Source: Dehalococcoidia bacterium (GTDB lineage: Bacteria > Chloroflexota > Dehalococcoidia > UBA2979). From it: a stretch of 64,000 nucleotides of DNA. A program made the translations under genes and the position numbers. Shown piece by piece: positions 1-64,000 of the stretch (position 1 is its first letter; every line of letters begins with the position of its first letter). The stretch lies in NCBI GenBank assembly GCA_965219085.1, contig OZ244720.1:1344001-1408000 (forward strand). The letters run 5' to 3'. The notes beneath the pieces are model-generated. The model saw only the letters and a program-made list of their open reading frames with translations, had not been told where the DNA came from and did no database searches.

Positions 1-2
1 AC

Positions 3-596
3 GGGGCGGGCCTCATGACGGTCGGCGCGATGCTCGTGCACTTCGTGCCGCACGTCACCGAGGAGCTCGACATCTCGCTCGGCACGGCGGCGCAGATGGT
101 GACGCTGATGACCGCCATGCTCGTGATTGGCATGGTGCTGTCGGGCTGGCTGGGCGACCGCATCGACAAGCGCACGATCATCGTCGTCGCGATGTTCCTG
201 CATCTCACTGCGATGCTGCTGCTCGCCGTGGCGTCCGAAGTGCTGCTCGTCGCGCTCGCGGCGGCGTTACAGGGCGTCGCGTGGGGCGCGCGAGGCCCCC
301 TGACGCAGGCGCTGCGGGCCGACTACTTCGGGACGGCGTCGTTCGGGAAGATCATGGGGTTCTCGTCGTTGATCATCATGATGGGGATGACGATCGGCCC
401 GCTCGCCGCCGGGGGGGTCTACGACCTGACCGGCTCGTACACCCCGGCCTTCGTGTTCATGGCGATCGTCGTGGGGCTCGGCTCGCTGTGCTTCGTCTTC
501 GCCAACAAGCCGGAGCCGCCCGCCGGGGCCCCGGCTCCGCCCACCGGCCGCCGACCCGAACCCGCCGAGGCCACGGAGGTCGCAGTCCCGTCGTGA
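3..596 (+). CDS. MFS transporter, C-terminal part (5' truncated by window)
   Basis: Multiple hydrophobic helices; MFS motif GWLGDRIDKR; frame open to the window edge. Confidence 0.85.
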   Translation, partial: GAGLMTVGAMLVHFVPHVTEELDISLGTAAQMVTLMTAMLVIGMVLSGWLGDRIDKRTIIVVAMFLHLTAMLLLAVASEVLLVALAAALQGVAWGARGPLTQALRADYFGTASFGKIMGFSSLIIMMGMTIGPLAAGGVYDLTGSYTPAFVFMAIVVGLGSLCFVFANKPEPPAGAPAPPTGRRPEPAEATEVAVPS

Positions 597-1054
597 ACTG
601 GCAGGCGTTCGCGGCGCGGGCGCCCGACCTCGCGGCCGTCGCAAAGCGGCTGCCCGGCGACCCGCGGGTGGTGCTGGTCGGGACCGTGCGCCGCGACGGG
701 ACGACGCGGATCAGCCCCGTCGAGCCGTTCTGGCTGGGCGACGAGCTCTACCTCGGCATGACGCCCGGCTCGATGAAGGCACTCGACCTGCTGCGCGACC
801 CGCGCTGCCTCGTGCACAACACCGTCACCGACCATGAAGGACGCGCGGGCGAGGTGAAGCTGCGCGGTCGTGCCGTCGTGGTCGACGACGAAGCGTCGAT
901 CGAGGCGTACTGCGTCGCGCTGGAGGCCGCGTACGGCTGGCGGCCAGAAGGACCGTTCCCCCTCTTCGCCATCGACATCGAGGACATGGCGTGGGTGCAT
1001 CGAGAGAGCGGCGAGCAGGAAGTCGATCGCTGGGTGGCCGGTCCCGCGGCGTGA
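593..1054 (+). CDS. Pyridoxamine 5'-phosphate oxidase-like (split-barrel flavin/F420-binding) protein
   Basis: GTG overlaps the MFS stop (GTGA); motifs GTVRRDGTTRISPVE and KALDLLRDPRC. Confidence 0.8.
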   Translation: MNWQAFAARAPDLAAVAKRLPGDPRVVLVGTVRRDGTTRISPVEPFWLGDELYLGMTPGSMKALDLLRDPRCLVHNTVTDHEGRAGEVKLRGRAVVVDDEASIEAYCVALEAAYGWRPEGPFPLFAIDIEDMAWVHRESGEQEVDRWVAGPAA

Positions 1055-1076
1055 CCACGAGTCGCGGGAGACCTCG

Positions 1077-1409
1077 CTAGGGATCGAGGCCGAGCTGGCG
1101 ACGCCGGGCGTGCTGATGGGCGTGCTGATGGGCGTGCTCGGCAGCGTCGCGGAAGGTCTCACCGCAGTCGGCGCAGACCTCGACGGAGCGGAAGCCGCCG
1201 GCCGGCGCCACACCGGCGATGGACCAGAGCCGCCACTCGTCGAGCGCGCGCTGCTGGGGATCGTCGTCCGTGTCACCGGGCCCGAGTTGCCAGCGGTCCT
1301 TGCGCTTGGTCTCGATGGTCGTGGTGCCGCGCGGGTCGGACGCGTCGCGGTGCTCACAATGCCAGTAGCAGCCCTCGGGGCAGTAGTTGGCGGCGAGCGC
1401 GTCGGTCAT
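1077..1409 (-). CDS. Small Cys/His-rich hypothetical protein, possibly metal-binding
   Basis: 110 aa ORF with CPEGC..C and CADC..F..HAHQHAHQH; fills the gap between neighbouring genes. Confidence 0.55.
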   Translation of the reverse strand: MTDALAANYCPEGCYWHCEHRDASDPRGTTTIETKRKDRWQLGPGDTDDDPQQRALDEWRLWSIAGVAPAGGFRSVEVCADCGETFRDAAEHAHQHAHQHARRRQLGLDP

Positions 1410-1471
1410 GGCGCGGATGATACGCGGTTCGCGCCGGCAGCGTGGCTGCCTCGGACGTAGCGGCGAGGCGG

Positions 1472-2131
1472 CTACGCCCACTCGCGCGGGCGAGTGAAGG
1501 AGCCGCGGGCGTCCGTCAGCGTCTCCGGGAACTGGCACGCCGCGAGAAGCCTGCGACGCTTCACACTGTTTGTGATGCGCCGATCGAACGTAGCGACATC
1601 CGCGAGTTCCTTGCTCGGACGCCGTGACCGACGACTCCCGCTGCCGTTCAGGATTGGCAGCACCACACCGACGGTGAAGTCAAACCGCGCGCGAACCTGA
1701 CGAATGGGCTCAACAAGATCGGAATCGTTGGACACGACAAGCGCGGCGTCGCAGTCCTGATCGAATGCGTCCAGCAGCAGATGCGTGGCGAGGTTGACGT
1801 CGGTTCCCTTCTCCTCGGTCTTGAGCACGGGGACCCTGCCGCGTCCGTCGGCCCGGACCATCATCGTTCGTGACACCAGGAAGTGGCCGTAGTGAATCGA
1901 AAGATCGGGAAGGGTCCGGAGGGCCCGGATGTACGCCGCCTGTCGGTCCGGCGCCGTTGGATCCCCCGGCAACGGGCGAACCCTTGCCGTGAAGTAACGG
2001 ACACGGCGCACTTCGTCGCGGGGCCCTAGCAACTCGTGGGCTAAGCGCCGGATATCCAACCAGCGGTACGGCTGGCTGCGGAGCGCCCCGTAGTAGAGGT
2101 TGAAGCCATCGACATAGACATTGAAGCGCAT
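1472..2131 (-). CDS. NYN (LabA/DUF88, PIN-like) domain ribonuclease
   Basis: VYVDGFNLYY, EEKGTDVNLA and VVSNDSDL acidic motifs. Confidence 0.9.
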   Translation of the reverse strand: MRFNVYVDGFNLYYGALRSQPYRWLDIRRLAHELLGPRDEVRRVRYFTARVRPLPGDPTAPDRQAAYIRALRTLPDLSIHYGHFLVSRTMMVRADGRGRVPVLKTEEKGTDVNLATHLLLDAFDQDCDAALVVSNDSDLVEPIRQVRARFDFTVGVVLPILNGSGSRRSRRPSKELADVATFDRRITNSVKRRRLLAACQFPETLTDARGSFTRPREWA

Positions 2132-2239
2132 GCGGGAGCCCAATACCCGCAAGGCCCCCTGACGGGGGCCTCACTACCCAAACGGACGTACCGAGTGGGG
2201 GGGTACAGCTATATTCCAGTGTGCGCGCACCGTTGTCAA
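2132..2239 (-). promoter_or_regulatory. Putative promoter and structured leader of the NYN gene
   Basis: TTGACA on the minus strand at 2234-2239; perfect 8-bp hairpin at 2152-2171. Confidence 0.5.
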
Positions 2240-2275
2240 CACACAAAACGGATTATCAGTATCCGGATGGCGCCC

Positions 2276-4210
2276 CTACACCAACGTCACCGGCGCGCCC
2301 ACGCGCTCGGCGACGGCGACCGTCCGGTCGTGCTTCGTCGTGTCGCCGGAGCGGGCCATCGAGACCAACTCGGAGATCTTGTGGCGGCACTCGCCGTTGA
2401 TGTCCTGGTGGCCGCACACGTTGCACGGGTCGCGCTTGCAGTCGAGCGTGATCTCCTCGTTCAGCGTGCGCATCCACTCGCCGCGCAGGAACGCCTTCGT
2501 CGTCGCCGAGTCGACGTGGTCCCACGGCAGTGGCTCCCACAGGTCGCGATCGCGGTGCGCGTAGTCAGCGGGGTCGAGGTCGTGCGTCGCGAAGGCCCGC
2601 TCCCAGATCGACCAGTCGTGGTGCTCCGACCACGCGTCGAACTTCGCGCCCAGCCGCCACGCCGTCTCGATCACGTCGGCGACGCGGCGGTCGCCGCGCG
2701 ACAGCACGGCCTCGAGCAGCGACTTCTCCGGGTCCTCCCAGCTGAACTGCACGCCCGCGCGCTTGCAGCCCTCGCGCAGGATGCGGTGGCGGCGACGCAG
2801 CGTGCCGGCGTCGCACTGCGCGAGCCACTGGTACGGGGTGTGTGCCTTCGGGATGAAGTTCGAGGTCGAGACGCGCACCCGCGCGCGGCCGCCCTGGTGG
2901 CGCTTGCCGATCGCCTTCACCTCGGAGGCGATGCGGACAATCTCCTCGATGTCGAAGTCGGTCTCGGTCGGCTGGCCGACCATGAAGTACATCTTGATGC
3001 TCGTCCAGCCGTTGCCGAAGGCGTGCTCGGCGGCGTTGAGCAGGTCCTCCTCGGTGACGAGCTTGTTGATCGTGTTGCGCAGCCGCTGCGAGCCCGCCTC
3101 CGGGGCGAGCGTGAGCGTGTGCTTTTTGCCGCGCGCCACCGCGTCCGCGACCTCGACCGAGAACGAGTCGACGCGCGTCGAGGGCAGCCCGATGCGCAGA
3201 CCGCGGTCGCCGTAGGCGTCCATCAGCGCGTGCACCATCGGCACGATGTCGCGGTGGTCGGTGGTCGAAAGCGACATCAGCGAGAGCTCGTGGTAGCCGG
3301 TGTTGTCGAGCAGCTCGCCCGCAGCCGCGACGATCTCCTCGACGGAGCGTTCGCGGGTCGGGCGGTAGATCATACCGGCCTGGCAGAAGCGGCAGCCCTG
3401 CGTGCAGCCGCGCTGGATCTCGATCACCGCGCGGTCGTGGACCACCTCCATGAACGGCACGATCGGCTTCGTCAGCGGCGGCGGCAGCACCTGCACCACG
3501 CGGCGCGTGATGCGGTCCGGCGCGGCCGCGTCGACCGCCCGCGTCCCCGCGAGCGCGCCGTCGGCGTCGTAGCTCGGCTCGTACAGCGAGGGTACGTAGA
3601 CGCCGTCGAGGGCGGCGAGGGCGCGATGCAGCTCCTGCCGCGAGCCGCGGCCGGCGCGCTTCCAGTCGCGCACGAAGTCGACGAGCTCGTCGATGAGCTC
3701 CTCGCCCTCGCCGAGCGCGAAGGCGTCGAAGAACGGCGCCATCGGCTCCGGCTCGAGCGCGGCCGAGCCGCCGCCGACGACGATCGGGGCGTCGTCTGCG
3801 CGGTCGGCGCTGTGGATGGGGATGCCGCCGAGTTCGAGCAGGTTGAGGACGTTGGTGAAGCACACCTCGTACGACAGCGAGATGCCGAGCACGTCGAACT
3901 CGTGGAGCGCGTGCCGCGTCTCCAGCGAGCGCAGCGGCTCGTCGTGCTCGCGCAGCAGGTCCTCGAAGTCCGTCCACGGCGAGAAGACACGCTCGGCGAG
4001 CGCGTCCTCGCGGCGGTTGACGATGTCGTAGAGGATGCCGAGCCCGAGGTTGGACATGCCGAGGTCGTAGAGGTCCGGGTAGGCAAGCGCGACTCGCACC
4101 TCGGGCGCCCCGGGCCCGTCCCAGTCCTTGGCGATCGAGTGCAGCTCGCCACCGGCGTAGCGCGCAGGTCGCTGGACGCGGTCGATGAGCTCGTCGTAGG
4201 TGGTGGGCAT
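2276..4210 (-). CDS. B12-binding radical SAM protein (TIGR03960 family-like)
   Basis: CTQGCRFC motif; N-terminal RPARYAGGE and YPDLYDLGMSNLG; C-terminal Cys cluster. Confidence 0.9.
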   Translation of the reverse strand: MPTTYDELIDRVQRPARYAGGELHSIAKDWDGPGAPEVRVALAYPDLYDLGMSNLGLGILYDIVNRREDALAERVFSPWTDFEDLLREHDEPLRSLETRHALHEFDVLGISLSYEVCFTNVLNLLELGGIPIHSADRADDAPIVVGGGSAALEPEPMAPFFDAFALGEGEELIDELVDFVRDWKRAGRGSRQELHRALAALDGVYVPSLYEPSYDADGALAGTRAVDAAAPDRITRRVVQVLPPPLTKPIVPFMEVVHDRAVIEIQRGCTQGCRFCQAGMIYRPTRERSVEEIVAAAGELLDNTGYHELSLMSLSTTDHRDIVPMVHALMDAYGDRGLRIGLPSTRVDSFSVEVADAVARGKKHTLTLAPEAGSQRLRNTINKLVTEEDLLNAAEHAFGNGWTSIKMYFMVGQPTETDFDIEEIVRIASEVKAIGKRHQGGRARVRVSTSNFIPKAHTPYQWLAQCDAGTLRRRHRILREGCKRAGVQFSWEDPEKSLLEAVLSRGDRRVADVIETAWRLGAKFDAWSEHHDWSIWERAFATHDLDPADYAHRDRDLWEPLPWDHVDSATTKAFLRGEWMRTLNEEITLDCKRDPCNVCGHQDINGECRHKISELVSMARSGDTTKHDRTVAVAERVGAPVTLV

Positions 4211-4311
4211 GGGGCGGGCCTCGCGGGTCGCGGTGCGTTCGCGGTTAGCCGATCGAGGGTAGTCGGGGGGTGGGTAGCGGTTCAAGCGTCCCCGGGGCGC
4301 GTCGGGTGCGA

Positions 4312-5094
4312 CTACCTTCGTTCGAGCAGCTCGTCCTGGATGCCGGTGATGACCCGGGGGGAGACGGTGAACTCGAACATGTCGAAGAGCTCGATGGCCA
4401 GATCCCGTGCAAGGGCACGCGCCTCAGATGCAAGTTTGACGAGACCTATATCCCGGCGCAGCTTCACGCAGTCCACAGAGGCAGTGAAGCTCGTGGAGGG
4501 CGGACGCGTCCAGTCGGCCACCAAGCGGCGGCTACGAGCATCGGCCAGATCAATCTCCAATTCGATTCCGGCACCGTAGTCCGCAGAGGCTGTGAGCCGA
4601 CGGGAGAACTCGACGATTTCGTACAGTGTCCACACGCTGGGCTCGATAAGAAGCACACGCTCGCGGGAGGCCTGTCCCCTCTGGGGATGCACGATATCGT
4701 CCCAGCCCTCTCGGCCCGAGCTAAACCATGGCGATCTTCGTTCGGCTGGCGGCGGCGAGCGGTATGCAATGTCCTCCTGAAGGGCCCGGTAGTGGATAAA
4801 CTGCCCTGTCCGCATGAGCCGCCACACCTCGCGCCGCCAGTCCTGATGGACTAATGCCTCCCAACCGTCTTCGACAGGTGCCTTCCACTCGTTGCCCCGC
4901 CCGCTGACCGGGACATACGGATAGGGGTTGCCGCGGAGTAGCACGGCGCTCTTTGCTACAGCGTCGCCGCAGTCCGAAGGCAGCTTGAAGCGCTGGGCCG
5001 CCGACTCTGGAACGATTCGCACGCGCCAGTGCCCGATGTCGCGAATCGAGGCGAGGACCCCCTCGCGGCTCGGCGGCGCGACCGTGGTCGTCAC
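4312..5094 (-). CDS. Hypothetical protein coupled to the AlbA-domain gene
   Basis: 260 aa ORF with atypical codon usage; its GTG overlaps the upstream TGA. Confidence 0.75.
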   Translation of the reverse strand: MTTTVAPPSREGVLASIRDIGHWRVRIVPESAAQRFKLPSDCGDAVAKSAVLLRGNPYPYVPVSGRGNEWKAPVEDGWEALVHQDWRREVWRLMRTGQFIHYRALQEDIAYRSPPPAERRSPWFSSGREGWDDIVHPQRGQASRERVLLIEPSVWTLYEIVEFSRRLTASADYGAGIELEIDLADARSRRLVADWTRPPSTSFTASVDCVKLRRDIGLVKLASEARALARDLAIELFDMFEFTVSPRVITGIQDELLERR

Positions 5095-5717
5095 AGTAGA
5101 TCCTCGATCTCCCGGTCCAGAGCTTCCCGCTCCCCGGCGGCCCGCTCCCCAGTGGCTGCGGGCAGCAATCCGAGAGCACGGAAGCGCTCGATCCGACGTT
5201 CTACAGCCTGCTCGATGATATCCCTCGTGTCCCGGTATGTGTGGATCTCCTCGGTACGAGGCGTGCCCGCTGGCCTGATGTAGACCGCACCCTCGCGTAG
5301 TGTGCGCGACCCTCCGTCAGCCTGCTTGCACACTGTCGGGGCATCGACGACCGCATCGACCTCTACGACTACGAATAGCATGTCGGCGAGTTCGCCCTTG
5401 ATCGTGCGCATCTCGAGCGGCGGATCGGCGTAGCGGGCGGTTTGCGCCGCGACGTTGTCGGGCACGAACGACTCATAGTGTCTTGCCGACATCCCAACGG
5501 GCCTGTACGTGCCGTCGAGGTTCTCCCGGACACCGATCACGACCGCGCCGCCATCGCGCGTGTTCGACATGGCCATGAATGTCCGGATGAGCCCGAGCCG
5601 CGCTTCGCGGTCTTCCCAGTCCAACGACTGCTTGTATTCGAGGCCGCGCGTCTCGAAGCCGAGACGCAGGTACTCGGCTTGGCGCACGGGCAGCGGCTCG
5701 GTAACTGGCAACGTCAT
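5091..5717 (-). CDS. AlbA_2 / Schlafen-like domain protein
   Basis: ETRGLEYKQS...AMSNTRDGGAVVIGVRE signature; C-terminal YIR motif. Confidence 0.85.
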   Translation of the reverse strand: MTLPVTEPLPVRQAEYLRLGFETRGLEYKQSLDWEDREARLGLIRTFMAMSNTRDGGAVVIGVRENLDGTYRPVGMSARHYESFVPDNVAAQTARYADPPLEMRTIKGELADMLFVVVEVDAVVDAPTVCKQADGGSRTLREGAVYIRPAGTPRTEEIHTYRDTRDIIEQAVERRIERFRALGLLPAATGERAAGEREALDREIEDLL

Positions 5718-5781
5718 CGGATCCGATTATCGGCGCGCCAAACGATACCGTCCGCTCTATCCGCAACTTTATTGCAGCGCC

Positions 5782-6096
5782 CTACGCCAGCCTGACCGCC
5801 GTCCCGTACACCAACACCTCCGCCGCACCCTGCGTCACCGACGCCGTCGCCATCCGCAGCGACACGATCGCGTCGGCGCCCTGGCGCTCCGCGTCCGCCT
5901 CCAGCGCCGCGAGCGCCTGCTCGCGCGACTCGACCAGCAGTTGCTGGTAGGCGCCGATCTCGCCGCCGACGAGGTTCTTGAGGCCGGCGAGGATGTCGCG
6001 GCCGACGTTACGGGCGCGCACGGCGTTGGCCGTGACGAGGCCGACCGTTTCGGCGATCTCGCGGCCGGCGATCGAGTCGGACGTGGTCATCAGCAT
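5782..6096 (-). CDS. YbjQ / UPF0145 family protein
   Basis: LKNLVGGEI, GADAIV and VYGTAV motifs. Confidence 0.9.
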   Translation of the reverse strand: MLMTTSDSIAGREIAETVGLVTANAVRARNVGRDILAGLKNLVGGEIGAYQQLLVESREQALAALEADAERQGADAIVSLRMATASVTQGAAEVLVYGTAVRLA

Positions 6097-6169
6097 CGAG
6101 GGCTCCTCTCGCGTTCGCCCTCCATCATCGCACCCCGACCGTCACCCGCGCGGCTGCTACGCTGCTCGC

Positions 6170-6910
6170 ATGACGGACACCGACACGGTCGTCGCGATCC
6201 TGCTCGCGGCCGGGCGCTCGCAGCGCATGGGCGGCATCGACAAGGTGTGGGCCAACCTCGGCGGCCGGCCGCTGCTCGCGTGGCCGCTCGATATGTTCGC
6301 CGCCCTCGACGCCGTCGACACCATCGTCGTCGTGTCGGGCGAGGAGCGGCGCGAGCAGATCGAGGCGCTCGCCGCGGAGTTCGCGCCCGGCCGCGACCTG
6401 CGCTGGGCCGAGGGTGGCGAACGCCGCTGCGACTCGGTCGCAGCCGGGCTCGCCGCCGCGCCCGAGGCTGCCTGGTACCTCGTCCACGACGCCGCCCGCC
6501 CGCTCGCGAGCGCCGTGCTGACGCGGCGCGTGCTCGACGCGGCGCGCGAGGGCGGCGCGGCCATCCCCGGCCTCGCCGTCGCCGACACCATGAAGGTCGT
6601 CGACGCCGACGGGCAGGTGACGAGCACCCTCGACCGCGGCGTGCTGCGCGCCGTGCAGACGCCGCAGGCGTTCGCCGGCCCGCTGCTGCGACGCGCCCAC
6701 GCCGCGGCCGACAACGCCGACGCGACCGACGACGCGCAGCTCGTCGAGCAGCTCGGCGAGCCGGTGTGGGTGGTCGAGGGCGAGCCCACGGCGCTGAAGG
6801 TGACGACCTCCGAGGACCTCGAGCGGGTGCGCTCGCTCGTCGAGCGTCAGGAGCCGCGGTCGCTGCTCGACGCGCCGATCCCGCGCGGGGCGGACCACGT
6901 GGCCGGCTGA
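6170..6910 (+). CDS. ispD: 2-C-methyl-D-erythritol 4-phosphate cytidylyltransferase
   Basis: LLAAGRSQRMGG, VHDAARP, VQTPQAF, TDDA, KVTT. Confidence 0.95.
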   Translation: MTDTDTVVAILLAAGRSQRMGGIDKVWANLGGRPLLAWPLDMFAALDAVDTIVVVSGEERREQIEALAAEFAPGRDLRWAEGGERRCDSVAAGLAAAPEAAWYLVHDAARPLASAVLTRRVLDAAREGGAAIPGLAVADTMKVVDADGQVTSTLDRGVLRAVQTPQAFAGPLLRRAHAAADNADATDDAQLVEQLGEPVWVVEGEPTALKVTTSEDLERVRSLVERQEPRSLLDAPIPRGADHVAG

Positions 6911-7389
6911 TGCGCATCGGCAACGGCTACGACGTGCACCGCTTCGCCGCGGGCGGGACGCTGCGCCTCGGCGGCGTCGAGATCGCCGACGCGCCCGCGC
7001 TCGACGGGCACAGCGACGGCGACACGCTGATCCACGCCGTCATCGACGCGCTGCTCGGCGCGGCCGGCGAAGGCGACATCGGCGAGCACTTCCCGCCCGG
7101 CGACCCGACCACGGCGGGCATCGACAGCCGCGAGTTGCTGACGCGCGTGGTGCGGCTGGTGTCGGCGCGCGGCTACCGCGTCGTCAACGTCGACGCCACC
7201 GTCATCGCCGAGCGCCCCCGCCTGCGCCCGCACATCGCCGCGATGCGGGAGGCGCTGGCGTGGGGGCTCGGAGTGGAGGCGTCGGCGGTGAACATCAAGG
7301 CGACGACGAACGAGCGCCTCGGCGAGATCGGCGCCGGCGAGGCGATCGCTGCGCTGGCGGTGGCGTTGCTGGATGAGGGTGGGGAGTAG
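6910..7389 (+). CDS. ispF: 2-C-methyl-D-erythritol 2,4-cyclodiphosphate synthase
   Basis: MRIGNGYDVH, GHSDGD, GDIGEHFP, NIKATT; coupled to ispD. Confidence 0.95.
   Translation: MRIGNGYDVHRFAAGGTLRLGGVEIADAPALDGHSDGDTLIHAVIDALLGAAGEGDIGEHFPPGDPTTAGIDSRELLTRVVRLVSARGYRVVNVDATVIAERPRLRPHIAAMREALAWGLGVEASAVNIKATTNERLGEIGAGEAIAALAVALLDEGGE
7342..7389 (+). repeat. Direct repeat copy 1 (ispF 3' end)
   Basis: 43/48 nt identical to 8300-8347. Confidence 0.9.
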
Positions 7390-7540
7390 GGAACCCTCGG
7401 GCGGCGCACGAGTGAGCATCGAAATGCAGCAGCGACTTCGTACGATCGCGAGGACTACGACTGCACGACATGGCGCATCCTCTCGCGCCGCCGCCCGGTT
7501 CCAGTGCGGGCGCTGTGTTACCATCGCGGCAGTCGAGCCC

Positions 7541-7640
7541 CCGGCGGTTCTCCCTCGGCTAGCGAGATGGTTCCCCGCCGGAAGTTCTGTCTGAGGGCCA
7601 CGGGCCAAGCCTGTGGCCCTTCTGTATACAGAGGTCGGCC
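7541..7640 (+). promoter_or_regulatory. Structured leader of the second NYN gene
   Basis: Stem 7541-7547/7575-7581; 12-bp hairpin 7594-7620; palindrome TCTGTATACAGA. Confidence 0.5.
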
Positions 7641-8267
7641 ATGACCACAGTGCCTTCGCGCCCGGGCAATCGGATCTATTTGTTCGTCGACTTTGCGAAC
7701 CTCGAGTTGACCATGCGCGACCACGCCGGCCCCGGCTTCCGGTTCGACTGGAGCGTGTTCCCGGAGTGGTTGGTCCGCGAGGCTGCGGGGCTTGTCCAAT
7801 TGCAGTCATGGTCCTACGAGGCGGTCAGCGTCTACGTCTCCTACGACCCCTCGAATCCGAACTCGGGTCGCTTCCGCGAGTGGACCCGAACGACGCTCAA
7901 CCGGATGCCCGGTGTCCACGTCATCGAGAAAGAACGGCGGCGGCGCCTCCGCCCACCGCGGTGTCCTCACTGCCACAACGACATCCAGACATGCCCCACC
8001 TGCGGCCGAGAGCCGCGCGGCATGCAGGAGAAGGGCATCGACACGCAGATCGTGACCGACATGATCAAGCTGGCGTGGGAAGACGCATACGACGTGGCCG
8101 TCCTCGTGTCGTCCGACGCCGACTTCATTCCCGCAGTCGACTTCCTGCATGACAGGGGGCGCAAGGTGATCCAGGCGGGGTTCCGAGGCACCGGGAACGA
8201 CCTGGCGGCACAGTGCTGGGCGTCCTTCGATCTCTTCGAGCGCCGCGAGGAGTTCCAGCGCCCGTAG
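7641..8267 (+). CDS. NYN (LabA/DUF88) domain protein with inserted zinc ribbon
   Basis: FVDFAN, EKGIDTQIVTDM, LVSSDADF; CPHC..CPTC. Confidence 0.9.
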   Translation: MTTVPSRPGNRIYLFVDFANLELTMRDHAGPGFRFDWSVFPEWLVREAAGLVQLQSWSYEAVSVYVSYDPSNPNSGRFREWTRTTLNRMPGVHVIEKERRRRLRPPRCPHCHNDIQTCPTCGREPRGMQEKGIDTQIVTDMIKLAWEDAYDVAVLVSSDADFIPAVDFLHDRGRKVIQAGFRGTGNDLAAQCWASFDLFERREEFQRP

Positions 8268-8299
8268 GCGCGTCCCCGCCCTCGTGGGGCGCGGTCAGG

Positions 8300-8347
8300 G
8301 CGATGGCGGCGCTTGCCGTGGCGTTGTTGGATGAGGGTGGGGAGTAG
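8300..8347 (+). repeat. Direct repeat copy 2 (orphan ispF 3'-end fragment, AMAALAVALLDEGGE*)
   Basis: 43/48 nt identical to the ispF end; 4 of 5 differences are synonymous. Confidence 0.9.
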
Positions 8348-8349
8348 GA

Positions 8350-10038
8350 ATGACCACGGAGCCGTATACGCCTGACACCGCACGATGGGACGCCTTCGTT
8401 GAGTGGGCGCGGCGCTTCTTCGAGTGGGACGAGTTCGAAGAGGCCGAGCGGAACTACAAGCTGGAACTTGGAACGGCTCTGGCGGAAGCACGGGACACCT
8501 TCATCAGTGAACGTCCTGAATGGCGTGAGTTGCTGCGTCAAGTTGTGGGTTCGCCGAACGTCCCTGTCTTTAGGATCATGATCTTTCGGTTCATCGATCT
8601 CCTGCAGACCGACACCGCAATGGTCGCCGACGCATTGCGTTACCTCTGGTCGACAGGCGACTCGGTAACGCGACGGGAAAGAGTGCGTGGATTCGTCGGG
8701 GGCCTCAGTGGCGCGCCGCAGCCCATCGGGACGGCGGAGAGCCTTGCGGCGTTCCTGCTGTTGGCGCGGGACCCCACCTCCAATCCGTTCTACATGTGGA
8801 GCCCGTTCCGAACTGCGTACCAGATGACCGGTTACCCGCTCGTTAGTGTCCGGGCGCCACCGGCAGACAAGTACGGGCATGCTGTCGACTTCCTCGATGA
8901 GTTTATTCGTCAGGCGGCGAACCGAGACCTCGCGCTCCGCGACCGGCTCGATGCGCAGTCTCTCGTGTGGTGTGTCACGCAGTCGACGCCCGAGGAGTGG
9001 GATCCGCAGACTTTGGTGAAACTTGAAGGATACCGCGAGTCGCGCGGTGATCCCCCGACCAATCCTCCGGACGGACCGGAAACGCCCTGCGGCGATACGA
9101 CGACGGCGCCTGACTGGCCCGGGTTGGCCGCAAGGCTGCTCTGGGAGACCGGCCACCTGGAGGAGATCGTCGCGGACCTGGAAGACAAGCGGCAGATGAT
9201 CTTCTACGGGCCGCCGGGCACCGGGAAGACCTTCGTCGCGAAGGCGATAGCAGAGGAGTATGCGAGGGTGGGCGGCGGCTTCGAGATCGTGCAGTTCCAT
9301 CCCTCGTACTCCTACGAGGACTTCGTCGAGGGCTTCCGGCCCACCCTCGAAGGCGGACGAGCGGGCTTCGCGCTCAGGCAGGGCCCGCTGAAGCGGATTG
9401 CGGCCGCCGCGGCAGCGAATCCTGACGCGACCTATGTGCTCGTGATCGACGAACTCAACCGGGGCAACGTCGCCAAGGTGTTCGGCGAGCTGTACTTCCT
9501 GCTTGAGTACCGCCGAGAGGATATCCAGCTCCAGTACAGCGAGGGCGAGCGATTCCGGCTGCCTGAGAATCTGCTCTTCATCTGCACGATGAACACCGCC
9601 GACCGGTCGATCGCGCTTGTGGACGCTGCGCTCCGGCGGCGCTTCTGGTTCCACGGCTTCTTCCCCGACGAGGCACCGATCGAGGGGCTGCTTCGGCGCT
9701 GGCTCACGGACAACCAGCCTGGCGCAGAGTGGGTCGCCGACCTCGTCGACCGCGCCAACGAGCACCTCAACGATCGCGATGCGGCGATCGGCCCCAGCTA
9801 CTTCATGGACGACAAGGCCGAACTGAATGACGCGCGTGTAAGCCGCATTTGGCACCGCGCCGTCTGGCCATACATCGAGGAACAGTGCTACGGCGAGGAC
9901 GAGAAACTCGCGTCGCTGAGATACGAGAGCCTGCTCACCGAAGTCAACAGCGGTGCCCCAGCGCCTGCCGACGCTCCAACCGACGCCGAGCGCGAATCCG
10001 GCGGGGAAGCGGACGCGGATGCCGACGACCCGTCTTGA
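8350..10038 (+). CDS. mcrB: McrB-family AAA+ GTPase (type IV restriction)
   Basis: GPPGTGKT, QFHPSYSYEDFVEG, IDELNRG, MNTADRS, ALRRRF. Confidence 0.9.
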   Translation: MTTEPYTPDTARWDAFVEWARRFFEWDEFEEAERNYKLELGTALAEARDTFISERPEWRELLRQVVGSPNVPVFRIMIFRFIDLLQTDTAMVADALRYLWSTGDSVTRRERVRGFVGGLSGAPQPIGTAESLAAFLLLARDPTSNPFYMWSPFRTAYQMTGYPLVSVRAPPADKYGHAVDFLDEFIRQAANRDLALRDRLDAQSLVWCVTQSTPEEWDPQTLVKLEGYRESRGDPPTNPPDGPETPCGDTTTAPDWPGLAARLLWETGHLEEIVADLEDKRQMIFYGPPGTGKTFVAKAIAEEYARVGGGFEIVQFHPSYSYEDFVEGFRPTLEGGRAGFALRQGPLKRIAAAAAANPDATYVLVIDELNRGNVAKVFGELYFLLEYRREDIQLQYSEGERFRLPENLLFICTMNTADRSIALVDAALRRRFWFHGFFPDEAPIEGLLRRWLTDNQPGAEWVADLVDRANEHLNDRDAAIGPSYFMDDKAELNDARVSRIWHRAVWPYIEEQCYGEDEKLASLRYESLLTEVNSGAPAPADAPTDAERESGGEADADADDPS

Positions 10039-11251
10039 ACTCCAGGAATGGAGGGAGCGTAGCGTCGAACTTTCGCTCGACGCAGCGCAGCTCGACGCCC
10101 TGCGGGCGGCGCGCATCGATGTGACGCCACACGGCGGCAACTGCTACGCGCTGCGGCCTTCCTCGCACATTGGCATCGTGACGGCTGGCGATCTCGCGGT
10201 CGTGGTACGTCCCAAGATCCCGATCGAGAGCGTGATGTTCGTCCTCGCGTACGCGCTCGGGATCTGGGACTGGCGTCAGGAAGACACCACCCTCGCTGTC
10301 GACACGGACGTCCTCGAAGCGATCCTGCCGGCGTTCGCTCATCACACCGAGCGGGCTATCCGCCGGGGACTGCGACAGGACTACCGCGTCGAGGAGGAGG
10401 CGCTCCACGCCGTGCGCGGCCGCATCGCCTTCGCCGAGCAGATTCGTCGGCGTCCCGGTATCCCGCTGCCAGTCGAGGTCCGCTACGATGACTTCACCGA
10501 GGACATCGAGGAGAACCGGCTGCTGCACACTGCCATCCACCTCCTGGGCCGCATCCCCATTCGCTCTCCCAGGTGGAGACAGGAGTTGCGGGGACTGCGC
10601 CCCAGATTCGCCACGGTCAGCGTGGGCTCGTACCGTCGAGGTGGAGTACCGGAGGTCCGGTACCACCGTCTCAATGAGCACTACCGCCCCGCGGTCGAAC
10701 TGGCACGTCTCATCATCGATTCATCGAGCTTCGAACTGCGTCACGGTGAGGTGACTGCGTCGTCGTTCTTGATCGACATGAACGACGTGTTCGAGCGGTT
10801 CCTGCGTTCGGCCCTCCGGGACACCCTTGGCCTGCCAGCGGGGGCGTGGCCTGACCTTGAGAGCCACAGGCGACTCACGCTCGACGAGGGTGGACGCATC
10901 GGGTTGATCCCGGACCTGATGTGGCGGCACCCCGTCGAGGGGACGCCGACATTCGTCGGGGATGCGAAGTACAAGCGGATCGAGCCAGACGGGTTCAAGC
11001 ATGGCGACGTCTACCAGATGCTTGCCTACTGCATCGCATCCGACCTGCCATCGGGCCTGCTTGTGTATGCCGCTGAGGAGCACGAGCCCCACCGGTACGT
11101 AATGAAGCACGTCGGCAAGACTATTGAAGTCGCGGCACTCGACCTGAGCGGTGATCCGGAGGCGATGCTGGAAGAGGTAGAGCGGATCGCGCGCATTGTT
11201 CATGAACACCGCGCTCTCGGGGCCGAGTCCATACGCGCGCTGTCCGCGTAA
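10019..11251 (+). CDS. mcrC: McrC-family PD-(D/E)xK nuclease subunit
   Basis: DMNDVFERF, PDL...DAKYK, DVYQMLAY; overlaps the end of mcrB. Confidence 0.9.
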   Translation: MPTTRLELQEWRERSVELSLDAAQLDALRAARIDVTPHGGNCYALRPSSHIGIVTAGDLAVVVRPKIPIESVMFVLAYALGIWDWRQEDTTLAVDTDVLEAILPAFAHHTERAIRRGLRQDYRVEEEALHAVRGRIAFAEQIRRRPGIPLPVEVRYDDFTEDIEENRLLHTAIHLLGRIPIRSPRWRQELRGLRPRFATVSVGSYRRGGVPEVRYHRLNEHYRPAVELARLIIDSSSFELRHGEVTASSFLIDMNDVFERFLRSALRDTLGLPAGAWPDLESHRRLTLDEGGRIGLIPDLMWRHPVEGTPTFVGDAKYKRIEPDGFKHGDVYQMLAYCIASDLPSGLLVYAAEEHEPHRYVMKHVGKTIEVAALDLSGDPEAMLEEVERIARIVHEHRALGAESIRALSA

Positions 11252-11331
11252 CATGCCGCATCACGCCCTCTCGCCCCCCTGTGCGATAATGCGCCAGCGC
11301 GCGGCCCGACGTCGCGCGGCGAGGAGCCGCC

Positions 11332-12048
11332 ATGAACTGGCTCGGCGCCATTCGCAGTGACATCGACGCCGCGCAGGCGAGGGATCCCGCCGCGCACGGC
11401 GCCCTCGAGGTGTTCCTGACGTACCCCGGCCTCCACGCGCTGATGATTCACCGCCTCACCCACCAACTGCACCTCTTCGGCATGCCCATCCTGCCGCGCC
11501 TGCTCTCGCACCTGAACCGCTTCATCACCGGCATCGAGATCCACCCCGCCGCGCGCATCGGGCGGCGCTGCTTCATCGACCACGGCATGGGCGTCGTGGT
11601 CGGCGAGACGACCGTCGTCGGCGAGGACTGCCACCTCTACCAGGGCGTCACCCTCGGCGGCACCTCGACGCGGCGTGAGAAGCGCCACCCCACGCTCGAG
11701 GACCGCGTGGTCGTCGGCGCGGGGGCGAAGATCATCGGCAACGTCACCATCGGCCACGACTCTCGCATCGGCGCCGGCGCCGTCGTCGTGTCGAGCGTAC
11801 CGCCGAATGCGACCGTCGTCGGCGTGCCCGGCCACGTCGTCGCCTTCACCAACACCAGCAACGACACCGTCGAGCGGCTCCCGGACCCCGAGTGGGACCG
11901 CATCGAGGAGCTCGAACGTCGCGTCGCGCGACTCGAACGCGAGCGGGCGGCGGGCGACCCGGCGGTCTCGGGCGTCGACGTGCCCCGGGGCGGCGTCGGC
12001 GGCTCGCCCGGCGGGTTCGACGGCGGAGCGTCCGAGCGGCCGTCCTGA
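11332..12048 (+). CDS. cysE: Serine O-acetyltransferase
   Basis: [28 protein letters not shown] hexapeptide repeats. Confidence 0.95.
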
Positions 12049-12072
12049 GCCGCGGCGTGGCCGGAACGCCGC

Positions 12073-12187
12073 GCTGACGCCCGGTATGCGGGGATACCCC
12101 GCTGACGCCCGGTATGCGGGGATACCCCGCTGACGCCCGGTATGCGGGGATACCCCGCTGTATTTCCGGGGATGCGGGGATGCCCCG
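12073..12187. repeat. Tandem 28-bp repeat (3 perfect copies plus 1 degenerate) containing a GCGGGG-ATA-CCCCGC palindrome
   Basis: Unit GCTGACGCCCGGTATGCGGGGATACCCC at 12073, 12101 and 12129; degenerate copy from 12157. Confidence 0.95.
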
Positions 12188-12207
12188 TGGGGGGCACACT
12201 GGATCCC

Positions 12208-13677
12208 ATGCGACTGACGAACACGCTGACCGGAGCGGTCGACGCCCTCGCGCCCCTCGAGCCCGGGCGGCTCGGCATCTACATCTGCGGCGTCACACCG
12301 TACGCCGAGAGCCACGTCGGCCACGCGATGGCGGCGATCGTCTACGACGTGCTCGTGCGCTACCTGCGCTGGCCCGGCAGCGCCGCCGGCGGCTACGACG
12401 TGACGTTCGTGTCGAACTACACCGACATCGACGACAACGTGATCGCGCGCGCCGCCGAGGTGGGCCGCGACCCGCTCGAGCTCGTCGCCGAGAACATCGA
12501 CGAGTGGGAGGAGCAGCAGCGCGCGCTCAACCTCGTGTTCCCCGACGTGCGGCCGCGCGTGACGGGGCACATCGAGACCATCGTCGCGGCGACCGAGGCG
12601 ATCCTCGAGCGCGGCTACGCCTACGCCACCGAGGCCGGCGACGTCTACTTCCGGGTGCGCGCGAAGGACGACTACGGCAAGCTCTCGCACCGCGACATCG
12701 ACCAGCTGCGGTCGGGCACGCGCTTCGAGCCCGGCGAAGGCAAGGAGTTCCCGCTCGACTTCGCGCTGTGGAAGGCAACGAAGCCGGGCGAGCCCGCGTG
12801 GCCCTCGCCGTGGGGGCCGGGGCGCCCCGGCTGGCACATCGAGTGCTCGGCGATGTCGCAGCACTACCTCGGCGAGGCATTCGACATCCACGGCGGCGGG
12901 GTCGACCTCGTGTTCCCGCACCACGAGAACGAGATCGCGCAGGCCGAGGCGGCCACCGGCGCGTTCGCGCAGCACTGGCTGCACAACGGCCTCGTGCAGC
13001 GCGACGGCGAGAAGATGTCGAAGTCGATCGGCAACGTCGTGACGGTGCATGACGCGCTCGAACGCTGGCGGCCGGACGCGCTACGCCTGTTCGTCCTGAG
13101 CAGCCACTACCGAAGCCCGGCGAACCTCACCGACGAGGCCCTCGCAGCCGCCGAGTCCGGCCTCGATCGCCTGCTCGCGGCCTTGCGGGGTATCCCCGCA
13201 TCCCCAGGAGCACAGCGCGAGGCACCGGCGGGTAGCGGTGCGGCAGTCGACCCGTCCGCGGAGCGCGCGCGCTTCGTCGAGGCGCTCGAGGACGACCTCG
13301 GCACCCCACAGGCGCTCGCCGCGGTCTTCGACCTCGCACGCGCGATCAACCGCGGCCGCGACGCGGGCCACGACGTGCGAGCCGCACAGGCGACGCTCGC
13401 CGAGCTGACGCGCGATGTGCTCGGGCTACGCCTCGAGGAGCCCGATGCGATTGAGGTGCTCGACGTGGTGGCGCTGTCGAAGCTGGCGTCGAAGCACGAC
13501 GTGTCGTGCGGCGGCAGCGACGCCGAGTCGACGATCGAGGCGCTGCTGGCCGCCCGCACCGACGCGCGCGCCGAGCGCGACTTCGCGCGCGCCGACGCGA
13601 TCCGCTCGGACCTCGCAGAGGCGGGGGTGGAGGTGGCGGATACGCCGGAGGGGCCGCGCTGGAGCGCGGGGCGGTAG
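12208..13677 (+). CDS. cysS: Cysteine--tRNA ligase
   Basis: CGVTPY, HVGH, GRPGWHIECSAM, DIHGGG, KMSKS. Confidence 0.97.
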   Translation: MRLTNTLTGAVDALAPLEPGRLGIYICGVTPYAESHVGHAMAAIVYDVLVRYLRWPGSAAGGYDVTFVSNYTDIDDNVIARAAEVGRDPLELVAENIDEWEEQQRALNLVFPDVRPRVTGHIETIVAATEAILERGYAYATEAGDVYFRVRAKDDYGKLSHRDIDQLRSGTRFEPGEGKEFPLDFALWKATKPGEPAWPSPWGPGRPGWHIECSAMSQHYLGEAFDIHGGGVDLVFPHHENEIAQAEAATGAFAQHWLHNGLVQRDGEKMSKSIGNVVTVHDALERWRPDALRLFVLSSHYRSPANLTDEALAAAESGLDRLLAALRGIPASPGAQREAPAGSGAAVDPSAERARFVEALEDDLGTPQALAAVFDLARAINRGRDAGHDVRAAQATLAELTRDVLGLRLEEPDAIEVLDVVALSKLASKHDVSCGGSDAESTIEALLAARTDARAERDFARADAIRSDLAEAGVEVADTPEGPRWSAGR

Positions 13678-13686
13678 CGGAGCCGC

Positions 13687-13845
13687 TCAGCCAGTCGCGT
13701 CACCGCGAGGTTCCGCGCAGCGTGACGCCTGGATGCGTCGGGCGGTCGTTTCGAACAGTGGCTCGAGGCGCTCGTACTCCTGACGTACGTCGGGGTACTC
13801 CTCCAGGAGCTGTTCGCGGACGATGTCATGCTCGTTGTTGGTCAT
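13687..13845 (-). pseudogene. Truncated HigA-like antitoxin N-terminus (52 aa, HTH missing)
   Basis: GAGGTG RBS then MTNNEHDIVREQLLEEYPDVRQEYERLEPLFETTARRIQA; resembles the pre-HTH helix of HigA/XRE antitoxins. Confidence 0.5.
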
Positions 13846-13886
13846 CTCACCTCACCCATACGCAGGGGGGACAAACGCCCATCGCG

Positions 13887-13901
13887 GATATACAATATAT
13901 C
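13887..13901. promoter_or_regulatory. mazEF operator/promoter palindrome
   Basis: GATATA-CAA-TATATC containing a TACAAT -10 element, just upstream of a GAGGAGG RBS. Confidence 0.7.
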
Positions 13902-13916
13902 TACGAGGAGGGTGCC

Positions 13917-14156
13917 ATGGGTGCAATGTCGCACGTATCACGATGGGGCTCGAGCCTCGCCGTCCGGATTCCCAAGGCCCTGGCGGAGCAGTGGGGCGTC
14001 GAAGAGGGCTCGGCGATCGAACTCTTCGCCGAAGGCGAGGACATCGTACTGCGGAAGCGCAGCTATGACCTCGCCGACCTCGTGGCGGACATGAGCCCGG
14101 CGAACACCCATCCCGAAGTGGACTGGGGTGCGCCGCAGGGTGACGAGGTGTGGTAG
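13917..14156 (+). CDS. mazE: MazE/AbrB-fold antitoxin
   Basis: RWGSSLAVRIPK and EVDWGAPQGDEVW. Confidence 0.92.
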   Translation: MGAMSHVSRWGSSLAVRIPKALAEQWGVEEGSAIELFAEGEDIVLRKRSYDLADLVADMSPANTHPEVDWGAPQGDEVW

Positions 14157-14491
14157 ACGAGCCGTACCTGCCCGACCGCGGTGACTTCGTCTGGCTCGAG
14201 TTCTCTCCCCAGGCCGGTCACGAGCAGGCGGGCCGTCGGCCCGCCCTCGTGGTGAGTCCACGCCAGTACAACGAGCGTTCCAGCGTCGCACTGCTCTGCC
14301 CCGTCACTTCGAGGGTGAGAGGGTACGCATTCGAAGTCCAGCTTCCTGGCGATGACCCGGTCAGCGGCGTCGTACTTGCCGACCAGGTCCGCAGCCTCGA
14401 CTGGCGGGCAAGACATGCGCGCTTCGTCGGTCGAGCGCCCCGACCGGTCGTCGCCGAAGTGCTGGCGAAGGTTCGGGCGTTGCTCGGCTGA
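14150..14491 (+). CDS. mazF: MazF/PemK endoribonuclease toxin
   Basis: YLPDRGD, PQAGHEQAGRRPALVVS, DQVRSLDWRAR. Confidence 0.95.
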   Translation: MVDEPYLPDRGDFVWLEFSPQAGHEQAGRRPALVVSPRQYNERSSVALLCPVTSRVRGYAFEVQLPGDDPVSGVVLADQVRSLDWRARHARFVGRAPRPVVAEVLAKVRALLG

Positions 14492-14501
14492 TTGCCTCGC
14501 G

Positions 14502-14531
14502 TTGACCCTCTTCGAACGCCGTTTCTATACT
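14502..14531 (+). promoter_or_regulatory. Sigma70-type promoter of the tRNA-tuf operon
   Basis: TTGACC-N18-TATACT. Confidence 0.65.
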
Positions 14532-14598
14532 GGAGGGCACTCGTCTTCCAGGTTGGCTGGGAGACGATGCACTCTGGTGAGCGTCGGCCTTCCATCGA

Positions 14599-14674
14599 GC
14601 CCGAGTGGCGCAATGGCAGCGCAACCGATTTGTAATCGGTAGGTTAGCGGGTTCGAATCCCCTCTCGGGCTCCA
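14599..14674 (+). tRNA. tRNA-Thr(TGT)
   Basis: Acceptor GCCCGAG/CTCGGGC; anticodon arm ACCGA-TTTGTAA-TCGGT; TTCGAAT loop; CCA end. Confidence 0.93.
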
Positions 14675-14725
14675 CCGCGCCGCGGCGGCCCTGGGCGTGG
14701 ACGGTCGGCGCAACCGCGGCTCCGC

Positions 14726-14811
14726 GCAGGGGTGGGAGAGTGGTTAAATCCAGCGGTCTGTAAAACCGCCGCCTTACGGCTACGCAGGTTCAAATCCTGC
14801 CCCCTGCACCA
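14726..14811 (+). tRNA. tRNA-Tyr(GTA)
   Basis: Acceptor GCAGGGG/CCCCTGC; GCGGT-CTGTAAA-ACCGC; long variable arm; CCA end. Confidence 0.95.
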
Positions 14812-14891
14812 GCCGGACCGAGGCCGCGGCGCACGCGAAGCGGAGATGGCGCTCGGCGAGAGCCTCACGGGGCTTCGGGTTGCGGAATCCA

Positions 14892-14967
14892 GCCCTCATA
14901 GCTCAGTCGGTAGAGCGCGTTCTTGGTAAGAACGAGGTCAGCGGTTCGAATCCGCTTGAGGGCTCCA
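14892..14967 (+). tRNA. tRNA-Thr(GGT)
   Basis: Acceptor GCCCTCA/TGAGGGC; CGTTC-TTGGTAA-GAACG; CCA end. Confidence 0.95.
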
Positions 14968-15059
14968 GCAAGGCACCCAACACGCGGCCCCCACTGGTGG
15001 CCGGCTAGTACACCCAGGCAGAGTCACCCACGGGGTTCGGGGAGAGACGGGAGCGGGAC

Positions 15060-16259
15060 ATGGCGCGAGGGAAGTTCGAGCGGACGAAGCCGCACGCCAA
15101 CGTCGGGACGATTGGTCACGTCGACCACGGCAAGACGACGCTCACGGCGGCGATGACGAAGGTGCTGGCGCTGCGCGGCGAAGCCGAGTTCCGGGAGTTC
15201 GACTCGATCGACAACGCCCCGGAAGAGAAGGCGCGCGGGATCACGATCGCGATCGCCCACGTCGAGTACGAGACCGACGCCCGTCACTACGCACACGTCG
15301 ACTGCCCCGGGCACGCCGACTACATCAAGAACATGATCACCGGCGCCGCGCAGATGGACGGCGCGATCCTCGTCGTCGCGGCGCCCGACGGCCCGATGCC
15401 GCAGACGCGCGAGCACCTGCTGCTGGCGCGCCAGGTCGAGGTCCCGGCGGTCGTGGTCTTCCTCAACAAGGTCGACATGATGGACGACGAGGAGCTCTTG
15501 GAGCTCGTCGAGCTGGAGATGCAGGACCTGCTCACCACCTACGAGTTCCCCGGCGACGACGTGCCGATCATCCGCGGCTCGGCGCTACAGGCGCTCGAGT
15601 CGACCTCGGAGGACCCCGACGCGCCGGAGTACGAGTGCATCTGGCAGCTCATGGAGGCGGTCGACAACTACATCCCGCAGCCGGCGCGCCCGAAGGACGA
15701 GCCGTTCCTGATGCCGATCGAAGATGTGTTCGGCATCAAGGGCCGCGGCACGGTCGTGACCGGGCGCATCGAGCGCGGCGTGGTGGCCGTGGGCGACTCG
15801 GTGGAGATCGTGGGCATCAAGGAGACCGAGACGACGGTCGTGACCGGCGTCGAGATGTTCAAGAAGCTGCTCGACACAGGTGAGGCCGGCGACAACGTCG
15901 GCTGCCTGCTGCGCGGCGTGGACCGCGAGGACGTCGAGCGTGGTCAGGTGCTGGCGCAGCCGGGCTCGATTACCCCGCACCGCAAGTTCAGTGGCGAGGT
16001 GTACGTGCTCTCCAAGGAGGAGGGTGGGCGGCACACGCCGTTCTTCACCGGCTACCGGCCGCAGTTCTACGTGCGCACGACCGACGTGACGGGCGTGGTG
16101 ACGCTGCCGAGCGGCACCGAGATGGTGATGCCCGGCGACAACGTGACGGTGGACATCGAGCTGATCACGCCGATTGCGATCGAGGATGGGCTGCGCTTCG
16201 CGATTCGCGAGGGCGGCCGCACCGTCGGCGCAGGCGTCGTCACCGGTATCAACGAGTAG
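15060..16259 (+). CDS. tuf: Elongation factor Tu
   Basis: [34 protein letters not shown]. Confidence 0.99.
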
Positions 16260-16281
16260 CAGCGCACGGGGGTCGTGAGCC

Positions 16282-16443
16282 ATGGCCAAGGGGGACCGGG
16301 AACACATCTCGCTGGCGTGCGGGACGTGCCGGAGCCGCAACTACCACACCAAGAAGAACCGGCGAAACGACCCGGACCGCATCGAGCTGCGCAAGTACTG
16401 CCCTCGCTGCCGGTCGCACCAGCTGCACCGCCAGACGCGGTAA
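16282..16443 (+). CDS. rpmG: 50S ribosomal protein L33 (zinc-binding type)
   Basis: [43 protein letters not shown]; absent from the ORF track because it is short. Confidence 0.95.
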
Positions 16444-16470
16444 CCTGCGCGGGCGGTAGGGAGCACGACA

Positions 16471-16791
16471 ATGGGTCGAGCGCTGCGCAGACAGCAGGAG
16501 CGCGCCCAACGGCGGCAGCAGCGCCAGCAGCAGCGTCCGTCGCGCGGCGGGCGACCGCCGGTCAGCGTCTCAGGCCCCGCCACGGCCGAAGGCCGCGGCG
16601 GCGGGCGGCGCTGGGTGCCGCGCTGGATCTCGGACATCGTCAGCGAGCTGCGCAAGGTCACGTGGCCAACCCGCCACGAGGTCGGCTACCTCACGCTGGT
16701 GGTGATAATCGTCTCGATCTTCTTCGGCGCCATCCTTGGCGTCGCCGACCTGGGCTTCAACTGGATCATCGAGAGCACGGTGCTGCGCTAG
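16471..16791 (+). CDS. secE: Preprotein translocase subunit SecE
   Basis: ELRKVTWPT plus one TM helix; conserved gene order. Confidence 0.93.
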   Translation: MGRALRRQQERAQRRQQRQQQRPSRGGRPPVSVSGPATAEGRGGGRRWVPRWISDIVSELRKVTWPTRHEVGYLTLVVIIVSIFFGAILGVADLGFNWIIESTVLR

Positions 16792-16867
16792 GAGACGCGC
16801 AGGCCAAACGGGAATGGCGCGGAGCGCTCATCGGCCATACCGGGCCGGGGCGCGCGCAGGGGGCCTC

Positions 16868-17542
16868 ATGACGACTGAGCAGGGACGGAACCGCGACGGG
16901 ACTATCGGCGGCGTCCTCACGCCTGCCGCGCACCCGCCGCCGCCCAACCCCTACACCGCGAGCCTCGCCGAGGCGGCGGACGAACCAGAGGTCGTCGCGG
17001 CGGACGACGACCGCGCCTGGTACATCATCCAGACGTACTCCGGCTATGAGAACAAGGTGAAGAAGAACCTCGACCAGCGCGTCAAGCAGATAGACCTGGG
17101 CGACCGCATCTTCCAGGTCGTGATCCCGACCGAGGAAGAGATCGAGATCCGCGACGGCCAGCGCCGCACGGTCTCCAAGAAGCTCTTCCCCGGCTACGTG
17201 CTCATCCAGATGCTGATGGAGGACGAGGCCTGGAGCCTGGTCCGCAACACTCCCGGGGTCACCGGCTTCGCCGGCGGCAACGAGGAGGAGGGCTCGCGCC
17301 CCGTACCCCTGGACGACGAGGAGGCGGGGCGGATCCTGCGCCAGATGGACGCGGGCACCCCGCGCATCAACGTCGGCTTCTCGGTCGGCGAGTCGGTGCG
17401 GGTCATCGACGGGCCGTTCATCGACTTCGTGGGGCAGGTGGACGACATCAACCTGGACAAGGGCAAGGTACGCGTGTTGGTCTCGATGTTCGGCCGCGAG
17501 ACGCCGGTCGAGCTCGACTTCCTGCAGGTCGAGAAGCAGTAG
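16868..17542 (+). CDS. nusG: Transcription termination/antitermination factor NusG
   Basis: [23 protein letters not shown] motif, FGRETPVEL; start codon uncertain. Confidence 0.96.
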
Positions 17543-17567
17543 GACCCGAAGCGGGGAGGCACAAGCG

Positions 17568-17990
17568 ATGGCGAAGCGCGTTCGCGCGGTGGTGAAGCTG
17601 CAAATCCCGGCCGGGCGGGCGAACCCCGCGCCGCCTGTGGGTACGGCGCTGGGCCCCCACGGCATCAACATCATGGACTTCTGCAAGACGTACAACGCCC
17701 GCACGCAGGCGCAGTCCGGCCAGATCATCCCGGCCATCATCACGATCTTCGAGGACCGCTCGTTCACCTTCGAGCTGCGCACGCCGCCCGCCTCGGACCT
17801 GCTGCGCAAGGCGGCAGGCGTCGACAAGGGCGCTGAGAGCCAGCTCACCGAGGTCGTGGGCGAGGTCACCGCCGCGCAGGTGCGCGAGATCGCGGAGACC
17901 AAGCTGCCGGACCTCAACACCGACGACATCGACCAGGCTATGAAGATCATCGAGGGCACCGCGCGCTCGATGGGAATCGAGGTCAACTAG
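17568..17990 (+). CDS. rplK: 50S ribosomal protein L11
   Basis: [19 protein letters not shown]. Confidence 0.98.
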
Positions 17991-17992
17991 CG

Positions 17993-18709
17993 ATGCCGAA
18001 GCGAGGCAAGCGCTACCGAGCCGCCAACGACCAGATCGACGCCGACCGCCTCTACGAACCCAACGAGGCGCTGGGCGTCGTGCGGAAGAGCGCGCCCGCG
18101 AAGTTCGACGAGACCGTGGAGCTGCACCTCCGGACAGGCCTCGACGGCCGCCACGCGGAGCAGCAGATCCGCGGCTCCGTGACCCTCCCGCACGGCCTCG
18201 GCCGTGAGCAGAAGGTGATCGTCTTCGCCGAGGGCGAGGCGGTCTCCCAGGCCCTGGAGGCGGGCGCCGACGAGGCTGGCGCCGACGAGCTGATCGCGCG
18301 CGTCGCCGACGGCTGGACGGATTTCGATGTCGCCATCGCGCAGCGCGAGCTGATGGGGAAGGTCGGCCGGCTGGGCCGCATCCTCGGTCCGCGCGGGCTG
18401 ATGCCGAACCCGCGCAACAACACCGTGATGGACGCGGCCAACATCCCGCGCGCGGTGCAAGAGGGCAAGTCCGGTCGCGTCGAGTTCCGGCTGGACCGCA
18501 CGAACCTGGTGCACATGGCGCTGGGCAAGGTGTCGTTCAGCGACGAGCAGCTGTCGGAAAACCTCGTCGCGATCATGGCCGAGATCGTGAAGGCGCGCCC
18601 GTCCGACATCAAAGGCCAGTACATCCGCGCCGCCACCCTGACCTCCACGATGGGGCCCGGCGTGCATGTGGACGTCCAGCCGCTGCTGGCGCTCGCCGCG
18701 GAGACATAG
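17993..18709 (+). CDS. rplA: 50S ribosomal protein L1
   Basis: KFDETVE, LGPRGLMPNP, TMGPG. Confidence 0.98.
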   Translation: MPKRGKRYRAANDQIDADRLYEPNEALGVVRKSAPAKFDETVELHLRTGLDGRHAEQQIRGSVTLPHGLGREQKVIVFAEGEAVSQALEAGADEAGADELIARVADGWTDFDVAIAQRELMGKVGRLGRILGPRGLMPNPRNNTVMDAANIPRAVQEGKSGRVEFRLDRTNLVHMALGKVSFSDEQLSENLVAIMAEIVKARPSDIKGQYIRAATLTSTMGPGVHVDVQPLLALAAET

Positions 18710-18748
18710 CAGACTAACGCGAGCGCCCCGCACAGACGGGGCGCGCCG

Positions 18749-18813
18749 CCGGAGACCACGGGTCCGCCGGGCCAAACGCCCGGCGGGTAATGGCAAGAGG
18801 CCACCCGTGCAGG
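18749..18813 (+). ncRNA. L10 leader (ribosomal protein autoregulatory RNA)
   Basis: CCGGAGAC-CACGGGT...TAA...ACCCGTG-CAGG paired architecture upstream of rplJ. Confidence 0.65.
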
Positions 18814-18862
18814 TGGGACGAGTTGCAGGCTGCGCGCGAGAGCCCTCGCGCCGTGCCGGTGA

Positions 18863-18896
18863 CGCCCTCCCACCGCGTGGTGGCGAGGGCGTTTTG
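18863..18896 (+). terminator. Attenuator-type terminator in the rplJ leader
   Basis: CGCCCTC-CCACC...GGTGG-C-GAGGGCG hairpin followed by TTTTG. Confidence 0.55.
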
Positions 18897-18937
18897 CTTG
18901 CAGCCGCGCAACAGGTCGCGGCCGGAACGGGGGCAGC

Positions 18938-19471
18938 GTGCCGACGGAGCGCAAGATCGCGCTGGTCGCCGAGATCAAGGCGCTGATCGAGGAATCCGAG
19001 ATCGCCATCGGCATGGCCTACCAGGGCATGCCGGTCACGGAGCAGACGCAGCTGCGCCGCCAACTGCAAGAGGTCGGCGTCTCGCTGCGCGTAGTGAAGA
19101 ACTCGCTGCTGCTGCGCGCCGCCGACGAGGCCGGGAGCGAGGCGCACCGCGCGCTCGCCGACGGGCCGACGGCGCTGGTCACGCACCCGGACGACCCGGT
19201 GGCTGCCGCCCGCGCGGTCGCGAACTGGCGGCGCGAGCACCTCGACACGCCGTTCGAGGTGCGCAAGGCTGTCCTCGGCGGCGAGGTGGTCGACGCGGCG
19301 TACGTGATGGACCTCGCCACGGTGCCGCCGCGCGACGTGCTGCTCGGCAGGCTCGCCGGCGGGCTGACGGCCAAGATCACGGAGCTGGTGCTGCTGCTGC
19401 AGGCGTCGACCCGCGACCTCGCGGGCCTGATCGACGCGCGGGCGCAGCAGCTCGAAGAAGCAGGGGCATAA
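18938..19471 (+). CDS. rplJ: 50S ribosomal protein L10
   Basis: [12 protein letters not shown]; gene order. Confidence 0.95.
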
Positions 19472-19530
19472 CCCGGCGCCACCGATCCCGCGACAGCGGG
19501 CGGCGCCGGCAGGCTGGGAGGAGCAAGACA

Positions 19531-19917
19531 ATGGCCAAGGTGGAAGACGCGCTCGACATCATCCGGGGCATGACCCTGCTCGAGCTGCGCGACCTCAACA
19601 AGGCGATCGAGGACGAGTTCGGCGTGACCGCCGCCGCGCCGGTGGCGATGGCCATGGCGCCCACCAACGGCGACGGCGCCAACGGCGCCGCCCCGGTCGA
19701 GGAACAGATCGAGTGGGACGTGGTGCTCACGGACTTCGGCGCGAACAAGATCAACGTGATCAAGGCCGTCCGCGAGCTCACCTCGCTGGGTCTGAAGGAC
19801 GCCAAGGACGTCGTCGAGGCCGCGCCCAGGGCCATCCGCGAAGCCATCACCAGGGACGAGGCAGACGCGGCCAAGACCAAGCTCGAGGAAGCCGGCGCAA
19901 CCGTCGAGCTGAAGTAG
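19531..19917 (+). CDS. rplL: 50S ribosomal protein L7/L12
   Basis: [33 protein letters not shown]. Confidence 0.97.
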
Positions 19918-19986
19918 CCGGCGCCCTCCTCGCGGCGCTCCCGCCGTCCGCCACGGATCGCTGGGAACGCATGCTAGGCTCGTACG

Positions 19987-20634
19987 GTGGAGTGTTTCCT
20001 GTGCGAGCGTGACGCCACGCACGAGTGCGCTCGCTGTGGTGCGCTGTACTGCGACGCCCACGGCGACGCCCTCTGCGAGCGCTGCTCGGATCCCGAGCTC
20101 GCCCTGCCCTCGCACCGCCTCTACCGCGGAGCACTGCTCGCGCTCTTCGCGGGCAGCATCTTCGCGTTGTGGCTGCTGATCCGCCCGCCGGGCGACGGGC
20201 CCGGCCTGGCCAGCCCGCCGATCACGCCCGTCGTCGGGCCCGCGACGATCGTGCTTGCGCCGGACTCCTCGCCCACGCCGACGCCGACCGGGCAACCTGC
20301 CGACGCCTCGCCCGCGCCGACGCGGACCGCAGCGCCCGATGCCACTTCGACGCCCACTCCCTCGGCGTCGCCCAGCCTAACGCCCTCACCCACGGCGACT
20401 CCGTCGCCAACACCGCCGCCGACCCCCTCGTCAGGTCCGACTCCGACGCCGTCGCCCACGCCCTACCTCGAGTACACCGTGGAGGCGGACGACATTTTCA
20501 GCGCCATCGTGTCGAGGTTCCTCCCCGACGATGCGGACTACGGGGAGTTCGCCGCACGTATCATCGACATCAACAACATCCAAAACGCCGCTTCCCTGAG
20601 CATCGGACAAGTGCTGCAGATCCCACTCGAATGA
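19987..20634 (+). CDS. Membrane protein: N-terminal zinc finger, TM helix, Pro/Thr linker, C-terminal LysM
   Basis: CxxC..CxxC..CxxH..CxxC; (PT)n linker; YTVEADD...LSIGQVLQIP. Confidence 0.8.
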   Translation: MECFLCERDATHECARCGALYCDAHGDALCERCSDPELALPSHRLYRGALLALFAGSIFALWLLIRPPGDGPGLASPPITPVVGPATIVLAPDSSPTPTPTGQPADASPAPTRTAAPDATSTPTPSASPSLTPSPTATPSPTPPPTPSSGPTPTPSPTPYLEYTVEADDIFSAIVSRFLPDDADYGEFAARIIDINNIQNAASLSIGQVLQIPLE

Positions 20635-20680
20635 CGATGACCTCGAACCGTCGAACCACCCCCGGCATGCGGAGCGCCCG

Positions 20681-21481
20681 ATGACACAACCACCCGTCGA
20701 CCGCGACCCATACGCCGTCCTCGGCGTGCCACGTGATGCATCGCGCGATGCGATCCGGCAGGCGCACCGCGAACTGAGTGCCTACCACGCCTCCGGCCAC
20801 GCCGGCGACGACGCCGAGCGGCGGCTGGAGGAGGTCAACGCAGCCTACGAGGTGCTCTCGAGCCCATCGCGCAGGCGCAGCTACGACCAGTCGGTATCGC
20901 AGGCAGCCGAGGCGGCGCCTGAGGCCAGGCCGGCAGCCAAACCCACCGAGCCCGCGCCGTTCGCCATGAGCATGCCGGACCGCCGCGAGGAGACCTTCCG
21001 CTACGAGCTCGTCGGCGAGAACACCGAGCACCGCCGGACGCTGCAGCGCATGCTCCTGATGTACGGCCCGCTCACCCTCGCCGCGATCGCAGTCCTGATG
21101 GTGCCGCTGTCGAGTCTCCTTGGCGGCAGATACGGGGCGGTGATCCCGCTCACGATCATCGCCGTGGTCGTGCTCGCGCTCGCATTCCAGGCGGTCATGG
21201 CGTTGCGCGACCTGCGAGCCGAGCCGCTGTTCACGCGCGGCGAGGTGCAGCGCTCGTGGACCAAGGGTGGGCTGCTCTGGTTCTTCCGCTCGCACTTCGT
21301 GATGGTGAACCGCCAGGTCTTCGTCGTGCCGCCGGAGATGTGGGTGCGCATCGGCGAGGGTGAGATCGTCGAGGCGCACCACTGGCCTCACACCCGCACC
21401 GTGATCCGCATGATCCTGCTGCACGGCAGCGACGAGGAACTCGGCGCCCTCGACCCCGAGAGGCCCACGGTCCCGCTGTGA
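20681..21481 (+). CDS. J-like domain membrane protein
   Basis: DPYAVLGV...VNAAYEVLS..RRSYD; two TM helices; HPD replaced by HAS. Confidence 0.8.
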   Translation: MTQPPVDRDPYAVLGVPRDASRDAIRQAHRELSAYHASGHAGDDAERRLEEVNAAYEVLSSPSRRRSYDQSVSQAAEAAPEARPAAKPTEPAPFAMSMPDRREETFRYELVGENTEHRRTLQRMLLMYGPLTLAAIAVLMVPLSSLLGGRYGAVIPLTIIAVVVLALAFQAVMALRDLRAEPLFTRGEVQRSWTKGGLLWFFRSHFVMVNRQVFVVPPEMWVRIGEGEIVEAHHWPHTRTVIRMILLHGSDEELGALDPERPTVPL

Positions 21482-22083
21482 TCCCCCGCCGCGCGGGCGC
21501 GGTGCTCGCCCCCGCCGTGCTCATCGGGCTCGTCGTGTGGGGCATCCAGCAGGCAACGTGGGGCGGCCCCGGTCGCCCGACCCAGCGGTACGAGTTCTAC
21601 CCGCCGTTCCGGATGGTCTGGGTCGAGGAGGACGCCCGCGGCGAGTTCTACACCATCGAGCTGATGTGGCGCGGCTCCCGTTCGTGGACCACGGTGCTGC
21701 GCGCGAGCTCGGCGGATCCGCGCTCCGTCGGGCGCACGGGGACGTGGGACGGCGTAACCCTCACGAGCGACGACCCGGTGCAGGGGCGAGAGACGTACAA
21801 GCCCGAACTCACCGTGGATGCGCCGCTGGTACCCGCCCAGTGGTTGCTTGCGTCGCGCTACTCGCCGGACGACGGGTGGGAGCCGCTCGGCCTCGATGCC
21901 GACGGCAACGAGCGCTTCCGCAAGACCGAGACCCGCGGGGGCCAACAGCGCACGATCGTCCGCACCCGCGACCCGGCGACCTGGCTGGTCGTGGCGAGCA
22001 CCACGACCGTCGATGGGGAGCACGTGAACGCCGTGCGGGTCATCGATCTCGAGATCCTGCCGCGGCCGGCGAGCTATCCCTGA
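21478..22083 (+). CDS. Hypothetical exported or membrane-anchored protein
   Basis: N-terminal hydrophobic segment; coupled to the upstream gene. Confidence 0.65.
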   Translation: MIPRRAGAVLAPAVLIGLVVWGIQQATWGGPGRPTQRYEFYPPFRMVWVEEDARGEFYTIELMWRGSRSWTTVLRASSADPRSVGRTGTWDGVTLTSDDPVQGRETYKPELTVDAPLVPAQWLLASRYSPDDGWEPLGLDADGNERFRKTETRGGQQRTIVRTRDPATWLVVASTTTVDGEHVNAVRVIDLEILPRPASYP

Positions 22084-22117
22084 GCCGGGTCTTTCCCATC
22101 GTCATGCGCCTGACGTC

Positions 22118-22147
22118 TTGACCAGTACCGCACGTTCGTTCTATAAC
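22118..22147 (+). promoter_or_regulatory. Promoter with overlapping putative LexA box
   Basis: TTGACC-N18-TATAAC; CGCAC-GTTC-GTTCT at 22129-22142. Confidence 0.55.
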
Positions 22148-22180
22148 GAGGCTCCCACCACCGGTTGAGGAGCTTTGCCC

Positions 22181-22903
22181 GTGAGCGAGTCCCCGCCCGG
22201 CGCCCAGGCGTCGGCGTACCAGCCGCGCGTGGCCGAGATGCCGGCCACGGACCGGCCCCGCGAGCGCCTCGAACGGCTCGGGCCACAGGCGCTCACGAGC
22301 GCCGAGTTGCTTGCCATCCTGCTGCGCACCGGCACGGCCGAGGAAGGCGTGCTGCAGCTCGCCTCGCGGCTGCTGCAGGACCAGGGCGGCCTGCGCGGCC
22401 TCGCCGCCGCCGACCTGCCGACGCTCGCGCGCACGCGCGGCGTGCGCATCGCCAAGGCCACCACCATCGCCGCCGCGTTCGAGCTCGGCCGCCGGCTCGC
22501 CCTCGAGGGCGAGGACCTGCGCCCGCGCATCGAGGGGCCGAAGGACATCGCGCGGCAGTTGCAGGCGGAGCTGGAGCTGCTGCAACAGGAGGAGGTGCGG
22601 GTGCTCACGCTCGACACCAAGCACCACCTGCTCGGCTCGTCGATGGTGTACCGGGGCTCGCTGAACGGCGCTCCGGGGCGCGTCGCGGAGATCTTCCGTG
22701 AGGCGGTGCGCCGCAACGCGTGGGCCGTGGCAGTGGCCCACAACCACCCATCGGGCGATCCGGCGCCGAGCGTCAACGACGTCGAGTTCACGCGGGACCT
22801 GGTCGACGCCGGCGCGTTGCTCGACATCGAGGTGCTCGACCATGTCGTGTTCGGGCGCGGGACGTACGTCTCCATGCGCGACCGCCGCCTCGGCTTCGAG
22901 TAG
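22181..22903 (+). CDS. radC: RadC / UPF0758 JAB-domain protein
   Basis: RPRERL, ELLAILLRTG, HNHPSGD..PS..D, LDHVV. Confidence 0.95.
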   Translation: MSESPPGAQASAYQPRVAEMPATDRPRERLERLGPQALTSAELLAILLRTGTAEEGVLQLASRLLQDQGGLRGLAAADLPTLARTRGVRIAKATTIAAAFELGRRLALEGEDLRPRIEGPKDIARQLQAELELLQQEEVRVLTLDTKHHLLGSSMVYRGSLNGAPGRVAEIFREAVRRNAWAVAVAHNHPSGDPAPSVNDVEFTRDLVDAGALLDIEVLDHVVFGRGTYVSMRDRRLGFE

Positions 22904-22976
22904 CGCCTGGACATCGTGAACGGTGTCACGTGCTACTCTCGGTGCGTCTGCGGGGGGGGGCGCGTCGAGGCATCAC

Positions 22977-23480
22977 ATGCACTGGCTCGACCTGGTCATC
23001 ATTGCCATCATTACTTGGCTGACGTACCGCGCCTTCACGGTCGGGCTGATTCGCGAGGTGGTGACCACGGTCGCCCTCATCCTCGGCGCCGTGCTTGCCG
23101 GCCACTTCTACAGCGAACTCTCGGGCGACATCGCCTTCGCCATCGAGGACGAAACGTGGCGCGATTTCGTCGCGTTCGCCTCGATCTTCATCGGCGTGAT
23201 CGTGATCGGCCAGATCGGCGCCTCGCTGCTGCGGCGCGCCGCGTCCGTGCTACTGCTCGGGTGGGTCGACCGCGTGGGCGGCGCGGCGTTCGGGTTCGCG
23301 CAGGGGTTCCTGCTCGTTGAGGTGGCGCTGTTCGCGAGCATCACGTTCCAGATCTCCTCGGCCGTGGACGCTGCGATCGAGGCCTCGCTGTTGGCGCCGG
23401 TGTTCATCGACACCCTCCCGGTCCTGCTCGAGTTGCTCCCGAGCGAGTTCGAGTCCGCCGTCAAGATGCTGTCGACGTAG
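22977..23480 (+). CDS. CvpA family membrane protein
   Basis: MHWLDLVI, GLIRE, DRVGGAAFG. Confidence 0.85.
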   Translation: MHWLDLVIIAIITWLTYRAFTVGLIREVVTTVALILGAVLAGHFYSELSGDIAFAIEDETWRDFVAFASIFIGVIVIGQIGASLLRRAASVLLLGWVDRVGGAAFGFAQGFLLVEVALFASITFQISSAVDAAIEASLLAPVFIDTLPVLLELLPSEFESAVKMLST

Positions 23481-23575
23481 CCCACGCTTGGCCGGCCGGC
23501 CCCGGAACGGCGCCTCGATGTGACCACGCGCGGCGGAATCCTCTACACTGCGCCGCGACGGGAGCCCACACGCGA

Positions 23576-24118
23576 GTGTCGATCCACCGCCAGGCGCTGG
23601 TCCTCAATCAGAACTACGAGCCGCTCAACGTCTGCGGCGTTCGGCGCGCGGTTGTCCTCGTGTTCGGTGGCAAGGCCGACCTCATCGAGACCGGCGAACT
23701 CTCCATCCGCGGCGTCGACCGCGAGTACCCCACCCCCTCGGTGATCCGCCTGCGCCACCCCGTGCGGCGTCCACTGCCGCAGGTGCGGCTCACGCGCCGC
23801 GAGGTCTTCGCGCGCGACCGCCAGCAGTGCCAGTACTGCGGTAAGCACGGCCACGACCTGACGCTGGACCACGTGATGCCACGCCACCGCGGCGGCCCGC
23901 ACGAGTGGGAGAACCTGGTCACGGCGTGCCGTTCCTGCAACCACCGCAAGGGTGGGCGCACGCCACGCGAGGCGCGGATGCGGCTGATGAAGGAACCGGT
24001 GAAGCCTCGCGTCACCGTCGCGCAGCTCTTCGCGCACCACCTCAACCGCTACGAGGAGTGGCGCCCGTTCCTGTTCGGCTGGCTCGACCGCGAGAGCCAG
24101 CTCGCGCTCTCAGGCTAG
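23576..24118 (+). CDS. HNH endonuclease
   Basis: LVLNQNYEPL, RD..CQYCG, TLDHVMPR..GG, NLVTAC..CN..KG. Confidence 0.92.
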   Translation: MSIHRQALVLNQNYEPLNVCGVRRAVVLVFGGKADLIETGELSIRGVDREYPTPSVIRLRHPVRRPLPQVRLTRREVFARDRQQCQYCGKHGHDLTLDHVMPRHRGGPHEWENLVTACRSCNHRKGGRTPREARMRLMKEPVKPRVTVAQLFAHHLNRYEEWRPFLFGWLDRESQLALSG

Positions 24119-24200
24119 GCTCGCGCCCTCCACGGCTCCACCGAGGGGCCGCGGCGCGGCGCGCATCACACAACCCCCGGTGCGAGGTTCGGAGGACTGC

Positions 24201-24971
24201 ATGACGTTCTGGGACGGCAAGGTGGCGGTCGTCACCGGCGGGGGCGGCGGCATCGGCCGCGCGAGCGCGCTGCTCTTCGTCGCACGCGGCGCGCGCGTCG
24301 TCATCGCCGACCTCAAGGAGGACGGCGGCCACGAGACCGTCGAGCTTGCCGGCGGCGCGGAGCACGCGGTCTTCGTGCGCACCGACACCACCTCGGTCGA
24401 CGATGTGGCGCGGCTCATGGACGCGGCCGTCGGCGCGTTCGGCGGCATCGACGTGTTGCACAACAACGCGGCGATCATCGAGCGCTTCGACCGCGTCGAG
24501 GACGAACCGGTGGAGCGCTTCCGGCGCGTGATCGACATCAACCTCAACGGGCTGTTCATCTGCTCGAAGGCGGCGGTCCCGCACCTGCGCGCGCAGGGCG
24601 GCGGCGTGATCGTGAACATGTCGTCGATGGGCGCCGTTGGCGGGGCGAACATCCTCGCCTACTCGTCGGCGAAGGCGGGCGTGCTGGCGCTCACGCGCGG
24701 CCTGTCGCAGCAACTCGTCGCCGACGGCATCCGCGTCAACGCGATCATGCCGGGGCTCGTCGAGACCCCGATGACCGTCGACGGCCCGGCGATCGCGCGC
24801 GCCCGGCGCGAGCAGTTGCCGGTCTTCCGGCCGGAGGAGATGGCGCGCGCCGTCGCCTACGCCGCGGAGCACGAGGAGTTGACCGGCGCATTCCTCCAGT
24901 ACCTGCACACGGCGGAGGGGGTGCGTTTCGCGATGATGGAGCCGTGGACGTGGGAGCCCCTGGAGCTGTAG
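24201..24971 (+). CDS. SDR family oxidoreductase
   Basis: TGGGGGIG, NNAA, YSSAK, IRVNAIMPG. Confidence 0.92.
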   Translation: MTFWDGKVAVVTGGGGGIGRASALLFVARGARVVIADLKEDGGHETVELAGGAEHAVFVRTDTTSVDDVARLMDAAVGAFGGIDVLHNNAAIIERFDRVEDEPVERFRRVIDINLNGLFICSKAAVPHLRAQGGGVIVNMSSMGAVGGANILAYSSAKAGVLALTRGLSQQLVADGIRVNAIMPGLVETPMTVDGPAIARARREQLPVFRPEEMARAVAYAAEHEELTGAFLQYLHTAEGVRFAMMEPWTWEPLEL

Positions 24972-25072
24972 CCGCGTTACACTGCGCGCCCAGCGACCCT
25001 CGGCGCTTCCGGCCCGCGTCGCTGACGCACGATCGAGGAACGGCGCATCGAGCGCGCGATGGGAGGTCCGGC

Positions 25073-26295
25073 ATGGACTGGGGCGGCAGCCCGGAGCAGG
25101 CAGCATTCAGGCAGCGCGTACGCGACTTCGTGCAGGAGCGCCTCCCGGAGCACTACCGCCGCAAGGCCGAGGGCGCGCCCGACGAGTCCTGGAGCGGCGG
25201 TTGGGCGACCGACCGTGCCGGCGAGGGTGAGGCGCACAACGCGGCCGTCGAGTGGGCGAAGGCGCTTTCGGAGCAGAGCTGGATCGCGCCGCACTGGCCC
25301 GAAGAGTACGGCGGCGCCGGGCTGTCCTCCGTGGAGCAGTTCATCTTCAACGCAGAGCTCGCCGACCTGGGCGCACCCTCGGGCGTGGGCGGCTCCGGCG
25401 TCTCGATGCTCGGGCCGACGCTGATCGCGCACGGCAGCGACGAGCAGAAGGAGCAGTACCTCTCCGAGATCCTCACCGGCGAGATCTCGTGGGCGCAGGG
25501 CTACTCCAAGCCGGGCGCCGGCTCGGACCTCGGCTCGCTGCAGACGCGCGCCGTCCGCGGCGGTGACGACTACGTGGTCAACGGCCAGAAGATCTGGACC
25601 TCGGGCGCGCACAACGCCGACAAGCTGTTCGCGCTGGTCCGAACCGACCCGGACGCGCCGAAGCACCGCGGCATCTCGTTCCTGCTGATCGACGACATCC
25701 ACACCGCGGGCCTGTCGGTGCGGCCGCTGGTCAACATGTCCTGGAAGCACGGCTTCAACGAGACGTTCTTCGAGAACGTGCGCGTGCCGGTGAACATCGT
25801 CGGCGAGGAGAACCGCGGCTGGTACGTCGGCATGACGCTGCTGGACTACGAGCGCTCCAACATCAGCGGTGCGATCGCGTCGCGCAAGGAGCTCGACCGG
25901 CTGATCAGCTACCTCCACAGCGACGAGGGCCAGGGCGCACGTACATGCGCCCCGGCGTGCGCACGGCGATCACGGACCGCTACATCGAGTCCGAGGTGGG
26001 GTTCAACTTCTCGTTCCGCGTCGTCTCGATGCAGGCCTCGGGGCTGATCCCGAACTACGAGGCCTCGACCTCGAAGCTGTTCATGTCGGAGCTGGTGCAG
26101 ACCACGGCGCGCACGGCGACGCGGGCCCTGGGCCTCCACGCCAACGTCTGGGCCGAGGACTCGAAGTGGCCGCCGATGCACGCCTACTTCACGCACCGCT
26201 ACGTGACGACGATCCCGAACACGATCGGCGGCGGCACGTCCGAGATTCAGCGCAACATCATCGCCACCCGCGGCCTCGGGCTGCCTCGGGGCTAG
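25073..26295 (+). pseudogene. Acyl-CoA dehydrogenase, frameshifted near 25935-25945
   Basis: N-terminal part (NGQKIWTSGA) and C-terminal part (TIGGGTSEIQRNIIA) lie in different frames; SEP motif reads SKP. Confidence 0.8.
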
Positions 26296-26340
26296 CTGGC
26301 GCGGGCACGCCCCCCTCGCCGGGGGGCGACGCAACGAAGT

Positions 26341-26365
26341 CCGGGGGCGGCTGAGCCGCCCCCGG
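26341..26365. terminator. GC hairpin between convergent genes
   Basis: CCGGGGGCGGC-TGA-GCCGCCCCCGG perfect stem; no U-tract. Confidence 0.45.
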
Positions 26366-26403
26366 CTCACGTTCGAGGGTTGCGAGGTCGGTGCAGAAGC
26401 CGG

Positions 26404-27123
26404 TCAGAGCGTCTCGCCGGTCTCGTGGTTCACGATCCAGGCGATGTACTGCATCCCGGCCGCCTGGCGCGCGGCGAGCAGGGCCTGCAGGCAGGCGTCC
26501 GCGGAGCCCCAGCCGTGCTCGTTCACCGCTTCGACGATGCGCTTGCCGCGCGCGACGGCAATGGGCAGCGCGCGCTCCATCTCCTCGTTCAGGCTCTTCC
26601 ACATCTCCGCTGGGTGCTCGAACTCGAAGCGCGCGTACTGGAGCGAGGCGAACTGGTTGCCGAGCGTGCCGTCGCGGGTCCACTCGGACGGCGGTGCGCG
26701 CAGGATCTCCTTGAGCGCGGCGTGGCGCTGCTCCACCTCCCACTCGCGATCGAGGTTGAGGTCCGCGATGCGCTCCTCCGCCTCCGGAGCCATCACCACC
26801 TCGCGCAGCATCGTGCGCACCGGACCGGCGCCGCGCGCGGCCTGCCGGCCCCGCGGCCGCCGCACCTCCGGGTAGCCGTCGAGGCGCTGCCGCACGTGCT
26901 GCAGCGCGATGGCGAGCGTGTGCGCGATCGCGTGGGTCGGCAGGTTCTCGTGCACCTCGACGTGCACCTCGTCATCGTCGTCGGCCCAGCGCATGTTGGA
27001 GAACGCGTCTCCATCGAAGCCTGCAATGACGAGCTCACGGTCGGCCTCCGCGCGCACACGCGCGTGGAGTTCCTCGTAGAGCCCGTCGAGTCCATCGCCG
27101 ATGTCGCGCCCGTTGACGTTCAT
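26404..27123 (-). CDS. Hypothetical protein
   Basis: GGAGG RBS; ATG overlaps the upstream stop; host-like codon usage. Confidence 0.75.
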   Translation of the reverse strand: MNVNGRDIGDGLDGLYEELHARVRAEADRELVIAGFDGDAFSNMRWADDDDEVHVEVHENLPTHAIAHTLAIALQHVRQRLDGYPEVRRPRGRQAARGAGPVRTMLREVVMAPEAEERIADLNLDREWEVEQRHAALKEILRAPPSEWTRDGTLGNQFASLQYARFEFEHPAEMWKSLNEEMERALPIAVARGKRIVEAVNEHGWGSADACLQALLAARQAAGMQYIAWIVNHETGETL

Positions 27124-27974
27124 GCGTGCTTCCTCCGTGTTGCGCCCACCGGCCGGCGCTCGAGGTCGAGCGGCTGGCAGGCGATGCAAAAGTTCGTCTC
27201 GCGTCCGCCGCTCACGCGGCCCCGGATCTCCCGGTCGCAGCGCGGGCACGGCTCCCCGGTCCGGCGATGGACCCGGAGGTGCTCACGCCACTCCTCCTTG
27301 CGCTGCTTCAGCCCGTCTGCGACCTGTGCGTCGAGGATGGGCTGCGACCACTCGAAGACGCGGCGCATCGCGCGGTAGAGCTCGCGGCGACCGTCGTCAT
27401 CGAGCGTAGCGCCCCGCCGGTGCGGGTGGAATCCCGCCTCCCACAGGATCTCGTCGGAGTAGGCGTTCCCGATGCCGGCGACGAACTGCTGGTTGGTGAG
27501 CGTGTTCTTGAGCTGCCCGCTGCGCCGCCTCAGCCGCTGCACGAACTCGTCCTCATCGATCGCGAGCGCGTCCGGCCCCAGCTCGCCGAGCTGCGGAACC
27601 GCGTCGAGGTCGTCGATGGGCACGAGGTACCAGCGGCCCATGCGCCGCTCGTCCGCGTAGCGCAGCTCGTGGCCGTCGGCGAACGCGAGCACGACGGCGG
27701 GCGCCGGGGTGCGCTTCTCGCCGGGCTGCGCCCAGTGGAAGCGGCCGGTGAGCATCGGGTTGATGACCAGCACGCGCGCGTCGTCGCTGGTGAGCAGCAG
27801 GAACTTGCCGAGCCGCCGCACATCCACGAACGCATGGCCGGCGACGGTCTCGAGGTCCGCGAGGCCGGTGCGCACGAGCCACGGCTGCCGGGCGTCGACG
27901 GACGTGACGGGGTTGTCCGCCAGGCGCGGCGCGAGGAAGCCACGGATCGCCTCGAGGTCCGGTATCTCAGGCAT
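27120..27974 (-). CDS. Fpg/Nei family DNA glycosylase
   Basis: N-terminal PE, RLGKFL, LGPD, GIGNAYSDEIL, CPRC..CIACQ zinc finger. Confidence 0.92.
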   Translation of the reverse strand: MPEIPDLEAIRGFLAPRLADNPVTSVDARQPWLVRTGLADLETVAGHAFVDVRRLGKFLLLTSDDARVLVINPMLTGRFHWAQPGEKRTPAPAVVLAFADGHELRYADERRMGRWYLVPIDDLDAVPQLGELGPDALAIDEDEFVQRLRRRSGQLKNTLTNQQFVAGIGNAYSDEILWEAGFHPHRRGATLDDDGRRELYRAMRRVFEWSQPILDAQVADGLKQRKEEWREHLRVHRRTGEPCPRCDREIRGRVSGGRETNFCIACQPLDLERRPVGATRRKHA

Positions 27975-27979
27975 CGCGG

Positions 27980-28825
27980 TCAGGCATCGGCGGCCTCATC
28001 GGGCGGCGTCCAGCGCGGGTAGGAGCCGAGCACGCGCAGCCACTCGGTCTGCGCGTCGGTCGCCGCGAGCGCCTCGGCCACCGGCTCGTCGGTGCGGTGC
28101 CCCTGCAGGTCGAGCAGGAAGACGTACGTGCCGAGCGCGATGCGCGTGGGGCGCGACTGCACGTGCGTGAGGTTGAGGCCGCGCCCCGAGAACTCCTGCA
28201 GCACGGTCACCAGCGTCCCCGGCAGGTCGTGCGCCGTCGTGAAGGCGATCGAGGTCTTGTCGTCGCCCGTGGGGGCGTGGTCCCCGGGCGCGAGCACGAG
28301 GAAGCGGGTGGCATTGCCGAGCTCGTCGGCGATGTCGTCGGCGAGCACGGCGGCGCCGTAGATCGAGGCGGCTCGGGCAGTGCTCACCGCCAGCGCGCCG
28401 GGCTCGGCCAGCGCGGACTCGATGGCCGCGGCCGTGGAGAGCGCGGCCTGCGGCCGCGCGCCCGGCGCGAGCTGCCCCAGCCGCTCGCGGCACTGCGCGA
28501 GCGCCTGCGGGTGCGAGTAGACCACCGTCGCGGCGGTGGGGTCGGCGCCGTGCGCGGCAACCAGCGCGTGCCGGATGGGCAGCACGGTCTCGCCGTAGAT
28601 CTGCAGCTCCGTGTCGGCTCGCAGCAGCATGTCCAGGGTCTCGCGCACGGAACCCTCGATCGAGTTCTCGATAGCGCACACGGCGGCGTCGGCCTCGCCC
28701 TCGCGTACCGCCTGTGCGGCGGCCGCGACGCTGGCGGCGGGCACGAGTTGCGCCGTCGGATCGTAGCCGACGGCGGCGGCCTCGGTGTTCGTGCCGCGCG
28801 GACCGAGGTAGGCGAGTCGCGTCAT
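27980..28825 (-). CDS. pheA: Prephenate dehydratase
   Basis: YLGPRGT, IENSIEGSV, SHPQALAQC, TRF; ACT domain. Confidence 0.95.
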   Translation of the reverse strand: MTRLAYLGPRGTNTEAAAVGYDPTAQLVPAASVAAAAQAVREGEADAAVCAIENSIEGSVRETLDMLLRADTELQIYGETVLPIRHALVAAHGADPTAATVVYSHPQALAQCRERLGQLAPGARPQAALSTAAAIESALAEPGALAVSTARAASIYGAAVLADDIADELGNATRFLVLAPGDHAPTGDDKTSIAFTTAHDLPGTLVTVLQEFSGRGLNLTHVQSRPTRIALGTYVFLLDLQGHRTDEPVAEALAATDAQTEWLRVLGSYPRWTPPDEAADA

Positions 28826-29520
28826 CCGAGCACCTCGTCGATCTCGCGCAGCGGCTCGTCCGGACTGCGCACCAGCTCGCGCATCGCCGGCTCGGACGCC
28901 TGTCCGATGACCGCGATGATCTCATCGCCCGGCTCCAGCACCGTGTCGCCGTCGGGCACGCGGGACTGGTCGCCGGTCACGACGAGTGAGATCACGGCAT
29001 CGACCGGCAGCTCGAGGTCGCGCAGCGCCACCCCGGCCGCGCGCGAGCGCGGCTGCACGTGGAGATCGACGACCTCGAGGCCCGATGCGCGGAGCTGCAG
29101 CAGCGGGATGAACGAGTGCGCCGGCAGGTCCGCCTCGATCTGCGCGAGCACGGCGGACGCCGCCGATACCGTCGACTCGATGCCGAGCGTCTGGAAGAGG
29201 CGCTCGTTGCGGGGGTTGTTGACCCGCGCGATGGTGCGCGCGATGCCGAAGCGATGCTGCGCAACCTGGCAGGCGATGAGATTGTGCGAGTCGTCCCCGG
29301 TCACGGCGATGACGATGTCCGCGCGCGACACGCCGATGGACTCGAGGAAGGAGACCTCGGTGCCGTCGCCGTGCACGCACAACTCGCCGAGCTCGTCGCG
29401 CAGCATCTCCGCGCGGGCGCGGTCGTTCTCCACGAGCAGGATCTCGTAGTCCGCATGGCTGTAGAGCTCGAGCGCGAGGCCGTACCCGACGTTGCCCGCA
29501 CCGATGATGATGATGTACAT
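28822..29520 (-). CDS. TrkA family RCK protein (RCK_N plus RCK_C)
   Basis: GAGNVG, GDGT, IARVNNP. Confidence 0.9.
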   Translation of the reverse strand: MYIIIIGAGNVGYGLALELYSHADYEILLVENDRARAEMLRDELGELCVHGDGTEVSFLESIGVSRADIVIAVTGDDSHNLIACQVAQHRFGIARTIARVNNPRNERLFQTLGIESTVSAASAVLAQIEADLPAHSFIPLLQLRASGLEVVDLHVQPRSRAAGVALRDLELPVDAVISLVVTGDQSRVPDGDTVLEPGDEIIAVIGQASEPAMRELVRSPDEPLREIDEVLG

Positions 29521-29536
29521 CGCGCCGCCCTCGCCG

Positions 29537-29941
29537 TCAGGCTCTGCCGAGCAGCGCGTTGATCGCGAGGTCGGCGCTGATGCGCGTGGGGCTGAACGTG
29601 CGCAGCCCCAGCGCGCCGAACAGCTCGGCGCGGAGCGGGTCGTAGACCCGCGTCACCACGGTCTGGACGCTGAAGAGGTGCTTCGCCATCTGGCTCGCCA
29701 TGAGGTTGCGGTTGTCGCCCTGCGTGAGCGCGATGAACGCGTCCGCCTCACGCACCCCGGCGGCGACGAGGATGCGGTCGTCCGTGCCCGAGCCGCGGAG
29801 CCGCTCGCCGCCAAAGCCGCCCGGCAGCCGCCGGAACGCCCGCGTATCGAGGTCGATGATCGTGACGTCGTGTCCCTCGGCGTCGAGGCGCCCCGCCACC
29901 GTCGAGCCGACGCGGCCGCAGCCCATGATCACGACCTTCAC
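29537..29941 (-). CDS. TrkA-N (RCK_N only) protein
   Basis: VIMGCGRVG, TQGDNRN, RVYDP. Confidence 0.88.
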   Translation of the reverse strand: MKVVIMGCGRVGSTVAGRLDAEGHDVTIIDLDTRAFRRLPGGFGGERLRGSGTDDRILVAAGVREADAFIALTQGDNRNLMASQMAKHLFSVQTVVTRVYDPLRAELFGALGLRTFSPTRISADLAINALLGRA

Positions 29942-29966
29942 GGCCGCCCCCACGAGTGCGCGCGAC

Positions 29967-30431
29967 TCATCCGGCGACCGCCTGGTCGGCGGGCGAGTAG
30001 CGGAACAGCCACACGTCGCACGGCGCGTTCGCCAGCACGTACTCCGGCAGCCGGCCCAGGCGGAAGCGCCCGTACGGGCGCTCGTAGTCGACACCGACGA
30101 CGATCGCGTCCGTCCCGTCCTCGATCGCCTCGTCGACCACGGCGTGGCCGGCCTGCCTGGCCTGGCACATCGAGGCGTCGACGTTCACCTTGTGGTCGCC
30201 GCCGATGCGTTCGGCCTGCGTGAGGATGTCCTCGCCGCGGTCGAACGCGCCGCGCATGTCGGCGTCGAGCGCGAGCGTGCGCGGAACCTCGATGACGAAG
30301 AGCGCTGCGACGTCCGCGCGGGTGAGTCGGGCGACCTCGCACGTGGCGGCGAGGGCTGCATATGAGGCGTTGGAGCCGTCGACGGGGACCAGGTAACGTC
30401 CTACTTTGCGCAACGGCTCCAGCTTGGCCAT
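29967..30431 (-). CDS. Universal stress protein
   Basis: LVPVDGS...VLANAPCDVW. Confidence 0.9.
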   Translation of the reverse strand: MAKLEPLRKVGRYLVPVDGSNASYAALAATCEVARLTRADVAALFVIEVPRTLALDADMRGAFDRGEDILTQAERIGGDHKVNVDASMCQARQAGHAVVDEAIEDGTDAIVVGVDYERPYGRFRLGRLPEYVLANAPCDVWLFRYSPADQAVAG

Positions 30432-30467
30432 GTCGCACGCAACCTCGTTGTTCCGCGGCCCGGACCG

Positions 30468-30713
30468 CTAACGGGCCTGGGCCAGGCGATACCGTACGAC
30501 GGCAATCGCGAGGAAGAGCACCCCCACGAGCGTCTCGACGGAGACCAGGTTCCCGTCGCTGATGCTCACCGCGAGCACCACCACGCCGATCACCGCCGCC
30601 AGGACGGCCACGAGCAAATGTCGCCGGTCTCTCCTCGCAGTCGTGGTGCTACCTCCGTCGTCGGGGCCGGGCTCGGCCCGGCGCACGGGCATGGATGCTA
30701 GGTCTCGTTCCAT
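30468..30713 (-). CDS. Small 2-TM hypothetical protein
   Basis: Two hydrophobic helices; in line with neighbouring genes. Confidence 0.55.
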   Translation of the reverse strand: MERDLASMPVRRAEPGPDDGGSTTTARRDRRHLLVAVLAAVIGVVVLAVSISDGNLVSVETLVGVLFLAIAVVRYRLAQAR

Positions 30714-30725
30714 CGACTGTCCATC

Positions 30726-31628
30726 CTATCGCCCGCGGCGGGTGAGCCAACCCCGCCGGTAGAGCACCGCGAGCGCCACCACCATGATCGGCACGAGCCA
30801 CCACGAGAACGCGATGATCGCCAGCGCCGCCCTCGCGACGACGTTCAGCGTCGCCAGCGAGGCCTCCCAGCCGTCGCGGGCCGCGTCGAGGAGGCTACCG
30901 TCGTCCGCCTCGCCGTCGGGCGGGCGTGACTGCAGCTCGACATGCAGCGTCGACAGGTCCGCAAGCGACTCGAGCAGCGCGAGGCTGCCCTCGATGCGCG
31001 CGATCTGGCCGCGCGTCTGGGTGAGGCGGTCGTGCACGAGCACGACGTCACCGACCTCCGTCGCGCGACTGAGCAGTTCGAGGTACTGCGACTCGACGGC
31101 GCGGAGGTTGCGCAGGTCGGACTCAAGGTCGGTGACCTCGCCGGTCACGTCCTGTGTGTTCGTCGAGATCGAGAGCACGCGCAGCGCCAGCGACCGCAGG
31201 TCCGCGACGACGCGGTCGTAGCGGTCCGCGGGGATGCGCAGCGTGAGGCTGGCGTACGTGAAGCGCTCCTCGTCGTCCTCGTCTCGGGCGCCCAGGCCGC
31301 CGGAGAACGAGGAGTCGGCGACGTAGCCGCCGTGGGTGGAGGCAAGCGCCTGCGCCGCCTCGAACGCCTGGCCGACGGACTCCACCTGCAGCGCCACGTA
31401 GCCGTTGCGGATGATGGTGCGTCCGAGCACGCTCGCGGAGGAGGCGCCGCCGTCGCCACCGTACGCTTCGCTCTCCTCGGCGTAGTCGGCGGTCGCGGCA
31501 CCCGCCGAGGAGGCCGACGTGGTCTGCGCGTCCTCGTCGGACGCGTCGAAGCCGCCGCTGGAGCAAGCGGCGAGGGCGAGGGTCAGCGCGGCGAGGACCG
31601 CGATTCCGAAGCTCGTGACGTACCGCAC
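30726..31628 (-). CDS. DUF4349-like lipoprotein
   Basis: Lipobox LAAC, LTLRIP, QDVT, coiled coil, C-terminal TM. Confidence 0.82.
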
Positions 31629-31810
31629 GCCGCACCTCCCACGCGCATCCTCGCGCGTTCCCCATGCACGAGGGTATGCCCACAGTACGTTCCGCGGGCG
31701 CGGATGGTTCCCTCGCGGCCCGTCGAGCCTCCGGCCGGACGCGATACAATGGCTGTGCACAGTTGCGGCGGCGCTCGAAGCGCCGAGCACATACCAGCGT
31801 CGGAGGGGTC

Positions 31811-32734
31811 ATGGCGACCAACGGGAACATCGCGAGCGGCTCGGGCGAACACGGCGAGACGGCGACCTGGCGCGTCAAGGCCGGGTTGGCGCAGATGCTC
31901 AAGGGCGGCGTCATCATGGACGTCGTCACCGTCGAGCACGCGCGCATCGCCGAGGAGGCCGGCGCGGTGGCCGTGATGGCGCTGGAGCGCGTGCCCAGCG
32001 ACATCCGCGCGGCCGGCGGCGTCGCGCGCATGAGCCACGTCGCGCTGATCGAGGAGATCTGCAACGCCGTCACGATCCCCGTCATGGCGAAGGCCCGCAT
32101 CGGCCACTTCGTCGAGGCGCAGATCCTCGAGGCCATCGGCGTCGACTACATCGACGAGTCCGAGGTGCTGACGCCGGCCGACGAGGCGCACCACATCGAC
32201 AAGCACCCGTACCGCGTGCCGTTCGTGTGCGGCTGCCGTGACCTGGGCGAGGCGCTGCGGCGCATCGCGGAGGGCGCGGCGATGATCCGCACCAAGGGCG
32301 AGGCCGGCACCGGCGACATCGTCGAGGCCGTGCGCCACATGCGCGCCGTCCACGACGGCATCCGCCGCATCTGCTCGATGCGCGACGACGAGCTGGCCAC
32401 CTACGCGAAGGAGCTCGGCGCGCCGCTCGGGCTCGTGCGCGAGATCAAGGAGACGGGGCGGCTGCCGGTCGTGAACTTCTCCGCCGGCGGTGTCGCCACG
32501 CCCGCCGACGCGGCGCTGATGATGCAGCTCGGCGCCGACGGCGTGTTCGTCGGTTCCGGCATCTTCAAGTCCGACGAGCCGGCCAAGATGGCGTCCGCCA
32601 TCGTCCGCGCCGTGACGCACTACGAGGACCCGATGGTGCTGGCCGAGGTCTCGCGCGGCATCGGCGAGCCCATGCGCGGCCGCTCGGCCGCGTCGCTGCC
32701 GGCCGAGGAGCAGCTCGCGGCGCGAGGGAACTGA
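31811..32734 (+). CDS. pdxS: Pyridoxal 5'-phosphate synthase lyase subunit
   Basis: [34 protein letters not shown]. Confidence 0.97.
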
Positions 32735-32777
32735 GGGCGCTCACCCTGCCACGCGCTACCACGCCGCCGGGAGCACC

Positions 32778-33401
32778 GTGACCACCGCGCCGGGACGCGC
32801 GAGCGTCGCGCCGCGCATCGGCGTGCTCGCGCTGCAGGGCGACGTGCGTGAGCACATGGAGGCGCTGGCCACGCTCGGCATCGAGGGCGCGGAGGTGCGC
32901 ACGCTCGCGCAGCTCGACGCCGTCGACGGACTCATCATCCCCGGCGGCGAGAGCACGACCATCGCGCGGCTGCTCCTCACGTTCGAGATGCACGAGCCGC
33001 TGCGGGCGCGCATCGCGGCGGGCATGCCGGTGTGGGGCACCTGCGCCGGCGCGATCCTGCTCGCCGAGCGCGCAGACCTCGACCGCCCGACCCTCGGCCT
33101 GATGGACATGCTCGCCGAGCGCAACGCCTACGGCCGCCAGGTCGACTCGTTCGAGGCCGACCTCGCCATCGCCGGGCTCGACGGCGGACCGCTGCGGGCG
33201 GTGTTCATCCGTGCGCCGCGGCTGGCCGAGCCCGGCCCGGGCGTCGAGGTGCTGGCGCAACTCGAAGAGGACTCGATCGCCGCGTGCCGGCAAGGGCATA
33301 TGCTGGCGACGGCGTTCCACCCGGAGCTCACCACGGACAGCCGCCTGCACGCGTACTTCCTCGCCATGACCGAGGAGGCGCTCACGGCGACGAGGGCGTA
33401 G
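32778..33401 (+). CDS. pdxT: PLP synthase glutaminase subunit
   Basis: GVLALQG, PGGESTT, GTCAG, FHPE. Confidence 0.97.
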   Translation: MTTAPGRASVAPRIGVLALQGDVREHMEALATLGIEGAEVRTLAQLDAVDGLIIPGGESTTIARLLLTFEMHEPLRARIAAGMPVWGTCAGAILLAERADLDRPTLGLMDMLAERNAYGRQVDSFEADLAIAGLDGGPLRAVFIRAPRLAEPGPGVEVLAQLEEDSIAACRQGHMLATAFHPELTTDSRLHAYFLAMTEEALTATRA

Positions 33402-33403
33402 CC

Positions 33404-34339
33404 ATGATCGGCCCCAGCGACCTCATCGCATTCGTCACGTTCGACGGGCACGTCTACGCCAACCAGGCCGTGACCCGCGAGCGGCTGGGCCAGCCGCCCG
33501 AGGCCGCACACGCGCTCAAGGCCGCGCTCGCGCACTGGCTGCGACGCCGCCACGTGTGGCTGGAGGTCGAGGGCCGCCACATCCAGGGCATCGCGACGGC
33601 GCGTCCGCTGTCGGCGCCAACCGCGTGGGAGATCGACACGCTGGTCGACGCGGGTGACCCCGGCGCCGAGGCGACCGTGGTGTGCTCGCTGCTGCAGCAG
33701 GCGCAGGAGGACGCGCTGCGCGACGAGGTGACGCACCTGCTTGTACGGCTGCGGACGAACGCCCCCGCCGTCGTGGGCGCGCTACGCGCAGGCTTCACGC
33801 AGGCCCTGGGCGAGCAGCTCTGGCGCGCCCCCGTCCTCCGGGGCCTCGCCGCGCCCGCCCGCTCGATCACCGTCGAGGGGGCAACCGACGCCGACGACCA
33901 CGACCTGTTCCTGCTCTACTGCCGCGCAGTCCCGGTCACTGCCCGCAGCGCGATCGCGATGACGCAGCAGGAGTGGCTCGCCACGCGCGAGGAACACTGG
34001 GTCGGCCGCCGCTCGCTCTCGCTCGTCGCGCGGTCCGGTGGCCAGATAGCGGGCATGGCTCAGCTCTCGACGTCGCACGGAGTCACACACATCGATCTGC
34101 TGGTCGCGCCCGACGTGGCCGGCGTCGCGGGCGCCCTGGTGGCGGCCACCGCGCCGCGCTGTCCGAGCGGTCAGCCGGTGCTCGCGCTCACGCCGGCCGT
34201 CGCCGGCCTCGCCGCCGGCGAGCTGCGCGCGACCGGGTTCGAGCCGGACGAAGAGTACGTCGTGCTCAGCAAGCGCATCGCCCGCCCCGTCGAGGAGACC
34301 GTGACGGTGAGCCCGGGCGTCGCGGTGCCGGGAGGGTAG
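33404..34339 (+). CDS. Hypothetical protein, possible tandem GNAT fold
   Basis: Two halves each ending in a GF motif; operonic position. Confidence 0.6.
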   Translation: MIGPSDLIAFVTFDGHVYANQAVTRERLGQPPEAAHALKAALAHWLRRRHVWLEVEGRHIQGIATARPLSAPTAWEIDTLVDAGDPGAEATVVCSLLQQAQEDALRDEVTHLLVRLRTNAPAVVGALRAGFTQALGEQLWRAPVLRGLAAPARSITVEGATDADDHDLFLLYCRAVPVTARSAIAMTQQEWLATREEHWVGRRSLSLVARSGGQIAGMAQLSTSHGVTHIDLLVAPDVAGVAGALVAATAPRCPSGQPVLALTPAVAGLAAGELRATGFEPDEEYVVLSKRIARPVEETVTVSPGVAVPGG

Positions 34340-34343
34340 CCCG

Positions 34344-36014
34344 GTGGCGATTGAACACGTGACGGCCCCGGGCGAGGACGTCCTCGCCGACCTGCGCGAA
34401 ATCGAGCTGCTCTTCGAGACGCTCCCGGTGCGCGTCGCCGAAGCGCTCAGCGAGTCGCCCTCGGACGACCTGCTCGAGGTCGTGCTCGACCTCGGCCGCC
34501 AGCCGACGGCGCGCCACGCCGACCGCGAGATCGTGCTCAGCGAGGACGAGGTGACCGCGCAGGACCTCGACCACGTGGTGGCGGCGATCTCGGAGTTCGC
34601 CGACGACAACCGCGCCGGCATCCCGCGCACGCTCCACCGCATCTCCGCGATCCGTAACCGCCGAGGCCGCATCGTGGGGCTCACGTGCCGGGTCGGCCGC
34701 AGCGTGACCGGCTCCGCCGGAGCCATCCGCGACCTGTTCGAGGCGGGGCGCAGCGTCCTGCTCCTGGGCGCGCCGGGCGTCGGCAAGACGACGATGCTGC
34801 GCGAGGCGGCGCGCGTACTCGCCGACGACCTCAACCGGCGCGTGGTCATCGTCGACACGTCGAACGAGATCGGCGGCGACGGCGACATCCCGCACCACGC
34901 CGTGGGCCGTGCCCGCCGCATGCAGGTGCCGCACCCCGAGCTGCAGCACCAGCTCATGATCGAGGCGGTCGAGAACCACATGCCCGAGGTGATCGTGATC
35001 GACGAGATCGGCACTGCCCTCGAGGCGACGGCAGCGCGCACCATCGCCGAGCGCGGCGTGCAGCTGATCGGCACGGCGCACGGCAACACGCTGCACAACC
35101 TCATGCAGAACCCGACGCTCTCCGACCTCATCGGCGGGATCGAGTCGGTCACCCTCGGCGACGAGGAGGCGCGGCGGCGCGGCACGCAGAAAACGGTGCT
35201 CGAACGCCGCGCGCCGCCGACGTTCGAGTCGCTCGTCGAGATCCAGTCGTTCGACCGCGTGGCGGTGCACGAGGACATCGGCGGCACCGTCGACAAGCTG
35301 CTGCGCGGCTTCGACGCCGAGGCCGAGGTGCGCACGATCAGCCCCGGCGGCGAGGTATCGGCAGCCACACGCGTGCCGGTGCCCTCGGGCCCCTCGGAGG
35401 CGGCTGCGGCTCTGCGGGAGCGCGAGTCGATCATGGAACCGCTGCCGCCCGCTCCCGGCGGCCCGCTGCGTCGCATCCTCCCGTTCGGCGTGAGCCGGTC
35501 GCGGCTGGAGCAGGCGATCCACGAGACGCGCTCGGACGCCGAGGTGGTCGATCGCGTCGGCGACGCAGACGCGGTGATGACGCTGCGTCCGTACTACCGG
35601 CGTCGCAGCGGCCCGCTGCGGGAAGCGGCCTCGCGCGGCATCCCCGTCTACGTGCTGCGCAACAACACGATCAGCCAGATGGAGCAGTCGCTGATGCGCA
35701 TGCGCGGCGACGGCAACGAGCCCGACCCCACCACCTCGGCGCTGCGAGAGGCCGAGGACGCCATCGCGGCGGTCAACCTGCGCGGCGAGAGCAGCATCGA
35801 GCTGTCACCGCAGAACGCGTACATCCGCCGGCTCCAGCACGAGCTGGCCTCCCGCCACGGCGCGACCTCGGTCTCGCGCGGGCGCGAGCCGTATCGCCGC
35901 GTGATGCTCACGGCAGGTGACGGCGAGCTGCGCGGTGCCCGTGCGGTGCCCGCCCTCGGCGACGCACTCGAGGCTCTACCAGGAGGCGGGGATACCCCGC
36001 CGGGCTACGAGTAG
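34344..36014 (+). CDS. Ycf45/SpoIIIAA-like AAA ATPase with R3H domain
   Basis: GAPGVGKTT, DTSNEIGGDG, IDEIG, GTAHG; RRLQH R3H motif. Confidence 0.9.
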   Translation: MAIEHVTAPGEDVLADLREIELLFETLPVRVAEALSESPSDDLLEVVLDLGRQPTARHADREIVLSEDEVTAQDLDHVVAAISEFADDNRAGIPRTLHRISAIRNRRGRIVGLTCRVGRSVTGSAGAIRDLFEAGRSVLLLGAPGVGKTTMLREAARVLADDLNRRVVIVDTSNEIGGDGDIPHHAVGRARRMQVPHPELQHQLMIEAVENHMPEVIVIDEIGTALEATAARTIAERGVQLIGTAHGNTLHNLMQNPTLSDLIGGIESVTLGDEEARRRGTQKTVLERRAPPTFESLVEIQSFDRVAVHEDIGGTVDKLLRGFDAEAEVRTISPGGEVSAATRVPVPSGPSEAAAALRERESIMEPLPPAPGGPLRRILPFGVSRSRLEQAIHETRSDAEVVDRVGDADAVMTLRPYYRRRSGPLREAASRGIPVYVLRNNTISQMEQSLMRMRGDGNEPDPTTSALREAEDAIAAVNLRGESSIELSPQNAYIRRLQHELASRHGATSVSRGREPYRRVMLTAGDGELRGARAVPALGDALEALPGGGDTPPGYE

Positions 36015-36019
36015 CGTCG

Positions 36020-36646
36020 GTGGCCGCCTGCGACGGCTGCTTCGTCACCATCGAGGGCGGCGAAGGCGCCGGAAAGTCGACCCTCCTCGACGCGCTCGCC
36101 GAGCGCGCCCGCACCGAGGGTTTCGAGGTGGTGACGTGCCGCGAGCCCGGCGGCACCGCGCTCGGTGAGCGGCTCCGCGCCGCGCTCCTCGGCAGCGACG
36201 GACCCGCGCCCGACGCGCGCGCCGAACTGCTCGTCTTCGCGGCTGCGCGCGCGCAGCTCGTAGCCGAGGTGATCCGCCCCGCCCTGAAGCGCGGCGCGCT
36301 CGTGCTCTGCGACCGCTACGCCGACTCGACGCTCGCGTACCAGCACCACGGCCGCGAGCTGCCTCGTGACACCGTCGACGCCGTGAACGCGGCTGCGACC
36401 GGCGGCCTCACGCCAGACCTCACGTTGCTCCTCGACCTGCCTCCGGCCGAGGGGCTGCGCCGTACGGGCCGCGCCGGCGACTACATGGAGCGCGAGGAGC
36501 TGGCGTTCCACGAGCGTGTGCGCGCGGGCTACGAGGTGCTGGCGCGCACGGAGCCAGAGCGCTGGCGCGTCCTCGATGCGAGTCGGGCGGCTGCTGCGCT
36601 AGCCGACGAGGCGTGGGGTGAGGTCGGGCGCGTGACTCAAAGCTGA
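36020..36646 (+). CDS. tmk: Thymidylate kinase
   Basis: IEGGEGAGKST, REPGG, DRYADS..AYQ. Confidence 0.95.
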   Translation: MAACDGCFVTIEGGEGAGKSTLLDALAERARTEGFEVVTCREPGGTALGERLRAALLGSDGPAPDARAELLVFAAARAQLVAEVIRPALKRGALVLCDRYADSTLAYQHHGRELPRDTVDAVNAAATGGLTPDLTLLLDLPPAEGLRRTGRAGDYMEREELAFHERVRAGYEVLARTEPERWRVLDASRAAAALADEAWGEVGRVTQS

Positions 36647-36836
36647 GGCTGCCTCACGGCAGCCGCGCGCCCTCTCGCCGAAGCGCACAGGGGGTGTCCC
36701 CGCGATCGTACGCCCCGGAACTCGCCCGACGCCACAGTCGTCCCTCGTCTGCAACAACCGGCGTCGTGTACCGCTGCCGCGAGACTTGTGCGGCACGTCA
36801 CAACCGACCCGCAGCCGCTCCCACGGAGGGTCGTCG

Positions 36837-37355
36837 ATGAGCGAGCCGGAACTGCCGGAGGGGTGGCCGCAGGCGTTCGATGAGGAGGCGCGTGACTACC
36901 TGTACATGGAGGCCAGCACGCGCCTGCGCGAAGTCATCGAATTCGGAAACCAACAACTCGATAAGGGGCTCGCCCTGCTCAGGCTTTCCCTTCTGGTGAT
37001 CGCTGCCGGAGGGATCTTCGGAGACCTGTACCTCGGATTCAGCTTGCTGGGCGTACTCTCAGGACTAGCCGTTGGCGCAGCCCTCGTGGTGGGCGGAATG
37101 GGGCTTCTTCTGCTCTATCCAAGGGACTGGGAAACGGGGGCTAATGTCGACTGGCTCGCCCGCTGGCGAGGGGCGGACACCCGAGCGATGAGAGATTCAG
37201 TGCTCGAAACCATGGTCAGAGGGTTCCGGACCAACCGCAGGATCACTGAACAGCGCGGGAGAATCCTCGTGTTGCTCGTCCCTGCAGTGATGGTTCAGAC
37301 CGTGCTCGTGGTGCTCGTGCAGATCGTGTCGGTACTCGAAGTGTCGGCCAGCTAG
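36837..37355 (+). CDS. 3-TM membrane protein, Pycsar-effector/SLATT-like topology
   Basis: GGAGG RBS; helix ending QQLDKG, then two TM, loop, N..R, third TM; atypical codon usage. Confidence 0.6.
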   Translation: MSEPELPEGWPQAFDEEARDYLYMEASTRLREVIEFGNQQLDKGLALLRLSLLVIAAGGIFGDLYLGFSLLGVLSGLAVGAALVVGGMGLLLLYPRDWETGANVDWLARWRGADTRAMRDSVLETMVRGFRTNRRITEQRGRILVLLVPAVMVQTVLVVLVQIVSVLEVSAS

Positions 37356-37492
37356 CGGCCCCACTTCTCTATTCGGATGGGGGATCCGGGCGGGCGAGGG
37401 GGCGAAGAAGGCCTCGCGGCACCAGCTGACTCACCCCCGGTCTTGGCTCGCCGCGATGGCCCGACGCAGCTTCCGTGATTCGCCCTACCCAC
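37352..37492 (-). CDS. Pro-rich microprotein 2 (46 aa, ends PSSPPRPPGSPIRIEKWGR)
   Basis: GAGGT RBS then GTG; C-terminus paralogous to 37536-37673 with synonymous divergence. Confidence 0.65.
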   Translation of the reverse strand: MGRANHGSCVGPSRRAKTGGESAGAARPSSPPRPPGSPIRIEKWGR

Positions 37493-37535
37493 GGAAGAAC
37501 CTCGCATCCGCGCACGCCAGCACATGTAACCGCAG

Positions 37536-37673
37536 TTAGCGGCCCCACTTCTCGATGGTGCTCGGCGAGCCCGGCGGCCGTGGCGGATCCGACGGCTTGC
37601 CGTCGTGCTTCGGCGTATCGCCAGCCGCGCCACCTTGTGGCGCGGACCCTGCGTCGGCCTTGCCTCCGGCCAT
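37536..37673 (-). CDS. Pro-rich microprotein 1 (45 aa, ends PSDPPRPPGSPSTIEKWGR)
   Basis: GAAGGG RBS then ATG just after the thiolase stop; paralog downstream. Confidence 0.7.
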   Translation of the reverse strand: MAGGKADAGSAPQGGAAGDTPKHDGKPSDPPRPPGSPSTIEKWGR

Positions 37674-37687
37674 CGGTTGGCCCTTCG

Positions 37688-38863
37688 CTAGTTGATGCGC
37701 TCGAAGATCGAGGCGATGCCCTGGCCGCCGCCGATGCACAGCGACACCATCGCGTACCGACCGTCAATGCGCTCGAGCTCGTACATGGCCTTCACCGTGA
37801 GGATCGTGCCGCTCGCGCCCACCGGGTGACCGAGCGCGATCGCGCCGCCGTTCGGGTTGGTCTTCTCCACGGGCAGGTCGAGCGCCGCGCTGCACGCCGC
37901 CGACACCGAGGCGAACGCCTCGTTCAGCTCGATCGTGTCCATGTCGCCCACGGTCAGACCGGCCTTCTCGAGCGCGCTCTGCATCGCCGGGATGGGCCCG
38001 GAGCCCATGATCCGCGGCTCGACGCCCGCCTGCGCGCGAGCGACGAGGCGGAACTTCGGCGTCATGCCCAGCTCGGCGGCCTTGCTCGCCGTGGTCACGA
38101 CCACCGCGGCTGCGCCGTCGTTGATGCCCGAGGAGTTCCCGGCCGTCACCTGGCCGTCCGGCTTGAAGGCCGGGCGCAGCCGCCCGAGCGACTCCATGTC
38201 CGTCCGGCGTGGGTGCTCGTCGGTGTCGAACGTCGCGGTCCTGCGGCCCTGGCGGACCTCCATCGGGAGGATCTGGTCCTTGAAGTACCCCGCCTCGATA
38301 GCCGCGAGCGCGCGCTCCTGGGAGCGCACCGAAACCTCGTCCTGGGTCTCACGCGAGACCTCGAACTGCTCGGCGAGGTTCTCGGCCGTGACGCCCATGT
38401 GACAGGACTCGTACGGGTCCGAGATGAGGTGCAGCAGGTTGTCCTCAAGCGCGTCGTGGCCGAGGCGGTAACCCGCGCGGCCCTTGCGCAGCAGGTAGGG
38501 CTGCATCGTCATGTTCTCGGCGCCGCCGGCGACGATGATGTCGGCGTCGCCGGTCTGCAGCCAGCGGGCGGCGCTGTTGATCGCCTCGAGGCCCGAGCCG
38601 CAGATGCGGTTCACCGTGTAGGCCGCGGTGCCGACCGGCAGGCCGGCCTTCAGCGTGGCGACGCGGGCGATGTAGCCGTCCTCGGCCACCTGCCCGACGC
38701 AACCGAGGATGACCTGGTCGATCTGTTCGCCCTCAAGGCCGGCGCGTTCTACCGACTCGCGGATGACAGCCGCCCCGAGGTCGGAGGCAGGCGTCTGGCT
38801 GAACGAGCCGTTCATCGTGCCGATCGCGGTGCGCACGCCGCTGAGCAGGACAATGTCTTCCAT
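37688..38863 (-). CDS. Acetyl-CoA acyltransferase (thiolase)
   Basis: NRICGSG, NEAF, GGAIALGHP, CIGGGQG. Confidence 0.95.
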   Translation of the reverse strand: MEDIVLLSGVRTAIGTMNGSFSQTPASDLGAAVIRESVERAGLEGEQIDQVILGCVGQVAEDGYIARVATLKAGLPVGTAAYTVNRICGSGLEAINSAARWLQTGDADIIVAGGAENMTMQPYLLRKGRAGYRLGHDALEDNLLHLISDPYESCHMGVTAENLAEQFEVSRETQDEVSVRSQERALAAIEAGYFKDQILPMEVRQGRRTATFDTDEHPRRTDMESLGRLRPAFKPDGQVTAGNSSGINDGAAAVVVTTASKAAELGMTPKFRLVARAQAGVEPRIMGSGPIPAMQSALEKAGLTVGDMDTIELNEAFASVSAACSAALDLPVEKTNPNGGAIALGHPVGASGTILTVKAMYELERIDGRYAMVSLCIGGGQGIASIFERIN

Positions 38864-39087
38864 CGGAAGCCCCCTACGGTCGGTACTCGCTGGCCGTTCG
38901 GCCACCGCCGGTACCCGTATTCTGTGTATACAAGTGTACGGCGCGTGGCGCTAGCGCGGCATGTGGACATCGCCCCAGACGGGCGAATTTCGAGGAATTT
39001 CCGCATCGTGCGGGCGCCTCGGGACACCCTGCGTGCATGCGGGCGCCTCTCATTGCCCGCCCCCGGACGCGCCCATAAACTCGATCC

Positions 39088-39987
39088 ATGAGCGCATCGA
39101 GCGTCGCCGTCGAGGTCCCGGCTACCTCCGCCAACCTCGGATCGGGATTCGACAGCCTCGGCGTCGCGCTCGACTGGACGCTGCTCCTGCGCTTCACCCT
39201 CCACCACGACCCACAGCCCCCGCCCCAGGATCCGATCGCGCTCATGGCCGGGCGGGCGGCGCTCACGCTCTACAATATGGCCGCGATCCCGGCCCCCGCC
39301 GGCCTCGAGGTCAGCGTCGAGCCGGACGGGCCACCGGTCGGGCGCGGGCTCGGCCTCTCGGCGGCCGCGCGCGTCGCCGGCGTGATCGCCGCCAACGCGC
39401 TCACCGGCAGCGACTACGACCCCGAGACGCTGCTCCCGCTCGCGGTGCAGCTCGAGCGCCACGCCGACAACGCCGTCCCGGCGATGTTCGGCGGGCTCCA
39501 GGTGGTGGTCGAACACGACCTCGACGGCGTACTGCACCTCGGCCTCATGCCACCCGAGGAGCTGCGGTTCGTGCTGCTCGTGCCCGACCTGACGATGGCA
39601 ACCGAGGAGACGCGGCAGCAGCTGCCGCAGCGCGTCTCCCGCAACCACGCCGTACACAACATCGGCCGCGCGGCGCTGCTCGTCGCCGCCCTCACCGAGC
39701 GTCGCTACGACCTGCTGCAGGCGGCCACCGAGGATGTGCTGCACCAGCCGGCGCGCGCCACGATCTTCGAGCCGATGTACCCGATCTTCCAGGCCGCCCG
39801 CGACGCCGGCGCGCACGGCGCGTACCTCTCCGGCGGCGGCCCCTCGATCGCCGCGCTCGCCACCGACCACTTCGAGGAGATCGCGGGCGCAATGCGCGCC
39901 GCGGCCGCCTCGCACGGCGTCGACGCGATCACGCGCATCTGCGAGGCCCGCGCGGAGGGCGCCGTGCTGCTGCCGGACGAGGCCTAG
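39088..39987 (+). CDS. thrB: Homoserine kinase
   Basis: PATSANLGSGFD, PVGRGLGLSAA, HADN, LSGGGP. Confidence 0.93.
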   Translation: MSASSVAVEVPATSANLGSGFDSLGVALDWTLLLRFTLHHDPQPPPQDPIALMAGRAALTLYNMAAIPAPAGLEVSVEPDGPPVGRGLGLSAAARVAGVIAANALTGSDYDPETLLPLAVQLERHADNAVPAMFGGLQVVVEHDLDGVLHLGLMPPEELRFVLLVPDLTMATEETRQQLPQRVSRNHAVHNIGRAALLVAALTERRYDLLQAATEDVLHQPARATIFEPMYPIFQAARDAGAHGAYLSGGGPSIAALATDHFEEIAGAMRAAAASHGVDAITRICEARAEGAVLLPDEA

Positions 39988-39996
39988 GGCCGTCCG

Positions 39997-41217
39997 ATGG
40001 CGCTCGTCGTCCAGAAGTACGGCGGCTCGTCGGTCGCCGACGCGGAGAAGATCCAGCACGTCGCGCGCCGCATCATGGCGCGCCACACCGCCGGCGACCG
40101 CGTCGTCGCGGTTGTTTCGGCGATGGGCAAGACCACCGACGAGTTGATCGCGCTGACGGCGCAGATCACCGCGAACCCGCGCCCGCGCGAGCTCGACATG
40201 CTGATGGCGACGGGCGAGGCCGTCTCCTCGACGCTGCTCTCGATGGCGCTGCACGAACTCGGGGCCGGGGCAATCAGCCTCAGCGGCCCGCAGGCCGGCA
40301 TCCGCACCGACGCCGTCTTCGGGCGCGCCCGCATCTCCGGCATCGACACGGCGCGCCTCGAGCATGAGCTCGACCGCGGCCAGGTGGTCATCGTTGCCGG
40401 GTTCCAGGGCGCGTCGGACGACTTCGACATCACCACGCTCGGCCGCGGCGGCAGCGACACCACGGCCGTCGCGCTCGCCGCGGCGCTCAACGCCGACCGC
40501 TGCGAGATCTACACCGACGTCGGCGGCGTCTATACCGCCGACCCCCGCGTCTGCCCGGCGGCGCGGCCGCTGCGCGACATCGGCTACGAGGAGATGCTGG
40601 AGCTGGCGACCACGGGCGCGCGGGTCATACATGCGCGCGCGGTCGAGATCGGCGAGCTGTACGGCGTCGCGATCCTCGTCGCGAGCACCTTCGACGCCGA
40701 GGCGCCCGGTACGCTGATCCACAAGGAGACGACGATGGAGCAGGCCAACAAGGTGCGCGGTATCGCGCACGAGTCCAACATCGCGAAGATCACGGTGCGC
40801 GGCGTGCCGGACCAGCCGGGTGTGGCGGCGCATCTCTTCGGCCCGCTCGCCGAGGCCGGCATCTCGGTCGACACGATCGTGCAGAACGCGAGCGTCGAGC
40901 AGCTCACCGACATGACGTTCACCGTCGGTCGCGACGACCTCGCGGACGCCGTGGGCGTCGTCGAGGAGGTGCTGCCCCGCATCGACGCCGCCGAGGTGAT
41001 CGCCGACCCGGACTTCGGCTCGATCTCCATCGTCGGCACGGGTATGACGAGCAGCCCGGGCTACGCCGCGCGGATGTTCGAGCTGCTGTACGAGCACGGC
41101 ATCAACATTGAGCTGATCTCGACCTCGGAGATCCGCATCACGTGCATCGTGCGCGCGGAGCAGGTGGAGGCGGCGGTGCAGGCGCTGCACGATGGCTTCG
41201 CACTCGACCGGGAGTAG
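39997..41217 (+). CDS. lysC: Aspartate kinase (alpha subunit)
   Basis: VQKYGGSSV, TLGRGGSDTTA, two ACT domains. Confidence 0.96.
   Translation: MALVVQKYGGSSVADAEKIQHVARRIMARHTAGDRVVAVVSAMGKTTDELIALTAQITANPRPRELDMLMATGEAVSSTLLSMALHELGAGAISLSGPQAGIRTDAVFGRARISGIDTARLEHELDRGQVVIVAGFQGASDDFDITTLGRGGSDTTAVALAAALNADRCEIYTDVGGVYTADPRVCPAARPLRDIGYEEMLELATTGARVIHARAVEIGELYGVAILVASTFDAEAPGTLIHKETTMEQANKVRGIAHESNIAKITVRGVPDQPGVAAHLFGPLAEAGISVDTIVQNASVEQLTDMTFTVGRDDLADAVGVVEEVLPRIDAAEVIADPDFGSISIVGTGMTSSPGYAARMFELLYEHGINIELISTSEIRITCIVRAEQVEAAVQALHDGFALDRE
40735..41217 (+). CDS. Putative nested aspartate kinase beta subunit
   Basis: AAGGAG at 40723-40728 upstream of in-frame Met247. Confidence 0.55.
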   Translation: MEQANKVRGIAHESNIAKITVRGVPDQPGVAAHLFGPLAEAGISVDTIVQNASVEQLTDMTFTVGRDDLADAVGVVEEVLPRIDAAEVIADPDFGSISIVGTGMTSSPGYAARMFELLYEHGINIELISTSEIRITCIVRAEQVEAAVQALHDGFALDRE

Positions 41218-41246
41218 ACTTGATCGAGTAGGGAAACCGGGGTCCG

Positions 41247-41729
41247 ATGCAGCGCGACCCGAGACTCGTCCGCCTCTCCGAAGAACACCACCACGGCCTC
41301 GTCTTCGCGCTGCGCCTCGAGCGCGAGCTGCCCGAGGCAGGTGACGCCGAACTCGCCGCCCTCTACGGCGACCTGCTGCGCTTCTGGGCGCGCGGCCTGC
41401 TGCCGCACTTCCACGCGGAGACCGAATGCATCATCGCACGCCTCGTCCGCCATGTGCCGGACGACGACGAGCGGGTGCGACGGCTGCAGCGCGACCACCT
41501 CGGCATGGAGGCGCTGGTGGCGCGCATGCGCGACGCCGCGGGTCACGAGGAGCGTCGAGACGCCCTCGCGACGTTCGGGGAGTCGCTGCGCGCACATATC
41601 CGCTGGGAGGAGCGCGTGCTGTTCGAGTCGCTGCAGGAGGAGCTCAGCGAGGCGGAGTTGGACGCGGCGGGCGTCGAGATCCTGGAGCGGCTGCCGAAGC
41701 CGACTCGGTCGCCGTGGGTGGAGGGGTAG
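41247..41729 (+). CDS. Hemerythrin/HHE-like protein
   Basis: LSEEHHHGL, HFHAETE, DH, HIRWEER. Confidence 0.82.
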   Translation: MQRDPRLVRLSEEHHHGLVFALRLERELPEAGDAELAALYGDLLRFWARGLLPHFHAETECIIARLVRHVPDDDERVRRLQRDHLGMEALVARMRDAAGHEERRDALATFGESLRAHIRWEERVLFESLQEELSEAELDAAGVEILERLPKPTRSPWVEG

Positions 41730-41852
41730 CCGGAGACTCCCGCTCCAGCGAGCGCGATGCGACGCAGCTCACGAGCTACGTGGTTGAGCCCAGGTGCCGA
41801 GTGCTCAATACGGGTCTACGGGCGGTTATGCTACGACCCGGGGGAAGTGAAC

Positions 41853-42047
41853 TTGGCGACTGTTCGGATTGCGGTCGAACCACGAGTCCTCGTCTGGGCG
41901 CGGCTCAACGCGGGTCTGGATGAGGACAGCGCCGCCAAGAAGATCGGAGTCTCACCTCGAACGCTCACTCGGTGGGAGTCGGGTGAACTGGATCCGACCG
42001 TCGTCCAATTGAGGAAGACGGGGAAAGCCTACGGGCGCCCCCTCTAG
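41853..42047 (+). pseudogene. XRE HTH fragment (probably a truncated XRE-ImmA/IrrE protein)
   Basis: VEPRVLVWAR...RWESGELDPTVVQLRK...YGRPL then stop. Confidence 0.6.
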
Positions 42048-42161
42048 GCCCACGCGACAGAACTTGCTGGCGGCGCTTCCTCGCCCCGTGTACTATTCCC
42101 CGTACGCCCGTTCGCGTAACGACGTAAGCCCATTCCCCGATGAGCGCGAGGCGCTAGCGCC

Positions 42162-45100
42162 ATGTTCGCCCACCTCCATACCCACTCCGAGTACTCCCTG
42201 CTCGACGGGATGAGCACGATCCCCGACCTCGTGGCGCGCGCGAAGGCGCTGGGCCAGGACGCCCTCGCCATCACCGACCACGGCGCGCTCTACGGGGCGC
42301 TCAAGTTCTACGAGGAAGCCCGCGCCAACGACCTCAACCCCATCATCGGCCTCGAGGCGTACGTGGCGCCCGGCAGCCGGCTCGAACGCAACCCGTCCGA
42401 GCGCACCCCCTACCACCTCACCCTGCTGGCGCAGAACGAGACCGGCTACCGCAACCTGCTGCGGCTCTCCTCCGCATCCCACCTCGAGGGCTTCTACTAC
42501 CGCCCGCGCGTCGACCGGGAGCTGCTGGCCGTGCACCACGAGGGGCTGATCGCGCTGTCCGCGTGCCCGTCGGGCGAGGTCCTGACGGCGCTGCAGGAAG
42601 ACCGCGACGACGCTGCGCGCGAGGCGCTCGGCTGGTACCGCGACCTCTTCGCGGGCCGCTACTACGTCGAGCTGCAGGACCACGGGCAGGAGCAGTTCTC
42701 GCGCTACACGCCGAGGCTCGTCGAGCTGGCGCGCGAGCTCGAGCTGCCGATGGTGCTGACCAACGACTCGCACTACACCACGCCTGAGCAGGAGCACCCG
42801 CACGACGTGCTGCTGTGCATCGGCACGAACGCGACCGTCCACGAGACGAACCGCATGAAGCTCGAGGGCGGCTCGTTCTACCTCAAGTCCGAGGACGAGA
42901 TGCGGGCGCTGCTGCCCGAGTTGCCCGAGGCCTCCGACGAGACGGCGCGCATCGCCGAGCAGGTCGACATCCGCCTCGACTTCGGGCGCACGCTGCTGCC
43001 CGACCCCGGCATCCCCGCGGGCGCGACGGCGGAGAGCCACCTCCGCGATCTCTCCGAGCAGGGCCTGCGCGAGCGCTACCCGCACGCCACCGCGGAGCAG
43101 CGCGAGCGGCTCGACTACGAGCTGTCGGTGATCGCGGAGACCGGCTTCAACGAGTACATCCTGATCGTGCGCGACATCGCGCGCTTCGCGCGTGAGCGCG
43201 GCATCCCGATGGGCGTGCGCGGCTCCGCCGCGGCGTCGATGGTGCTGCACTGCCTCGACGTCACCGACATCGAGCCGACGCAGTACCGGCTGGTGTTCGA
43301 GCGCTTCCTCAACCCCGAGCGGCGCGAGATGCCGGACGTCGACTTCGACTTCGCCGACGACCGCCGCGAGGAGGTCATCCGCTACGCCGCCGAGCGCTAC
43401 GGCCACGAGCGCGTCGCGCAGATCGTGACCTTCGGGACGCTGGGCGCGAAGGCCGCGATCCGCGACTCCGGCCGCGCGCTCGGCATGAGCTACGGCGACG
43501 TCGACCGCCTCGCGCGGCTCGTGCCGAACACGCTCGGCGTCACGCTCGACGGGGCACTCGCCGACGTCGAGGAGCTGCAAGCCGCGTACGAGGGCGACCC
43601 CGCGTCACGCGAGCTGCTCGACACCGCGCGCTCGCTCGAGGGCGTCGCGCGGCACGCGAGCACGCACGCCGCGGGCATCGTCATCTCGCGCGAGCCGCTC
43701 GTCGAGGTGGCGCCGCTACAGCGCGCGACCTCGGACCGCAGCGACGAGGCCGAGACGCTGCCGACGACGCAGTACGACATGAACGACGTGGCGAAGATCG
43801 GGCTGCTCAAGCTCGACTTCCTCGGCCTCGCGAACCTCACCATCCTCGGCAAGGCCGGCGAGCTGATCGAGGGCGGGCTCGACCTCGAGAGCATCCCCGA
43901 CGGCGACGAGGCGGCCGCGCAGCTGCTCGCCGAGGGGCGCACGTTCGGCGTGTTCCAGCTCGAGGGCGGCGGGATGCGCCGCTGGGTGCAGGAGCTGCAG
44001 CCCAGCGACATCCGCGAGCTCGCCGCGATGATCGCGCTCTACCGCCCCGGCCCGATGGAGCACATCCCCCGCTACATCGACGTCAAGCACGGCCGCGCCG
44101 AGGCGCACTACCCGCACGAGGACCTCGCGACGGTGCTCGACGAGACGTACGGCGTGATCACGTACCAGGACCAGGTGCTGGAGATCGCACGCATCTTCGC
44201 CGGCTACACGCTCGGGCAGGCTGACGTGATGCGGAAGGCGATGGGCAAGAAGATCGCCTCGGTGATGCTCGCCGAGCGCGAGCGCTTCATCGGCGGCGCG
44301 ATCGAGAAGGGCTACGAGCAGCGCCTCGCCGAGCAGCTCTTCGACCTCATCGAGCCGTTCGCGGGGTACGCGTTCAACAAGGCGCACGCCTTCTCGTACG
44401 CGGTGATCGCGTACCGCACGGCGTGGCTCAAGGCGCACTACCCCGTCGAGTTCATGACGGCGGTGCTGATGGCCGCGGGCGCGCACCCGACGGGCGCGCA
44501 GGACCGCATCGCGGCAGCGATCGCCGAGTGCGCCCGCCTCGGCATCGAGGTGCTCCCGCCGCACGTCAACGAGTCGGAGCAGAACTTCCGCATCGCCGCC
44601 CATGCCTCCGAGGACAGCGCCGGCTCGATCCGCTTCGGGCTCGCGCAGATCAAGACCGTCGGCCAGGGCGCCGTCGAGGGGTTGCTCGCGGTGCGCGAGA
44701 AGGACGGCCTGTTCACCTCGATCGAGGACTTCGCGCGTCGCGTCGACCCGCGCGACTGCAACCGCCGGGTGCTGGAGGCGCTCGCCAAGGCCGGCGCGCT
44801 CGACCCGCTGCTGCGGCGTGACCGCGGCGAGGATCGCTCGGCCGTGGTGTTCGGCGTGGACCGCATCCTCACCGTGGCGCAGGAGGCGCTGCGCCAGCGC
44901 GAGACGGGCCAGACCTCGATGTTCGACCTGTTCGGCGCCGAGGTGGACACGCCGCTGCCGGCGCTCGAACTCGAGGCGGTACGGACGCCGGAGCGTGAGA
45001 TCGGGGAGTGGGAGCGTGAGCTCCTCGGCACGTACGTCTCGTCGCACCCGTTCCGCCAGTCGGCGCAAGGCCTGTCGCAGTGGATCACGCACCAGACGAC

Positions 45101-45953
45101 CGAGCTGACCGCGGACCTGTCGGGCCAGGAAGCCATCGTGGCCGGCATGGTCACCGGCATCCGCAGGCTCACCACGCGCCAGGGCAAGGCCTTCGCCGCC
45201 GTCACCATCGAGGACCTCGGCGGTACTGCTGAACTGACCATCTGGCCCGACCGCTACGAGGAGCAGCAACACCGCCTCGTGCAGGGCAACGTCCTGCTCG
45301 CCAAGGTCGAGGTGCGCGAGCGCGGCGACCGGTTGACGATCGCCGTCGAGGAGCTCGCCCCGTACGACCAGGACCGCGGCAGACCCATCGAGTTCGAGCC
45401 CTCGAAGTTCACGGTCACGCGCGGTGCGCGCCGCCGCGGCCGCCAGCGCAACGGCGCGGCGACCGCCGACGCTTCCAACGGCCGAGGCCCGAACGGGAGC
45501 GGCCCAGGTGGCCCGGGTGGGGGCGGACCCAACGGCGGCGGACCCAACGGCGGCGGCCCCGGCCCGCGACTGCACGCCGTCCCGTCGAACGGCGACGCCA
45601 CCGCGAACGGCACGACCTCGAACGGCGGCTTCCCGCGCGAACTCCCCGCCGCCCCGGTCGACGGCCCGGCGCGCCTCCACATCGCGATGGAGGAGACGAC
45701 CGACGTCGCCGCGGACCGGCGACGCCTCGGGCGCATCCTGCGGCTGCTCGCCGAGCACCCCGGCGACGAACTCGCCGAGTTGGTCGTCGTCGCGCGTGAC
45801 GGCTCGGAGACGTTGCTGCGGCTGCCGTCCGTCGCGGACATCGACGCGCTCGTGGCGGCGCTGCGGCCGCTCCTCGGCGTGCTGGGACGCGCAGAGCGCG
45901 CTGGCGAGGCCGCCGAGGACGCCGCGCGGCTGGCGGCGGTCGCCTCGGGGTAG
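42162..45953 (+). CDS. dnaE: DNA polymerase III alpha subunit
   Basis: HLHTHSEYSLLDG PHP domain, PDVDFD, KLDFLGL, YAFNKAH, OB fold. Confidence 0.97.
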   Translation: MFAHLHTHSEYSLLDGMSTIPDLVARAKALGQDALAITDHGALYGALKFYEEARANDLNPIIGLEAYVAPGSRLERNPSERTPYHLTLLAQNETGYRNLLRLSSASHLEGFYYRPRVDRELLAVHHEGLIALSACPSGEVLTALQEDRDDAAREALGWYRDLFAGRYYVELQDHGQEQFSRYTPRLVELARELELPMVLTNDSHYTTPEQEHPHDVLLCIGTNATVHETNRMKLEGGSFYLKSEDEMRALLPELPEASDETARIAEQVDIRLDFGRTLLPDPGIPAGATAESHLRDLSEQGLRERYPHATAEQRERLDYELSVIAETGFNEYILIVRDIARFARERGIPMGVRGSAAASMVLHCLDVTDIEPTQYRLVFERFLNPERREMPDVDFDFADDRREEVIRYAAERYGHERVAQIVTFGTLGAKAAIRDSGRALGMSYGDVDRLARLVPNTLGVTLDGALADVEELQAAYEGDPASRELLDTARSLEGVARHASTHAAGIVISREPLVEVAPLQRATSDRSDEAETLPTTQYDMNDVAKIGLLKLDFLGLANLTILGKAGELIEGGLDLESIPDGDEAAAQLLAEGRTFGVFQLEGGGMRRWVQELQPSDIRELAAMIALYRPGPMEHIPRYIDVKHGRAEAHYPHEDLATVLDETYGVITYQDQVLEIARIFAGYTLGQADVMRKAMGKKIASVMLAERERFIGGAIEKGYEQRLAEQLFDLIEPFAGYAFNKAHAFSYAVIAYRTAWLKAHYPVEFMTAVLMAAGAHPTGAQDRIAAAIAECARLGIEVLPPHVNESEQNFRIAAHASEDSAGSIRFGLAQIKTVGQGAVEGLLAVREKDGLFTSIEDFARRVDPRDCNRRVLEALAKAGALDPLLRRDRGEDRSAVVFGVDRILTVAQEALRQRETGQTSMFDLFGAEVDTPLPALELEAVRTPEREIGEWERELLGTYVSSHPFRQSAQGLSQWITHQTTELTADLSGQEAIVAGMVTGIRRLTTRQGKAFAAVTIEDLGGTAELTIWPDRYEEQQHRLVQGNVLLAKVEVRERGDRLTIAVEELAPYDQDRGRPIEFEPSKFTVTRGARRRGRQRNGAATADASNGRGPNGSGPGGPGGGGPNGGGPNGGGPGPRLHAVPSNGDATANGTTSNGGFPRELPAAPVDGPARLHIAMEETTDVAADRRRLGRILRLLAEHPGDELAELVVVARDGSETLLRLPSVADIDALVAALRPLLGVLGRAERAGEAAEDAARLAAVASG

Positions 45954-46064
45954 CCGCGCGGCCCGCGTGCCTCGTCCCCGGGCGCACGGTCGCCCGGCCT
46001 GCTGCCCGGGACATCAGCGCACAGACGCCAACGCTCACTGCACCACGTCGCTACCATCGGGCCC

Positions 46065-47318
46065 GTGCTGCGTATCACGCCCGAGGGGCACCGAACGGCG
46101 AGGCAGTCCCGCGAGCTTCTGACGCGGCAGATCGAGCGCTCATCGCGTGGCGGACCGCTGGTGCTCGCCGCGATCGTGGGGCTGGGCGCCGGACTCGCCG
46201 CTGTCGGCTTCGCGGTGCTCGTGGAGCTCAGCGACCGCTTCTTCTTCGACGTCGTGAAGGACGAGTGGCTCGCCGGGTTGCCGGGCGCGCGGCTGATCCT
46301 GATTCCCGTCATCGGCGGGCTGCTTGTCGGGCCCATCACCCATCTCCTGGCGCCGGGCGCGCGCGGCCACGCCATTCCCGAGGTGATGGCGGCGCTCGAT
46401 TCGCGGGGCGGCCGCCTGTCCTCCACCGACGCGGTCGCCAGGATGGCGGCTGCGACGCTCACGATCGGCTCCGGCGGCGCGGTCGGCCGCCAGGGGCCCG
46501 TCGTCTTCCTCGGAGCCGCGTTCGGCTCGCTCGCCGGACGCGCCCTGCGGCTCAACGACCAGACGATGCGACTGCTGGCGACGGGGGGCGCGGCCGGAGG
46601 TGTCGCGGGGATCTTCAACGCGCCGATCGCGGGCGTGTTCTTCGTGGTCGACGATGCAGCCGAGCCCTCGAACGTCATAGCGCAACTGCGCCTCTCCGAC
46701 GCGATGGCGCCGCTGATGGAGTCCTTCGGGCCCACGGCGACCCTCGACGAAATCACACTCGCCTTCGAGGGCGACCCGGATCCGATCGCGCTGGTGGTCC
46801 GCGAGAACGGCGACATCCACGGCATCATCACCGGCGCCGACATCGGCGAGGCGCTCAATCTCTTCACCTCGCAGCGACTGCGCGCCCTGCCGGTGGTCGA
46901 GGCGGACAGCCCGAGGCGCCCGGCAGGGCTGCTGCGCCGCGCCGGCATCATGCGCACCTACGCCGAGGCCGTGGACCGTCGCGCCTCGCGTGACCGGCGG
47001 CTGCGGCTGCGGCCCGCGCTCCGCAGCGTCCGCTACCTGGAGTTGCGCGTCGCGCACGAGAGCAGCCTCCGACGGCACGCTGCTGTCCGACCTCCGTTTG
47101 ACGGAGGACCCTGTGATCGTGGCCGTCCGCCACCAGGGCGCCACGCTGATCCCGCGCGGCCAGACGCGCCTCGCAGCCGACGACCGCGTCACCATCATCA
47201 CCGCGGCCAGCTCCGTCGCCGAGGTGCGCGCCACCTTCGAGGGCCGCCCTTACGGGCTGCCCCTGACGGGCCGCACCGGGCGGCAGTGCGAGGTTCGCGG
47301 TGGGCTCGGATTCGGTAG
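46065..47318 (+). pseudogene. Decayed ClC chloride channel with CBS and TrkA-C domains
   Basis: GHAIPEV, GRQGP and FNAPIAG motifs, then an abrupt jump to the CBS region; frameshift near 47070; 3' end uncertain. Confidence 0.78.
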
Positions 47319-47370
47319 ACTGAATGAAGCTTCGAGCCGCCCCACCCGCGCAGCCAGAAAGTCGCCGGCC

Positions 47371-48372
47371 ATGACGCAGCAGACCTCGGAGCCCGAGGCG
47401 CCGCGCGCGCGCGAGTCCGCCGCCACCAACCCGGTGATCGCACGCGTCCAGGAGCAGGTCGCGCGCGTCATCGTCGGGCAGCAGCGGCTCATCGACCGCC
47501 TCTTCGTGGCGCTCGTCACCGAGCAGCACGCGCTCATCGAGGGCGTCCCGGGACTGGCGAAGACGCTCACGGTCTCGACCCTGGCGCGCGCCCTCGACCT
47601 CTCGTTCGCGCGCATCCAGTTCACCCCGGACCTGCTGCCCGCCGACATCACGGGCACGCTCGTCTACAACCAGAACGCCGGCGAGTTCTCGCTGCGTCGG
47701 GGCCCGCTCTTCGCGAACGTGATCCTCGCCGACGAGATCAACCGCGCCCCCGCCAAGGTGCAGTCCGCGCTCCTCGAGGCGATGCAGGAGCGGCAGGTGA
47801 CGATCGGCGGCGAGACGCATCGGCTGCCGCAGCCCTTCTTCGTGCTCGCCACGCAGAACCCGATCGAGCACGAGGGCACGTACCCGCTGCCCGAGGCGCA
47901 GCTCGACCGCTTCATGCTCAAGGTGATCGTCGGCTACCCGCGCCGCGACGAGGAGCGCACGATCCTCGCGCGCTCGCTCGATGGCGACGAGCCGATCGTG
48001 CATCCGGCAGCAGACTCGGCCGACCTCGCGCAGATCGGGCGCGAGGCCGCCAACGTGCAGGTCAACGAGCGGCTGCGCGAGTACATCGTGCGGCTCATCG
48101 AGGCGACGAGGGATCCGGCGCGCTACCGCATGCCGGAGTTGGAGCCGCTCATCGAGTTCGGCGCATCCCCTCGCGCGGCGACAATGCTCGCGCGCGCGGT
48201 GCGGGCGCACGCGTTCGTGTCGGGCCGCACCTATGCACTGCCCGAGGACGTCAAGGACCTCACGCCGGACGTGCTGCGCCACCGGCTCGTGCTCACGTAC
48301 GAGGCCGAGGCGCAGGGGGTGAGCGCCGACGAGATCATCGAGCGCCTGCTCGAGAGCGTCGGGATCCCGTAG
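47371..48372 (+). CDS. MoxR family AAA ATPase
   Basis: [40 protein letters not shown]. Confidence 0.95.
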   Translation: MTQQTSEPEAPRARESAATNPVIARVQEQVARVIVGQQRLIDRLFVALVTEQHALIEGVPGLAKTLTVSTLARALDLSFARIQFTPDLLPADITGTLVYNQNAGEFSLRRGPLFANVILADEINRAPAKVQSALLEAMQERQVTIGGETHRLPQPFFVLATQNPIEHEGTYPLPEAQLDRFMLKVIVGYPRRDEERTILARSLDGDEPIVHPAADSADLAQIGREAANVQVNERLREYIVRLIEATRDPARYRMPELEPLIEFGASPRAATMLARAVRAHAFVSGRTYALPEDVKDLTPDVLRHRLVLTYEAEAQGVSADEIIERLLESVGIP

Positions 48373-48374
48373 CC

Positions 48375-49397
48375 GTGCCTCGCTTCCCCTGGCTGCCGTG
48401 GCCGGGGCGCGCGCGAGGCCGGGGTGACGCCCAGGACCCGACCACTCGCCCGCTCGGCGAGGCGCCGATGCTGCCCGCCACACTGCTCGCCTCGATGCGT
48501 CGCCTCGAGCTGCGCGCGCGGCGGCTCGTCGCGACGGAGCTGGCCGGCGAGTACCGCAGCGTGTTCCGCGGCTTCGGCATCGAGTTCGCCGAGGCGCGCG
48601 AGTACGTGCCCGGCGACGACGTGCGCCTGATCGACTGGAACGTGACCGCCCGCATGGGCTCGCCGTGGGTGAAGGAGTACACCGAGGAGCGCGAACTGCA
48701 CGTCGTCTGCGCGGTCGACATCTCGGCCTCGCAACGCGCGGGCCGGCCCGAGCAGGGCCGCCGCGCGGCCGCCGCCGAGGTGTGCGCTCTGCTGACGCTG
48801 TCTGCAGCGCAGAGCCAGGACCGCGCCGGGCTGCTCACCTTCGCCGGCGCACCGGAGCGCTTCGTCCCACCCGACAAGGGCACGCGCCACGCGCTGCGGA
48901 TCGTGCGCGAGGTGCTCGACCACCCGCCGCCGGCCAGCGGTGGCACCTCGATCGCGGCGGCGTGCGACTACCTCGGCCGCGTGCTGAGGCGGCGCTCGCT
49001 CGTGTTCCTCATCTCCGACTTCCTCGACGACGGCTACGTGCGCGCGCTGCGCGACCTCGCCCAGCGCCACGAGGTGATCGCCGTCTCCATCGTCGACCCC
49101 CTCGACGAGGCGCTGCCCGAAGCGGGGCTGATCGAGATCGAAGGCATCGAGGGGTCGGGCCGCGTCCTCGTCGACAGCTCCGACGCCCGGCTGCGCGAGC
49201 GCTACGCCGCGGCCGCCAGCGAGCGCGCGGAGGCGCGTCGCGAGGTGCTGCGGTCGGCAGGTATCGACGAGATCGAGGTGCGCACCGACGACGACGCGGC
49301 GCAGCCGGTCATGACGTACTTCCGGCGGCGCGCCGCCGGGACGCAGCCGCGAGAGCGCCCCCACGGCCGACGCGCGTACCGCGCCCGCGGGATCTAG
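48375..49397 (+). CDS. DUF58 protein
   Basis: REYVPGDDVRLIDWNVTAR, ISDF; true start may be downstream. Confidence 0.9.
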   Translation: MPRFPWLPWPGRARGRGDAQDPTTRPLGEAPMLPATLLASMRRLELRARRLVATELAGEYRSVFRGFGIEFAEAREYVPGDDVRLIDWNVTARMGSPWVKEYTEERELHVVCAVDISASQRAGRPEQGRRAAAAEVCALLTLSAAQSQDRAGLLTFAGAPERFVPPDKGTRHALRIVREVLDHPPPASGGTSIAAACDYLGRVLRRRSLVFLISDFLDDGYVRALRDLAQRHEVIAVSIVDPLDEALPEAGLIEIEGIEGSGRVLVDSSDARLRERYAAAASERAEARREVLRSAGIDEIEVRTDDDAAQPVMTYFRRRAAGTQPRERPHGRRAYRARGI

Positions 49398-49402
49398 CTG
49401 CC

Positions 49403-50434
49403 GTGCCCCCCCGCCCGCGGTTGCTCGCCCTCGTCGTGACGGTCGTGGCCGCGCTCGCCGCGCACGGCGTGGCGCTGGCGCAGGAAGCACCCATCGACGT
49501 GAGCGTCGACCTCGAACCGCGCCGCGCGACGCTCGGCGACCGGGTGCGCATGACGGTGACCGTGACGCATACCGACGCCGTGCTGATCACGGCGGAGCCG
49601 CCCGCCCCGCGCGAGGGCCTCACCATCGTCGACACGATCCCGGTCAGAACCATGGTGCTCGCCGACGGGCGGCTGCGCAGCGAGTTCGGCTTCACCTTCG
49701 CCGCGTTCGAGCTCGGCGTGATGCAGCCGGGCCCGGCGCGCATCCTGTGGCTGCACGAGGACGGCCGCTCCGGCGCCACCGAGATCGTGCCGCCGCCGTT
49801 CGAGGTGGTCTCGGCCGCCGTCGGCGACCCCTCGGCGCTGCGGCCGCTCAAGCCGCAGGCGGAGTACGGCGAGCCGCCCGCGGCGTGGCTGCGCCCGGCG
49901 ATCGTGGGCGGCGCGGCCGCGGGCGCGCTCATCGTGGCGGCCCTCGTCGTGTGGTGGCGGCGCAGGCGCACGCCGGAGCCCGTGGCCGCGCCCGTCGTGG
50001 TAGCCGCCGGGCCGGAGGCCGAAGCACGACGGGCGCTCGAGGAGCTCGCGTCGAGCGGGCTGCTGGAAGACGGCGACTTCGGGACGTTCTACGGCACGAT
50101 CGCGGTGGTGATGCGACGCTACCTGGAGGCGCGCTACATCTTCCCCGCCACCGCCCTCACCACGCCCGAGCTCGACGAGCGCATGGGCGACGCCGGCATC
50201 GAGCGCTGGCAGTCGCGGCTGGCCGAGGGGCTGCTCGACCGCTGCGACGCGACGGTCTACGCGGGCTACGTGCCGGACCCCGTCGCCGCCGACCACGACC
50301 TGACCGTGGCGTTCGAGATCGTCGAGCTCGCGCGTGAGCGACCGGCCGCTGAAGCGACGGTAAGCTCCGAGCGGCCCGCGGGCGGCGGAGACATGGCCAA
50401 CGGGGGCGGCAACGGGAACGGGGGCGGGCGATGA
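49403..50434 (+). CDS. Bat-operon-associated membrane protein (BatD/DUF4381-like)
   Basis: Signal peptide, LRPLKP, TM helix, RRYLE..Y..PA..LTT. Confidence 0.7.
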   Translation: MPPRPRLLALVVTVVAALAAHGVALAQEAPIDVSVDLEPRRATLGDRVRMTVTVTHTDAVLITAEPPAPREGLTIVDTIPVRTMVLADGRLRSEFGFTFAAFELGVMQPGPARILWLHEDGRSGATEIVPPPFEVVSAAVGDPSALRPLKPQAEYGEPPAAWLRPAIVGGAAAGALIVAALVVWWRRRRTPEPVAAPVVVAAGPEAEARRALEELASSGLLEDGDFGTFYGTIAVVMRRYLEARYIFPATALTTPELDERMGDAGIERWQSRLAEGLLDRCDATVYAGYVPDPVAADHDLTVAFEIVELARERPAAEATVSSERPAGGGDMANGGGNGNGGGR

Positions 50435-51378
50435 GCTTCGCGAACCCGTGGCTGCTCGCGCTGGTGCCGCTCGGCGGCGTGCTGCTCGGCTGGCGGTGGT
50501 GGTCGCGGCCCGCCCGGCCCGCGCTCGCGCTCGCCGATCTCGGCGTGCTGCGCCAGGCGGCGCGCCCCAGCTGGCGACTGCGGGCGCGCTGGCTGCCCGC
50601 CGCGCTGCGCGTCGCGGCGCTCGTGCTGGTCGTCGTCGCGCTGGCGCGGCCGCAACGCGGCCTCGCCGTCACGACGGTGCCCGAGGAGGGCATCGACGTG
50701 GTCGTCGCCCTCGACGTGTCCGGCTCGATGCAGCAGCGCGCGACGCTGGGCGACCGCACTTCGAAGCTCGTCGCCGCGAAGGTGGCGATCGACGAGTTTG
50801 TGCGGGATCTCGAGGGCGACCGCGTCGGCCTCGTGACGTTCCAGTCGACGGCGCTGCTCATGTCACCGCTCACCCTCGACCGCGTCGCGCTGGCGCGGCA
50901 GGTGTGGTCCGTCGAGCCGGGGCTGGTGGTGGACGGGACGGCGATCGGGCTCGGGCTGTCGGAGGCGGTGAACCTGCTGCGCGACTCGCCCGCGCGCAGC
51001 CGCGTGGTGGTGCTGCTGACCGACGGCGAGAACAACGCCGGCGAGGTGCCGCCGTTGCAGGCGGCCCGCATCGCCGAGGCCCTCGGCGTGCGCGTCTACA
51101 CCATCGGCTTCCACGGGGCGGCCCGATCGTCGAGCAGCGTCGACGTGCGGCTGCTGCAGCAGGTCGCCTCGGCGACCGGCGGGGCCTACTACGACGCATC
51201 GAGCCCGGACGAGGTGGAGCAGGCGTACGAGTCGGTGCGCACGCTGGAGCGCAGCCGCGTGGGGGAGCGGCAGTTCACGGAGTTCGAGGAGTTGGCGCCG
51301 CGACTGGCGATCGCCGCGATCCTGCTGCTGCTCGCCGAGGCGGGGCTGCGCTCGACGCTGCTCCGGCGGTACCCGTGA
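50431..51378 (+). CDS. VWA domain protein (BatA-like)
   Basis: FANP, DVSGSM MIDAS, GTAIG, LLTDGENN. Confidence 0.92.
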   Translation: MSFANPWLLALVPLGGVLLGWRWWSRPARPALALADLGVLRQAARPSWRLRARWLPAALRVAALVLVVVALARPQRGLAVTTVPEEGIDVVVALDVSGSMQQRATLGDRTSKLVAAKVAIDEFVRDLEGDRVGLVTFQSTALLMSPLTLDRVALARQVWSVEPGLVVDGTAIGLGLSEAVNLLRDSPARSRVVVLLTDGENNAGEVPPLQAARIAEALGVRVYTIGFHGAARSSSSVDVRLLQQVASATGGAYYDASSPDEVEQAYESVRTLERSRVGERQFTEFEELAPRLAIAAILLLLAEAGLRSTLLRRYP

Positions 51379-51388
51379 GGTCGCGGCG

Positions 51389-53218
51389 ATGATCACGTTC
51401 GCGAACCCGCTCGCGCTGGTGTGGCTGCTCGCCGTCGCCCCGGCGGTGGCCGCCGCGTGGTACGCGTCGAGGCTACGCCAACGCGCCGACGAGGCGTTCG
51501 GCGGGGCCGCGGAGCTCCGGCTCGGGCGCAGCGGCTGGCGGCGTCCGCTGCAACTCGCGCTGCTGCTGGCCGCGCTCGTCCTCGCCGCCGTTGCGGTGGC
51601 GCGCCCGCAGTGGGGCGCCGAGGAGCGCGAGCTCACCCGCCTCGGCGTCGACGTGGCCGTCGCGCTCGACATCTCGCGGTCGATGACGGCCGACGACCTC
51701 GACCCCTCGCGCGCCGAGGCGGCCGCCGCCGGGCTCACCGAGATGCTCGCGCACCTGCGCGGTGACCGCGTCGGTCTCGTCACGTTCGCGGGCGAGGCGT
51801 TCCAGCGCTCGCCGCTCACGCTCGACCTCGAACCGCTCACGCAGCTGATCGCGCGCTCGCAGAACGAGGCGGCGCTCGTCGCGCAGGGCACGGATCTGGG
51901 CGGCGCGCTCACGGCAGCCCTCGACCTGCTGGACGTCGACGACCCGGCGGACACGCAGGTGATCGTACTCATCTCGGACGGCGAGGACGTCGCCGAGGGC
52001 TTCGAGCAAGCCCTGCTGCGTGCCAACGATCTGGGCGTCCGCGTCTACACCGTCGCCGTCGGCACACCCGAGGGCGGCTGGATGCCGGGCTCGCAGGACC
52101 GGCCGAGCTATGTGGACGTCGACACGCTGGGCGCCATCGCCACCCGCACCGGCGGCAACATGCGCACCCTCGACGCTATCGCGGGACTCGCCGTGGAGTT
52201 CCAGCGGCTGCGGCGCTCCGCATTCGACGAGGGCGCGAACAGCGCGCCGATCGACCGCTTCCAGTGGTTCCTCGCGGGTGCGCTCGTGTTGCTGCTCGCG
52301 CAGTCGTGGATCGCCGAGGGGGCGCGCACGGCGGCGCGCCTGCCAGACGCGCGCATCGTGCTCGCCGGCACCGGAGTGCTCGCGGCGTTACTCCTCGTCG
52401 GCTGCGGCAGCGCGGCGTACGAGGACGTGCGGCGCGGCAACGAGGCGTACGAGGAGGAAGCGTACGAGGGCGCGCTCGCCGCCTACCAGGGGGCCGCGGG
52501 CGATCCCTCCGAGTCCGAGGCGCCACCACCGATCGACTACAACATCGGCAACACGCTGCACCGCCTCGAACGCTACGAGGAGGCGACCGTCGCCACGACC
52601 GCGGCGCTGAACGCGACGGACGATCCGGTGCTCGTGGCCCGCGCCTCGTACGCCGTCGGCAACCACGCATTCCAGCGGGGCGACCTCGAGGCGGCTCGGG
52701 AGGCGTACATCGCCGTGCTGCTGCGCGATCCCGGCGACGTCGACGCAAAGCACAACCTCGAGCTCGTGCTGCGCCTGCTCGCGGGTGGGGAGCCGCCCCC
52801 GGCGGCGGGCCAGCAGCCGCCTCCCCCCGACCCTCCGGACAGCGACAACGAGGGCGACTCGGACGAGCAGGAGCAGGATCCGGGCGACGGCCCGGGCGAC
52901 CCGGGCGACCAGGAGCCCGAGGAAGACAGCGGCGGCGAGGGCGACCCGGGCGAGGAGGGCGACGAGCCTCCGACCGAGGGTGGCTCGGACATGCCGCCCG
53001 AGCAGGACCAGGACGGCACGCCCAGCGGTGACCAGCCGACCCCGCCGCGGAACCTCGACGAGGCGCGCGCGCAACTGTCGGAGGCACTGCTGGAACTCGG
53101 CGACACGCCGCTCTCGCTGGAGCAGGCCCTCGACATCCTCGACCTGGTGCGGATCGCGAACTCGCTGGAGGCGCTCGAGCCGCCGGAGCGGACGGGCGGC
53201 GCGCTCCCCGACCGATAA
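51389..53218 (+). CDS. VWA plus TPR fusion (BatB-BatC-like)
   Basis: DISRSM, ISDGED; TPR motifs YNIGN and AKHNLE; acidic low-complexity tail. Confidence 0.88.
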   Translation: MITFANPLALVWLLAVAPAVAAAWYASRLRQRADEAFGGAAELRLGRSGWRRPLQLALLLAALVLAAVAVARPQWGAEERELTRLGVDVAVALDISRSMTADDLDPSRAEAAAAGLTEMLAHLRGDRVGLVTFAGEAFQRSPLTLDLEPLTQLIARSQNEAALVAQGTDLGGALTAALDLLDVDDPADTQVIVLISDGEDVAEGFEQALLRANDLGVRVYTVAVGTPEGGWMPGSQDRPSYVDVDTLGAIATRTGGNMRTLDAIAGLAVEFQRLRRSAFDEGANSAPIDRFQWFLAGALVLLLAQSWIAEGARTAARLPDARIVLAGTGVLAALLLVGCGSAAYEDVRRGNEAYEEEAYEGALAAYQGAAGDPSESEAPPPIDYNIGNTLHRLERYEEATVATTAALNATDDPVLVARASYAVGNHAFQRGDLEAAREAYIAVLLRDPGDVDAKHNLELVLRLLAGGEPPPAAGQQPPPPDPPDSDNEGDSDEQEQDPGDGPGDPGDQEPEEDSGGEGDPGEEGDEPPTEGGSDMPPEQDQDGTPSGDQPTPPRNLDEARAQLSEALLELGDTPLSLEQALDILDLVRIANSLEALEPPERTGGALPDR

Positions 53219-53368
53219 CATATGTACGCCTCCAACGTATGATCGCCACGGACGCGATGTTGTGGCTATACTGCACGGACGAAGGTTGCTCGACACGACC
53301 TTCCGTCGGTATGTCGCTCCCACCGTGATCGCCAGGACCCTCTACCATGGGTCACGGGAGAACGGGCT

Positions 53369-53620
53369 ATGGCCAGACCAACGTTCGACACGCTGCGCGC
53401 GGTGCGGAAGCTCCGAGGCTCCGGCATGGACGAAGAGCCCGCGGGGGCGGTAGTGGAAGTCGTCGGAGACGCCACGAGCCCCCTCGTCACACTGGAAATG
53501 CTTCAATCGGAGTTCCGGGCGCAGCAGCTTCGGCTTGGCGGCATGTTTGTGGTCGCCACGGGGATCATCCTCGCGGCGTTGGCCATAGCGGCGGGAGCCG
53601 TGATCCAGGCTATCGGCTAG
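53369..53620 (+). CDS. DUF1640/CCDC90-like small membrane protein
   Basis: FDTLRAVRKLRGSGM..E.A.AVV; C-terminal TM. Confidence 0.7.
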   Translation: MARPTFDTLRAVRKLRGSGMDEEPAGAVVEVVGDATSPLVTLEMLQSEFRAQQLRLGGMFVVATGIILAALAIAAGAVIQAIG

Positions 53621-53651
53621 AACAGCCGCGCCGCCATCCCGAACGAACCCG

Positions 53652-56096
53652 CTACCCGGCCGACCCGCGTCGCCGCAGCCGGAACGGGCGCAGCAGCGCA
53701 AGGCGGACGAGCCGGTTGCGGACATCCCGGTACGCGCGGTCCAGGCGTTCCAACTCTCCGTCGTCGTCGCCGCCGCCGTCGCCGATCGCGCGGCCGTATC
53801 GCTCGCGCGTGAACGAGCGCGCGAGCTGGGCGACGGGCTCGCCGACCTCGATCGCGCGGCCGACGGAGGCCGCGGACTCCAGCGGCGTGCGGTCCGGGCC
53901 GGGCGAGATCCCGGCCCAGATGGACAGGCGCTGCACCTTCGCCCAGCGCTGCGTCGCAGGCGCGAGCCGACGATAGGGGTACGCCCAGGCGAGGCTCACG
54001 AGGAAGTACAGCGCGGAGAGCGCGGCGACGATCGCGAGCAGCCACAGCATGGGCGTCGCGAAGTCCAGGCCAGCGGCATCGGCACCCGCTCCACCCCGCT
54101 CCGGGGCGGCCAGGTCTTCCTCGTCGCCGAAGGCGTCGGCCTCCAGGAGCAGCAGCTCGTCCGTGCCCTCCGCGATCGTGAGCGGGTCCTCTTCGTCCAG
54201 ACCGAACGCCTGCGGGCCGGGCCGCAACACCTTCGCGCGCAGCGGTGTGGGGTTGAACTCGACCCAGCCGAGGCCGGGGAAGTAGACCTCCGGCCACGTC
54301 CACGAGTCCTCCTCGGTGAGCACGTAGGTCTCCGTCTCGTCGTCGTAGACGTGCTCGCCGACGAAGAAGCCGACGGCGACGCGGGCGGGGTAGCCGAGCG
54401 CGCGCATCATCACGGCCATCGCCGAGGCGTGATGGTCGAAGTAGCCCTCGCGCGATTCGAACAGGAAGTAGTCCACGGGGTCGCGGCGCGGCGGCTGGTC
54501 GTCGACCTTGAGGTTGAAGCCGTAGTTCGTGCGCAGGTAGTTCTCGATCTGGAACGCAGCCACGTACGGCGACTCGGTATTCCCCGCGATGTCGAACGCC
54601 AGCTCGCGTACGCGGTCCGGCAGGCTGTCGGGGAGCTGCAGGTAGCGCTCCGTCACCCATGCCGGGTAGTCCGTGCCCGCGCCGACGAGGATCTCCGGGT
54701 TGGCTGCGGAAACGGTGCCGACGGTCACATACGAGTCTCCGGATTTGACGCGCTCCTCGGGCTGCAACGCCGCGAGGTCCGCTGCCGAGGGCCCCGTCAC
54801 GGCCTCCGCCTCGATGTCCGTCGCGAGGGGGTCGCCGGCCGAGAGCAGGCGGCGGTCCGACAGCGGACGGATCACCTCGATCCGGGTCACGACGGGGCGG
54901 CGTAGCTGCGTGCGGGTCTCGGGCGTGCCGAAGCTCGCGGCCTCGATGGTCGTGCCGGGCAGCGGCTCGCGGTCGGTCTCGGACAGCTGCCAGCCGGCGC
55001 GCGTGTACTCGTCGAACGCGGTGGCGCGCAGGTGCAGGAACTCGTCGGCGCGCAGTAGCTCGTTCGACGGCAGCGAGACGACGTACATCGGGTCGTCCTC
55101 GAGCTTGACGCGGCCCTGCAGCGGCAAGGCGCTGTCGAAGTGGTGGATGAGGTTGCCGCGCTTCGAGTCGATGCCGAGGAACACCTGGCCGAAGCGGTCG
55201 ACGCGGTCGGTGACGGGCTGGGTGAGGCGCTCCCACCCCGCGGAGACCCGGTCGAGCTCCCCGGCGGTCGGGACGAGCCAGGAGGCGAGGATGAGCAGCA
55301 CCGCGACCCACGCTCCGGCGTGCAGCACCTCGAGCGACAGCAGCTGCGGCAGCGCGGCCCGCTGGCCCTCCCAGCGCGTCACCGTGCGCAGCAACTGGAG
55401 GCGCGTGAAGAGCAGGATCGCCGCGAACAGGAACAGGATGAACGCGATCGAGGGCTGACCCGGCAGGTAGGAGATGTTGGTGAGGATGCCCACCCCGGCC
55501 GGCACGAGCGCGAGCCACGGGTTGCGCCAGCGGAACACGGCCCACCCCGACAGGTACGGCACGATCCACGTGACGAACACCATCAGCAGCACGAACGGCA
55601 GCGGGTCCGAGGAGACGCCGCCGAAGATCAGCGCCCCGCCCCAGTCCTTGAGGCGCGCCCACAGCTCCGACCAGCGCGCGACGATTCCCCCGGTGGTGAG
55701 CGGGTCGGCGAGCTCCATGGTGTGCATGACCATCGCGACGGAGGCGAGCGCGCCGAACGCGAGTCCGGCGGGGAACAGCCACCACGCCGACCAGCGCACG
55801 CGGGCGAGGGCCGCGCGCCCAGCCGGGCTGTACGCGAACCACGGCGCTGACCCACGCATCCGCGCGAGCGCGGCGCCCACCAGGAGCCCGCCCCACGCCG
55901 CGACCGTGAGGCTCGGCATCTCGTCGACCCAGTTGGCGTTCGCGATCGAGAGGGCGAAGGCGGTCTGGCTCGCCGCCAGCAACACGAAGGTGAGGATGTC
56001 CTCCCAGTACGCGAAGGCGACCGTCCGGTCCCCCTCGGCGATGAGGTCGGAGAGGCCGCGCCGCCCCTGCCCCGCCGGGATGCCGGTGGCGGTCAC
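53652..56096 (-). CDS. TgpA-like membrane transglutaminase-domain protein (catalytic triad substituted)
   Basis: N-terminal TM bundle; FLFESREGYFDHHASAM, PARVAVGF, WPEVYFPGLGWVEFNPTP. Confidence 0.88.
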   Translation of the reverse strand: MTATGIPAGQGRRGLSDLIAEGDRTVAFAYWEDILTFVLLAASQTAFALSIANANWVDEMPSLTVAAWGGLLVGAALARMRGSAPWFAYSPAGRAALARVRWSAWWLFPAGLAFGALASVAMVMHTMELADPLTTGGIVARWSELWARLKDWGGALIFGGVSSDPLPFVLLMVFVTWIVPYLSGWAVFRWRNPWLALVPAGVGILTNISYLPGQPSIAFILFLFAAILLFTRLQLLRTVTRWEGQRAALPQLLSLEVLHAGAWVAVLLILASWLVPTAGELDRVSAGWERLTQPVTDRVDRFGQVFLGIDSKRGNLIHHFDSALPLQGRVKLEDDPMYVVSLPSNELLRADEFLHLRATAFDEYTRAGWQLSETDREPLPGTTIEAASFGTPETRTQLRRPVVTRIEVIRPLSDRRLLSAGDPLATDIEAEAVTGPSAADLAALQPEERVKSGDSYVTVGTVSAANPEILVGAGTDYPAWVTERYLQLPDSLPDRVRELAFDIAGNTESPYVAAFQIENYLRTNYGFNLKVDDQPPRRDPVDYFLFESREGYFDHHASAMAVMMRALGYPARVAVGFFVGEHVYDDETETYVLTEEDSWTWPEVYFPGLGWVEFNPTPLRAKVLRPGPQAFGLDEEDPLTIAEGTDELLLLEADAFGDEEDLAAPERGGAGADAAGLDFATPMLWLLAIVAALSALYFLVSLAWAYPYRRLAPATQRWAKVQRLSIWAGISPGPDRTPLESAASVGRAIEVGEPVAQLARSFTRERYGRAIGDGGGDDDGELERLDRAYRDVRNRLVRLALLRPFRLRRRGSAG

Positions 56097-57373
56097 AGCG
56101 GCGACGCCGGGCCGGCGGGCGCGCCGGTCTCGGGATTCGGCGCGCTCGTGGCGGCGCTGAGCACGTGCACGAGGTCGTCGCCGAGCTTCACCGTGTAGGT
56201 GTAGACGCCGCCGGCGGTGAGCGTGCCGTAGACATCGAGGGAACTGCGCTCGCTGCCGAAGGTCTCGCCCTCGAGCAGCACGGCGGCCACCTTCACGCCG
56301 CGCGATGCGAGCGACATGAGCGCCAGCGCCCACGCGTCGTCGGGCGACGGCGTGACCGCGACAACGGTGGTGTGCCGCCCGAAGTTGCGCTGCTCCTCCA
56401 GCAGCAGGTGGTCGAACGGCACCTCGCCGACCGAGCGCGCGAGCGCGAGCGTTTCGAGGATGCGCGTGTAGTGGTTCGCTCCCCGTTCGGGCTCGTCGAC
56501 GCGCAGGTCGTCGCCGTAGGCAATGAGTCCGACGGAGCGGTTGGCGGTGATGAAGTAGCGCGCGATCGAGGCGGCGACCATGACCGCCGTCTCCTCGGTG
56601 CCGTCATCGCCCTCGCCGACGTGCACCTCGTCCTGGAGGTCGAGCAGGACCCAGACGTCGGAGGCGGGGTCGAGCTCGAAGAGCTTGACCATGAGGTTGC
56701 CGGTACGCGCGGTCGCCGGCCAGTGGACGCGGCTAAACGAGTCGCCGGGCTCGTAGGCGCGGATGCCCGCGACATTGGGGGTCACGTTGTGCGTGCGACG
56801 CCGGAAGCGCCCATCGCCGGGCAGGCTCGCCGGCGGCAGGTACAGCCCGGGCAGCTCGGGCGCGTTCGGGTAGACGAGCACCTCGACCTCCTCGCCGAAG
56901 GTGCGCGACATGCGGAAGAAGCCGAACGGGTCGGCCGAGGTGATCGTGATCGGGCCGAGCGTGTAGAGCCCTCGGCGCAGCGTGGGGGTCTGGTAGCGCC
57001 ACACGTCGATGCCGTGGGAGCCGAGCGTCACGACGCGGTTCGTGATATGGCCTGGCATGTCGGAGGCGTCTTCGACCTCCAGCCAGATCTTCGGGAGACG
57101 GGCGCCCGAGCGGATCACCACCCGGCCTTCGAGGTCGCTGCCGCGGGTGACGCGTCGGTCGCGGCGCAGCACGTCCACCTCGATGTTGCGGATCATCGAG
57201 CGGTTCCAGAAGTAGAGGATCGGCACGCCGATGAAGATCACGTAGGCGAGGCGGAACAGCAGCCAGAACCCGGTGGCGAGGCCGATCGCGATGCAGATCA
57301 GCGCGACACCGATCGCGACGGTGACGTTGGGGCGTCGGCGGGGTGCGGCCGCGAGCCACACGAGCCAGCGCAC
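56093..57373 (-). CDS. DUF58 protein
   Basis: RRGLY, DPFG, RAYEPGD..RVHWPATAR..LMVK. Confidence 0.9.
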   Translation of the reverse strand: MRWLVWLAAAPRRRPNVTVAIGVALICIAIGLATGFWLLFRLAYVIFIGVPILYFWNRSMIRNIEVDVLRRDRRVTRGSDLEGRVVIRSGARLPKIWLEVEDASDMPGHITNRVVTLGSHGIDVWRYQTPTLRRGLYTLGPITITSADPFGFFRMSRTFGEEVEVLVYPNAPELPGLYLPPASLPGDGRFRRRTHNVTPNVAGIRAYEPGDSFSRVHWPATARTGNLMVKLFELDPASDVWVLLDLQDEVHVGEGDDGTEETAVMVAASIARYFITANRSVGLIAYGDDLRVDEPERGANHYTRILETLALARSVGEVPFDHLLLEEQRNFGRHTTVVAVTPSPDDAWALALMSLASRGVKVAAVLLEGETFGSERSSLDVYGTLTAGGVYTYTVKLGDDLVHVLSAATSAPNPETGAPAGPASPL

Positions 57374-57380
57374 GGGCTGC

Positions 57381-58340
<960 letters not shown>

Positions 58341-58426
58341 GCACTCCAGTGACGCGATGCTGTGGGACGGCGACGAGGCCGAGCGTCAGTATAGCAACTC
58401 GCCAGTACCGCGCTGACAGGGGCGCG

Positions 58427-59395
58427 TCAGGCGCGTCCGGTGACCGCGCCCCACTCCCCGTCGAGCTCGCTCACCACGTCGTGCAGGCCGGCCGCGCGGG
58501 CGGCGGCCTCGACTTCCGCGACTGCCTCGGCAAGGAACCCGCCCGCCACGAGGACACCGCCCGACCGTAGCGCCGCCACGGCACCCGGGAGCAGACCGGT
58601 CACCGCCTCGAGCGAGATGTTCATCACCACACAGTCGTACGCGCCCCGCGCCGGCGTGGCCCACGGCCACGCCGCGCCCAGTGAACCCTCGAGCCCGTTG
58701 ATGCGGTCACCGAGGCCGTTGCGTGCCGCGTTCTCGCGGGCGGCTGCGACCGCCACCGGATCGGTGTCGAGCGCGTCGACGCGGGCCGCGCCCAGGCGAG
58801 CGGCTGCCAGCGCGAGGATCCCCGAGCCCGTCCCCACGTCGAGCACTGCCTCGCCGGGCCGTATGAGGCGATCGAGTGCCGCGAGGCAGAGCCGTGTCGT
58901 GCCGTGCTGCCCCGTGCCGAACGCACGGCCGGGGTCGAGCGTGATCACGAGGTCGCCGGGCCGCACGTCGGCGGTCTCGTCCCACGAGGGCTGCACGAGC
59001 AGCCGCCCGACACGCAGCGGGTGGTGGAAGCGCTTCCACTCCTCGGCCCAGTCGGCCTCGCGCACCTCGGCGTAACGGAGGCGCGCCAGCGGTGTGCCGA
59101 GGGGGAGCGCGGCGAGGCGGCGGCGGATCGCCCGGCGCTGCGACGGAGCGAGCGGCGCGTGGAAGAACGCGCGCACGGTGGCTTCCTCGCCGGTGAGTTC
59201 GAGGCCGAAGCGCTCCGGCTCAACGTTGCGGAACGGCGCATCCATCGACGCGCCGCCGGGCGCGATCACCGCGAGCACGTCGGCGACGATCTCCGCGTCG
59301 GCGGCCGGGAGGCGCAGTGACAGCTGGATCCACGCGTCATCGGGCGCGACCGCGTCGGGCGGGGTGGGGGCGTCGCCGGATGGGGACGACGGCAT
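58427..59395 (-). CDS. prmA: Ribosomal protein L11 methyltransferase
   Basis: DWAEEWK, DPGRAFGTGQHGTT, LDVGTGSGIL; downstream of dnaJ. Confidence 0.92.
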   Translation of the reverse strand: MPSSPSGDAPTPPDAVAPDDAWIQLSLRLPAADAEIVADVLAVIAPGGASMDAPFRNVEPERFGLELTGEEATVRAFFHAPLAPSQRRAIRRRLAALPLGTPLARLRYAEVREADWAEEWKRFHHPLRVGRLLVQPSWDETADVRPGDLVITLDPGRAFGTGQHGTTRLCLAALDRLIRPGEAVLDVGTGSGILALAAARLGAARVDALDTDPVAVAAARENAARNGLGDRINGLEGSLGAAWPWATPARGAYDCVVMNISLEAVTGLLPGAVAALRSGGVLVAGGFLAEAVAEVEAAARAAGLHDVVSELDGEWGAVTGRA

Positions 59396-59401
59396 GGGCG
59401 G

Positions 59402-60520
59402 CTAGGTGAAGGCCTCCCGCAGGCGGTCCAGGAAGCTGCGCTCGCTGTCCGGCACCGCGGGGGTGCCGAGCGACTCGGCGAGCTGTTCGAGCAGCTCGCG
59501 CTGCTCGTCGGTGATCTTCGTGGGCGTCACCACGTGGGTGTGCACCAGCAGGTCGCCGCGGCCGCTGCCACGCAGGTGAGGCACGCCGTAGCCGCGGACG
59601 GTGAACACGTGCCCCGGCTGGGTGCCCGGGGGCACCTCGAGCGGCACGGGCCCGCCGCCGATGGTCGGCACCTCGACATCCGCGCCGAGCGCGGCCTGCG
59701 CGGGGTTCAGCGGGAGCTCGTATACGAGGTGGTTGCGCTGGCGGCTGAACTGCTCGTGCGGCTCCACCTCGATCTCGAGGTAGACGTTGCCGGCGGGGCC
59801 GCGGCGCTGGCCGGCGTCACCTTCGCCGCTGAGGCGGATCTGGTGCTCCTCGTCCACGCCGGCTGGGACGTTGACCACGCGCGAGACGTGCTCGCGGCGC
59901 AGGCCGCGGCCGCGACACTCGCCGCACGGCTCGGAGACGACCTCGCCGTCGCCGTCGCAGCGCGCGCAGAGCGCGGCGTTGACGAAGCGGCCGAACAGCG
60001 ACTCCTGGACGCGGCGCACCTCGCCCTGCCCGTTGCACTCGGGGCAGGTGACGGGCTTCGTGCCCGGCGCGCCACCGCTGCCGCGGCACTCCTCGCAGCG
60101 CGCGACGCGGTCGAACTCGATCTCCTGCTCGGCGCCGAAGACCGCCTCCTCGAGCGAGATGTGCAGCGTCGCGCGGCGGTCGGCGCCGCGCTGTGGGCCG
60201 GGGCGGCGGGTGGCGGTGCCGTTGAAGAAGGCGTCGAAGATGTCGCCGAAGCCGCCGAACCCCTCGAAGCCGGAGAAGCCGTGCTGCCCGCCGCCGTTGA
60301 GGCCGTTGATGCCGAAGCGGTCGTAGGTGCGGCGCTTCTCCTCGTCGGAGAGGACGTTGTAGGCGGCGGAGATCTCCTTGAAGCGATCCTCGGCGCCGTC
60401 GCTCTTGTTGCGATCGGGGTGGTATTCCATCGCGAGCTTGCGGAAGGCGCGCTTGATCTCCTCCTGCGAAGCATCGCGGGAGACCCCGAGGGCGGCGTAG
60501 AGGTCGGCGTTGGCGTTCAT
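59402..60520 (-). CDS. dnaJ: Chaperone DnaJ
   Basis: HPD J-domain, G/F-rich region, four CxxCxGxG repeats. Confidence 0.97.
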
Positions 60521-60590
60521 CGATCAGTCAGTTTACGTGCTCCGGCCGCTGGCCGCCCTGCCCCCCTCACGGAAGCCTGTCGGCGAGGCA

Positions 60591-60647
60591 GCCGGTAAAA
60601 GTCTTCGCTCCATTTGGACCGAATTGAAGCGTAGACTTTCCGTCCGG
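60591..60647. repeat. Long imperfect inverted repeat downstream of fic
   Basis: AAAGTCTTCGCTCCATTT-GGACCG-AATTGAAGCGTAGACTTT. Confidence 0.75.
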
Positions 60648-60674
60648 CCGCGTCGCCGCTCCGTGCACCGGGGC

Positions 60675-61676
60675 TCACGCCGTGCCTCGAACGTACCGCG
60701 TCGTGAGGTAGTCCTCTACCCAGTTGCTCGTGCTGCGCCACTGCCCATCGGCGCCACGCGTCGCTTGCAGCCGCCCCCGCGCCGCGGCTTGCCGCAACGC
60801 GGAGTGCGACATCCGCTCATCAGCCAGCGCAGCGAGCGGCACGAGCCGGCCGGGGCCCGCAACCGCTGGGATGATGAACTTGTAGAGGTTGTCGAGTATG
60901 GCACGCGCGATCAGCTCCCCGAGCGGGCCGATGTCGCCGCGATCGGCCCTGCGGAGGGCGTCCAGATACGAATTGCGCTGGTTCTTGTAGATGATCGCGG
61001 GCGGGTAGCCGAGCCGGACGAGGAGCAGGTTCAGCACGAGCCGCCCCGTGCGCCCGTTGCCGTCGAGGAACGGATGGATCCGCTCGAACCGGCAGTGCAG
61101 GTCGGCTACGACTTCTGGGAAGTGCTCGGAGTCTGGCCGGAGACGGCTCACATCGGTGATCCAGTCCGTCATGAGCGACGGTACATCCGTCCACGCAGGG
61201 GGCTTCATGCCTCCCGGGAACGGGTGGATGTCGTGACGACGGTAGGCTCCGGGACCCTCATCGAAGCCAGCATCGGGGTGCGGCGCGACATCCCAGACGG
61301 GCTCCAGGGCGACCTCGTGGACACGCCGTACTTCAGTCAGCGATACCCACTCGCCAGCCGACCAGTCGCCGGGCTCGATGGCCTGACCGTAGACCCAGTT
61401 GGCTGCGTTCGCGTAGCCGTGCACCTCCATGTACTCGCGGAGTTCCTTGTCACCGACGGCGCGCCCTTCACCGAGCAGGGCCTCTACCTGCCTCAGGACA
61501 AGGGTGTTGCCCTCGATGGCGGTCGAGTGATGCGCCTCCTCGAACCAGATACCGCGCCAGATGTCGGAAGCCTCGAGGCGGTTCGGGAGCCCGCCCATGC
61601 GGTTCCACAACTCGTCGATCTGCGTCTCGAGCCGAGCATAGACGGAACTTCGTGACGGCCGACCAGGGCGCGTCAT
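60675..61676 (-). CDS. Fic family protein (class II) with C-terminal HTH-like domain
   Basis: HPFLDGNGRTGR; inhibitory motif HSTAIEGN. Confidence 0.93.
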   Translation of the reverse strand: MTRPGRPSRSSVYARLETQIDELWNRMGGLPNRLEASDIWRGIWFEEAHHSTAIEGNTLVLRQVEALLGEGRAVGDKELREYMEVHGYANAANWVYGQAIEPGDWSAGEWVSLTEVRRVHEVALEPVWDVAPHPDAGFDEGPGAYRRHDIHPFPGGMKPPAWTDVPSLMTDWITDVSRLRPDSEHFPEVVADLHCRFERIHPFLDGNGRTGRLVLNLLLVRLGYPPAIIYKNQRNSYLDALRRADRGDIGPLGELIARAILDNLYKFIIPAVAGPGRLVPLAALADERMSHSALRQAAARGRLQATRGADGQWRSTSNWVEDYLTTRYVRGTA

Positions 61677-61709
61677 CCGGCCTCCCTCGAAGTTGATGAG
61701 TCTACCCCT

Positions 61710-61784
61710 GTGCTAAATGCACCGCACACTTTGCCTGGCCAGAAAGTGTGCGCTGTAGCCCGTGCTAAATACACCGCACACTTT
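61710..61784. repeat. Two 23-bp direct repeats with an internal inverted 10-mer upstream of fic
   Basis: GTGCTAAATRCACCGCACACTTT at 61710 and 61762; AAAGTGTGCG at 61743. Confidence 0.85.
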
Positions 61785-61827
61785 CGCACACTCGTGCTGG
61801 CGCTGACCCTCGTCGCGCCGCGCACGC

Positions 61828-63744
<1,917 letters not shown>

Positions 63745-63825
63745 GGTGTCTCCTCCTTGATGCGTTGGTTGCTGACTGGCTCGTTGGTTGCATGCGCCGC
63801 CGGGCGGTGCCCTCGCGCGGCGCGG

Positions 63826-63999
63826 CTATGCCTCCTGCGTTGCTTCCGTGTCCGTGGAGCCGTCGCCCACCACCACCTGCGCGGGGCGGACGACGTAGTC
63901 CTGCATCGTGTAGCCGGATCGGACCGCCGCGACGACACGGCCGCCGGGGCCCGGCGCGTACGAGATCGCCTCGTGGACGCGCGGGTCGAACGCGGCCTC
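63826..63999 (-). CDS. grpE: GrpE C-terminus (5' truncated by window)
   Basis: FDPRVHEAI...GYTMQDYVVRPAQVVV upstream of dnaK. Confidence 0.9.
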   Translation of the reverse strand, partial: EAAFDPRVHEAISYAPGPGGRVVAAVRSGYTMQDYVVRPAQVVVGDGSTDTEATQEA

Positions 64000-64000
64000 C

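Follow-up and report, generated by a model that had tools for sequence, protein, structure and literature searches.

The 172-amino-acid protein with three transmembrane (TM) helices and the two tiny proline-rich peptides that are encoded between tmk and a thiolase gene of a Dehalococcoidia bacterium almost certainly represent a real and genetically coupled module, in which a gene for a membrane protein is accompanied by one or more convergent peptide genes. This pairing suggests a two-gene module not described before, possibly a toxin with its antidote; no published description of it was found in the main texts of the openly accessible papers searched. An initial annotation of the window (the whole stretch of 64,000 nucleotides that was analysed) had claimed the flanking tmk and thiolase genes, two small minus-strand ORFs of 45 and 46 amino acids with ribosome binding sites (RBS), and a convergent 172-amino-acid 3-TM ORF whose stop shares a CTAG with that of the second small ORF. 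Pfam matches confirmed both flanks, the ORFs were found where expected, each small one with its own start and RBS, and the CTAG does contain the TAG of the TM gene and the TAG of ORF B. The features of the locus are collected in the table.

Table 1. Features of the module and its flanks in window coordinates
Feature	Position	Strand	Basis or remark
tmk	36020-36646	+	PF02223, E 4.2e-43; flanks the module on one side
Gene of the 172-aa 3-TM protein (PycTM-like)	36837..37355	+	ORF call, homologue set, AF2 model
TM helix 1, approximate (residues ~44-62)	36966..37022	+	Hydrophobic run in translation; model helix 16-58; boundaries inferred
TM helix 2, approximate (residues ~70-93)	37044..37115	+	Model helix 70-93
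TM helix 3, approximate (residues ~143-167)	37263..37337	+	Model helix 115-171
CTAG	37352..37355	both	Overlap of the TM gene's TAG with peptide B's TAG
Conserved tail of B, PSSPPRPPGSPIRIEKWGR + TAG	37352..37411	-	Tail comparison
Peptide gene B, 46 aa from GTG (or 51 aa from ATG at 37507)	37352..37492	-	ORF
Conserved tail of A, PSDPPRPPGSPSTIEKWGR + TAA	37536..37595	-	Tail comparison
Peptide gene A, 45 aa, ATG start	37536..37673	-	ORF; orthologues in relatives
Thiolase	37688-38905	-	PF00108/PF02803; flanks the module on the other side

Peptide A consists of a variable Gly/Ala/Asp-rich N-terminus followed by a conserved tail. Its orthologues in loci L022, L023 and L024 have an identical MAGGK start and an upstream GAGG, its database relatives are P0022-P0024 and P0029, and one member of its cluster is listed as a 'hypothetical protein' in an NCBI MAG record. 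The GTG start of peptide B is preceded by GAGG 8 nt upstream, and its N-terminus is unrelated both to that of A, as had been stated before, and to those of the B copies of relatives, so that only the 19-residue tail of B is conserved. A frameshift was considered as the origin of this odd N-terminus and rejected, as no alignable frame was found. The two tails (PSxPPRPPGSPxxIEKWGR*) are identical in 16 of 19 residues, while their codons show ten synonymous and three non-synonymous differences and their stops are TAA and TAG, respectively, exactly as described in the initial annotation. At the DNA level the tails form a 54-nt direct repeat with 76% identity, and the IEKWGR* motif occurs at these two sites only in the 3.3-Mb genome (the reversed-pattern control gave 0). 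The tail of B in the window and the tail of A in L023 contain the same residues, with 9 synonymous and 0 non-synonymous codon differences between them. The motif is no leftover of a longer, known gene, since Pfam and NCBIfam gave no matches and both ORFs are equipped with a start and an RBS of their own.

The genome is rich in G+C and full of long spurious ORFs, and the antisense (+) frame in the window, which shares the wobble positions, is nearly as conserved as the sense frame (GDPGGRGG vs GEPGGRGG), so the synonymous pattern in this genome alone cannot fix the strand. The possibility that the small ORFs are chance ORFs or a non-coding DNA repeat is, however, hardly credible once relatives are considered. 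Of 16 peptide ORFs, taken from 11 loci, all are open in the sense frame, with a conserved start and a Shine-Dalgarno-like upstream sequence, whereas stops interrupt each of the five other frames in 6 to 11 of the same 16 ORFs. Codon position 3 holds 215 of the 332 base differences observed in 21 (non-independent) tail pairs, the motif is found again next to TM homologues whose neighbourhoods are unrelated, and 36500-37900 has 0 Rfam matches at E<=1. Both the synonymous changes and the frames across relatives thus bear out the earlier proposal that the peptide, not the DNA, is selected, and sequence comparison indicates that this selection is limited to the C-terminal 15-19 residues. In the tail, a proline-rich run (PRPPG, RPLP or PPPG) is followed by a short hydrophobic one, then by basic residues and finally by Gly/Ser before the free C-terminus. 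The peptide sequences show neither a signal peptide nor a hydrophobic segment; the peptide is small and hydrophilic, and probably disordered and cytoplasmic.

The coupling of the two genes is best seen in 16 close loci (the window, L021-L030, L051, L055/L069, L056, L060 and L061), in which the identity of the TM homologue is 43-100%. The neighbouring peptides that the initial annotation expected beside homologues of the TM protein are present at all 16: every locus contains one to three convergent Pro-rich small ORFs near the TM gene, ending -3 to +66 nt from its stop, with second copies located ~150-715 nt away. The strict tail motif is found in 14 of the 16 loci, and the tails of L061 (a PRPKG variant) and L055/L069 (a diverged two-repeat variant) differ from it. 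In L025, L027, L028 and P0028-P0055, one to three tail repeats are present within a single ORF. No close locus contains an intact TM gene without a peptide (0/16), while a peptide without an intact TM gene occurs at L024 and L134. The pair is flanked by tmk and thiolase in five loci, lies immediately downstream of MmeI-type restriction-modification (R-M) genes in L025-L028, adjoins a gene for a Type ISP C-terminal domain in L030, and is located between acyl-CoA dehydrogenase and dapF in L029. There is no third gene common to these different neighbourhoods. The two adjacent genes are therefore co-inherited at 16/16 close loci in at least four genomic contexts, a distribution indicating that the pair is moved as a unit between neighbourhoods.

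Since the pair is fast-evolving and polymorphic, and since the peptides combine a variable N-terminus with a conserved C-terminal 'core' that is repeated one to three times per ORF, it could be imagined that the peptide is exported, as a bacteriocin, a signal or a RiPP-like multi-core precursor, and that the 3-TM protein, similar to the typically small and multi-TM immunity proteins, provides immunity or export. This scenario is decidedly unlikely, because only the two genes travel together and the neighbourhoods have no modifying enzyme, leader peptidase or ABC exporter in common, the peptides lack a visible export signal and a match to any NCBIfam precursor family, and the same tail occurs in fusion with DUF2283, a small soluble domain.

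The overlap of the stops of the TM gene and peptide gene B means that the 3' ends of the two transcripts must be complementary. The stop spacing of -3 is also present in L025, L051 and 7 of 30 motif-positive distant loci. A consensus scan revealed no terminator-like site in 36500-37900, and a promoter scan of the same interval, which was of sigma-70 type and may not suit this phylum, gave 0 consensus matches. The contigs of X9, the one run out of 22 recorded as RNA (0.05 of sampled words), cover 37653-37900 only, i.e., the 3' end of the thiolase gene and 21 nt of peptide gene A. Stops that overlap or nearly touch in most loci, with no terminator-like site between the genes, could also be expected of a purely cis-acting device, in which the small ORF controls an antisense transcript that runs over the TM gene's 3' end, for instance by ribosome stalling at PPG (PPG and PPP being EF-P-dependent stalling motifs), and the peptide itself has no function. 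This arrangement is very improbable: residues beyond the Pro stretch are conserved through synonymous change to the very C-terminus, second copies may be located hundreds of nucleotides from the TM stop, and an orphan copy and domain fusions exist. EF-P/polyproline stalling as a general cause of the motif was rejected because the large RPLP-tailed subfamily has no consecutive prolines.

The TM gene was initially called an orphan, which it is not. In addition to 21 homologues of the TM protein, 90 cluster representatives of its family were found at E<=1e-3, and the family profile matches 82 of 401 Dehalococcoidia genomes in 37 of 223 genera, with up to 8 matches per genome and with tandem pairs; within the same genus, 10 of 18 other genomes are positive. 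In 30 of 61 further loci, the tail of a convergent ORF fits a loose Pro-rich/basic regular expression, which matched 30 of 145 ORF tails in the zone vs 40 of 4685 elsewhere in the same loci, an enrichment that is descriptive only because the expression was written after the tails had been seen. Beside PF18967-positive (PycTM) genes, the same expression matched 0/27 tails in 0/12 loci. The other 31 of the 61 distant loci were not matched, and several of them contain variants evident by eye. A low-GC cluster (L112, L123, L127, L130, L131) has no candidate peptide, so the pairing is not universal in the TM family. When a profile hidden Markov model (HMM) built from the 41 close tails alone was run on 4857 ORF tails, convergent adjacent ORFs occupied ranks 1, 2, 3, 5, 8 and 10 with weak E-values (0.0037 to 2), rank 4 going to an unrelated ORF; this ranking is suggestive rather than decisive. 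A strict pattern of the group-2 tail (<=2 mismatches) was found at 6 places in 5 of the 401 genomes of the class, five of them at TM loci and one elsewhere (L134), with 0 matches to the reversed control; one orphan peptide gene is convergent to a Schlafen/AlbA_2 gene, not a TM gene. Each TM cluster (>=45% identity) has its own tail variant, and these comparisons indicate that the pairing is deeply conserved, with co-diversification of the TM protein and the tail.

The tail is not confined to the stand-alone peptides. It forms the C-terminus of two DUF2283-domain proteins (P0042 and P0052) and of two 76-amino-acid proteins (P0049 and P0051), whose N-terminal domain has no Pfam assignment; a likeness of the latter two to HicB-type antitoxins was considered and dropped because it was not confirmed by Pfam. 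The tail thus appears portable and in this respect resembles the neutralising C-terminal tail of modular antitoxins. The accessible part of PMC4755241 offers no usable function for DUF2283.

The TM protein is evolving rapidly, being 58-79% identical where its neighbours are 91-95% identical. In L024, the TM gene is frameshifted and the peptide is intact, and the genome of the window itself contains decayed copies, namely a fragment and a TAG-interrupted TM paralogue. The multicopy state, fast evolution, decayed copies and R-M adjacency are typical of toxin-antitoxin (TA) and defence modules. They are harder to reconcile with an ordinary non-toxic complex, in which a housekeeping or stress membrane protein would use the peptide as an accessory subunit or as an adaptor that holds proteins with the tail, the DUF2283 fusions for instance, at the membrane. 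Many bacterial small proteins do regulate membrane proteins, the occurrence of the tail on other domains would be in keeping with a docking tag, and PADLOC gave no match. The synteny with tmk and thiolase, which is stable in five genomes, places the pair between housekeeping genes in the lineage of the window and also fits an ordinary physiological membrane complex. Such a complex is nevertheless rather unlikely given the patchy distribution of the family in the genus and in the class, the faster divergence of the pair relative to its neighbours, its pseudogenes and multiple copies, and its homology to a defence effector family, which is considered below.

We take the TM protein to be a small protein of the inner membrane. 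The acidic N-terminal segment contains a conserved GWP..F..AR.YLY motif and is followed by a helix ending in QQLDK, a TM hairpin and a PRDW loop, in which P95-R96-x-W98, after TM helix 2, is nearly invariant in the alignment columns. Next come a basic helix with N..R..RG and the last TM helix with conserved Q/T residues (invariant columns Q154, T155 and Q162). The positive-inside rule suggests that the N-terminus and the basic loop between TM helices 2 and 3 are probably cytoplasmic. The AF2 model (pLDDT 71) contains helices 16-58, 70-93, 104-110 and 115-171. No match to it was found in the PDB by Foldseek at E<=0.001, and a wide VIA-align search gave generic long-helix bundles only, with a best Z of 10.8, where ~13 is advised for helical models. 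Neither the TM protein nor either peptide matches Pfam, NCBIfam or PADLOC-DB v2 (Pfam and PADLOC at E<=1), and the PHROGs search was without a meaningful match (best E 0.33 for the TM protein of the window and 0.094 for its L076 homologue).

The resemblance to PycTM/SLATT-type effectors, which the initial annotation had based on topology, goes beyond topology. An hhalign comparison of 55 family members with 11 PF18967-positive proteins gave 95.8% probability (E 6.8e-9) over 148 columns, aligning the K before TM helix 1, the P-R after TM helix 2 and the basic residue before TM helix 3 with those of PycTM, while all 10 reversed or block-shuffled controls remained at <=0.8%. Transmembrane composition can raise profile scores, and the controls argue against such an effect here. 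In the ESM Atlas, the nearest clusters carry PycTM on 15-33% of their members, with scores of 0.92-0.94. The PF18967 model of Pfam (gathering score 27.2 bits) does not match the TM protein of the window, gave 0 matches in a six-frame search of its genome and found faint matches in 3 of the 55 family members (best E 0.018). SLATT_3 is seen in 1/55 (E 0.0021) and DUF4231 in 2/55 (E 0.38), all sub-threshold, and the SLATT/DUF4231 models of Pfam do not match the protein of the window. Taken together, these data make it likely that the TM protein is homologous to PycTM, as its distant relative. PycTM is the pore-forming effector of Pycsar, a pyrimidine-cyclase system that counters phages by abortive infection.

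What distinguishes the module from Pycsar is its partner. The absence of a nearby cyclase, which had been remarked upon before, is true locally, since PycC or another cyclase is missing from the same operon and the neighbours are tmk, the two peptide genes and thiolase, and it also extends to the whole genome: a search for class III cyclases with PF00211, which did detect matches in control genomes, had 0 in the 3.3-Mb genome (92.7% complete). No SMODS, SLOG or TIR partner is present in the neighbourhoods examined. An adjacent cyclase was found in only 1 of 6 PF18967-positive loci whose neighbours were scanned, and cyclase-less PycTM-like genes are thus not unusual in the phylum.

We propose, tentatively and at somewhat less than even odds, that the module consists of a PycTM-like membrane effector regulated by its cognate peptide in a TA or abortive-infection manner. 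The first gene would encode the effector, devoid of a cyclase partner, and the convergent second gene the peptide, with one to three copies of it per locus or a single ORF containing one to three repeats. The tail of the peptide would bind the cytoplasmic face of the effector, a candidate site being the acidic, aromatic N-terminal GWP..F..YLY segment, and this binding would keep the effector closed, so that the peptide would act as an antitoxin. The obligatory 3' overlap of the transcripts may add mutual antisense control. Should the labile peptide be lost, for example when host expression is shut off, the effector would be released, the membrane damaged and growth stopped, as in a toxin-antitoxin or abortive-infection type module. 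We slightly favour an action of the peptide on the TM protein that is exerted between the proteins themselves; that this action is inhibitory is a more doubtful assumption. A single run of complex prediction for the TM protein with peptide A, carried out without controls, gave 0.02 and 0.01 (mark 0.32), values that speak neither for nor against binding. Protein antitoxins are normally co-transcribed with the toxin, and a convergent gene order is unusual for them.

Alternatively, the peptide may not restrain the effector but trigger it, replacing the cyclic pyrimidine of Pycsar as an activating ligand. The effector would then be closed until the peptide accumulates or is freed from another partner in infection or stress. 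According to PMC11224242, the Pycsar effector PycTM is ligand-activated and forms membrane-spanning pores upon activation; with no cyclase found in the genome, some other ligand would be needed. Convergent transcription would permit mutually exclusive expression, and a two-gene defence system in which a small protein activates a TM effector has been reported (bioRxiv 10.64898/2026.04.06.716658). The role of a trigger is unlikely, however, because constitutive-looking small genes with their own RBS lie beside every effector copy, and the retention of the peptide after effector loss (L024, L134) suits an antidote better. The more far-reaching idea of a new class of two-gene conflict module, in which the peptide has replaced the cyclic nucleotide as the ligand gating a PycTM-type pore and the tail also serves as a portable 'key' for other small domains such as DUF2283, and which is widespread and multicopy in Dehalococcoidia with a co-diversified tail in each effector lineage, should be treated as speculative.

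PycTM/SLATT-type membrane effectors constitute the killing arm of nucleotide-signalling phage defence. The family described here is PycTM-like, has dropped the cyclase and is coupled instead, one gene with another, to a tiny peptide. Should the latter control the pore, this would be a new mode of gating for the effector class and, at the same time, a new and very small antitoxin or ligand: the minimal tail motif is ~17 residues long, and the pair is a compact two-component system of 172 plus 45 amino acids. The result also shows that conserved convergent pairing is a means of recognising small ORFs that annotation usually misses. The defence and TA repertoires of Dehalococcoidia/Tepidiformaceae, which are known here as metagenome-assembled genomes only, are essentially uncharted.

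Among known systems the closest is PycTM, with which the TM protein shares a similar size (~170-200 amino acids) and the order of its elements, in which an N-terminal helix with D/N-K at its end precedes a TM hairpin, and P-R after TM helix 2 leads to a helical loop, a basic residue and the last TM helix. The constant partner of the family, in contrast, is a convergent gene for a Pro-rich peptide, a cyclase being absent, and such a peptide gene was found in none of the 12 PF18967-positive Chloroflexota loci. The SLATT/DUF4231 superfamily, which comprises 2-TM effector domains of nucleotide-signalling conflict systems, is similar in that its members are predicted to be small, helical effectors of the membrane whose N-terminal helix is cytoplasmic. 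Convergent, 3'-overlapping genes are a feature of the type I TA loci bsrG/SR4 and txpA/RatA of Bacillus subtilis. The module resembles type I systems in the combination of a gene for a membrane-acting (here putative) toxin with a convergent partner whose transcript overlaps at the 3' end, and in small size, multiple copies and patchy distribution. There, however, the toxin is a peptide of <60 amino acids and the antitoxin is an RNA, whereas here the membrane protein contains ~170 amino acids and the partner is conserved as a peptide. The type II PANGU system (bioRxiv 10.64898/2026.04.06.716658) likewise unites a small soluble partner and a membrane effector in a two-gene unit, but its small partner is nucleoid-associated and serves as activator. 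The conserved function of the peptide would reside in a short, probably disordered tail, which occurs alone or appended to a small folded domain (the DUF2283 fusions), and the peptide gene is kept where its partner has decayed (L024). Similarly, in type II antitoxins it is a disordered C-terminal tail that neutralises the toxin. Unlike these, the genes described here are convergent and do not form an operon, the stand-alone peptides have no DNA-binding domain, and the partner is an integral membrane protein.

Between the thymidylate kinase (tmk) and thiolase genes the window encodes, as the initial annotation had described and as was borne out in every element, a 172-aa protein with three transmembrane (TM) segments and, convergent with its gene, two small minus-strand ORFs, A and B. 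The N-termini of the two peptides are unrelated and their C-terminal 19 residues, the tail, agree at 16 positions; ten tail codons differ synonymously and three non-synonymously, the stops are TAA and TAG, and the CTAG at 37352-37355 holds the stops of both the TM gene and ORF B. The DNA of the two tail copies forms a 54-nt direct repeat of 76% identity, and the ending IEKWGR-stop occurs at just these two sites in the 3.3-Mb single-contig genome. A contig from DNA sequencing run X5 links 36925 to 37537 via 429 other letters versus 611 in the window; it represents a strain variant in which the 3' part of the TM gene is divergent and one peptide copy is probably missing, the 182-nt difference being close to the 184-nt copy spacing. 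The 556-aa protein encoded upstream of tmk is 91-93% identical in relatives of the same genus.

Coordinates of the features discussed (without prefix, positions in the window; L, examined loci; G, genomes, G000 being the window's own)
Feature	Position	Strand	Remarks
556-aa protein	34344-36014	+	SpoIIIAA-like AAA ATPase, PTPase-like domain (PF25516), R3H domain
tmk	36020-36646	+	PF02223
TM gene, 172 aa	36837-37355	+	ORF between tmk and thiolase
ORF B	37352-37492	-	46 aa from GTG preceded by GAGG, or 51 aa from upstream ATG
ORF A	37536-37673	-	45 aa, ATG start
Thiolase	37688-38905	-	PF00108/PF02803
TM-family match	G000:C1:2068237-2068490		L019/L020/L033; short two-frame fragment, outside window
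TM-family match	G000:C1:3053262-3053708		L092; outside window
TM-family match	G000:C1:1616096-1616569		L093; outside window
MmeI-family (type IIL-like) restriction-modification gene	L025:4927-7857, L028:3435-6509		before module; equivalents in L026 and L027
Type ISP C-terminal (specificity) domain gene	L030:5958-7439		module next after
Split TM gene and peptide region	L024 (G018:C2):7987-8435, 8501-8638		same genus
Uma2 endonuclease gene	L134 (G016:C14):812-1423	-	adjoins orphan peptide
Orphan 33-aa peptide	L134:~1450-1551	+	group-2 tail
Schlafen/AlbA_2 gene	L134:1581-2798	-	convergent with orphan peptide
Tandem TM genes with small ORFs	L138:16960-18317, L140:3528-5226

The antisense frame that has the same wobble positions as the proposed one is nearly equally conserved between the two copies, and the synonymous pattern within one genome therefore cannot fix the strand. 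It is settled by the relatives: the proposed frame is open in 16 peptide ORFs from 11 loci; each begins with a start codon, 6-10 nt before which stands a Shine-Dalgarno-like sequence (GGAGG, GAGG or AGGAG), and each of the five other frames meets one or more stops in 6 to 11 of these ORFs. Among 21 non-independent tail pairs, codon position 3 accounts for 215 of 332 base differences, and the differing tail codons are synonymous in 165 cases versus 81 non-synonymous ones. On these sequence comparisons the proposed frame is the coding one and the tail is under selection at the peptide level, and the earlier claim that the peptide rather than the DNA is conserved holds across relatives. It is very improbable that the small ORF is a cis-regulatory device, and chance ORFs are scarcely conceivable. 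The peptide family has no Pfam or NCBIfam match; gene callers have nevertheless picked it up in public records, where a member of the peptide's 90% cluster appears as a 'hypothetical protein' whose locus tag adjoins that of a TM-protein fragment.

Relatives of the TM protein number 21 in a collection of 5.8 billion proteins, and 10 of the 18 other genomes in the same genus encode it. All 16 loci of the close set, which have a homologue of 43-100% identity (the window, L021-L030, L051, L055, which is the same place as L069, L056, L060 and L061), carry at least one opposite-strand small ORF with a Pro-rich tail, its end lying between -3 and +66 nt relative to the TM stop; the neighbouring peptides that the initial annotation had proposed to look for beside homologues are thus there. 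The strict tail motif is matched at 14 of the 16; the tail of L061 ends in PPRPKGSPGTIIKRGVG, and L055 has a diverged ORF with two tail repeats. Close kin end in PPRPPGSPxTIE[KR]WGR and farther kin in APRPPGKPSTI[LQ]KKGIG, with one, two or three units per ORF, or several ORFs. The tmk/thiolase synteny is common to five loci; at four the module comes immediately downstream of a gene whose ~976-1024-aa product combines MmeI methyltransferase, helicase-spacer and TRD domains, at L030 it follows a Type ISP gene, and at one locus it stands between acyl-CoA dehydrogenase and dapF. An IS-type DDE transposase is also found upstream at L025. No third gene travels with the pair across the neighbourhoods compared: the TM and peptide genes form one module, inherited together tail-to-tail in many contexts. 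Identity within the syntenic set is 58-79% for the TM protein and 91-95% for its neighbours, which means that the TM protein evolves fast. At L024 the TM gene is split over two frames (residues 1-40 and 40-150), and the single adjoining peptide gene is intact despite this.

The wider family is considerably larger. A 23-sequence profile found 90 cluster representatives at E<=1e-3 and 53 at E<=1e-10 among 1.84 billion, and a diverse 55-member profile hit 82 of the 401 genomes sampled from the class, in 37 of 223 genera, with up to 8 matches per genome in one family of genomes and 5 in the window's genome. The extra matches in the latter include a copy with an in-frame TAG and a distant paralogue that looks intact; neither L092 nor L093 showed a clear convergent Pro-rich ORF alongside, with a possible decayed one at L092. 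In 61 further, distant loci (L069 being also in the close set) we listed all opposite-strand ORFs whose ends fall between -40 and +100 nt relative to the TM stop, and many carry related, diverged tails, for example RRPLPRTIHKNGA, GRPLPLKLHKRGL, PPPPGSPLRVTKRSV, QRPPGNAGLWIKKGP, ARPPGRPSTWVLKGF and KIPPPGPSVKVERGL, each up to the stop. A uniform tail regex matched at 30 of the 61 loci (30 of 145 ORF tails in the zone), against 40 of 4685 tails in the rest of those loci and none beside PF18967-positive genes (0/12 loci, 0/27 tails), an enrichment that is descriptive only because the regex was composed after the tails had been seen. It misses tails related by eye (L072, L097, L099, L107/L091, L108, L115, L117); no candidate tail was seen in the convergent zone of a low-GC cluster (L112, L123, L127, L130, L131) and some singletons. 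Since each TM cluster (at least 45% identity) has its own tail type, the pair has diversified together. The 4-nt stop-stop overlap (distance -3) recurs at 3 of 16 close and 7 of 30 motif-positive distant loci, and tandem TM genes have a separate convergent small ORF each; at L138 and L140 these ORFs share an N-terminal W-K-T-K-W-E-G-like stretch unseen in the window's peptides.

The TM protein has no match in Pfam, PADLOC, NCBIfam or PHROGs. Its AF2 model (pLDDT 71) is all-helical, with a long N-terminal helix into TM1, TM2, a short helix and a long helix into TM3, and structure searches with it gave generic helical matches only. Three lines of comparison lead to PycTM, the pore-forming abortive-infection effector of the Pycsar system. 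Faint Pfam matches occur among family members (PycTM 3/55, SLATT_3 1/55, DUF4231 2/55), and ESM Atlas neighbours score 0.92-0.94, their clusters carrying PycTM on 15-33% of members. Compared with 11 PycTM-positive (PF18967) proteins of this phylum, in which 12 of 301 genomes had one above the cut-off, the family gave a profile-profile match of 95.8% probability (E 6.8e-9) over 148 columns, nearly the whole protein, that pairs a Lys before TM1, Pro-Arg after TM2 and a basic residue before TM3. All ten controls (two reversed, eight block-shuffled) stayed at or below 0.8%, and for this reason we regard the protein as distantly related to PycTM but outside the Pfam family as defined; by its sequence, the effector is a new, divergent branch of the known PycTM/SLATT-like kind, a resemblance the initial annotation had recognized. 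That annotation had seen no cyclase nearby, and a class III cyclase domain was found nowhere in the genome. At the six PF18967-positive Chloroflexota loci scanned with Pfam, one (L039, CHASE2 plus Guanylate_cyc) has such a cyclase adjacent, and cyclase-less PycTM-like genes may be common in Chloroflexota. The remaining scanned loci of this set (L034-L045) have unrelated neighbours, among them a WYL regulator, a phosphotriesterase and a homocysteine biosynthesis gene.

The N-terminus of the peptide is low-complexity and variable, and the selected part is the last 15-19 residues, through to the free C-terminus. A peptide profile found 36 proteins at E<=10, the majority of them free-standing peptides 37-79 aa long that bear between one and three tail units. 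The same tail ends two metagenome proteins with a DUF2283 domain (P0042 and P0052; PF10049, E 2e-13 and 2e-12) and follows an N-terminal domain without Pfam assignment in two others of 76 aa (P0049, P0051), which makes the tail a portable C-terminal module. L026 has a DUF2283 gene without the tail, divergent from its peptide genes. The orphan peptide of L134, ending in PRPPGKPSTIQKEGIG, has no TM-family gene within 1.5 kb and converges on the Schlafen/AlbA_2 gene, 30 nt stop to stop.

Copies of the module are multicopy, patchy, fast-evolving and partly decayed, and some adjoin restriction-modification genes. We tentatively read it as a PycTM-like effector regulated at the protein level by the tail of its cognate peptide, which would act as inhibitor or antitoxin, though we put this at somewhat short of even. 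This direction is favoured because at every close locus an intact effector is accompanied by a peptide, yet peptides persist without an intact effector (L024, L134); because the tail can be attached to other small domains in the way of antitoxin neutralising tails; and because a peptide made of several units could engage more than one protomer of an oligomeric pore. That the peptide is an ordinary accessory subunit or docking tag is unlikely. PycTM is described as a ligand-activated pore (PMC11224242); that the peptide is an activating ligand of the effector is rather less likely still. An exported peptide with the TM protein as its immunity protein or exporter is improbable, and the peptides show neither a hydrophobic segment nor a signal peptide. 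A plausible, speculative docking site for the peptide's basic polyproline-type tail would be the acidic, aromatic N-terminal segment of the effector (a nearly universal Trp, plus F and Y). No terminator-like site was found between the TM and peptide genes, and with their overlapping 3' ends complementary transcripts would result, hence a putative additional layer of antisense control.

The genomic signal of the pairing is strong and unusually clean, and a system of a 172-aa protein and a peptide of ~19 residues is directly testable. Constant pairing with a convergent Pro-rich micro-peptide was not found described in the main text of openly accessible papers; a preprint (bioRxiv 10.64898/2026.04.06.716658) offers a precedent for a small protein controlling a TM effector. 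Pycsar and the window's family have a homologous membrane effector in common, but the window's genome is without the usual cyclase partner, and whereas none of the 12 loci of PF18967-positive Chloroflexota genes has a tail-regex match, the convergent Pro-rich peptide is the constant partner of the window's family.
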